This document shows positions 1-34,133 of a stretch of DNA of 34,133 nt, one piece after another (within the stretch, counting starts at the first letter, position 1; every line of letters starts with the position of its first letter). The stretch comes from an uncultured Candidatus Saccharibacteria bacterium (GTDB lineage Bacteria; Patescibacteriota; Minisyncoccia; Sungbacterales; SURF-37). The stretch spans positions 1 through 34,133 of the forward strand of contig CAYIQX010000003.1 in NCBI GenBank assembly GCA_964365675.1, read 5' to 3'. A model generated the notes under the pieces. It ran no database searches, was not told the origin of the DNA, and was given only the letters and a program-made list of their open reading frames with translations. Position numbers and translations under genes: made by a program.

Positions 1-100
1 TGGTTTCCGCCAAGAAATTCCAGGGGGGTTTGAAATCCGCCAAAAGAATTCCCGCCGCAAGGCGGCGGTTCGAGCCGATGTCCACAAGAAAATCTTTCAT
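1..100 (-). pseudogene. Fragment resembling the near-C-terminal region of a large serine recombinase (runs off the left edge)
   Basis: Minus strand from ATG at 100 reads MKDFLVDIGSNRRLAAGILLADFKPPWNFLAET. This resembles, from recall, the IGSN-x-L...F-x-P-W tail of CPR recombinases; no catalytic domain is present. Confidence 0.45.
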
Positions 101-222
101 CCCCGAAGGAGATTTTGCATGCCTTCGTGCATCATTGTGTCTCCAGGAGAGCTTTTTGCTCCTTCAATAACATTCACCGCAAAATCAGAAGTGATGATTT
201 TGCCTTCATGCTGAAATTGAGA
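97..222 (-). pseudogene. 3' remnant of a heavy-metal-binding/secreted protein gene
   Basis: Minus strand reads SQFQHEGKIITSDFAVNVIEGAKSSPGDTMMHEGMQNLLRG-stop. The QFQH-x-G-x-x-x-T-x-x-F-x-V-x-V end is recognisable; there are in-frame stops upstream (271-279) and no start codon before the motif. Confidence 0.4.
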
Positions 223-378
223 GAGTATAAAGACGGCACGAAAGAGGAGACTTTTTTGGAGAAAGTTAAATCAACCCTATCTGGCGATGGTAGTGTCGCC
301 GAATTAGTCAGTTTAGTTTTGCGAACCGGAAAAGATGTCAGCTTAACCTTGGAACAAATTACCAAAATTTTTTCATAG
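208..378 (+). pseudogene. Probable 3' remnant of a hypothetical gene
   Basis: AT-rich protein-like tail ending 3 nt before the next ORF. Its 5' part overlaps the opposite-strand remnant, suggesting a deletion junction near 215-225. Confidence 0.35.
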
Positions 379-381
379 TTT

Positions 382-615
382 ATGATAAAAGACCAATGCA
401 AACACGAGTGGGAAAAGTATACAAATTTCAAGCAAAATTTGGGAGCTGCGACCTATCTTTGTAAAAAGTGTCAAGCAATAATGACGGCAGCGGAAGTGTT
501 TCAATTGGAAGCTCTTTCAGAGCTTCAGGGTTCACAAAAATGGATGAGCAGAATCGCAATCGGTATTTCTCTTACTTCATTACTTGTTGCGATATTGGTT
601 GCTATCTTTAAATAA
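382..615 (+). CDS. Small hypothetical protein with CxH/CxxC and a C-terminal TM helix
   Basis: 77 aa; CKHEW...CKKC; hydrophobic IAIGISLTSLLVAILVAIF; tightly packed with neighbours. Confidence 0.7.
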   Translation: MIKDQCKHEWEKYTNFKQNLGAATYLCKKCQAIMTAAEVFQLEALSELQGSQKWMSRIAIGISLTSLLVAILVAIFK

Positions 616-617
616 TT

Positions 618-1142
618 ATGGCTAACAACAAACCATTCAAATATCATTGGACGCGCAAAGAAGCGAATTTCGGGCCGCCGATTGAAGGCGAAGTAAAAGG
701 CGGTATGCATATTTCTATTGAAAACTTTTTAATGTTTGACGGAAAATTTGTTGCGCTTCGGCGGCCAGAAGCAAATCCACAACACGAGATACCAGCCAAA
801 GCACAAAAAGCAGGGAAAGCACTTTTGTACTTTGTCCATAATCTTCCAATTTGGGGAGAAACTCTAGATGAGTATGTGCGCCGCATTGTTATGGAAAGTG
901 CGGGAGTGAAAGTAAAAGATTACAAAGTTGTGGATTTGAATATGGAGTTGTACGAAGACACTCAACAATGGGCGTGGACACCGTACATTCTTGTTGAGCT
1001 TGAGTCACTACCAAAACCGGGTGTGCATGGAAACGAAATTACTGAAGTGGTAACATTTGACATTGACACAGTTCCAGACGAATTTGGCTGGTGGGAGAAG
1101 GACGAGTTGGAGGAGTGTCTTCGTTCTGCATTAAAAAGATAA
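618..1142 (+). CDS. Nudix-fold-like protein with a degenerate Nudix box
   Basis: 174 aa; GETLDEYVRRIVMESAGV aligns to GE-x7-RE-x2-EE-x-G but RE is RI and EE is ES. Confidence 0.6.
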   Translation: MANNKPFKYHWTRKEANFGPPIEGEVKGGMHISIENFLMFDGKFVALRRPEANPQHEIPAKAQKAGKALLYFVHNLPIWGETLDEYVRRIVMESAGVKVKDYKVVDLNMELYEDTQQWAWTPYILVELESLPKPGVHGNEITEVVTFDIDTVPDEFGWWEKDELEECLRSALKR

Positions 1143-1182
1143 TTTGCCCGCTTCGCGGGTGAAAACGAGGCCTCCCAAGCGA

Positions 1183-1227
1183 GGGCGCGGCGGAAGGGGG
1201 GTTCAAGGGGGGAATTCCGCCGCGCCC
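1183..1227. repeat. 13-bp inverted repeat near the right end of the left island
   Basis: GGGCGCGGCGGAA (1183-1195) / TTCCGCCGCGCCC (1215-1227). Confidence 0.8.
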
Positions 1228-1243
1228 GAGCGGTTAGGTTTCG

Positions 1244-1291
1244 TCAGGGGTTCTGCTCGTAGTGGGTTCGCACTTTTTCAAAATTGACCAT
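1244..1291 (-). mobile_element. Putative att junction carrying the last codons of a serine recombinase
   Basis: Minus strand reads (MVNF)EKVRTHYEQNP-stop, resembling recalled CPR recombinase C-termini. It lies at the change from AT-rich island to GC-rich core. Confidence 0.4.
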
Positions 1292-1302
1292 TGCAAAAGT
1301 TT

Positions 1303-1336
1303 AATAAAAAATGGCCGCCGAGCATCGGCGGCTTTT
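1303..1336. terminator. Intrinsic terminator, probably bidirectional
   Basis: GCCGCCGA-GCA-TCGGCGGC (1314-1332) flanked by an A-tract and a T-tract. Confidence 0.7.
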
Positions 1337-1360
1337 GGGTTTTCTCGGCGGCACAAGACC

Positions 1361-2245
1361 CTACGCCGGCGTTCTGGCGGACGAACCGGACGGAGCACTG
1401 ATCTCACGATCCACGCGGTCGTGGAGTGCGGCGAGACCGGCGAGGAGCGTCAGTTGCTGAGCCGCACTGTCCACGTTATGGCAAGCGAACTCGTAGCCCT
1501 CGCCGGTATAGCGACGGTCACTGGGATATAACCCGCAGCCCGGGCAATCAACATTCAGACATCCGCCATGATGAGCGATGGAAGCACCGAAGCGGTGGGT
1601 GTTCCAGCGATCCTCCCCGAAGATGTGCGTGTGCGCCCGCCTCATCGCATCTACCATCTCGAGGATTTTTGTGTGCAGGGGTTGCGCGGCCAACCACCTG
1701 ACGAGAGGGACGCTGTACATACCCCCAAGCGAACCGCCATGAGGGCCATGCGCGGTGAGCAGGTGCACCGTCAGAAGTTGCGGGGCCCGCGAGGACGATT
1801 CGAAGTCCGTGTACATCGCCCGGTCGAGCAGAAGGCCCAGGCTCGCCGAGACGGCATAGGCGGACGTCCACTCGAAGACGGACTTTTTGCCTTCCCCCGA
1901 ACATCCGAGGCAGTCGCCATCCCTGTCCTCGTCCCTCCCGGAGCCTCCGCACTCTTCGCAGTTCTCGTCGAGGAGCCGGAAAACCTTCGGAAGCCTTGCG
2001 GTGAAATCGGCGAAGTCCCCGTTAACGGAGCGCTCGAGGACGTTGTCGAAGCCAAAGGCCTTCTCGAGGGATCCTTCGAACTGACCGAACTTGAACGACG
2101 CCATGCAGTCCCGAACGTCCTCGGCCGGGATCGGCGAAAGCGTACTCAGGAATTCGCGATGCACCGAGACGACGATCGCCGGCGCCTCGGGCCGCCATGA
2201 AAGGCCGTACCAGCGGGGAAGTGTATCATGGACGATGACTTTCAT
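1361..2245 (-). CDS. Hypothetical protein with a DnaJ-type CxxCxGxG zinc finger
   Basis: 294 aa; CEECGGSG and CLGCSGEG; SD GGGAGG upstream; terminator downstream. Confidence 0.8.
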   Translation of the reverse strand: MKVIVHDTLPRWYGLSWRPEAPAIVVSVHREFLSTLSPIPAEDVRDCMASFKFGQFEGSLEKAFGFDNVLERSVNGDFADFTARLPKVFRLLDENCEECGGSGRDEDRDGDCLGCSGEGKKSVFEWTSAYAVSASLGLLLDRAMYTDFESSSRAPQLLTVHLLTAHGPHGGSLGGMYSVPLVRWLAAQPLHTKILEMVDAMRRAHTHIFGEDRWNTHRFGASIAHHGGCLNVDCPGCGLYPSDRRYTGEGYEFACHNVDSAAQQLTLLAGLAALHDRVDREISAPSGSSARTPA

Positions 2246-2462
2246 TGCTTTCTCCCTCCCAGGGTGGAAGTCTCGAACACATCGGAACTTCCAGCTGAGA
2301 AAGAGGATGGCGGGAACGGCAAAGTGCTAGAGCATTCGTACCATTCCTCCAGCGCGCGTCAAGCCCCCTTGATTTTCCATGGGGACGGCATACCATCCCC
2401 TCCAGAGGCAATCGCCGAAAACACGCTCTCAATCGGGTGCAAAGAGGATAGGAGGGCAAATC

Positions 2463-3017
2463 GTGGCCGGAAGAAAGACGCGGAGGATCAGGGGAGAAAC
2501 GATCGAAGTGCCAACAGACCTAGAGGAAGCAACGAAGTTCCTCGCTGAGATCGCGGCCGAGCAGCGCGCCATCGACGTCGTCAGGGGCACGATGAACGCG
2601 ACAATGGAAGCTATTCAGCGAAGGGCTATCGACAGGACCAACCGGCACCAGGGCCGTCTGCGCACACTCCTCCTCGGTCTATACGCCTTCGCCTGTGACG
2701 AGCGCGACACGCTGACCGTCGGAGGGCAGAAGAGCATGCTACTTCCCACCGGAAGGTTCGGCTGGCGGCTCACGCCTCAGAGTGTCGTCCTGGCAGGCCA
2801 GGAGAAGGACGTGGTGGCCAGGCTCGAAGCGCTGGGCCTTGGCCGCTTCGTCAAGGTCGAGAAGTCAGTCAGCAAGACAGCGCTACTGAAAGAGCCGGAG
2901 ACCGCGCAAGGGGTCGATGGAATCTCGATCAGGCGAGGAGAAGTGTTCTTCGTGAAGCCCAACGAGGTCGAGACGGAGATTGCCGAGTCAGTCGCCGTGC
3001 TCGACGCAGCCTCTTAG
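2463..3017 (+). CDS. gam: Mu Gam-family host-nuclease inhibitor (DNA end-binding)
   Basis: Coiled-coil N-terminus, then KSMLLPTGRFGWRLTPQSV, KSVSKTALLK and GISIRRGEVFFVKP as in Phage_Mu_Gam. GTG start at 2463 follows SD AGGAGG. Confidence 0.85.
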   Translation: MAGRKTRRIRGETIEVPTDLEEATKFLAEIAAEQRAIDVVRGTMNATMEAIQRRAIDRTNRHQGRLRTLLLGLYAFACDERDTLTVGGQKSMLLPTGRFGWRLTPQSVVLAGQEKDVVARLEALGLGRFVKVEKSVSKTALLKEPETAQGVDGISIRRGEVFFVKPNEVETEIAESVAVLDAAS

Positions 3018-3030
3018 GCGAGCTGCCCCA

Positions 3031-3060
3031 CCGCCGGAAGTCCTCCGGCGGCATTTCTTT
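3031..3060 (+). terminator. Intrinsic terminator after gam
   Basis: CCGCCGGA / TCCGGCGG stem followed by CATTTCTTT. Confidence 0.6.
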
Positions 3061-3069
3061 AGAGAACTT

Positions 3070-3097
3070 AACCGGCGCGCCCTAGGGCGCGCCGGTT
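3070..3097. repeat. Perfect 28-bp palindrome
   Basis: AACCGGCGCGCCCT|AGGGCGCGCCGGTT between convergent genes. Confidence 0.9.
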
Positions 3098-3100
3098 GCT

Positions 3101-3301
3101 CTAGCGCAATACCTTTTTTAGCGAGCGCTTGCGCCGCTTCTTCAAAAGCGTCCCGAGTTGCCAGGAGTCATGCCCGGCGAAGCTACGGTGATAGCGCTTG
3201 TGGAGGGTCCGTACCTTGGTGTCCGAACGCTTCTTTCGCAGGCGGCCGCTGCCGGTGTTCCGCGGCCGCCAGCCCTTCATTTTCGGTGCGTCTTTGGCCA
3301 T
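3101..3301 (-). CDS. Small, very basic hypothetical protein
   Basis: 66 aa, K/R-rich, with an RKKRSDTKVRTL...Y...LGTLL...SL pattern; extended -10 TGCTATGAT upstream. Confidence 0.75.
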   Translation of the reverse strand: MAKDAPKMKGWRPRNTGSGRLRKKRSDTKVRTLHKRYHRSFAGHDSWQLGTLLKKRRKRSLKKVLR

Positions 3302-3391
3302 GGCTTGAAATAATATTTAGCGCATCATAGCACGCCGCCGCCATAGGGAAAAACTTGGCAATGGGTATGGGCATGGCATACTAAATTCACC

Positions 3392-4249
3392 ATGTCAGGA
3401 GCGTTCGGTTTTGCCATTTTCGCTATTGCCGTATTCACTGCGGGGTTTTTGGTGCATCTCGTCCGGAAGGCGGGGCGAGCCGAGCGAAAGGTCAGGGAGC
3501 TTCAGCAAGAGGTTGAGGTTTTGCGCGCCAAGAAGGGAGAGCCTGACGCGGTAAAATCCGAGGTCATCGCCATCATTGCCCATCAGTTGCGCGCGCCGCT
3601 CTCGGTCGTCCGCGATTATGCTTCGCTTTTCCTTGAGGGCGCGCTCGGCCCTTCCTCGGCGCTGGCCCGGCAATCCATGGAAAAGGTGCACGCTGCCACA
3701 GAGCACTTACTCGGGGTAGTTACTGACCTCTTTGAGTTTTCCCGGCTGGATGGGGAAGGCAGCGCCTATGCAATGGAGGACATTGCTGTAGATACCATTG
3801 TGGCCGATGCCCTGCGGGAGCTCGAAACCACCGCAAACGCAAAACGCATTGCCTTGAATTTTAAAAACCGCACCGGCGGCCGCCGCGCTGTGCGGGCCGA
3901 TGCCGTAAAGATACGCCAGGCGGTGCATCATCTCATTGATAACGCGCTTCGCTATACCTCTGCCGGCCGGGTCCATGTCGAGCTCGAGCCCGAAACCGTC
4001 GGGTCCCGCCCGTGGCTCCGGCTGAATGTCGTGGACACCGGCATTGGCATCCAGTCGTCTGATATAAAACGCCTTTTTTCCAAATTCGGCCGCACGGAAG
4101 AGGCGCGGCGTATTCGTCCGGATGGCCTCGGTCTTGGGCTTTACACGGTGAAAAAGATCATTGAGGAGCATGGCGGGGAGGTGGGGGTCGAATCAGCCGG
4201 CCTGGGACACGGCAGTACATTTTGGGTGCGCTTGCCGATAGCGATGTAG
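3392..4249 (+). CDS. Sensor histidine kinase (HisKA + HATPase_c)
   Basis: N-terminal TM; H-box AHQLRAPL; N-box LIDNALRY; G1 DTGIG; G2 GLGLGL; GSTF. Confidence 0.93.
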   Translation: MSGAFGFAIFAIAVFTAGFLVHLVRKAGRAERKVRELQQEVEVLRAKKGEPDAVKSEVIAIIAHQLRAPLSVVRDYASLFLEGALGPSSALARQSMEKVHAATEHLLGVVTDLFEFSRLDGEGSAYAMEDIAVDTIVADALRELETTANAKRIALNFKNRTGGRRAVRADAVKIRQAVHHLIDNALRYTSAGRVHVELEPETVGSRPWLRLNVVDTGIGIQSSDIKRLFSKFGRTEEARRIRPDGLGLGLYTVKKIIEEHGGEVGVESAGLGHGSTFWVRLPIAM

Positions 4250-4317
4250 CAAGACCCCACAGACCCCACGGATATTTCGTGGTTTTTTCATGAACGGAGC
4301 CGTGCTAGAGTTGAAAA

Positions 4318-5739
4318 ATGCAGCGCATATCCATTACTGAAACTGGAACAAGGGCCGGAGAACGGGTGCGGGTGGTGGGCTGGGTTTCGGTCCGGCGCGA
4401 CCACGGGAAATTAGTCTTCATAGACCTCCGGGATTCCTCGGGGGTCTTGCAGGTGGTATTTCGGCCCGGTGAGGGCACGCTCTATGACGAGGCGCAAAAG
4501 CTCCGTCCGGAATGGGTTATCGCGGTGGAGGGAGAACTTCGTGAGCGGCCAAAGGGCATGGAGAACGCCGATCTTACCACTGGGAACATTGAGCTTGCGG
4601 CCGACCGGCTGGAAGTACTGAACGAAGCCAGAACCCCGCCCTTTCCGCTCGATACGCCGGGCCTCGATATCGAAGAGGAGCTGCGTCTCCAGTACCGCTA
4701 CCTCGATCTTCGCCGGCCACGCATGCAAAAGAATATTCGGCTGCGCCATGCGATGGCGCAGTTCATTCGCCAATATCTCTCCGAGCGGCATTTCGTCGAG
4801 ATCGAAACGCCTATTTTGACCAAAACCACGCCGGAGGGGGCGCGCGATTTCCTGGTGCCATCGCGCCTACAGCCGGGAAGATTCTACGCCCTGCCGCAGT
4901 CCCCCCAGCAGTATAAACAGCTCCTGATGGTGGCCGGGTTCGAACGCTACTTTCAGATCGCGCGCTGTTTCCGGGATGAGGATCCGCGGGCTGATCGCGC
5001 CTACGGCGAATTCGCGCAGCTCGACCTCGAAATGTCATTCGTGACGCAGGAGGATATTATCGGGCTTGCCGAGGATCTTTTCACGAAACTTGCGGCCGTG
5101 GTATTCCCCGAAAAACGGATAACCCAAACGCCTTGGCCGCGCCTCTCCCACGGGGAGGCTATGGAAACCTACGGTACTGACAAACCGGACCTCCGCCGGG
5201 ATACGAACGACCCCGATGAGCTTGCATTCGCCTGGGTGCTCGATTTCCCGTTATTCAGTGAGCAAAAAACAACTGACTTCTTTCACGGTTCCGGCGCATC
5301 TGCATTGGCGCCCTCGCATCACATGTTCACCGCACCGCACCCGGATGACATTCCACTTCTTGATACCGACCCGGCGAAGGTCCGCGGCCTGCAGCACGAC
5401 ATGGTACTGAATGGATTTGAGGTCGGCGGGGGGAGCGTACGCATTCATCGGGCCGATGTGCAGGAAAAAGTTTTTGGGCTCATTGGGTTCAACGACGGCG
5501 AGAAGCGCCAATTCGCCCATCTCCTCACTGCCTTCGCATACGGCGTGCCGCCGCACGGCGGCATCGCCCCCGGCATCGATCGCTTTCTCATGGCCGCGCT
5601 TGGCGAACCGAGCGTGCGGGAAGTCGTTGCGTTTCCGGCCTCATCGGGCGGGAAAACAGCCGTGATGGATGCGCCGTCCGAAGCCGACCCGAAGCAACTG
5701 GCTGAACTCGGCCTCGAGGTCAAGAAGCCCGCCCCATAA
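4318..5739 (+). CDS. aspS: Aspartate-tRNA ligase lacking the GAD insertion domain
   Basis: OB fold RRDHGKLVFIDLRD; RYLDLRR; TPEGARDF; LPQSPQQYKQLLM; ARCFRDED; PPHGGIAPGIDR. Confidence 0.97.
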   Translation: MQRISITETGTRAGERVRVVGWVSVRRDHGKLVFIDLRDSSGVLQVVFRPGEGTLYDEAQKLRPEWVIAVEGELRERPKGMENADLTTGNIELAADRLEVLNEARTPPFPLDTPGLDIEEELRLQYRYLDLRRPRMQKNIRLRHAMAQFIRQYLSERHFVEIETPILTKTTPEGARDFLVPSRLQPGRFYALPQSPQQYKQLLMVAGFERYFQIARCFRDEDPRADRAYGEFAQLDLEMSFVTQEDIIGLAEDLFTKLAAVVFPEKRITQTPWPRLSHGEAMETYGTDKPDLRRDTNDPDELAFAWVLDFPLFSEQKTTDFFHGSGASALAPSHHMFTAPHPDDIPLLDTDPAKVRGLQHDMVLNGFEVGGGSVRIHRADVQEKVFGLIGFNDGEKRQFAHLLTAFAYGVPPHGGIAPGIDRFLMAALGEPSVREVVAFPASSGGKTAVMDAPSEADPKQLAELGLEVKKPAP

Positions 5740-6452
5740 TGCCTTACACGGTCAAGCAGGAAAAATTCGAGGGTCCTTTGGACTTGCTGTTGGAGCTCAT
5801 CCAGGAGCAAAAGCTTTCCATTAACGAAATTTCGCTCGGCCGCGTTACCGACGAGTTCATCCAGTACTTAAAACAGCTCGGAGCCGACGGCACGGCCGAT
5901 CAGGAGGTGCTTGCGGAGTTTTTGGTGGTGGCGGCAACGCTTCTTCTCATCAAGTCGCGAAGCTTGCTTCCGCAGTTCCAGGCCAGCCCTGAAGAGGAAG
6001 AATCCATTGCTGAACTGGAGGGACGCCTGGCCGAATATCAGCGTCTGAAAACGCTTTCGCAAGAACTCGGACAACTTGCAAAAGGTGGTCCCAAGGCGTT
6101 CTCCCGTGAGGCATTCGCCGGGACCGCGCCGGTGTTCTACCCGCCCCAGCGCTTTGGCGTGGCCATACTTGTCCAGGCCTTCGAGGGTATTTTGCAAGCG
6201 CTCCCGAAAATCGAAAAACTGGTCGAAGAAAAACTGAAGAGGGTTATCTCCCTCGAGGAGAAGATCCGAGAACTGCAATCGTTCCTGCAGGAGCGGGTGG
6301 AGCGCGTTTTCTCGGAGCTCGTTTCCGGCGCCAAAGAAAAAGTTGAGGTTATCGTGAGTTTCCTTGCGCTTCTTGAACTCACTAAACAAAAACTTGTTTC
6401 GGTGGAGCAAAAACAGCTCTTCGGCGACATTACGATGCGCAAGGCGAAATGA
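5739..6452 (+). CDS. scpA: Segregation/condensation protein A
   Basis: FEGPLDLLLELI; EFLVVAATLLLIKSRSLLP; VSFLALLEL; Q-x3-FGDI. Confidence 0.96.
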   Translation: MPYTVKQEKFEGPLDLLLELIQEQKLSINEISLGRVTDEFIQYLKQLGADGTADQEVLAEFLVVAATLLLIKSRSLLPQFQASPEEEESIAELEGRLAEYQRLKTLSQELGQLAKGGPKAFSREAFAGTAPVFYPPQRFGVAILVQAFEGILQALPKIEKLVEEKLKRVISLEEKIRELQSFLQERVERVFSELVSGAKEKVEVIVSFLALLELTKQKLVSVEQKQLFGDITMRKAK

Positions 6453-6554
6453 ACCCCGTTAAACATTTTGGTATTTTCATTCCGCATGCGAAATCTCCTA
6501 ACTTCGAGGACACTGCCGTTCATATACCTCGTCACATAATATGTCTAGCGGGGT
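6453..6554. mobile_element. 102-bp MITE-like insertion between scpA and scpB
   Basis: Terminal inverted repeats ACCCCGTTA (6453-6461) / TAGCGGGGT (6546-6554) with GA on both flanks. Removal restores an ATGA scpA/scpB overlap. Confidence 0.65.
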
Positions 6555-7107
6555 GAACCTCAAGGCGGCAATTGAAAGCATCCTTTTTGTCGAGGGTGAA
6601 CCCTTTACGGTCTCGCGCATCGCAAAAATTACCGGCCGGAAGGCCGCCGAAGTGTTATCCACGCTTCGGGAGCTTGCCGGAGAATACCGCGAGCGGGGGA
6701 TACGGCTTGTTGAGAACGGTGACGAGTGGCAGTTCGCCACGCATCCGGCCAACAAAGACATAGTGGAAAAACTTGTTACCGGCGAACTTGCCGAAGACCT
6801 TTCCCGTGTTTCGCTTGAAGTGCTTTCTATTGTCGCGTACAAAGGTCCGATGAGCCGGGCCGAAATAGAATACATCCGCGGGGTCAATTCATCCTTCACC
6901 CTCCGGAACCTGCTTATCCGGGGGCTGGTCAGCCGCGAGGAAAATCCTTCGGACCGGAGAGCGTATCTGTATCGCACCTCAACCGATTTTTTGAAGTACC
7001 TCGGCCTTAGCCGGCCTGAAGAACTACCGCAGTACGAGGCATTCCGCAAGAAGGAGATCGAATTGCCTTCCCTACCGGAAGGGGGAGGGGACGCGCACGC
7101 ATTATGA
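6541..7107 (+). CDS. scpB: Segregation/condensation protein B
   Basis: AAIESILF; LEVLSIVAYKGPMSRAEIEYIRGVNS; Y-x-T-x-x-FL-x-x-LGL-x4-ELP. Confidence 0.96.
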   Translation: MSSGVNLKAAIESILFVEGEPFTVSRIAKITGRKAAEVLSTLRELAGEYRERGIRLVENGDEWQFATHPANKDIVEKLVTGELAEDLSRVSLEVLSIVAYKGPMSRAEIEYIRGVNSSFTLRNLLIRGLVSREENPSDRRAYLYRTSTDFLKYLGLSRPEELPQYEAFRKKEIELPSLPEGGGDAHAL

Positions 7108-8039
7108 CCTGGACACGTACGTTTGCACTGCTGGCCATTCTCGGCGGCGTTCTTATTGGTCTCGCCGGGTTAAGCAACCGGCCGGTTCTTCGGTCCGAGT
7201 CGGCCCGGCCCGATGCGCCGCGTCTGGCACGCCGCGGTAATGATACGCCTTCCCTTACGGCCGCATCCGCGCTTATCCAGCGGCTTCGGAACGGCGAGGT
7301 GCTGTACGAGCGGAATGCCGATGTGTCTCTGCCCATTGCGAGTTTGACAAAGCTTATGACTGCCCTCCTTTTTACCGAGGAGGCCGATTCCATCGAGTCC
7401 ATTCTTTTTTCGGCCGGCGCAACACTGGCCGGACGACCGGATGACAAACGGAGTTTGGTCCCTGCCGGCGAACGGCTCAAAGCCGAGGATGTGCTCGCGC
7501 TCATGCTTTCGGCGTCAGACAGCGATGCGGCCTTTGCGGCCGCCGAGCATGTAGCTCGGCGCCAGCAGCCCGAGCTCGAGACGGCGCCGTTCGGGGAGCG
7601 CATTGCCGCATTTGTAGGACTCATGGGTCGGCGCGCCGGAGCGCTTGATCTCGCCGGGACTCATTACGGCAATCCGAGCGGAAGCGAGGAATCAGAAAAT
7701 ATTTCTACCGCGCGCGATCTTATGCGGCTCGCCGGATACATTACCAGCGTTCGGCCTGAACTCTGGGCCGCATCGCGCCTCCGAGAGGGCTTTGCCTTTG
7801 GCGCCGGCGGCCGGCGCTACAGTTTCGTCAACACCAATCCGTTGTTGGGGGAATTCCCGGCCATGTACGGGTCAAAAACCGGTTTCAACAACAGCGCGCG
7901 TGGGGCACTTCTTTTGGTGTACCGTCTCGCTCCGGAGGAGCCCATCGCCATCGTGTTGCTCCGCTCGGGCGATCGCTTTGGCGATGGCCGCGCGGCCATT
8001 CGGTGGCTGGAGTTAAACTTCGTGCTAGAATCGCCGTGA
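7104..8039 (+). CDS. Peptidase S11 D-alanyl-D-alanine carboxypeptidase-like protein
   Basis: N-terminal anchor; PIASLTKLMTA (SxxK); SDS at the SxN position; NPSG; NTN; KTGF. Confidence 0.88.
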   Translation: MTWTRTFALLAILGGVLIGLAGLSNRPVLRSESARPDAPRLARRGNDTPSLTAASALIQRLRNGEVLYERNADVSLPIASLTKLMTALLFTEEADSIESILFSAGATLAGRPDDKRSLVPAGERLKAEDVLALMLSASDSDAAFAAAEHVARRQQPELETAPFGERIAAFVGLMGRRAGALDLAGTHYGNPSGSEESENISTARDLMRLAGYITSVRPELWAASRLREGFAFGAGGRRYSFVNTNPLLGEFPAMYGSKTGFNNSARGALLLVYRLAPEEPIAIVLLRSGDRFGDGRAAIRWLELNFVLESP

Positions 8040-8072
8040 GCTTTACGGATTACTGATTTTACGAATACACAG

Positions 8073-9143
8073 ATGCAAACAGAGGAATTAATCTTGAGTG
8101 TTTTTAAGGTGTTCGGGCTTTCCGCGCTGGCCTTCTTTTTCGCGGCGGCCTGGACACCGCTCCTGACGCACTATCTCTTTAAATACAAAATGTGGCGGAA
8201 GGCCGTGCGGACGCTCGCACCCGATGGCGCGGGGACGCCGATTTTCGCCGCATTGCATAAGGAGCGCGAAGTTTCAACCCCGCGCATGGGCGGACTGCTC
8301 ATCTGGGGGACGACGCTTGTTGTCATCTTCGGATTTTGGTTCCTGGCCAAGGTCACCGATAACGGCCTCCTCGACAAGCTGAATTTTCTTTCCCGGAATC
8401 AGACCTGGCTTCCGCTCTTTACCCTGGCCGCCGCGTCCCTCCTCGGCCTCATTGATGACCTCCTTCAGATATACCAGCGCGGGACGTACATTGCCGGCGG
8501 CTTGAAGTTCCGTATCCGCATTTCGGTAGTGCTTTTCATCGCCCTTATCGGCGCCTATTGGTTCTATTTTCGCCTGGGCGAGAACGCCATTTACATCCCC
8601 GGCCTCGGCGACGTGGTTATCGGGCTTTGGTTTATTCCTCTCTTTGTGATCACCATGCTGGCCACATTTTCCACGGCCGTAACCGATGGGCTGGACGGCC
8701 TCGCCGGAGGAGTGTTTGCGGCTATTTTCGCCGCGTACGGCGGCATCGCATTTTTCCGGGGGCAAATAGATCTTGCGGCTTTTTCGGCGGTGCTCCTGGG
8801 TTCACTCCTCGCGTTTTTGTGGTTCAACATACCGCCCGCCCGATTCTATATGGGCGAGACCGGCATTCTCGGCCTCACGACCACGCTCACCGTCATCGCC
8901 TTCCTTACCAATTCAGTCATCGTACTGCCCATCATCGCGTTCGTGCCCGCAGTAGAGGCGGGCTCGGTCATCATCCAGCTCGCCTCCAAGCGCTGGCGCG
9001 GCCGGAAAGTTTTCAAAGTCGCGCCGCTGCATCATCATTTCGAGGCCATCGGCTGGCCATCGTACAAGGTTACGATGAGATTTTGGGTGATCGGCGTCGT
9101 GTTTGCCATCGTTGGTATGGTCGTTGCGCTCGTGGGAAGATAG
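8073..9143 (+). CDS. mraY: Phospho-N-acetylmuramoyl-pentapeptide transferase
   Basis: TPRMGG; GLIDD; TDGLDGL; FLWFNIPPARFYMGETG; APLHHHFE; multiple TM helices. Confidence 0.96.
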   Translation: MQTEELILSVFKVFGLSALAFFFAAAWTPLLTHYLFKYKMWRKAVRTLAPDGAGTPIFAALHKEREVSTPRMGGLLIWGTTLVVIFGFWFLAKVTDNGLLDKLNFLSRNQTWLPLFTLAAASLLGLIDDLLQIYQRGTYIAGGLKFRIRISVVLFIALIGAYWFYFRLGENAIYIPGLGDVVIGLWFIPLFVITMLATFSTAVTDGLDGLAGGVFAAIFAAYGGIAFFRGQIDLAAFSAVLLGSLLAFLWFNIPPARFYMGETGILGLTTTLTVIAFLTNSVIVLPIIAFVPAVEAGSVIIQLASKRWRGRKVFKVAPLHHHFEAIGWPSYKVTMRFWVIGVVFAIVGMVVALVGR

Positions 9144-9181
9144 CGCTATTATTACGACAGCTACGAAAGGAGGCGAGCGCG

Positions 9182-9574
9182 ATGCTCCATGTCTGGATCG
9201 CCCTCTGGCTGGTTGGCTCCTTCGGGATGATTCTCCCCGCGGCTTTGATGGGTTGGGCATTGCTCCCGCCATCCCCAGTCTGGCTGTTTGCCATACTGCT
9301 CAGCATTTGCACGTGGGGTGGCGCCATGGCACGCGTGGAGAATGCGCTTAGCACCCCGGGGGAATCACATCGCATCCGGCAAACCTTCACCTATCGGATT
9401 TTCCTCCCCATTCTTGCTGCCGCAGGAGTGTGGCTCTCCGTTCTCGCGTTCCTGTTTCCACACGTAGCGAACCTGCTCTTCTTCTTCGCTCTGATCTTGG
9501 GTGGTTGCCCATCGCTCTTCTTTCTGCTCATCACCCTGAGGCGGATTGAGCGTTCTGGTCATGCCCGCGCCTAG
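9182..9574 (+). CDS. Orphan 4-TM membrane protein (130 aa)
   Basis: ATG 9182 after SD AAGGAGG; four hydrophobic segments; hairpin plus T-tract at 9563-9597. Confidence 0.75.
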   Translation: MLHVWIALWLVGSFGMILPAALMGWALLPPSPVWLFAILLSICTWGGAMARVENALSTPGESHRIRQTFTYRIFLPILAAAGVWLSVLAFLFPHVANLLFFFALILGGCPSLFFLLITLRRIERSGHARA

Positions 9575-9686
9575 CACCAGGCCGGGCGCTTTCTTTTGTG
9601 CGCCTCCGGCAGCGTCCATTGATAACCGCAGCGACATCTGTTACAGATACCTTCAGAGACTGATCGAGAGAGGAGGAATCGCGGCC

Positions 9687-10022
9687 ATGGAAGCCAACGA
9701 ACCCGTGGGACACGTCTATCGCGTGTTACAGCGGGATCAAACGGGAATCGTATTCCAGCGGTGCACGGCGCAGCCGATGACCTTCCAGGTTTTCAAGAGA
9801 CCGCCGCAGCACCGTCGGCTCCGCCTGGACGCAAGCCCGCGTCGCGAGGGGCACACCTATGTGTTTGACAGTAGCCGCGAGAGCAACCTTTTCGGCTTTT
9901 TTCTACCAGAGGGTGCAGACCGACCAGCGGTACTGAAGCAAGTGAAAGCACGCTGGGGCCTGGCAAGCGAGATCGACGAGAAGCTCTGGGACCGTACCAA
10001 GTCCACCACCGCCCGCGGCTAG
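9687..10022 (+). CDS. Orphan hypothetical protein (111 aa)
   Basis: ATG 9687 after SD AGGAGG; upstream TTGATA-17-TACAGA; hairpin plus T-tract at 10010-10044. Confidence 0.7.
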   Translation: MEANEPVGHVYRVLQRDQTGIVFQRCTAQPMTFQVFKRPPQHRRLRLDASPRREGHTYVFDSSRESNLFGFFLPEGADRPAVLKQVKARWGLASEIDEKLWDRTKSTTARG

Positions 10023-10060
10023 ACCGGCCCGGGCGTTTTTCTTTATGGTGTAAATCCAAG

Positions 10061-10100
10061 GGTGATACAGATTATCACGATCGTGTTAATCTGTATCATC
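10061..10100. repeat. Near-perfect 40-bp palindrome
   Basis: GGTGATACAGATTA-TCACGATCGTGT-TAATCTGTATCATC. Confidence 0.85.
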
Positions 10101-10163
10101 TAGTTTGGGTTGGGTAGTGAAGGCAGCCAAAAACACCTCTTATGTTATAGTGAGCATAACGCT

Positions 10164-11744
10164 ATGACGTTCGACCTCCTCATCAAAGACGGCACCATCC
10201 TCGACGGCTCGGGTAAACCCAGATTCCGTGGGGACGTCGGCATCGCCGGCGGCATCATCAAGGCCATCGGAAACCCCGCCCTCGAGGGCGCAGCCGCCGC
10301 AAAAACAATCTCCGCCGCGGGAAAGTTCGTCAGCCCGGGCTTCGTGGACATTACCAGTCATAGCGATGCCAACGGCTCTCTATTTTTAAATCCCCAGCAG
10401 GACTATCTTCTTACCCAGGGCGTAACCACTATTCTCACCGGCAACTGCGGCTCCTCCCTAGCGCCGCTTGCCTCGCGTGAGGCGGCGGCGTCGCTCCGCA
10501 AATGGAGCGGCGGGACGGAGATAAACATCAACTGGCTCTCCACGGCCGCCTACCTCACCGAGCTTGCACGCCATCCCCTGGGCTTGAATGTAGGCACGCT
10601 TATGGGGCACGGAACTATCCGCCGCGGTATTACTAAAGGCGAATCCCGCCCGCTCACCCTTGAGGAACTATCGGAGTTTTCTTCGCTCATCAGCCGCGGC
10701 CTTCAAGAGGGCGCGTTCGGCCTCTCGGCCGGGCTTATTTATAGCCATGAGGCCGCGGCCACGTCCGAGGAACTGGCTGCGTTTGGAAAGGCCTTGGCGC
10801 ATGGCGGCGGAATTCTGAAGGCGCATCTTCGGAACGAGGGAGCAAACCTTATCCCGGCCGTGAATGAAATGGTGCAGGTTGGCCGAGAGTCAAAAGCGCC
10901 GGTCATTATTTCTCATTTTAAGGCCATCGGCCGGAAGGCCTGGCCGCTCTTCGGCCGGGCGCTTAAAATGATGGAGCACGCCGGCGAGAGTGGTGCGTCC
11001 GTGCATTTCGACATCTCACCCTATCAGCGCACCGGCTCTTTTCTTTATCTTTTGCTCCCGGCTTGGGCGCGTGAGGGCGGATTTATCGCCCTGTCGAAGC
11101 GCATCCGGGACCCGGCAAATCGCACTGCCATTGTCGAGGAACTAAAAAAGCAAACGCTCCATTATGAGCGCTACATTATCGCGAGCGCGGCCACGCCCAA
11201 CGCCAACGGCCGTACGCTTGCCGAGATGGCTCAACGTACCGGAGTTTCGGCGGAGGAAATGGTGCTTGACTTACTTTCGGCCTCAGAGGGACGGGTAACA
11301 ATTTTCGGGAACACGCTCTCTTTCCGGAATATTCTTACCGGCATCGCGCATCCCCAGGGCGTGATTGCCTCAGACGGGAACGGCGTCCTCAAGGAAATGA
11401 ATCAGTCGAATACGCTCGTGCATCCCCGTTCTACCGGCTGCTTTCCGCATTTTCTCCACAAGTTCGTCCGCGAAAAGGAAACGGTCTCCTGGGAGGAGGG
11501 GATACGAAAAATCACTTCGTTCCCGGCCGAACTTGCCGGCTTTAAGGGCCGCGGGAGAATCGCCCCGAAGTTCGCGGCCGATGTTGCGGTCTTTGACCCA
11601 GAGCAAATCCGCGACCGCTCCACCTACCAAAACCCCTATGTGCATTCCACCGGCATTGAGGCGGTGGTGGTCAACGGCAAGCTCGCTATCGAGAACGGCA
11701 AGCTGACCGGCGCGGCAAGGGGGGCGGTTTTGAAAAAATCCTGA
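10164..11744 (+). CDS. N-acyl-D-amino-acid deacylase (D-aminoacylase) family amidohydrolase
   Basis: FDLLIKDGTILDGSG; PGFVD-x-x-SHSD; QGVTT-x3-GNCG; HLRNE; SHFK; SDG; HPRSTGCFP. Confidence 0.9.
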   Translation: MTFDLLIKDGTILDGSGKPRFRGDVGIAGGIIKAIGNPALEGAAAAKTISAAGKFVSPGFVDITSHSDANGSLFLNPQQDYLLTQGVTTILTGNCGSSLAPLASREAAASLRKWSGGTEININWLSTAAYLTELARHPLGLNVGTLMGHGTIRRGITKGESRPLTLEELSEFSSLISRGLQEGAFGLSAGLIYSHEAAATSEELAAFGKALAHGGGILKAHLRNEGANLIPAVNEMVQVGRESKAPVIISHFKAIGRKAWPLFGRALKMMEHAGESGASVHFDISPYQRTGSFLYLLLPAWAREGGFIALSKRIRDPANRTAIVEELKKQTLHYERYIIASAATPNANGRTLAEMAQRTGVSAEEMVLDLLSASEGRVTIFGNTLSFRNILTGIAHPQGVIASDGNGVLKEMNQSNTLVHPRSTGCFPHFLHKFVREKETVSWEEGIRKITSFPAELAGFKGRGRIAPKFAADVAVFDPEQIRDRSTYQNPYVHSTGIEAVVVNGKLAIENGKLTGAARGAVLKKS

Positions 11745-11747
11745 CGC

Positions 11748-13091
11748 ATGGAGGTAAAGCAGTTTCGCGGGAAAAATGTCTTGATCATGGGTTTGGGGCT
11801 GCACGGCGGCGGGACAGGCGCCGCCGCGTTTTTCGCTCATCTCGGGAGCCGGGTCACCGTCACGGATCTGAAATCAAAACGCGAGCTTGCCTCGTCGCTC
11901 GCCAAACTCCGGCGTTCCAAGAGCATCACCTATCACCTCGGTGGGCATCGCGCCGGGGATTTTAAGAGTGCGGATTATGTCATTAAGGGACCGGGGGTAC
12001 CGGAGAATTCCAAGTTCCTGAAAATAGCGCGCCAAGCCGGCATTTCCATTCTGTCGGACGTTGAGATATTTTTTCTTGCCTGTCCGGCGCCGATAATCGG
12101 CATCACCGGCACAAAAGGAAAGTCCACGACTACCTGGCTCCTCGGCCAGTTCCTTCAAAGGGGATTGCGGAAGCATATATGGGTGGGCGGTAATATCCGG
12201 AAGTCGGTGCTTGGATTTTTGAGGCGGGTAAAAAAGAACGACTTGGTCGTGCTCGAACTCTCAAGCTTCCAGCTGGATTCGCTGAAACACAGCCGCAAAA
12301 GCCCGCATATCGCGCTCATCACTAATATTTTTCCGGATCACTTGAATCGCTATGCCTCGATGGCGGCGTATGCCGCATCAAAATCCGGTATCTTTAAATT
12401 TCAAAAACCCGGCGACTATCTTTTCTTAAATGTGCGCGATGCCGTACTCCGGCGCATCGCGGCGCGTGTAAAGTCCCGCGTCATCCGCTTCGACCCGCAG
12501 AAAATACTTACGTATTACCGGAAAAGTATTTCCGCGCATGTCCATGATTTCCACCTACCCAACATCGCTGCCGCCGTTGCCGTGGCGCGGCATTTTGGGG
12601 TAGAGGAGGCGGTGGTCCAAAAAGTCCTTAGGCGTTTTCGCGGCATGCCGGACCGCATGGAACTCGTGCGGAAGTTTAGGGGCGTTTCGTTCATCAACGA
12701 TACTACGGCGACGAATCCTACCGCCGCCGAGGAAGCGGTCATTTCGACCAAACGGCGTATCGGGCGTCAGCGGCTTGTCGTTATCGCGGGCGGCTACGAT
12801 AAGGGGCTGGTGGTCAATAATTTCGTTCGAGCACTGGTTCGCCATGCGGCGACAGTAGTTTTTCTGCCCGGAGCCGCAAGCGAGAGAATAAAATTAAATA
12901 TCAAAAAGCAAAAATCAAAAATAGATGCCTCTGGTGCGTATACCATGGAGGAGGCAGTGAGAATGGCTTACCGCGCCGCCAAGCCCGCAGGCGTAGTCCT
13001 GCTTTCGCCGGGCGCGGCAAGCTTCGGGCTTTTCAAGCATGAGTTCGACCGCGGCGAGCAATTTGTGAAGGCAGTCCGCGCGCTTCATTGA
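11748..13091 (+). CDS. murD: UDP-N-acetylmuramoyl-L-alanine--D-glutamate ligase
   Basis: MGLGLHGGG; GITGTKGKSTT; GGNI; ELSSFQL; PDHLNRY; NDTTATNP; GGYDKG; LLSPGAASF...RGEQF. Confidence 0.96.
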   Translation: MEVKQFRGKNVLIMGLGLHGGGTGAAAFFAHLGSRVTVTDLKSKRELASSLAKLRRSKSITYHLGGHRAGDFKSADYVIKGPGVPENSKFLKIARQAGISILSDVEIFFLACPAPIIGITGTKGKSTTTWLLGQFLQRGLRKHIWVGGNIRKSVLGFLRRVKKNDLVVLELSSFQLDSLKHSRKSPHIALITNIFPDHLNRYASMAAYAASKSGIFKFQKPGDYLFLNVRDAVLRRIAARVKSRVIRFDPQKILTYYRKSISAHVHDFHLPNIAAAVAVARHFGVEEAVVQKVLRRFRGMPDRMELVRKFRGVSFINDTTATNPTAAEEAVISTKRRIGRQRLVVIAGGYDKGLVVNNFVRALVRHAATVVFLPGAASERIKLNIKKQKSKIDASGAYTMEEAVRMAYRAAKPAGVVLLSPGAASFGLFKHEFDRGEQFVKAVRALH

Positions 13092-13117
13092 CGACGCTCT
13101 CCAGTAGCTGGTAGGAT
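13088..13117 (+). promoter_or_regulatory. Putative sigma70 promoter overlapping the murD stop
   Basis: TTGACG-18 nt-TAGGAT with an extended TG. Confidence 0.5.
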
Positions 13118-13162
13118 TTTTCCAGGTAGAATACGACATCATCGGAATGAGGAGGTGAGGTG

Positions 13163-13288
13163 ATGAGAGGTCTTGTGATCGCACTCACGATATTCCTGTT
13201 CAACATGGGCCTCGCCGCTGGTGCCGGCTTCGGGTTGTTCGCACTCGGCGGCCGGGGAACGAACGGCCACGGAGGCAACAGTGGCTAG
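13163..13288 (+). CDS. Small Gly-rich membrane peptide (41 aa, not in ORF track)
   Basis: MRGLVIALTIFLFNMGLAAGAGFGLFALGGRGTNGHGGNSG; very strong SD AGGAGGTGA. Confidence 0.6.
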   Translation: MRGLVIALTIFLFNMGLAAGAGFGLFALGGRGTNGHGGNSG

Positions 13289-13451
13289 GCGGGCGGCGAG
13301 ACAACGAGGGGGTGAGGTCACGTCGCGCGAAGACGGTGGGATGGAAGACCCCCTCGCACCCGCCAAGGGTGTCATTCGCAGTATCGGCGGCGGGGCGGCC
13401 ATCTGGGTCGTCATCGCAGCCATCGTCATTGGGTTGCTCGTCAAACGCTAG
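13281..13451 (+). CDS. Small membrane peptide (56 aa; alternative ATG at 13341)
   Basis: GTG 13281 after GGAGG, overlapping the previous stop; DPLAPAKGVIRSIGGGAAIWVVIAAIVIGLLVKR. Confidence 0.6.
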   Translation: MARRAARQRGGEVTSREDGGMEDPLAPAKGVIRSIGGGAAIWVVIAAIVIGLLVKR

Positions 13452-13461
13452 AGCGCACACC

Positions 13462-13500
13462 GCAGGGGTAGGACAGAGGCCCACCCCTGCTTTTTTATTT
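13462..13500 (+). terminator. Intrinsic terminator
   Basis: GCAGGGGT / ACCCCTGC stem followed by TTTTTTATTT. Confidence 0.8.
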
Positions 13501-13525
13501 GGCAGTCGGCCATTACCATATACTC

Positions 13526-14614
13526 ATGCGCCGCCATATCGATTATCCGTTGCTGGCCATCGCGCTCGTCCTCCTCGTAGCCGGGATCGCGGTCGTATCT
13601 TCGGCATCCATCGTTATCTCGGAGAAGAATTTCGGGACGCTTTATTATTACGTTTTTCGGCATGGGATATACGCGCTCGCCGGCCTGGGTGCGCTTTTCA
13701 TCTGCCAGGCTATATCCTATAAGCTCTGGAAGAAGCTTTCTTTGCCGTTTCTCGGTGTTTCCCTTCTCTTGGTCGCGGCGGTCTTCATTCCCGAAATCGG
13801 TCTGGAATTGGGAGGTGCTTCGCGCTGGCTTAAGATCGGTCCGGTATCGGTCCAGCCCTCGGAAATCCTTAAGTTATCGCTTATACTGTATTTGGCCAGT
13901 TGGCTTGATAAAAAGAAAGGGCAGTCCAAGGGTTTTGCCACTGCGTTTGTGCCGTTCCTCATCATCATAGGGGTGGTCGGCGTGCTCCTTGTGCTTCAGC
14001 CCGACATCGGCACACTGCTTGTCACTGCGGGCGGTGCGGTCATTCTCTACTTCCTCGGGGGAGGGCGATTCCCGCAACTAGCGGCTTTTGGGCTGCTTGC
14101 CGCCGCGGCACTCGCGGTCGTGGTACAGGTGGCGCCATACCGGCTGAATCGCTTTCTTGTTTTCTTAAAACCGGATCTCGATCCACAGGGCATTGGCTAC
14201 CACATCTCGCAGGCACTGATAGCGATTGGGAGCGGGGGGTTTTGGGGTCGAGGGTTTGGCCAGTCCATCCAGAAGTTCAACTATCTTCCCGAGCCGATCA
14301 GTGATTCCGTCTTTGCCATCATTGTTGAGGAGTTCGGATTTTTCGGCGGGATCGTCTTGGGGTCTCTTTTTTTCCTGTTTCTCCTCCGTGCCATCACGAT
14401 CGCCCGGCGGGCCCCTGATTTCTTCGGAAAACTGCTCGCTGCCGGCATGGCGTCTTCTATTGTGTTGCAGGCGTTCATTAATATGGCGGCCATTTCCGGC
14501 CTGATACCGCTGACCGGAATTCCGATGCCATTCATTTCGTACGGCGGGACAGCGCTTGTGGTGGCGCTGGCCATGGTCGGGATCATACTGAATGTGTCGA
14601 AACACACCACATGA
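13526..14614 (+). CDS. ftsW: SEDS-family peptidoglycan polymerase FtsW
   Basis: GASRWL; QPSEILK; QPDIGT; AIGSGG; YLPEPISDSVF-x4-EEFG; PLTGIPMPFISYGG; lies between murD and murG. Confidence 0.93.
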   Translation: MRRHIDYPLLAIALVLLVAGIAVVSSASIVISEKNFGTLYYYVFRHGIYALAGLGALFICQAISYKLWKKLSLPFLGVSLLLVAAVFIPEIGLELGGASRWLKIGPVSVQPSEILKLSLILYLASWLDKKKGQSKGFATAFVPFLIIIGVVGVLLVLQPDIGTLLVTAGGAVILYFLGGGRFPQLAAFGLLAAAALAVVVQVAPYRLNRFLVFLKPDLDPQGIGYHISQALIAIGSGGFWGRGFGQSIQKFNYLPEPISDSVFAIIVEEFGFFGGIVLGSLFFLFLLRAITIARRAPDFFGKLLAAGMASSIVLQAFINMAAISGLIPLTGIPMPFISYGGTALVVALAMVGIILNVSKHTT

Positions 14615-14616
14615 GA

Positions 14617-14705
14617 GAGCAAAAATTAAAAAGCAAAAAGCAAAATTTTTGGAGCCGCCGCTGGCGGCAACCGCCACTTTGCTGTTTTATTTTTACTATT
14701 TAATA
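14617..14705. repeat. Inverted heptamer-arm element around a GC hairpin
   Basis: GAGCAAA AATTAAA AAGCAAA AAGCAAA, then GCCGCC-GCT-GGCGGC, then TTTGCTG TTTTATT TTTACTA TTTAATA. Confidence 0.6.
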
Positions 14706-15823
14706 TGCGTATCGCCTTTACTGGTGGAGGCACTGGAGGGCATCTCTACCCTATAATCGCCGTAGCGCGGGAAGTTAAGCGTATCGCCGAGGAGGAGCGC
14801 ATTCTCGACCTTGAGCTCTATTACTTTGGTCCTGACGCCATTCCGGCCGATTCGGTCCAGGCCGAGGATCTTATCGTTACGCGTGTTACCGCGGGTAAAA
14901 TCCGGCGCTATTTTTCTGTCTTTAGTTTCATTGACGCGTTTAAGGTTGCCTTCGGTATCCTCGAGGCGTTCTGGAAAATGCTCCTGGTTATGCCGGATGT
15001 CGTTTTTTGTAAGGGGGGATTCGGAAGCTTTCCGGTTACGCTTGCCGCGCGGATATATCGCATTCCGGTGGTAGTGCATGAATCCGATTCCATGCCCGGC
15101 TTAGTAAACCGCTGGGCCGGGAGATGGGCCAGGCGCGTTGCCGTATCGTTCGCCGGCGCGGCCAAATATTTTCCTCCGGCCCGCACCGCCCTTATCGGCG
15201 TGCCGGTGCGGAACCGCATCATCGGCGGCAATCGAGAGCCGGCCCGCGAGGTATTCGGGGTTTTCTCGAATCGTCCGGTCGTGCTCGTGCTGGGCGGCTC
15301 GCAGGGGGCCGCTGTTTTGAATCGCGCCCTGATCGAGGTTTTGGGACCGCTCGTTGAAGAATTTGAGGTCATCCATTCCGCCGGCCCCAAAAACATTGAG
15401 GACGTGCGGCTGGAGACCGCGCCGATTCTTGAGGGTGGGGGAGGGGTTTACTACCATCCCTTCGGCTTCATGAACGAGGATGAGATGCGTGGGGCCTTTG
15501 CGCTTGCCGATATCGTAGTATCCCGGGCCGGCGCGACCGCGATCTACGAGATCGCGGCTAATGCCAAGCCCGCCATTTTGATCCCGATAAAAATCGCCGC
15601 ACAGGACCATCAGAAGGCCAATGCCTATGAGTATGTACGGCGAGGCGCCGCAATCGTTATCGAGGAAGACAACCTGACGCCTTCCGTGCTTCTCCATGAA
15701 GTGAAAAAGCTGAATACGGATACGGGGCGCCGCGCGAGGATGGCCGAGGCGGCGCGTTCGTTCGCCCGGCCGGAGGCGGCCGGGATCCTGGCAAGGGAGC
15801 TCTTAACGCTCGGTCTCCACTGA
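14705..15823 (+). CDS. murG: Undecaprenyl-PP-MurNAc-pentapeptide GlcNAc transferase
   Basis: TGGGTGGHLYP; KGGFGSFP; HESD-x-x-PGLVN; GGSQGA; SRAGA; HQKANA. Confidence 0.97.
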   Translation: MRIAFTGGGTGGHLYPIIAVAREVKRIAEEERILDLELYYFGPDAIPADSVQAEDLIVTRVTAGKIRRYFSVFSFIDAFKVAFGILEAFWKMLLVMPDVVFCKGGFGSFPVTLAARIYRIPVVVHESDSMPGLVNRWAGRWARRVAVSFAGAAKYFPPARTALIGVPVRNRIIGGNREPAREVFGVFSNRPVVLVLGGSQGAAVLNRALIEVLGPLVEEFEVIHSAGPKNIEDVRLETAPILEGGGGVYYHPFGFMNEDEMRGAFALADIVVSRAGATAIYEIAANAKPAILIPIKIAAQDHQKANAYEYVRRGAAIVIEEDNLTPSVLLHEVKKLNTDTGRRARMAEAARSFARPEAAGILARELLTLGLH

Positions 15824-15828
15824 CAGTT

Positions 15829-17271
15829 ATGGCTGCTATCCGAACGCGTATCGCGCCAAGCCCGACCGGCCCCCTCCACATCGGTACGGCTCGTACCGCG
15901 CTTTTTAATTTCCTTTTCGCCCGCAAACAGGGTGGAGCGTTCGTGCTCCGCATCGAAGATACCGACATCGAGCGCTCCGATACGAAATACGAGAAGGATA
16001 TTTTCGATGGCCTCAAATGGCTCGGTGTGAAGGCCGACGAGTGCCCCAAAGAGGGCGGTGCGTACGGCCCGTACCGCCAGTCCGAACGCATCACCTCCTA
16101 CCAGCCCTATCTCGAGCAACTCCTTGCCTCTGGCCAGGCCTATTACTGCCCGCATACCGAGGGTGAACTCGAAGCGGAGAAAAAGAATTTAATGGCCGGC
16201 GGCCGGAATTCGGTACATGTATGTTTGTACCGCGATGGCGGGGCTGTCCCAACAGCCGGCAGTATTATTCGTTTCAAGACGCCCGCCGGACGTACGCTTG
16301 AGTTTAACGACCTCATCCGCGGCGATATTTCGTTCGGGTCCGATCTTGTCGGCGACTTTTCCATTGCCAAAGATCTCACCACTCCGCTCTATAACTTCGC
16401 GGTGGTTATTGATGACCACGAGATGAAAATCTCTCACGTTATCCGCGGCGAGGACCACATTTCCAATACCCCGAAGCAAATGCTCCTGGCTGAGGCCCTG
16501 GGGTTCGGACTGCCTCTTTTTGCGCACCTCCCGCTTATTTTGGGCATTGACCGCTCCAAGCTTTCCAAACGCCATAGTGCAACATCGGTCCGCGAATTCC
16601 GAGAGCAGGGATACCTCGCCGAAGCGCTGGTAAACTTTATGGCGCTTTTGGGCTGGAATCCCGGAGGCGAGCGCGAACTGTTTTCCCTGGATGAGCTTAT
16701 CAATGAGTTCGACCTTGGCCATGTCCAAAAGGCCGGGGCAGTATTCAACACTGAAAAGCTCGATTGGATGAACGGCGAATATATCCGCAAGAGATCCTCA
16801 TCCGAGCTTCGTGAGCTCGCGATGCCGTACCTTGAGGGATTTTTGAAGAACGCGAACGCGGGCTCGGGTGTCCCACCCGAGGATATTGAAAAAATAATCC
16901 TCCTCGAACAGCCGCGCCTGAAAAAACTTTCCGACATAGGGGAGAAGGTGGAATATTTTTTCCGTGAACCGGATTACCCGTTCGAACTGCTTCGCTGGAA
17001 AGACATGCCCGATCAAAAGGTACGGACTTCCCTTGAGCGCTCGAAAAAATTGATTGAGGGGATGACTCCGGGGGATTTTACACCGGAAAAACTGCAAAAT
17101 AATTTTCTTTTGGCCATAGGGGCAGGGGATAAGGGCGTTCTCCTGTGGCCGCTTCGCGTGGCGCTGACCGGCAGGAAGGCATCCCCCGGGCCATTTGAAA
17201 TTTTGGCCATCCTCGGTAACGATGAAGGCCGCCGGCGCATAGAGCGTGCACTTGCAAAAATCCCCGTCTAA
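15829..17271 (+). CDS. gltX: Glutamate-tRNA ligase
   Basis: RIAPSPTGPLHIG; LRIEDTD; YRQSER; HVIRGEDHISNTPKQ; KLSKRH; LRVALTG. Confidence 0.97.
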   Translation: MAAIRTRIAPSPTGPLHIGTARTALFNFLFARKQGGAFVLRIEDTDIERSDTKYEKDIFDGLKWLGVKADECPKEGGAYGPYRQSERITSYQPYLEQLLASGQAYYCPHTEGELEAEKKNLMAGGRNSVHVCLYRDGGAVPTAGSIIRFKTPAGRTLEFNDLIRGDISFGSDLVGDFSIAKDLTTPLYNFAVVIDDHEMKISHVIRGEDHISNTPKQMLLAEALGFGLPLFAHLPLILGIDRSKLSKRHSATSVREFREQGYLAEALVNFMALLGWNPGGERELFSLDELINEFDLGHVQKAGAVFNTEKLDWMNGEYIRKRSSSELRELAMPYLEGFLKNANAGSGVPPEDIEKIILLEQPRLKKLSDIGEKVEYFFREPDYPFELLRWKDMPDQKVRTSLERSKKLIEGMTPGDFTPEKLQNNFLLAIGAGDKGVLLWPLRVALTGRKASPGPFEILAILGNDEGRRRIERALAKIPV

Positions 17272-17323
17272 TGCGGGGATTTCTCGCGGCTGTTGGAGTG
17301 CGCGTGGTATAATTGGTTTATTC

Positions 17324-18622
17324 ATGAGTTTCCGCCGCACTCTTTCCACGCGATTTTTGCTCCTGCTTGCTGCGGGAGCATTGATTTTTATCTCCATCAA
17401 TGCGGTAGCCAAAGAGGGGGCGCTATCCGAGCCGACCGATATTCGGGAGCAGATTGATGAGAAAAATCAGGAGATCAAGCGCCTGGAAATCGAGGCCGCA
17501 AAGTATCGGACGACGCTCGACGAAATCGGGCGCAGCGCCAATACCCTGCAATCGCAGATCGCGAACCTTGAAAAAGCCATCAAGGGGCTGGATGCGAACA
17601 TCCGCGTTACGAACGCGAAAATAACCCGTACCAACCTTGAAATTCAGGCGCTGGGTGTCGGCATCCGAGAAAAAGAAAGTTCCATCGCGGCCCAGCGCGA
17701 ACGGATCGGCGCACTCGTCGGAACGCTTGCCGCCAATGACCGGGAAACGCCGCTGGAGATCCTGATGAAAAACGAAACGCTGTCTGAGTTTTTTGCTTCG
17801 GTGGATGCACTCCGTGGTATCCAGCGCGACCTTGTGGGCCTGCTCGCCGAGCTCCGGAGAGCCCGCCAGAACCTGAAGGAGCGTAAGGTTACCGCCGAGT
17901 CAAAGCGCCTGGAGTTGGCTTCGCTCGTGGAGGATCTTGCGGACCAGAAAGCGCTCGTGGTCGAGGAGCGGAAGGAACGGAACCTCTTGCTTGCCGAGAC
18001 CAAGAACCAGGAGCGCCGTTATCAGGAACTGCTTGGTGAAGTTGAGCGCAAGCGCGATGCCTTACAGCAGGAGATCAATACTATGGAGTCGGGGTTGAGC
18101 GCTTCCTTTGACCGCGCTATCTTGCCGGCCCCGGGGAAGGGTATTCTCGGCTGGCCACTGCCAAGCCCTATTTTTATCACCCAGTACTTTGGGAATACCT
18201 CGTTCGCCCGCGCCGGCGGCTATAACGGCAAAGGCCATAACGGCATTGATTTTCGTGCCGTGGCTGGGACGCCTCTCTTTGCCGCGGAGCGCGGGACGGT
18301 GAGGGCTATCGGTGACACCGATACCGCCTGCCGCCGCGCTTCGTACGGCCGTTGGATGCTCATCGATCACCCCAATAACCTCACGACTTTGTATGCGCAC
18401 ATGTCGCTTATTAAGATACGGCCAGGGGAGAGCGTAAATCGGGGAGAGCTTATTGGGTATGCCGGCCGGACGGGCTATGCCACCGGTCCACACTTGCATC
18501 TTTCGGTATTCGCTCAGCAAGCAGTAAACGTAGGGCAGCTTGTCAGCCGCGTATGCGGTCGCGTTATGACCCTGCCACTTTCACCGTTCGGTGGGTATTT
18601 GAATCCACTGGATTATCTCTAG
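17324..18622 (+). CDS. Coiled-coil M23 metallopeptidase (murein hydrolase/EnvC-like architecture)
   Basis: Signal/anchor; long coiled coil; HNGID; YAHMS; TGPHLH; NPLDYL; TGGTATAAT 10 nt upstream of the ATG. Confidence 0.92.
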   Translation: MSFRRTLSTRFLLLLAAGALIFISINAVAKEGALSEPTDIREQIDEKNQEIKRLEIEAAKYRTTLDEIGRSANTLQSQIANLEKAIKGLDANIRVTNAKITRTNLEIQALGVGIREKESSIAAQRERIGALVGTLAANDRETPLEILMKNETLSEFFASVDALRGIQRDLVGLLAELRRARQNLKERKVTAESKRLELASLVEDLADQKALVVEERKERNLLLAETKNQERRYQELLGEVERKRDALQQEINTMESGLSASFDRAILPAPGKGILGWPLPSPIFITQYFGNTSFARAGGYNGKGHNGIDFRAVAGTPLFAAERGTVRAIGDTDTACRRASYGRWMLIDHPNNLTTLYAHMSLIKIRPGESVNRGELIGYAGRTGYATGPHLHLSVFAQQAVNVGQLVSRVCGRVMTLPLSPFGGYLNPLDYL

Positions 18623-18625
18623 CGT

Positions 18626-19726
18626 ATGGTGCTCGGATTTTTTCGCCTACTTATCCTTTTCCTTGCCGCCGTTGCCGCCGGTGAACTAGTTAGTAAATTC
18701 CATAGGGGGCCCGTGCTGAAGGAACCCCTGCCAACGATCGAGATACGAGATATAGAGTTGCCCACGCCGCCGCTTTCCAAGCCGCCTGCACCTCCGCCTC
18801 CCCATTCGACGGATTCGGCAGGTTCGACCGGCTCACTGCAAGCAGGTTCACCGCGGGCAAGCTCCCAGCCTTCGCAAAGCTACGGCGGGCAGGCAGGACA
18901 AGCGCCATCGCCGAAGCCGGCTCCCGCGCCCGTGCCTCCGCCAGCTGGTGGACCTCTGCTGCCCCCGATACTGAACACATTGCCGCCGCCTCCACCCCCA
19001 CCTCCTTCACCGCCTTTAGTACTGAAAGAGGCCGAATTTTACGCGCGCTACGCGGCGGCAGTGGTACAAATATTCTGCCGCACATCACAGGAAATTTTTG
19101 CCGCTTCCGGCATCATCGTGAACGAGCGCGGCCTTATTATGACCAATGCCCATGTGGGCGAGGTGGTAAAGCGGAGCGGTGAAGAAAACTGCCAGGCCCG
19201 CCACGGCAACCCAGCCGGCAGGTTTGCCGGCATCCAGATCATTTTTATCGCCGATACCGCCTTGAAGATATCCGGGACCGAGGTACCCCAGCGCGACGTG
19301 GCCTTTTTAGCCCTCGTGGGGTCCGCGGAACCATTCGCGGTGGCCCCGTTTGGTCTTACGTTCGTTGAGCGGGGGACTACGCTTCTCACGCTCGGCTACC
19401 CCAGCGAGTTCCTTGAAGGCATTACCACCACTGCAAATTCGAATCTTGTTTTTTCCTCTCTGCGCGTAGATGAGTATGTCGATGTTGACAACAACGACAC
19501 CACTGCGGAGGCATACGCCTCCAAGGGCGGGATCGCGCTTCAGCAGGGGAGTTCTGGAACGGCGCTCTTCCAGCCAAGCGGGCATATCGTCGGCCTCATT
19601 TTTGCGACCACCAAGGGCGCCACGACCCAAGACCGTCAGGGCATTGCGCTTACCACGCCCTATATCGACAAAATTTTGCGATTGGAAACGGGGGAGGGCC
19701 TAGTGGGGTTCATAGCGGGGCATTGA
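18626..19726 (+). CDS. Trypsin-like (S1) serine protease with a Pro-rich linker
   Basis: N-terminal TM; TNAHV (His); DVAFL (Asp); QGSSG (Ser). Confidence 0.88.
   Translation: MVLGFFRLLILFLAAVAAGELVSKFHRGPVLKEPLPTIEIRDIELPTPPLSKPPAPPPPHSTDSAGSTGSLQAGSPRASSQPSQSYGGQAGQAPSPKPAPAPVPPPAGGPLLPPILNTLPPPPPPPPSPPLVLKEAEFYARYAAAVVQIFCRTSQEIFAASGIIVNERGLIMTNAHVGEVVKRSGEENCQARHGNPAGRFAGIQIIFIADTALKISGTEVPQRDVAFLALVGSAEPFAVAPFGLTFVERGTTLLTLGYPSEFLEGITTTANSNLVFSSLRVDEYVDVDNNDTTAEAYASKGGIALQQGSSGTALFQPSGHIVGLIFATTKGATTQDRQGIALTTPYIDKILRLETGEGLVGFIAGH
18801..18903 (+). repeat. Nested palindromic mini-repeats inserted in frame in the protease linker
   Basis: Outer CCCATTCGAC..AAGCTC..AGGACAAGC matches 26304-26327. 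Inner CCAGCCTTCGCAAAGCTACGGCGGGCAGG is the reverse complement of the 24711/31147 family. Confidence 0.75.
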
Positions 19727-19804
19727 TGCCACAGCAGGCCGTTATGTCGGGAAAATGATAATGTGCGACATTGTCTATTTGAAAAGAGGGTTCGGGGTGC
19801 TCCC

Positions 19805-20146
19805 CTAACCCTCCGGGAACGTCAGCCGCGACGGCTCGGCGTTGCAGATGTTAACTTCCCGCAAGAGCGCTTCGTGGCAACCTTTGCACTCGGCGAGATG
19901 CAGGAGCGTACGTTCCTCTGTTTCGAGATCAAGCCGTAGGCCGAGGTAGTCCTCCATTACCGCCACTACCCTACTGCAAGGCGGCGAATGGAACTCCTGG
20001 AGGTGCCGCCAGTAGCTCTCCGGCAGCCAAAAGCTCTCCGGGGTTTCTACGCGGTTAACGAGGAAGAGCCGCGCGCCGAGTGCGGGATCGCACCGTGGAC
20101 AAACGATTTTGGGAAATTTCTCTTCCAGCTCATCGTCGCCGGCCAT
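19805..20146 (-). CDS. Orphan zinc-binding protein with a zf-HC2 (ZAS anti-sigma-like) motif
   Basis: ATG 20146 after SD AGAGGAGG; CPRC...H-x4-H; C-x2-V...YL...L...HLAECKGC. Confidence 0.7.
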   Translation of the reverse strand: MAGDDELEEKFPKIVCPRCDPALGARLFLVNRVETPESFWLPESYWRHLQEFHSPPCSRVVAVMEDYLGLRLDLETEERTLLHLAECKGCHEALLREVNICNAEPSRLTFPEG

Positions 20147-20274
20147 ATTGGCCTCCTCTGTATTCGTTACCCCCATTTAGATAGACCGATCAGGCCGCCC
20201 GTAGGTTTCAGAGAGTTCTTATCTTTTCACTCTCCCTGCCGCAAAGTGGCGAGGTATCCTGGGAAGGAACAAAC

Positions 20275-20311
20275 AATAAAAAGTCCGCCCGTGCGCTCTA
20301 CGCGCGGGCGG
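20275..20311 (-). terminator. Intrinsic terminator
   Basis: CCGCCCGTGCG / CGCGCGGGCGG stem with an A-tract on the left. Confidence 0.7.
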
Positions 20312-20618
20312 CTTGCTTCCTGGCTTGCTACCCAGCTACTCCACGATGACGTAGCCGGTGGTGGTGGTGATCTCCTCCCAGGCATTCACTTCTCCGGGCG
20401 CATTTGCCCGGCCGCGAAAGTGGAGCCGGAAACGATTCGTCCCCGGCGTGGGCTGACCGGTGAAGAGACATTTAAGAAGTACCACGGTCGCCGGAGGCCG
20501 TCAAAATAGTTCGGTCAAATTCTACCGACCGGGAAATTTTGACCGTAAAGGCCAGCAACGCCGCCGTACATAATCCATCCGCTCTCCACTCATCCCCCTC
20601 ACCCGATGAGGATACGAC

Positions 20619-20652
20619 AAAGAGAAAGGCCGGAGCGTCAGGCGCTCCGGCC
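20619..20652 (-). terminator. Intrinsic terminator
   Basis: Perfect 10-bp stem GGCCGGAGCG / CGCTCCGGCC with AAAGAGAAA on the left. Confidence 0.8.
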
Positions 20653-20674
20653 GTATCGTTTCCGGCACCAGCGA

Positions 20675-20935
20675 TCACTCGGCGCGGGGCAACATGAGCC
20701 GCATCCAGCTTCCAGCGGGACCGAGGTCCACCCCACCGCCGTTGCCGAGCGCCACCGCACCGAGCATGAGGATGACCGCCGCGATGGCTCCGCCGACGAC
20801 CATCGGCCACGTGAGGCGGAAGCCCGGTGCGATGGTACGATCCACCTGCTCCGCCGGGACCACTCGGAGGCAGGCCCGCCGCCTGTCCCCTCTCCGCTGG
20901 TGTATCTGCCGCCGCTCTTCCGGGGTGATCGACAT
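20675..20935 (-). CDS. Orphan single-TM protein (86 aa)
   Basis: SD GAGGAGGTGA; basic N-terminus; TM VVGGAIAAVILMLGAVALG; terminator downstream. Confidence 0.7.
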   Translation of the reverse strand: MSITPEERRQIHQRRGDRRRACLRVVPAEQVDRTIAPGFRLTWPMVVGGAIAAVILMLGAVALGNGGGVDLGPAGSWMRLMLPRAE

Positions 20936-21016
20936 GGGCTGTCACCTCCTCGGATTGTCTCTCTCTTTACCCTACCCTACAATCAAGGCAATTCAATCTA
21001 TCTAATCCACACCCGA

Positions 21017-22225
21017 ATGCGCACCTCCTATTCCGCACTCGAAACTTTCAAACTCTGCCCGCAGAAGTTCAAGTTCCAGGCCATTGACCGTATCCCGGCT
21101 AAAACCTCGAAGGCCGCGCTTTTCGGCACGCACATCCACTCCGCGCTCCGCTACATGTTCTCCCAGGAGCCCCTCTTCCCTACCCTGGACGAGGTGGTCT
21201 CCTATTTTCATACTAACTTCCCGCCGCCCGAGAAGTTCGACGCCGCGCCGGAGGAAAAAGAATTGTATCTTGCCGAAGGCGCGCGGATGCTAAAAAACTT
21301 CTATGCAAAAAACGCGCCCTGGAATTTCACCGTAGCCGGCCTCGAATCGCATTTCGAGGTTCTCCTGGAAGACCCGCGGCGCCGGGAAACGCATGTGCTC
21401 GCCGGACGCATCGACCGCATCGACAAAACGGATACCGGCTATGAGGTAGTGGATTACAAGACGTCGCGGCGCCTGCCCTCGCAAGCCGATGTGGATAAAG
21501 ACCTCCAGATGTCCATCTACTCTCTGGGTCTCCAAAAGCGCTGGCCGCACGTGAAGGCGGAGGACATTAAGCTTTCGCTCTATTTTCTTAAGCATGGCGA
21601 AAAACTCTCGACCCAACGGGACGCATCAGCAACGGAGGCGACAGCTCATGATGTTCTGAAAATAATTTCGGATATTCAAGGCCGGCTTTCGACCGGCGGG
21701 TATTTTGAAGCCGTGCCCGGGCCGTACTGCGGCTTCTGTCCCTACCGGGAGATTTGCCCGGCTTGGCGGCACCTGTATAAGAAGCAAGAAGCAGGAAACA
21801 TGAATCAGGATGAAGCTGATGCCGCGCTGAAAGAGTATTTCACGCTCCTGAAAAGCCAGCAGGAACACGAAGCGCGGCTCGCCGAGCTCAAGTTTAAAAT
21901 CCGCGAATACATGGAAGCCGGAGGGTATGACCGGGTATTCGGCGAGGACGGCTATCTCGCCCGTTCGGTCCAGAAGCGCTTTTCCTACGATTTCGGGAAA
22001 GTCCGCGCGATCCTCGAACCCATCGGCAAATGGGCCGACGTGCTCTCGGCGGATGAGAAGAAACTAAAGGCGCTCGCCGGATCCCTGCCCCCGGAAGTCC
22101 GAAGCGCGATCGAGGACGCCCGCGTTCTCGCGCGCGAGTTCACCGTCATCAGCGCAAGCGCTAAAAAAATCCGGCCGGTTCCGCCTTCGGGTAAGCCCGA
22201 TGCCGCAAGTAGCAAGGAATTCTAG
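21017..22225 (+). CDS. PD-(D/E)XK nuclease of the AddB/Cas4-like Fe-S type with a C-terminal extension
   Basis: SYSALETFKLCP; FGTHIH; E-x-x-F; GRIDRID; VDYKTS; Q-x3-Y; CGFCPYREIC. Confidence 0.9.
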   Translation: MRTSYSALETFKLCPQKFKFQAIDRIPAKTSKAALFGTHIHSALRYMFSQEPLFPTLDEVVSYFHTNFPPPEKFDAAPEEKELYLAEGARMLKNFYAKNAPWNFTVAGLESHFEVLLEDPRRRETHVLAGRIDRIDKTDTGYEVVDYKTSRRLPSQADVDKDLQMSIYSLGLQKRWPHVKAEDIKLSLYFLKHGEKLSTQRDASATEATAHDVLKIISDIQGRLSTGGYFEAVPGPYCGFCPYREICPAWRHLYKKQEAGNMNQDEADAALKEYFTLLKSQQEHEARLAELKFKIREYMEAGGYDRVFGEDGYLARSVQKRFSYDFGKVRAILEPIGKWADVLSADEKKLKALAGSLPPEVRSAIEDARVLAREFTVISASAKKIRPVPPSGKPDAASSKEF

Positions 22226-22233
22226 CGAGCGCC

Positions 22234-22266
22234 AAAGAAAAGGCCAGGGCGCTTTTGGCCCTGGCC
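22234..22266 (-). terminator. Intrinsic terminator between convergent genes
   Basis: GGCCAGGGC / GCCCTGGCC stem with AAAGAAAA. Confidence 0.75.
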
Positions 22267-22273
22267 GCGCGCA

Positions 22274-22459
22274 TCAGTGCGCCTGCGCCGCGAGCAGGAT
22301 GAAGGCGATGACGGTGAGGCCGATGAGGAACTTGGTAGTCAGAGTATAGGCTCGTTCCCTCGAGAGCTCGAGGGACCAGAGCCGGGCATGCCATCGCCTG
22401 ATGCCGGCAAGGGCATGGTGCTTCCTCGGAACGGCCGGACGGGTCGCGACAATGGCCAT
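22274..22459 (-). CDS. Orphan small protein with a C-terminal TM (61 aa)
   Basis: SD AAAGGGGG; FLIGLTVIAFILLAA; own terminator. Confidence 0.65.
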   Translation of the reverse strand: MAIVATRPAVPRKHHALAGIRRWHARLWSLELSRERAYTLTTKFLIGLTVIAFILLAAQAH

Positions 22460-22609
22460 GGCGATTCCCCCTTTCCCGCTCTTAGACCTGTCTGCTGATT
22501 TTCTACCACGCCATGCCGCCGGCGCTCAAGCTATTGCAAATATTGCCGGATTTGTTACCATTTTGGGGGTACTGATCTTCCCGTAAGCGCGTCCCCGGAG
22601 GAAAGCGCG

Positions 22610-23050
22610 ATGCTGAAGCGATGGCTTGGATATCGAATTTGGGACGTTCCCGGAGTGCTCTCGCTCATCATTCTCGGCTCGGCGGCTGGCTTCGCCCTCG
22701 CCGAGCGCTGGAGCGGGCCGGGTCCAGAGCTTCCGGTCGCGCTTGCCGCTTTTGGCGGCGGGATTGCGGTAGGGCTCGGATTCCCGGTGCGCGTGGGCCT
22801 CTTGGCTGCGGCGCTCACCGGTCCCGCCCTCTCCCTTGCGCTCGGTATTGCCGCCGCGATCGGTGAGGGCGGGTTCCCGGATGGATTTTGGGAGACCGCT
22901 GGCGCGCTCTTCATCATCGCGCTCTACCTGGCCGCTCCCCTGGCTTTGGGCGGACTTGCCGGGAGAGGGATGCGGCGCCTGATTGCCGCTCTGGCCGAGA
23001 GAGCCATGCTCGGCGGCCGCCCGCTTAGGGCAAAAGCGCCTGTTCCCTAG
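22610..23050 (+). CDS. Hypothetical 4-TM membrane protein
   Basis: 146 aa, Gly/Ala/Leu-rich TM segments; terminator hairpin at 23035-23067. Confidence 0.75.
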   Translation: MLKRWLGYRIWDVPGVLSLIILGSAAGFALAERWSGPGPELPVALAAFGGGIAVGLGFPVRVGLLAAALTGPALSLALGIAAAIGEGGFPDGFWETAGALFIIALYLAAPLALGGLAGRGMRRLIAALAERAMLGGRPLRAKAPVP

Positions 23051-23065
23051 GGAGCAGGCGCCTTT

Positions 23066-23159
23066 TTATTCTCCTTCGCCCTAAAACCACGGGCGTAAGC
23101 CCGTGGATGAAAGGCATAAAAGGAGAATAACCCGCCATAGCTTTCGCAAAGGCGGGTTA
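23066..23159. repeat. Stacked inverted-repeat elements
   Basis: TTATTCTCCTT / AAGGAGAATAA enclose CCACGGGC-GTAA-GCCCGTGG; then TAACCCGCC-ATAGCTTTCGCAAA-GGCGGGTTA. Confidence 0.75.
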
Positions 23160-23178
23160 CCTGCCAGCCCGGTTGCGG

Positions 23179-23685
23179 CTAGGGGTTCGCGGTTGCGACA
23201 AAGCGCATCATGATGGGATTTCCGCCGGCATCTTTTATCGGCATGTCTTTGGTGTGGTCGAACTGGCGGTCGCCATCATCAGCATGGAGCATGGCGAAAT
23301 ATACCCTTCCCTCTTCGGTCGGGCGGAGCAGTTCTACGCTGCCCGATTGGTTCATGCCAGCGCTGAAGCGCCGGGCGCCGAGAATGTGCCCCGGCTTGCC
23401 GCTTTCTTCCTCATGGATGACCACCCAGCCGTCGGCGGCAAGAGTAATCATGCCGAGCGTAACGCTTACTCCCGGCGGTTGATCGCTTACGGCAAGGGCA
23501 TAGTCGCCCGTAGGCACGGTCCCCGAATTCGGCGGCGTTGGGGCTGAGGATGTTCCGGGGATCGGTTGCGGTGAAGCGGTAGGGGTTGGCGAGTCAGTTA
23601 ACATACCTCCGCCAAGCCAAAATCCTCCACTAAGTCCAACGATAATGAGGGTGGAAGCGATAATGATTTTTTGATATACGTCCAT
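23179..23685 (-). CDS. Membrane-anchored extracellular beta-sandwich protein (DUF7282-like)
   Basis: N-terminal TM; Pro/Thr linker; VSDQ...GWVVIH...PGHILGA...AMLHADDGD...FD. Confidence 0.75.
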   Translation of the reverse strand: MDVYQKIIIASTLIIVGLSGGFWLGGGMLTDSPTPTASPQPIPGTSSAPTPPNSGTVPTGDYALAVSDQPPGVSVTLGMITLAADGWVVIHEEESGKPGHILGARRFSAGMNQSGSVELLRPTEEGRVYFAMLHADDGDRQFDHTKDMPIKDAGGNPIMMRFVATANP

Positions 23686-23798
23686 AATGCGGTACGGAGA
23701 AGTGGTTATTAAGAACTCGCGGATATTCTAGCAAAAGAATACTCAAAAGCAAAAATTGCCGGCATTGTAGCATTGGACGGCCGATGGCAATCCGATCT

Positions 23799-23996
23799 TT
23801 AGCGGCCCTTCCTCGGTAACTGATAGGCCGAAAAGGCGAGGTAGCCGGCAACCGCGAGGAAGAGCCAGCTCGTCCATAGGGGAATGGCCCAGCCGTTTAT
23901 GACCGCACTCCAGCCGTAGACAAGGCGCAGAGCGTGGAGAAGCGCGATGGCCGCAAAAATAACGCCGGCTGAAATATTGAATGATCGTTGACGCAT
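23799..23996 (-). CDS. Small 2-TM membrane protein
   Basis: 65 aa; IFAAIALLHALRL...W...IPLWTSW. Confidence 0.8.
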   Translation of the reverse strand: MRQRSFNISAGVIFAAIALLHALRLVYGWSAVINGWAIPLWTSWLFLAVAGYLAFSAYQLPRKGR

Positions 23997-24011
23997 ATGT
24001 CCACTCTACTA

Positions 24012-25322
24012 CTATTTTCCTACCGGTGAAATCTTATATATCACGCCGGCCTTGTCATCGGAGAGGTACATTACGCCGCCGGGTTCAACCAAAATATCAA
24101 CCGGCCGGCCAAGGGCGCCGGATGGCGTAAGCCAGCCGGTGATGAAGTCCTCCACGCCCTCGTAGTTCCCTTCGGCGTCGAATTTGTGGCGTACCACCTT
24201 ATAGCCGGTCGGCTGTGAACGGTTCCAGGAGCCATGGTAGGCCACGAGCAGGTCATACCAGTAATCCTCGGGCCATCCTTCTCTGGGAACGAAAGCGAGG
24301 CCGAGCGGAGCGGAGTGCGCCGGAATATCAATAGACGAGGCGTGTACGAACGGCTCCCTACAGGGGTTGCGGATATAGACGTTCTTATCGAAATCGTCAT
24401 CATGGACATTTTTGCCGTAGCAGTTCGGCCAGCCGTAATTCGCTCCCTCCTCGACGATGTTTATCTCATCCGGGGGCAAATAATCGCCGAGCCAGTCGCG
24501 GCCCATCTCCGTAGCCCACATCTTTGCTCGAGCGTAGTCCCAGGTGAAGAACACTGAATTCCGCAGGCCGCGCGCGAATATCTCGCTCTCTTTCGTTCGC
24601 GGGTCAATACGGATGATGCTGGCCCGCTGTTCATCCTCCTCGCGGCAGACGTTGCAACTTGAACCGATAGAGATATAAAGAAACTGTTTGTTGTCCGGCT
24701 TGCCCGCCGACCTGCCCGCCAAAGCTTGAGCGTCGGCGGGAGCTCCGCCAGTCGGCGGAGCGGAGGAGGGCCCGAATCCGATGGTGCGCGTGTAGTGGCC
24801 GCCGCCCGCGTCCGGAAGGGCAAGCACGGTCTCGCCCGTATCGTCGGAGTATGTCGCCACCCGCCATAACCGGTCTTCCTCGGCGATATAGAGCAATACG
24901 CCCCGTTCAGGGTCGAACGCAAGGCCGTGCGGGCGGTTGAGCCCGCGGAATACATCCGTTTGGTGGCGCACCTGCCCGGTATCCCGATCGAGTTCAAGAA
25001 GCGTTATCGCTCCCTGGCCGGTGCGGCTTACCCAGAAATTCCCGAAACTGTCACGCCGCATGACCCGGGCTCCAGGAAGGTCTTTTGCAAAAATGGTTAT
25101 CCTGAATCCGGCCGGCAACTTAAGAGGCATAGTGATCTCGTTTCCCGCTTGTAGCGGGACTCCGGGCGGTATGGAGTCATCGGGCAAGAATTTTGTAATG
25201 TCATCCGGCGGCTTGCCAAAGGGCGCCCGAACGGCGGGCAAGAGGCGGCGAGCGGCAATGAAACCGCCGATGAAAACGGCGGCAACGAGGGCAATGAGTA
25301 CGGAGCGGCGGTACGTCGGCAT
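24012..25322 (-). CDS. PQQ-dependent sugar / L-sorbosone dehydrogenase family beta-propeller
   Basis: LPAGFRITIFA; PHGLAF; GHYTRTI; GSSCNVC; ARGLRN; GRDWLGD..PPDE; YGWP; HSAPLG; HGSWNR; GRPVD. ATG overlaps the VKOR stop. Confidence 0.92.
   Translation of the reverse strand: MPTYRRSVLIALVAAVFIGGFIAARRLLPAVRAPFGKPPDDITKFLPDDSIPPGVPLQAGNEITMPLKLPAGFRITIFAKDLPGARVMRRDSFGNFWVSRTGQGAITLLELDRDTGQVRHQTDVFRGLNRPHGLAFDPERGVLLYIAEEDRLWRVATYSDDTGETVLALPDAGGGHYTRTIGFGPSSAPPTGGAPADAQALAGRSAGKPDNKQFLYISIGSSCNVCREEDEQRASIIRIDPRTKESEIFARGLRNSVFFTWDYARAKMWATEMGRDWLGDYLPPDEINIVEEGANYGWPNCYGKNVHDDDFDKNVYIRNPCREPFVHASSIDIPAHSAPLGLAFVPREGWPEDYWYDLLVAYHGSWNRSQPTGYKVVRHKFDAEGNYEGVEDFITGWLTPSGALGRPVDILVEPGGVMYLSDDKAGVIYKISPVGK
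24699..24770. repeat. 72-nt nested palindromic insertion within the dehydrogenase
   Basis: Removing it converts GFGP-SSAPPTGGAPADAQALAGRSAGKP-DNK to GFGPDNK. Confidence 0.85.
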
Positions 25323-25744
25323 TAGCGGAGAACGAGTGCGATAAAAATGAACGCGTTCAAAGCATTGGCGAGGAGGCAGTAGGAGCAGTAGTTTTTCAGT
25401 ACGAATGTTTGGATGGCCGTGAGCATGGCGGACGCGGCACATGCGGCGCCCGAGAGGACCGTGGCGAGAACGAGCGGGTCAATCCCCTGCCCCCACACCG
25501 AAATTTTTGGTGTGGGGGCCTGCTCCGCAAACAGAAGGAGAAAAAGGAGGAGCGTGTAATAGCCGAGGCCGAGGAATTCATTCCGGAAGCCGAGGAGCGA
25601 GCCGTAGCGGCTGTCGAGTACGGTCTGGCAGTTTTCGCCGATAGGGCAGATGAGGGGGCTATGCGGTTTTATATAGCGCTTCCAAAGAAGATACAGAGAG
25701 TCGATGAGGCCAAGGGCGACGGCGATGGCAACGACAGTGGTCAT
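25322..25744 (-). CDS. Vitamin K epoxide reductase (VKOR) family protein
   Basis: Loop cysteines CPIGENC; VLDSRYG; CSYC active site; four TM helices. Confidence 0.9.
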   Translation of the reverse strand: MTTVVAIAVALGLIDSLYLLWKRYIKPHSPLICPIGENCQTVLDSRYGSLLGFRNEFLGLGYYTLLLFLLLFAEQAPTPKISVWGQGIDPLVLATVLSGAACAASAMLTAIQTFVLKNYCSYCLLANALNAFIFIALVLR

Positions 25745-25890
25745 TCCCCTATCGTATATCGGGGTTACTTTCGCTCATACCCGCGATACGCTCTGGTATC
25801 GAGGTGCATACTCCGAAGATTGCATGGGGGCGGAGGCCGTTTTATACTGTAGTCACATTAGGTAAAGGTCTATATAAATCAGATTTCCCT

Positions 25891-26361
25891 ATGAAAAAGC
25901 AAATTGCCGCAGTAGCGGTTTCGCTCCTTGCGGTCGCGTCCATTGCGTTCGCCGAAGAGACGCCAGCTCCCGTGCCTAGGCCGACAGCCAATGAAGGCGT
26001 CGGGTCGGAAATCAGCACGGTCAACCGTGATGTGGAGGAAAAGATAAAGACCTTTCGCCGCGAACTCGAGGAGCGCATAAAGGCCCTCCGCCAGGAGTAC
26101 GAGGCAAAGATCTCCGCGCTTCGCGACACGGCCAAGGCAAAAGTGAAGGCATTGCAGGAAAGGCGTAAGGAGGCGAAGCAAGAGGCCCGCCAGGAAAAGA
26201 AGGAAGAGAAACGGGAAAGCGCCGCTCAAAAGCTCCAGCAACGTTTCAAAAATATTTTCAAGCGAAAAGCGCCGGCGCCTGCTCCAGCGCCAGCTCCGGC
26301 TCCCCCTTCGACAAGCTCAGGGCAAGCGTCGCCGACACCCGCTCCTACCGCAACGCAGTAA
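25891..26361 (+). CDS. Secreted coiled-coil protein with a Pro/Ala tail
   Basis: Signal peptide MKKQIAAVAVSLLAVASIAFA; E/K/R-rich helix; (AP)n tail. Confidence 0.85.
   Translation: MKKQIAAVAVSLLAVASIAFAEETPAPVPRPTANEGVGSEISTVNRDVEEKIKTFRRELEERIKALRQEYEAKISALRDTAKAKVKALQERRKEAKQEARQEKKEEKRESAAQKLQQRFKNIFKRKAPAPAPAPAPAPPSTSSGQASPTPAPTATQ
26304..26327 (+). repeat. 24-nt mini-repeat in frame (PSTSSGQA)
   Basis: CCCTTCGACAAGCTCAGGGCAAGC, the same family as the outer unit at 18801. Confidence 0.7.
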
Positions 26362-26370
26362 CCCAGTTAA

Positions 26371-26397
26371 GAAATCCCGCCGCAACGGCGGGATTTC
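26371..26397. terminator. Bidirectional terminator-like hairpin
   Basis: Perfect 12-bp stem GAAATCCCGCCG-CAA-CGGCGGGATTTC between convergent genes. Confidence 0.8.
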
Positions 26398-26419
26398 AGT
26401 TTCGCCAAGACACATTCCC

Positions 26420-26962
26420 CTACCCTTTGAGCAGGTCTCTATATTCCCGCTCGAGTTTTTCTATTTTGGGTTTGATAATCGCTTGAGAATAGGGTTCGTC
26501 AGGGTTCCGCGCGTAAAAATTCTGGTGATATTCTTCGGCTGGCCAGAAGCGGTCGAGTTTTTCTATGCGGGTCATGATCGGAGCCGGGTACTTCTTTTGC
26601 TCGTTGAGTTTGGCGATACAGCGTTCGGCCTCCTGCTTTTGGCTTTCCTCGGTAAAGAAAATCACCGAGCGGTACTGTGTCCCCACGTCTGCGCCTTGCC
26701 TATTCGGCGTGGTCGGGTCATGCGCGCTGAAGAAAACTTCCAATAATTTTGTGAATTCGATTACGGCAGGATCGTATTCGACTTTGATAACTTCGGCGTG
26801 TCCTGCTTTTCCGGTGGAGACCATTTCATACGACGGATTTTCCATTTTTCCACCGGCATAGCCCGATAGGACCGAGTTCACGCCGGGCAGGCGTAAAAAT
26901 ACCGCCTCGGTGCACCAGAAACACCCGCCGCCGAAAACAATAGTTTCTATTGCGGCGGCCAT
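26420..26962 (-). CDS. msrA: Peptide-methionine (S)-S-oxide reductase
   Basis: GGCFWCTE; GYAGG; GHAEV; HDPTTPNRQGADVGTQYRS; AEEYHQ. Confidence 0.97.
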   Translation of the reverse strand: MAAAIETIVFGGGCFWCTEAVFLRLPGVNSVLSGYAGGKMENPSYEMVSTGKAGHAEVIKVEYDPAVIEFTKLLEVFFSAHDPTTPNRQGADVGTQYRSVIFFTEESQKQEAERCIAKLNEQKKYPAPIMTRIEKLDRFWPAEEYHQNFYARNPDEPYSQAIIKPKIEKLEREYRDLLKG

Positions 26963-26977
26963 ATACGGACAGGGCTG

Positions 26978-28165
26978 TTACCAGCGACGGCGGCCGAAGT
27001 GCCGCCGCGCGTTTTTCGGACGGAGCGGCGGCGGGAAGGCCGGGGCAGTTACATGGGGAAGATCTGGTAACTGTGACACCGGCAGGGGCTTTTGGATAAG
27101 GCGTTCGATGGCCCGGACCTCTGATCGCTCCTCGGGCATGGCGAATGAGATGGCATGCCCGCCGGCGCCGGCCCGGGCCGTACGCCCGATGCGGTGTACA
27201 TAATCCTCCGAGGTCGAGGGCAGGTCGAAGTTGAGAACAAGCTCAATGCCGATTACGTCAATGCCGCGAGAGGCGATGTCCGTGGCGACGAGGACCCGGT
27301 ATTTGCCGGACTTGAATCCGTCGAGCGCCTCGCGGCGCTGGGCCAGCGATCGGTTAGAATGTATCTCGGCGGCATTCGCGCCCATGGCGCGGATTTGGCG
27401 TACCACGCGCTTGGCGCCGTGCTTGGTGCGCGTGAAGATAAGAGTGGAGCCGGCGTGTTTCTCCAGCAGTTTCCCGAGAAGCCCGATCTTGTTCTCGCGC
27501 GGAACAATGAAGAGCTCCTGCGTTACGCGCTCCACCGTCGTGCCGGTCGGGGCTATCTCGACGCGGATGGGGAGTTTCATATAACTTGCGGCCACGCGCA
27601 TTATTTCGGCCGGCATGGTGGCCGAAAAGAGCATGGTCTGGCGGACTTTAGGCAATGCGGCGAGGATCCTTTGGATCTGCGGCATGAAGCCCATGTCGAG
27701 CATGCGGTCGGCCTCATCAAGCACGACGATGTTTACCCGATCGAGGCGCACGTTTTTTTGGTTCAAGTGGTCGATGAGGCGGCCCGGGGTGGCGATGATG
27801 ACGTGCGGATTTTTTCTCAAAGCCGCTACCTGCGGCGCCAATGAGAGGCCGCCGATAAGGACCGCGGTCCGTAGCCCAAGGGAGTGGCCTATTTTTCTTA
27901 AAACTTCTTCTACCTGCAATGCCAACTCCCGTGTCGGCAGTACCACGAGTCCCTGTCCCTTGGTTTGGGCCAGGCGCTGGAGCATGGGCAGGCCGAAGGC
28001 CAGCGTTTTGCCCGTGCCGGTCTGGGCAATGCCGACGAGATCCTTGCCCTCCACGGCGATGGGAATGGCCTGGGCCTGGATAGGGGTCGGGGTTTTGAAA
28101 TGCAGCCGCTGGAGAATTTCCATCAGCGCGGGCGCAATGCCTAATCCGTAGAAATCGTTTTGCAT
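26978..28165 (-). CDS. DEAD-box RNA helicase (RhlE-like)
   Basis: Q motif PTPIQ; AQTGTGKT; PTRELA; TPGR; LDEADRMLDMGF; SAT; HRIGRTARAG. Confidence 0.96.
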   Translation of the reverse strand: MQNDFYGLGIAPALMEILQRLHFKTPTPIQAQAIPIAVEGKDLVGIAQTGTGKTLAFGLPMLQRLAQTKGQGLVVLPTRELALQVEEVLRKIGHSLGLRTAVLIGGLSLAPQVAALRKNPHVIIATPGRLIDHLNQKNVRLDRVNIVVLDEADRMLDMGFMPQIQRILAALPKVRQTMLFSATMPAEIMRVAASYMKLPIRVEIAPTGTTVERVTQELFIVPRENKIGLLGKLLEKHAGSTLIFTRTKHGAKRVVRQIRAMGANAAEIHSNRSLAQRREALDGFKSGKYRVLVATDIASRGIDVIGIELVLNFDLPSTSEDYVHRIGRTARAGAGGHAISFAMPEERSEVRAIERLIQKPLPVSQLPDLPHVTAPAFPPPLRPKNARRHFGRRRW

Positions 28166-28192
28166 GTTTTTATATTCTCCGGCAGAAAACCG

Positions 28193-28214
28193 CGGCCTGC
28201 CAGCAGGCAGGCCG
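28193..28214. repeat. Short REP-like hairpin
   Basis: CGGCCTGCC-AGCA-GGCAGGCCG. Confidence 0.65.
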
Positions 28215-28265
28215 TATGGTATCTATATTGGCATTACAGGGGAGAGTTTACAACCGCGCGGGACG

Positions 28266-28556
28266 TCATCGTTTCCTGAGGATTATTTTGTAGACGTTCT
28301 CGAGAAAGTCGCCGCCGGCGTATCCGATGATGAAGGAAACGGCCGGTGTTACCGGACTGCCGAGGAAATCAATGCCGAGCTCCCGCACCGCCGCGGCCGA
28401 GAGCACGCCGACGATGCCGGAGAGGAACACCATTGCCAAAAAATACGGAACGCTGAATGAAACGTTCTTGTAGGAGAACTGATGTTTGATGAATCCGACC
28501 AGGCCGCGGGCTATGCCGCCGCCGAAGCCGGCTACGAGAAGGGCGGAGGGTTCCAT
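28266..28556 (-). CDS. Small 3-TM membrane protein (96 aa)
   Basis: AGFGGGIARGLVG; IIGYAGGDFLEN; TGCTATACT 7 nt before the ATG. Confidence 0.8.
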   Translation of the reverse strand: MEPSALLVAGFGGGIARGLVGFIKHQFSYKNVSFSVPYFLAMVFLSGIVGVLSAAAVRELGIDFLGSPVTPAVSFIIGYAGGDFLENVYKIILRKR

Positions 28557-28637
28557 TGCCCCGAGTATAGCACGCGATCGGCCGGGAGTTATTCGACCGG
28601 GTCTCTGCCGTATGGTATGAATAACTTTTCCCACGAT

Positions 28638-29330
28638 ATGACTGTGCCGAAGTTTCCCCGTTCTGAACAGTGGCGCGTTGTTTTTACCCGGCCATTCTTT
28701 TTGGTTTGGTTATCGCTTTCCGCACTATTGTTGACCGCCTCCTACCCACTCGGACTTGTACCGCGAGGCGTGTCAGAGTTCGGCGACAAGGTCGTCGCTG
28801 TCCTTAGTGGCAAGGATGCCGCCTCCGACTTACCCCGCGCCGGAACGCTGTCCAGCCCGGCCCTGGGCAATACCCGCATCATCATTCCCGGTATCGGGCT
28901 GAACGGGGCCGTGGTTTTTCCGAAAAGCGCTGGTCTTGATGTTCTCAATGCGGCCCTTCTCGAGGGGGCAGTGCATTATCCGGGTTCGGCATTTCCCGGT
29001 GAGGAAGGCACGGTATTTCTTTTCGGCCACAGTACCGGCTTGAAGGTGGTGCACAATAAGAATTTTGAGATATTTAATCGCCTGTCCGACCTTGAAAAGG
29101 GTGACATGATACGCCTTCGCTATGACAGCCGTGAATACTGGTATCGCGTGCGCTCGGTCGAACTAAAACGCACCGATGCCGCCGTCGTTGATCTCGCACC
29201 CAAGGGCGAGCGCCTGCTGGTGCTTTCGACCTGCGATGTATTCGGCGGGGTGGATGACCGCTTCATCGTTACCGCGGAGTTTACGGGGAGCTATCCATTG
29301 CAGGGAGGGGCGGCGGGCCATTCCTCATAG
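28638..29330 (+). CDS. Sortase family protein
   Basis: N-terminal TM; GAVHYPGSAFPG; FGHS (His); LSTC (Cys); DDRFIV (Arg). Start uncertain (28617 or 28638). Confidence 0.92.
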   Translation: MTVPKFPRSEQWRVVFTRPFFLVWLSLSALLLTASYPLGLVPRGVSEFGDKVVAVLSGKDAASDLPRAGTLSSPALGNTRIIIPGIGLNGAVVFPKSAGLDVLNAALLEGAVHYPGSAFPGEEGTVFLFGHSTGLKVVHNKNFEIFNRLSDLEKGDMIRLRYDSREYWYRVRSVELKRTDAAVVDLAPKGERLLVLSTCDVFGGVDDRFIVTAEFTGSYPLQGGAAGHSS

Positions 29331-29478
29331 CTATCGCGAGGCGCTTTTAAAATTTTTGCGGATTTGTCTTTGTATCATAGAAGCTGTAGCACGTGAGTCA
29401 AAGTCAGTCAGGGGCTCGGGCATAAAGAAAGCCGCCGTAGCAAGCGCGACTTTCTTTGTCGTCTTGCTCGGCGGCTGG

Positions 29479-29814
29479 TTACCGCCCGGCCGGGACTGCT
29501 TGCGCCAGTCCGTTCCTCCGCGCCATGACGGTCTGTAGCTCCTTCAGTTGCTCCGCCGTCGCCAGGTTCTGACGGATGAGGTCAACGGCCATGATGCGGA
29601 TGCGTCCGTCCCCCGAGGCATAGAGGACTGCTTTCGGGCAGAAGAACCACTGCTGGCCGTTGGCGGTCGGCACCTTGGCCCCGGCCGGCCGCTCATCGGC
29701 AACGAAGATCGTCGTCCCCGACTGCGTATAGACCTTGAACTTCCATTGCGGGCGATCGGTCCTGCGGTTGGTGCCGAGGGTGAAGATACCGATGATCTCG
29801 CTGGACTCGGGCAT
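29479..29814 (-). CDS. Orphan hypothetical protein (111 aa)
   Basis: SD AGGGGAGG; consensus promoter upstream; hairpin plus T-tract at about 29424-29477. Confidence 0.75.
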   Translation of the reverse strand: MPESSEIIGIFTLGTNRRTDRPQWKFKVYTQSGTTIFVADERPAGAKVPTANGQQWFFCPKAVLYASGDGRIRIMAVDLIRQNLATAEQLKELQTVMARRNGLAQAVPAGR

Positions 29815-29883
29815 TTCGGCCTCCCCTATACGTCCTTGTTAGGCGAAATACGGCGTTTTGGGCCAAAGGCGCTGTATAAGTAT

Positions 29884-29912
29884 ATTATACATAATTTAAA
29901 TACTTATGTCAA
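29884..29912 (-). promoter_or_regulatory. Perfect consensus sigma70 promoter
   Basis: Minus strand TTGACA-17 nt-TATAAT, directly preceded by TG. Confidence 0.85.
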
Positions 29913-30000
29913 TAGTACGTACAAATGGGGCGAGGTGGATAAAAAGTCAGTATCAGGATTTTCTTTCTGGAGTCAGTTTTGTGTGATTCGAGTAGTGCAA

Positions 30001-30037
30001 AATAAAAACGCCCGCCAGGTGAGTCACACCTGGCGGG
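30001..30037 (-). terminator. Intrinsic terminator
   Basis: 11-bp stem CCCGCCAGGTG / CACCTGGCGGG with AATAAAAA. Confidence 0.8.
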
Positions 30038-30043
30038 TACCTT

Positions 30044-30625
30044 CTAGTCCGCGCCGACGTTGTACTGGGCGAGCCAGCTATTGCTACCGCATCCTGGGCA
30101 CCGGTTTTCGAACCGGAATTCCCTGGCGAGCGCCACGTGCTGGCAGTAGCGGCAGTACTCCTGGCCGATATCCGCAGTGAGTCCTTCGGGAGCAGGGCCG
30201 GGCATCACCGTGGTGACGGGCCGTGGATAAAGCAAGGAGAGCGCGTATTCACCGAACTGCGTCCAGAGCCGGTCGTTCGTGACCCCCGAGGGAAAGTGTG
30301 GGTGGGTCCTCCCCTCGGCTATGACGTAGGGGTACTTCAGGATTCCCTCCGGCATCAGTGCCACCATGTACGGGCGGCCACTCCACATGTTCTCGCGCGA
30401 TGTGAGCGGGATCCCCGGAAACGTACCGACCTTGTACACGGCGTGATCGCCGAACTCGTCACTTGAGACGTGATGGCTGTGCGCGGTGGCAAAATTCATC
30501 GTGGGGAACTGGTTTCTCACTTCCCCCATCCTCGCCAGGATGACCGTCTTGATCGCCTGGGCCGCCGCCGAGATTATCGCTTGAACCTCGCGGAGTCGCC
30601 GAACTTCCGCCGCCACAGTAGCCAT
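30044..30625 (-). CDS. Orphan protein with a C-terminal zinc ribbon
   Basis: 193 aa; SD AAGGAGG; CRYC...CPGCGS. Confidence 0.75.
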   Translation of the reverse strand: MATVAAEVRRLREVQAIISAAAQAIKTVILARMGEVRNQFPTMNFATAHSHHVSSDEFGDHAVYKVGTFPGIPLTSRENMWSGRPYMVALMPEGILKYPYVIAEGRTHPHFPSGVTNDRLWTQFGEYALSLLYPRPVTTVMPGPAPEGLTADIGQEYCRYCQHVALAREFRFENRCPGCGSNSWLAQYNVGAD

Positions 30626-30669
30626 ACTGTGTCGCCTCCTTTTGAGAGTGCTTTAATCCATGAAGCAAC

Positions 30670-30933
30670 TCAGTTCACGTCAGCGGGTTTCCACCACACC
30701 TGACAGCCGTAGGTCACGCGTCCACTATCGAGGATGATTTTGGGGTTGTCCTTGATGGTGATGAGTTCGCCTTCGTGCTCGGCGATGAGTTCATCCGAAG
30801 GGCGCTCTTCGGCGTTCTGAAGACTGATGATACTGCCATCGGGCTTCGCAATGGCGTAGACCGTAGTATGCCCGACGAGGTTGCCGAAGCCGAGAAAACC
30901 CTTGTCTGCTCCCTCGAATACCTCGACTTTCAT
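30670..30933 (-). CDS. Orphan small protein, possibly phage-like
   Basis: 87 aa; SD AAGGAG; NPKIILDSGRVTYGCQVWW. Confidence 0.75.
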   Translation of the reverse strand: MKVEVFEGADKGFLGFGNLVGHTTVYAIAKPDGSIISLQNAEERPSDELIAEHEGELITIKDNPKIILDSGRVTYGCQVWWKPADVN

Positions 30934-31026
30934 TGTCCGCTCCTTTCCCGCCCTGGCTTACTTGTAGAGCGGGGTATGAATTTTTGCAAGTGGAGCGCAA
31001 CAGCTACGGCGTACCAGATGCCCTAG

Positions 31027-31055
31027 AGTGTACTTTGGAATTTCCTGCGCGTCAA
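31027..31055 (-). promoter_or_regulatory. Putative sigma70 promoter
   Basis: Minus strand TTGACG-17 nt-TACACT. Confidence 0.65.
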
Positions 31056-31127
31056 TTTGGGCATACTATCTAACTCCGCGCGCTTGAGGCATTTAGAACC
31101 GCAATCTGGCAGATTCCCGGCAACATT

Positions 31128-31188
31128 CTTGCCCGCCCGTAGCTTTCTTGTCCGCCATAGCTTTAGCGACGGCGGAAGCGAAGGCGGG
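31128..31188. repeat. Nested pair of 30-nt palindromic repeats
   Basis: CTTGCCCGCCCGTAGCTTT[CTTGTCCGCCATAGCTTTAGCGACGGCGGA]AGCGAAGGCGGG. Confidence 0.8.
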
Positions 31189-31222
31189 TCTCCCTTCAAG
31201 ATCGTGAATTATTGGTAGTATA

Positions 31223-31756
31223 TCACAGCTTACCAGCTTTTACTGGAAATGTGGGACTGCTTACACTGGCCAGTAAATTTTCAGAATCTTTTAAAAGCTT
31301 GGGGATGGGCATACTCAGCAAGTCTTGTGTATGAATCAAATTATCAGGCCTATCCTTATTAGAATGAGCAACAACTTTGTTGCGGGATTTAGTTATCTGC
31401 TGAATAATTTCCCCGAACTCAGCAAGAATACCATCCAAACCCTCAGGGAATTGCTTGTAAAATTCCGGAAATGCGGTCTTTAAGAAAGTTCTAAAAGTGA
31501 TTAGCGACAAAGAATCTCCACTTTTATCAAATAAACCGGCGATCTTTAAGATCAGATAATCTTTAAAAACCCTATCGTGTTGACCGAGTTCGTTGATATT
31601 ATCAGTTTTACCAGTACGCCAGCACTCATTAAGTTCGTTGTTAGTTTTCTTCAGATACTCAAAAGCATTTTTGCAATTTCCTATACCATAAGAAATCGAT
31701 CCACAATATAAGTCGTATTTTTTCTTTTTTTCGTGTATATCCATAATTGATTCCAT
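31223..31756 (-). CDS. HEPN-domain protein (AbiU2-like)
   Basis: 177 aa, helical; LILKIAGLFDK...SL; RNKVVAH matches the HEPN R-x4-6-H motif; AT-rich. Confidence 0.7.
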   Translation of the reverse strand: MESIMDIHEKKKKYDLYCGSISYGIGNCKNAFEYLKKTNNELNECWRTGKTDNINELGQHDRVFKDYLILKIAGLFDKSGDSLSLITFRTFLKTAFPEFYKQFPEGLDGILAEFGEIIQQITKSRNKVVAHSNKDRPDNLIHTQDLLSMPIPKLLKDSENLLASVSSPTFPVKAGKL

Positions 31757-33138
31757 TAATCCTCGTCTATTTCTTCTTTTCTTTTAATCACGCCGCTGTG
31801 TAGTAACATCGGGATTAAAATACCGTCTTGATATAGCTTCACGGTTGCTCCCCTTGCGTACTCCATTAATTTATCATCAGTTTCCTTCTCCATTAGATCA
31901 GAAACTTCTTTAAGTTCTTTCGGGGTTTTTGGATTATCTTTATTCTTAAATAAGAACTGCCGGACTTTATCCTTGGGCAATACCATAATCACAAATGCCG
32001 CAGGTAGCCAATCTTCCGGCGTTTCTGGCAATGGAGGTCTGGTCAGAAATTTTATTCTGCATGAGGTATAGTCGTATCTACTCTGTTTACATTCCATAAT
32101 CTCGCACAGATCACCCATTGCAAGTACCAAATCACCGGGACTAAAAACTTCCTTGAAGCGCTGTAGAAGTTTAGGGGCATCAGATGTTCCATCGCGGGCC
32201 ATTCTTCGTATTTGATCATTTGGGTCATCAAAATTCATTAATCTATTCGCACGACTGATTATGTGTTGTCCGAGCAAAGATATAAAGGATATATTTCGCC
32301 TTATTGTGTTGAATTTTTGGCGCCGTTCCGTTATCGGGCTACCTGCGGGGGCATGAACAGAAGCGCTAAAGTCGCCAAAAAACTTATCGTACGAGAGACC
32401 CAAAACTATTTTCTCGTCATCCGTAGCGTGTGGGAGTGCTTCCATAAATCTTTTCCGCACCGATTCAAAAATTGGGGGACTTTTTCTACGGTCCCAATCC
32501 CTTCTCAAAAACCAAATATTGGAAACTTTAAGCGTTTTTAGATCGTCGTGTATGCGATCCGAATATGTTTTTATAGAACTATCTATGTTGCCGCTTCTAC
32601 TCTCGTAAAATGTGCCGAAGTCAGATTGCCGACCAAGAAAATGCTCTAAGTTTTCTGAGTTAAGAAAAATTCTGTACGCCTCACCTCTATCAAAGTTAAA
32701 AAGGTTTATGAGATTAATAAGTGTTTCTATGTGTTTTCTTAAAACGATATGTTGTGAGTCAATTATTCCCTCAATAATTATTCGCCCAAGAGTATCAATA
32801 CTATCCTTTTGTGGCACTTCTAAAATATGTTCTTCGTTTTCTAACAAAGTTAAACTGGCTTTCATAATCTGCCGCGCATAGCCGTAAAGAAGAAGTTTTT
32901 TAGAATCCTCCGGTCCTGTCCACGCATAACGCGCAGAAAAGTAAAAATCGTTGTTTTTATAAAGTTTACCAAGTAAAACATTGGCTTGTTTTAACGGCTG
33001 AGAGACCCAAAAGTCTATTTCGGGATCAATAATAAGGCTTCTCTTTCTCCATTTTGAAATTCTCCCCTCTAATTTAAGAAGGAAATGATGCAATTTCTTC
33101 TTCCAGATAGGTATTTTTATTTCATCTGTTTTAGCCAT
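31756..33138 (-). CDS. 460-aa hypothetical protein with DUF5677/HEPN-like motifs and a C-terminal SH3/KOW-like segment
   Basis: LGRIIIEGII; Y-x6-S-x-x-VH (YDKFFGDFSASVHA); FSPGDLVLAMGDLCEI; TAATG overlap with the downstream gene. Confidence 0.6.
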   Translation of the reverse strand: MAKTDEIKIPIWKKKLHHFLLKLEGRISKWRKRSLIIDPEIDFWVSQPLKQANVLLGKLYKNNDFYFSARYAWTGPEDSKKLLLYGYARQIMKASLTLLENEEHILEVPQKDSIDTLGRIIIEGIIDSQHIVLRKHIETLINLINLFNFDRGEAYRIFLNSENLEHFLGRQSDFGTFYESRSGNIDSSIKTYSDRIHDDLKTLKVSNIWFLRRDWDRRKSPPIFESVRKRFMEALPHATDDEKIVLGLSYDKFFGDFSASVHAPAGSPITERRQKFNTIRRNISFISLLGQHIISRANRLMNFDDPNDQIRRMARDGTSDAPKLLQRFKEVFSPGDLVLAMGDLCEIMECKQSRYDYTSCRIKFLTRPPLPETPEDWLPAAFVIMVLPKDKVRQFLFKNKDNPKTPKELKEVSDLMEKETDDKLMEYARGATVKLYQDGILIPMLLHSGVIKRKEEIDED

Positions 33139-33158
33139 GTGGATAACCTACTTGTTAC

Positions 33159-33189
33159 ATTTTCGGTAAATTTTCGGTATACTGAAAAT
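33159..33189. promoter_or_regulatory. Candidate LexA operator in the divergent promoter region
   Basis: Direct repeat ATTTTCGGTA at 33159 and 33170 (TTCGG-N6-TTCGG). The second copy also forms the palindrome ATTTTCGGTA|TACTGAAAAT with one mismatch. Confidence 0.55.
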
Positions 33190-33223
33190 ATATCAAGTTG
33201 ATACGCAGAGCGCAATACCAACT

Positions 33224-34133
33224 ATGCACAAAACATTAACCAAGAGACAAAAAGAGGTTCTCGACTTCATCAAGAAGTTCGTAGACAAGAAAGGATATCC
33301 TCCCACCCTCGGAGAGGTCGGAAAGAAACTTAAAGTCTCCGCCGTTTCTACGGTCCATCAACACATAACTACTCTTATCGAGAAAGGCTTCTTACAAAAG
33401 TCGGGTAGTTATACGAGGGACATTGGCATTTCCAAATCAAGTCCGATGGTTAAAATCTCCCTGCTGGGAACTATAGCCGCGGGCCAACCCATAGAGGCTA
33501 TACAGGAAAAGGAAACAATCGCTGTTCCTCAAAATACATTACCCCGATCTGGAGAGTTTTATGCATTGCGTGTAGTTGGCGACAGTATGGTTGACGAAAA
33601 CATTAACGATGGCGATATCGTCTTGGTAAAGCAACAAGCAACAGCCGATAACGGACAAAAAGTGGTAGCTTTGATTGACAACCACGAAGCAACACTAAAG
33701 AAATTCTATAAAGAACGGGGGCATGTCCGTTTACAGCCGGCAAATAGAAATATGGAACCTCTCATTTTCCGTAATGGTCGAGATGTTTCGATACAGGGAA
33801 TAGTGCTCGATGTAATTCGAGAGACAGGCGCAGAAATCCCTGAAATTGCTATCGGAAAAACAACACAGGATGCAGTGGTGCTAAAACCGTATTATGAAAA
33901 ACCAAGATTTAAGTTATATCAAGCAAACTGCTTGAATGTACTGGCCAAGCTTCCAGAAAATTCCGTTGACATGATCTTCGCTGATCCACCCTACAATCTC
34001 TCTAATGGAGGATTTACGGTTCATGCCGGCCGAATGGTGAGCGTCAACAAAGGAGCTTGGGATAAAAGCAGGGGGTTCAAAGATGACTATGATTTTCATT
34101 ACAAATGGCTGGAGGCGTGTCGAAGGGTTTTGA
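33224..34133 (+). CDS. lexA: LexA repressor fused to a DpnA-like beta-class DNA adenine methyltransferase (truncated by the window edge)
   Basis: One open frame of 303 codons: LTKRQKEVLDFI..GYPPTLGEV..STVHQH (wHTH), IAAGQP (Ala-Gly site), GDSM (Ser), ATLKKF (Lys), LQPAN, a linker, then NSVDMIFADPPYNLSNGG..VSVNKGAWDK..WLEACRRVL. Confidence 0.93.
   Translation, partial: MHKTLTKRQKEVLDFIKKFVDKKGYPPTLGEVGKKLKVSAVSTVHQHITTLIEKGFLQKSGSYTRDIGISKSSPMVKISLLGTIAAGQPIEAIQEKETIAVPQNTLPRSGEFYALRVVGDSMVDENINDGDIVLVKQQATADNGQKVVALIDNHEATLKKFYKERGHVRLQPANRNMEPLIFRNGRDVSIQGIVLDVIRETGAEIPEIAIGKTTQDAVVLKPYYEKPRFKLYQANCLNVLAKLPENSVDMIFADPPYNLSNGGFTVHAGRMVSVNKGAWDKSRGFKDDYDFHYKWLEACRRVL

Follow-up and report, generated by a model that had tools for sequence, protein, structure and literature searches.

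A LexA-methyltransferase fusion as a putative damage-responsive methylase of mobile restriction-modification cassettes in CPR bacteria

Introduction

[quoted passage not shown] M.SsoII, M.Ecl18kI and M.EcoRII are examples of type II methyltransferases that repress themselves, and PvuII is reportedly controlled by a C protein. Defence systems may also be governed by DNA-damage-responsive regulators such as CapH/CapP, CapW and BrxR, and type I systems undergo restriction alleviation. By analogy, all of these tune defence or self-protection to damage, as proposed below for the protein described here; however, they do so through other proteins and mechanisms, and we know of none that fuses the sensor to a methylase. 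The review PMC3874152 describes methylases that repress their own gene through an N-terminal HTH, treats these self-repressing enzymes as a second mode of R-M regulation, and reports that unbalanced restriction-modification induces the SOS response.

The window considered here, that is, the whole stretch of DNA analysed (34,133 nucleotides), ends within an open frame that joins a LexA to a DNA methyltransferase. Like the self-repressing HTH methyltransferases, this fusion has an N-terminal DNA-binding domain and a putative operator over its own promoter, and by analogy with them it would limit its own synthesis. In contrast to them, it begins with a whole LexA of roughly 200 aa, self-cleaving S24 domain included, and its operator is a LexA-type direct repeat, because of which repression should be reversible by damage; moreover, the LexA module passes between many methylases that are unrelated to one another. 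The N-terminus of M.SsoII has no sequence relation to that of the fusion, and the likeness is one of mode, not of family membership. C-protein systems, as presented in PMC3874152, likewise use a dedicated small-domain transcription factor to time or limit the R-M cassette, but C proteins act on the nuclease gene, as activators or repressors, and what they sense is their own concentration rather than DNA damage.

With LexA itself (TIGR00498; 3k2z of T. maritima, 1jhh and 7b5g of E. coli) the fusion shares a full-length match, the Ala-Gly, Ser and Lys residues and an operator at its own promoter, and differs in having a C-terminal methyltransferase, a foreign island as its location, a clade that travels with R-M systems and a single perfect operator in the genome. 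The GTTC-N7-GTTC motif that PMC8565304 reports for the LexA boxes of Alphaproteobacteria is, as at the fusion promoter, a direct repeat with an 11-bp period.

The reading frame and its domains

On the forward strand, to which all coordinates refer unless a minus sign is given, a single ATG-started frame of 303 codons extends over positions 33224-34132 and is open at its 3' end in the ORF listing of the whole contig. Since the window is the entire contig (C3), the frame is ended by the contig border and not by a stop; its nearest complete relatives have 488 aa, and the frame probably represents the 5' two-thirds of a protein of about that length. In Pfam, it starts with the LexA winged-helix DNA-binding domain (LexA_DNA_bind, PF01726; aa 3-59, 33230-33400; E 3.8e-17), with the recognition helix STVHQH, and runs through the Peptidase S24 domain of the LexA C-terminus (PF00717; aa 80-194, 33461-33805; E 7.6e-30) and a linker of about 20 residues (about aa 201-220, 33824-33883) into the N-terminal part of a beta-class N6/N4 DNA methyltransferase (N6_N4_Mtase, PF01555; aa 248-303, 33965-34132). 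The 56 methylase residues present correspond to profile positions 1-43 of 221 and score 27.6 bits (cut-off 26.7); they include the catalytic motif IV, DPPY (aa 254-257, 33983-33994), and the fragment also matches the PADLOC model MTase_II (PDLC03371) with an E-value of 8.3e-25. The NCBIfam model TIGR00498 (lexA) recognises aa 3-200 with 191.9 bits, the equivalog cut-off being 110.95. The initial annotation, which had read this region as one stop-free frame leading from LexA into a DPPY-first methyltransferase, is thus borne out by the Pfam and TIGR00498 matches.

Alignment to E. coli LexA chains pairs IAAGQP with VAAGEP, GDSM with GMSM and TLKK with TVKR. Ala86-Gly87 (33479-33484) thereby falls on the LexA autocleavage bond, and Ser121 (33584-33586) and Lys159 (33698-33700) on the catalytic serine and lysine; we take these aligned residues to be the counterparts of the cleavage site and catalytic dyad of E. 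coli LexA. The domain matches and the alignment confirm, as far as sequence can, the earlier claim of a complete LexA with a winged HTH, an Ala-Gly bond and a Ser/Lys dyad, that is, a LexA half equipped with a predicted self-cleavage machinery. All four residues are invariant in the 27 fusions from databases and are likewise kept in 102 of 102 fused loci, a count in which Ala86, Gly87 and Ser121 fall partly within the retrieval patterns while Lys159 lies outside them.

That the frame stops at a contig end, and that overlapping contigs from other organisms have greater depth here, could suggest an artefact, in which two adjacent genes were merged by chimeric assembly, by a frameshift or by a deletion that happened once. 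Against this, the junction is crossed with 0 differences and 0 gaps by Logan contigs of 774 nt (33269-34042, run X1) and 1294 nt (32621-33914, run X2); the two runs represent two studies, one of them possibly that of the source sample, and their contigs contain no frameshift or stop between LexA and methyltransferase, the outcome that would have undone the original proposal. Further, the related locus L090 has a linker of identical length and 96.6% identity over 89 aa (aa 215-303), and runs on to a complete 488 aa, and full-length fusions of 454-628 aa are found in 102 of the 160 related loci fetched. The fusion is real and recurrent, and an artificial origin strikes us as extremely improbable.

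The remainder of the methyltransferase is absent from the assembly, where PF01555 matches the genome only once and the last 15-127 bases of the contig studied here overlap with no other. The window copy of the fusion could be a remnant or an orphan, given that the SAM-binding half and a nuclease gene are missing from the window. In runs X3 and X4, positions 33848-33951 have no contig cover, a gap to which we attach no weight.

Operator and promoter

Upstream of the fusion gene lies a promoter-like site consisting of GTTACA, an 18-nt spacer and TATACT (33154-33183); one such consensus match was found against a mean of 0.8 in shuffled sequences, so the match alone is weak. Within it stand two copies of TTTTCGGTA, at 33160-33168 and, 11 bp further on, at 33171-33179, the second overlapping the -10 box. 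This perfect repeat with an 11-bp period is the only one in the 647-kb genome, and eight further genomic sites lie at 3 mismatches from it, compared with 1-3 such sites in shuffles. A strict script placed a similar direct repeat in front of 21 of 30 fused genes, and only 4 of 77 fused loci contain a second one anywhere in the locus. An inverted repeat, ATTTTCGGTATACTGAAAAT (9 of 10 pairs), was also considered as the operator and rejected, since the direct repeat alone recurs in relatives.

Moreover, the residue at the H-x-H position of the recognition helix tracks the operator half-site across 139 non-redundant loci, a survey that does not correct for kinship and in which 33 of the 139 loci have no clear repeat by script. 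Glutamine goes with TTCGG in 22 loci and TTCGC in 1, and glutamate with TTCGG in 13; phenylalanine goes with TTCTA in 33 and TTCTT in 1, tyrosine with TTCTA in 3 and TTCGA in 1, and lysine with TTCGC in 23. There is no case in this set of Q or E paired with TA, or of F or Y paired with GG. Because the predicted LexA-type operator covers the gene's own -10 box, self-repression with damage-triggered de-repression, as first suggested from the bare sequence, appears to be the best reading of the locus.

A DnaA-box-like 9-mer, TTATCCACA, lies at 33138-33146 (-) and abuts the ATG with which the divergent ORF starts. Although this 9-mer is enriched in the upstream regions of fused genes, it was set aside as a cassette-specific site, being also a genome-wide intergenic motif in the host genome (G000).

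The low-GC island

The fusion gene lies in a foreign defence island of 40% GC within a genome of 57% GC. The left edge of the island is marked by a HEPN AbiU2-like ORF of 177 aa (31223-31756, -), which is followed by the divergent ORF of 460 aa (31756-33138, -), with a weak match to DUF5677 (E 0.006, below cut-off). Neither of these two island ORFs has a PADLOC match, and no tRNA was found at the island edge. A homology between the divergent ORF and a similarly placed 468-aa ORF of locus L005 was sought and not found. Target avoidance was dropped as a clue to specificity: the observed/expected ratios of GATC (0.87) and GANTC (0.89) in the genome are unremarkable among 4-mer palindromes, and as neither site is avoided, the genome bears no trace of any long-resident cognate nuclease.

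The methylase and its restriction partners

Among solved structures, the full-length relative P0001 matches CcrM best (6pbd, E 5.6e-57, aa 221-472), ahead of a chain named DpnA (E 1.8e-29). The label DpnA-like in the initial annotation is therefore approximate and holds only at the level of the beta-class N6/N4 enzymes. The DPPY-first motif order is shared with CcrM and other beta-class N6-adenine methyltransferases (6pbd; 5hek and 5hfj, named DpnA; M.MboIIA, 1g60; M.RsrI, 1eg2), and the SAM-binding motif I (FxGxG-like, past motif IV), DPFTGSSTTG, is present in at least 90% of 13 complete close relatives in a 14-row alignment. CcrM is also the best NCBIfam methylase model, but the fusion methylase stays far under its equivalog cut-off of 830 bits (L090 reaches 249.8) and, in contrast to CcrM, is not an orphan cell-cycle enzyme, being paired with nucleases in relatives.

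Such a partner had been anticipated, and the next gene is a Pfam-recognised nuclease in 16 of the 27 fused genome loci. The Pfam families of these neighbouring nucleases are TaqI, MvaI/BcnI, BsaWI, Bsp6I, NgoFVII, AlwI, HNH and Endonuclease VII. In relatives, the fusion is by its gene neighbourhood the apparent methylase of complete type II R-M cassettes within defence islands, and a nuclease partner of the window copy presumably lies past the contig end. GATC is a possible target of the window's methylase subtype, given that four loci of this subtype carry a co-directional MutH/Sau3AI-family nuclease downstream.

The suggestion that the fusion replaces a C-protein switch does not stand as a general rule: 10 of the 27 fused genome loci carry a C-protein-like HTH_3 ORF of 72-77 aa ahead of the nuclease, so both kinds of switch co-exist. 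It may stand for the window's methylase subtype, in whose loci no C-protein-like ORF was seen.

Distribution and mobility of the family

The LexA-methylase fusion is widespread among Candidate Phyla Radiation (CPR) bacteria. An architecture search for LexA_DNA_bind, Peptidase_S24 and a methylase, as the earlier reading had called for, gave 671 matches of 532-2000 aa, and all 120 of those listed combine PF01726 and PF00717 with a DNA methylase family (PF01555 in 116, PF02086 in 2 and PF02384 in 2). Eighty genome loci comprised 27 complete fused frames and 2 cut by contig ends, and 401 genomes of the phylum held 24 fused frames in 23 genomes, in keeping with the initial surmise that such fusions exist in Patescibacteria. 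No paper on a LexA-methyltransferase fusion was found; Sanchez-Osuna, Barbe, Erill 2017 (Environ Microbiol), on the SOS network of Patescibacteria, may mention these fusions.

The fused LexAs fall into a single clade that is distinct from ordinary patescibacterial LexAs and in which distant CPR lineages are intermixed and at least eight methylase types are joined to LexA. Related fusions diverge and exchange their methylase modules at the start of the linker, directly past ...DVIRE. Unfused members of the clade adjoin the methyl-dependent nucleases Mrr and DpnI and, in locus L113, a PLD/NgoFVII nuclease. Judged by sequence, the fused LexAs belong to a mobile clade dedicated to restriction systems.

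A model for the fusion and its alternatives

The reading that we prefer, to which we assign a probability of roughly 0.6, is that the fusion is the autorepressed, SOS-derepressible methylase of a horizontally mobile type II R-M cassette. A dimer of LexA domains would bind TTTTCGGTA-N2-TTTTCGGTA, between the -35 and -10 boxes and over the gene's own -10 box, and would keep the methylase low and self-limited, together with any nuclease encoded co-directionally downstream. The genome contains recA, and RecA on single-stranded DNA, which might arise from self-restriction of an under-methylated chromosome, from repair synthesis or from incoming DNA, would then stimulate cleavage between Ala86 and Gly87. 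The DNA-binding domain would drop away and the promoter open, and the freed S24-methylase fragment should still contain the entire methylase. The outcome would be more modification, or more of the entire operon, while the chromosome is being cut or rebuilt. DNA binding, RecA-dependent cleavage, induction and the direction of the regulatory effect are what we infer for the fusion. Where the nuclease is co-directional, de-repression would increase both enzymes at once, and this makes the self-protection reading weaker for precisely the window's subtype.

A bolder version of this model, which we put forward tentatively and hold for somewhat doubtful, is that a portable module of promoter, operator and LexA recombines past ...DVIRE with many unrelated CPR R-M cassettes and thereby makes the methylase both sensor of and responder to damage. 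RecA filaments raised by the cassette's own nuclease or by repair synthesis would cut the fusion off its operator, and methylase would flood the cell.

The fusion might alternatively be the host's ordinary SOS master repressor, its main job being recA and repair genes genome-wide and its methylase domain incidental. It is the sole LexA of the genome (PF01726 has one match, and PF00717 has one above cut-off and a second, at 20.7 bits, below it), recA is present, and the recA operon promoter holds an operator look-alike, TTCGGTAAGCGACGGTAGAAT. However, the CGGTA elements of this look-alike are spaced by 10 and not by 11, the perfect operator stands only at the fusion's own promoter beside the eight sites with 3 mismatches, and the gene sits in a low-GC island and in a separate clade that mixes distant lineages. 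Ordinary LexAs of about 205-250 aa are also listed in 7 of the 23 fusion-bearing genomes, and of 23 genomes sampled from the same class, 15 lack LexA altogether, findings which together make a master-repressor role unlikely. We hold equally little with the idea of a mainly post-translational switch, in which the intact fusion is operator-held or sterically inactive, RecA-triggered cleavage frees an active methylase and transcription is secondary. The cleavage site does separate the DNA-binding domain from the rest, leaving the methylase with the S24 dimerisation domain, and it is the translational fusion, rather than a plain operon of lexA and the methylase gene, that recurs with at least eight methylase types, which suggests that the physical link itself is selected. 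Yet a cognate nuclease calls for methylation at all times, and an inactive pro-enzyme would not provide it; likewise, the unfused clade members beside Mrr, DpnI and the L113 nuclease fit an untethered, transcriptional role.

S24 repressors of mobile elements can answer to other inputs, and an element that is mobile has to function across hosts with differing RecA proteins. The LexA part might accordingly be an autorepressor and dimerisation module only, deaf to RecA or answering another signal such as a phage protein. The retention of Ala-Gly, Ser and Lys in every fusion compared and the score of the LexA part above the LexA equivalog cut-off speak against such deafness, and we rate it as less probable than either of the two preceding alternatives.

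Concluding remarks

DNA-damage signalling would be tied directly to self-protection by a methylase that has an entire SOS sensor built in. Public records name the fusions either "transcriptional repressor LexA" or "methyltransferase", so that the other half of the protein is hidden in annotation, and this could mislead reconstructions of SOS regulons in CPR genomes. Further, the more than 100 natural variants, in which methylases are exchanged and operator and helix specificities match, would constitute a ready set of orthogonal damage-inducible repressor/operator pairs. Finally, if the bolder model is true, the portable module would be the type II counterpart of restriction alleviation, a built-in brake on autoimmunity, and such a brake may explain how CPR cells with their tiny genomes tolerate many mobile R-M systems.

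Anatomy of the fusion

It is evident that the window carries a truncated copy of a gene encoding a LexA repressor fused to a DNA methyltransferase. The open reading frame at 33224..34132 (+) starts with ATG and runs for 303 codons with no stop before the window end. As window and contig C3 coincide, the gene was cut by the assembly, and the remainder of the methylase is absent from the other contigs of the host genome (G000; 647,634 bases, 84 contigs, 96.6% complete). Pfam places LexA_DNA_bind at aa 3-59, Peptidase_S24 at aa 80-194 and N6_N4_Mtase at aa 248-303, the last over profile positions 1-43 of 221 (27.6 bits, cut-off 26.7). TIGR00498, the NCBIfam LexA equivalog, scores 191.9 bits (cut-off 110.95), and alignment to the E. 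coli and T. maritima LexA chains puts Ala86-Gly87 at the scissile position, with Ser121 within GDSM and Lys159 within TLKK. What these residues do in LexA is well established. By every sequence criterion testable, the N-terminal part is a true LexA. The methylase part, with DPPY at aa 254-257, is assigned by its sequence to the beta class; its nearest solved relative is CcrM, and not DpnA as proposed in the initial annotation.

That both parts lie in one frame, as also claimed there, is borne out by Logan contigs of runs from two studies, one of which may be the window's own source. A 774-nt contig of run X1 (33269-34042) and a 1294-nt contig of run X2 (32621-33914) bridge the junction with no stop, frameshift or any other difference. 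An accidental fusion is excluded because full-length relatives are abundant and L090, the closest complete one (488 aa, 79% identity to the window protein overall), keeps the linker length and 96.6% identity across the 89-aa linker and methylase fragment (aa 215-303). At 34013-34133 the methylase fragment is also matched, with 4 differences, by a deeper X1 contig (35.7 vs ~10) that extends beyond the window end. A close relative of the window methylase is present in a commoner organism of this sample and probably broke the assembly at this point.

A mobile, restriction-associated family

Public records name such fusions "transcriptional repressor LexA" or "BstYI methyltransferase". A search for longer proteins gave 671 matches of 532-2000 aa; all 120 matches listed carry PF01726, PF00717 and a DNA methylase family, namely PF01555 in 116, the architecture seen in the window, and PF02086 and PF02384 in 2 each. 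Among the 160 related loci fetched (80 from genomes, 80 from metagenomes), the LexA frame measures 454-628 aa in 102 (median 489) and is shorter, with a contig end cutting it, in 7; the other 51 are ordinary LexAs. Across 401 sampled genomes of the phylum, including the unpublished G154, a LexA DNA-binding domain occurs in 304 and fused frames (at least 447 aa, or contig-cut as in G000) number 24, in 23 genomes; one genome, G282, was left out of this count for a TAG inside the match. An ordinary LexA of ~205-250 aa is also listed in 7 of the 23.

When 81 LexA domains were placed in a maximum-likelihood tree by quick search, with SH-aLRT as the only support measure, all 30 fused LexAs and three unfused ones fell into a single clade (99% support) in which distant lineages of the Candidate Phyla Radiation are intermixed. 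The 48 sequences outside it include ordinary LexAs of WWE3, Daviesbacteria, Saccharimonadia and Acidobacteriota. Of its unfused members, two adjoin methyl-dependent nucleases, Mrr (L022:5847-6725, -) and DpnI (L027:7607-8374, +), and this clade is a restriction-associated one, distinct from the housekeeping LexAs. Another unfused LexA, at L113:2829-3800 (-), shares ~72% identity with the LexA part of the window and adjoins a nuclease of PLD/NgoFVII type. Restriction enzymes without a fused methylase, methyl-dependent and other, are therefore also linked to LexA.

The family is mobile, and its methylase halves fall into at least eight subtypes, one a gamma-class enzyme. L005, which has a methylase of another subtype, shares 85% identity with the window in the LexA part; L090 matches the window at 96.6% in the methylase part and just 73% in the LexA part. 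In all four runs (X1-X4), further contigs agree with the final ~40 bases of the LexA part up to 33819-33822, where, directly after ...DVIRE, they diverge; one carries on with a linker resembling that of L005 and of the related fusion protein P0002. Module exchange between the two parts is visible here at close range.

A putative operator and its recognition helix

Upstream of the fusion gene, two copies of TTTTCGGTA (33160-33168 and 33171-33179, both +) with an 11-bp period lie between a GTTACA -35 and a TATACT -10, the second overlapping the -10. This is the only perfect repeat of its kind in the genome; sites with 3 mismatches number 8 others, against 1-3 in shuffles. It is of the same motif class as the GTTC-N7-GTTC direct repeat that PMC8565304 reports for Alphaproteobacteria. 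Related fusions are preceded by the layout seen in the window, with TTCGG- or TTCTA-type half-sites. Across 139 non-redundant LexA loci, 33 of them with no clear repeat by script, the recognition-helix residue between two histidines (H-x-H) tracks the half-site: Q occurs with TTCGG (22) and TTCGC (1), E with TTCGG (13), F with TTCTA (33) and TTCTT (1), Y with TTCTA (3) and TTCGA (1), and K with TTCGC (23). TTCTA never goes with Q or E in these loci, nor TTCGG with F or Y. Since LexA sequences are related by descent, this co-variation is supportive and not statistical proof. A second such repeat within 6-7 kb on either side was found in only 4 of 77 fused loci, and the LexA domain therefore appears to control its own transcription unit only.

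Two other elements were seen. The recA operon promoter region (G000:C20, locus L085 ~1047-1070) reads TTCGGTAAGCGACGGTAGAAT, which resembles the operator but has its CGGTA cores 10 bp apart, not 11. A DnaA-box-like 9-mer, TTATCCACA, lies at 33138-33146 and was also seen upstream in loci L005-L046; with at most 1 mismatch in either orientation, it occurs in the 170 nt before 24 of 30 fused LexA genes vs 6 of 51 unfused. G000 has 19 exact copies, mostly intergenic, vs ~3 expected from base composition.

Restriction partners and defence neighbourhoods

In 27 fused genome loci the next downstream gene is mostly convergent and abutting, and in 16 it is a nuclease by Pfam: TaqI (L009, L011, L015), MvaI/BcnI (L023, L028, L029, L035), BsaWI followed by MvaI/BcnI (L017), Bsp6I (L020, L021, L025, L031), NgoFVII (L019), AlwI (L024), and HNH or Endonuclease VII (L008, L013). 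An HTH_3 ORF of 72-77 aa, shaped like a C protein (a small regulator of restriction-modification systems), precedes the nuclease ORF in 10 of the 27. In the window's own methylase subtype (L086-L097 and L108), the genes that follow point the same way as the fusion and often overlap its stop codon; they encode a MutH/Sau3AI-family nuclease (4 loci), a protein of 173-180 aa that weakly matches PD-(D/E)XK (4), a 142-155 aa ORF (3) or a DUF6996/DUF6997 protein (2). A nuclease gene may likewise lie past the end of the window contig.

Genes upstream of the fusions are typical of defence: CBASS, AbiEii, AbiU2, TOTE primase-helicase and serine recombinases. The flanks of L009, L026, L096, L092, L024 and L025 hold CBASS (SMODS with Cap15 or patatin), TOTE primase-helicase, a pPIWI-associated nuclease and serine recombinases, which places the fusions in defence islands, beside mobility genes. 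A ~130-aa module, with no family match, is a separate ORF after the fusion gene in L092 (7461-7850, +) and is fused to the C-terminus in L086, L095 and the full-length protein P0001, giving proteins of 606-613 aa.

Proposed mechanism and host context

The sequence comparisons establish the anatomy of the fusion, its conservation, the co-variation of operator and helix, the nuclease partners of its relatives and its mobility; binding, cleavage and the sense of regulation are inferred. The best-supported reading is that the methylase gene is autorepressed. The fusion protein would bind its operator and repress its own gene until RecA filaments trigger cleavage at Ala86-Gly87, and the S24-methylase fragment left behind would still be a complete enzyme. 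Precedents are described in PMC3874152, where methylases with an N-terminal HTH repress their own gene and unbalanced restriction-modification induces SOS. Those self-repressing methylases work in the same mode, but with a simple HTH in place of a whole, predicted cleavable LexA. A weakness of this reading is that the nuclease is co-directional in the window's subtype; de-repression would therefore raise both enzymes, and "damage-induced defence" fits as well as "self-protection".

Our literature search found no paper describing a LexA-methyltransferase fusion, and a 2017 paper on the Patescibacteria SOS network may mention it. The present analysis contributes a clade structure for the family, module swaps at close range and the setting of the window copy in a low-GC island. 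GC is ~58% over 1001-31000 and ~40% from ~31200 to the window end, in a genome of 56.9% GC with only 24 one-kb windows below 45%. Contig C3 is low in GC at both ends (1-1000 and 31200-34133, ~0.40-0.42 vs 0.58 inside). Besides the fusion gene, the island on the right contains an AbiU2-like HEPN ORF (31223-31756, -; 29.3 bits, cut-off 26.8) and one of 460 aa, which is oriented divergently to the fusion and whose sole family match, DUF5677, is below threshold. G000 has recA, its only LexA is the fusion, and LexA is missing altogether from 15 of the 23 genomes sampled in its class. Taken together, the low-GC island, the sole LexA and the sampled genomes of the class without one are read as signs that this LexA came in with a defence cassette.
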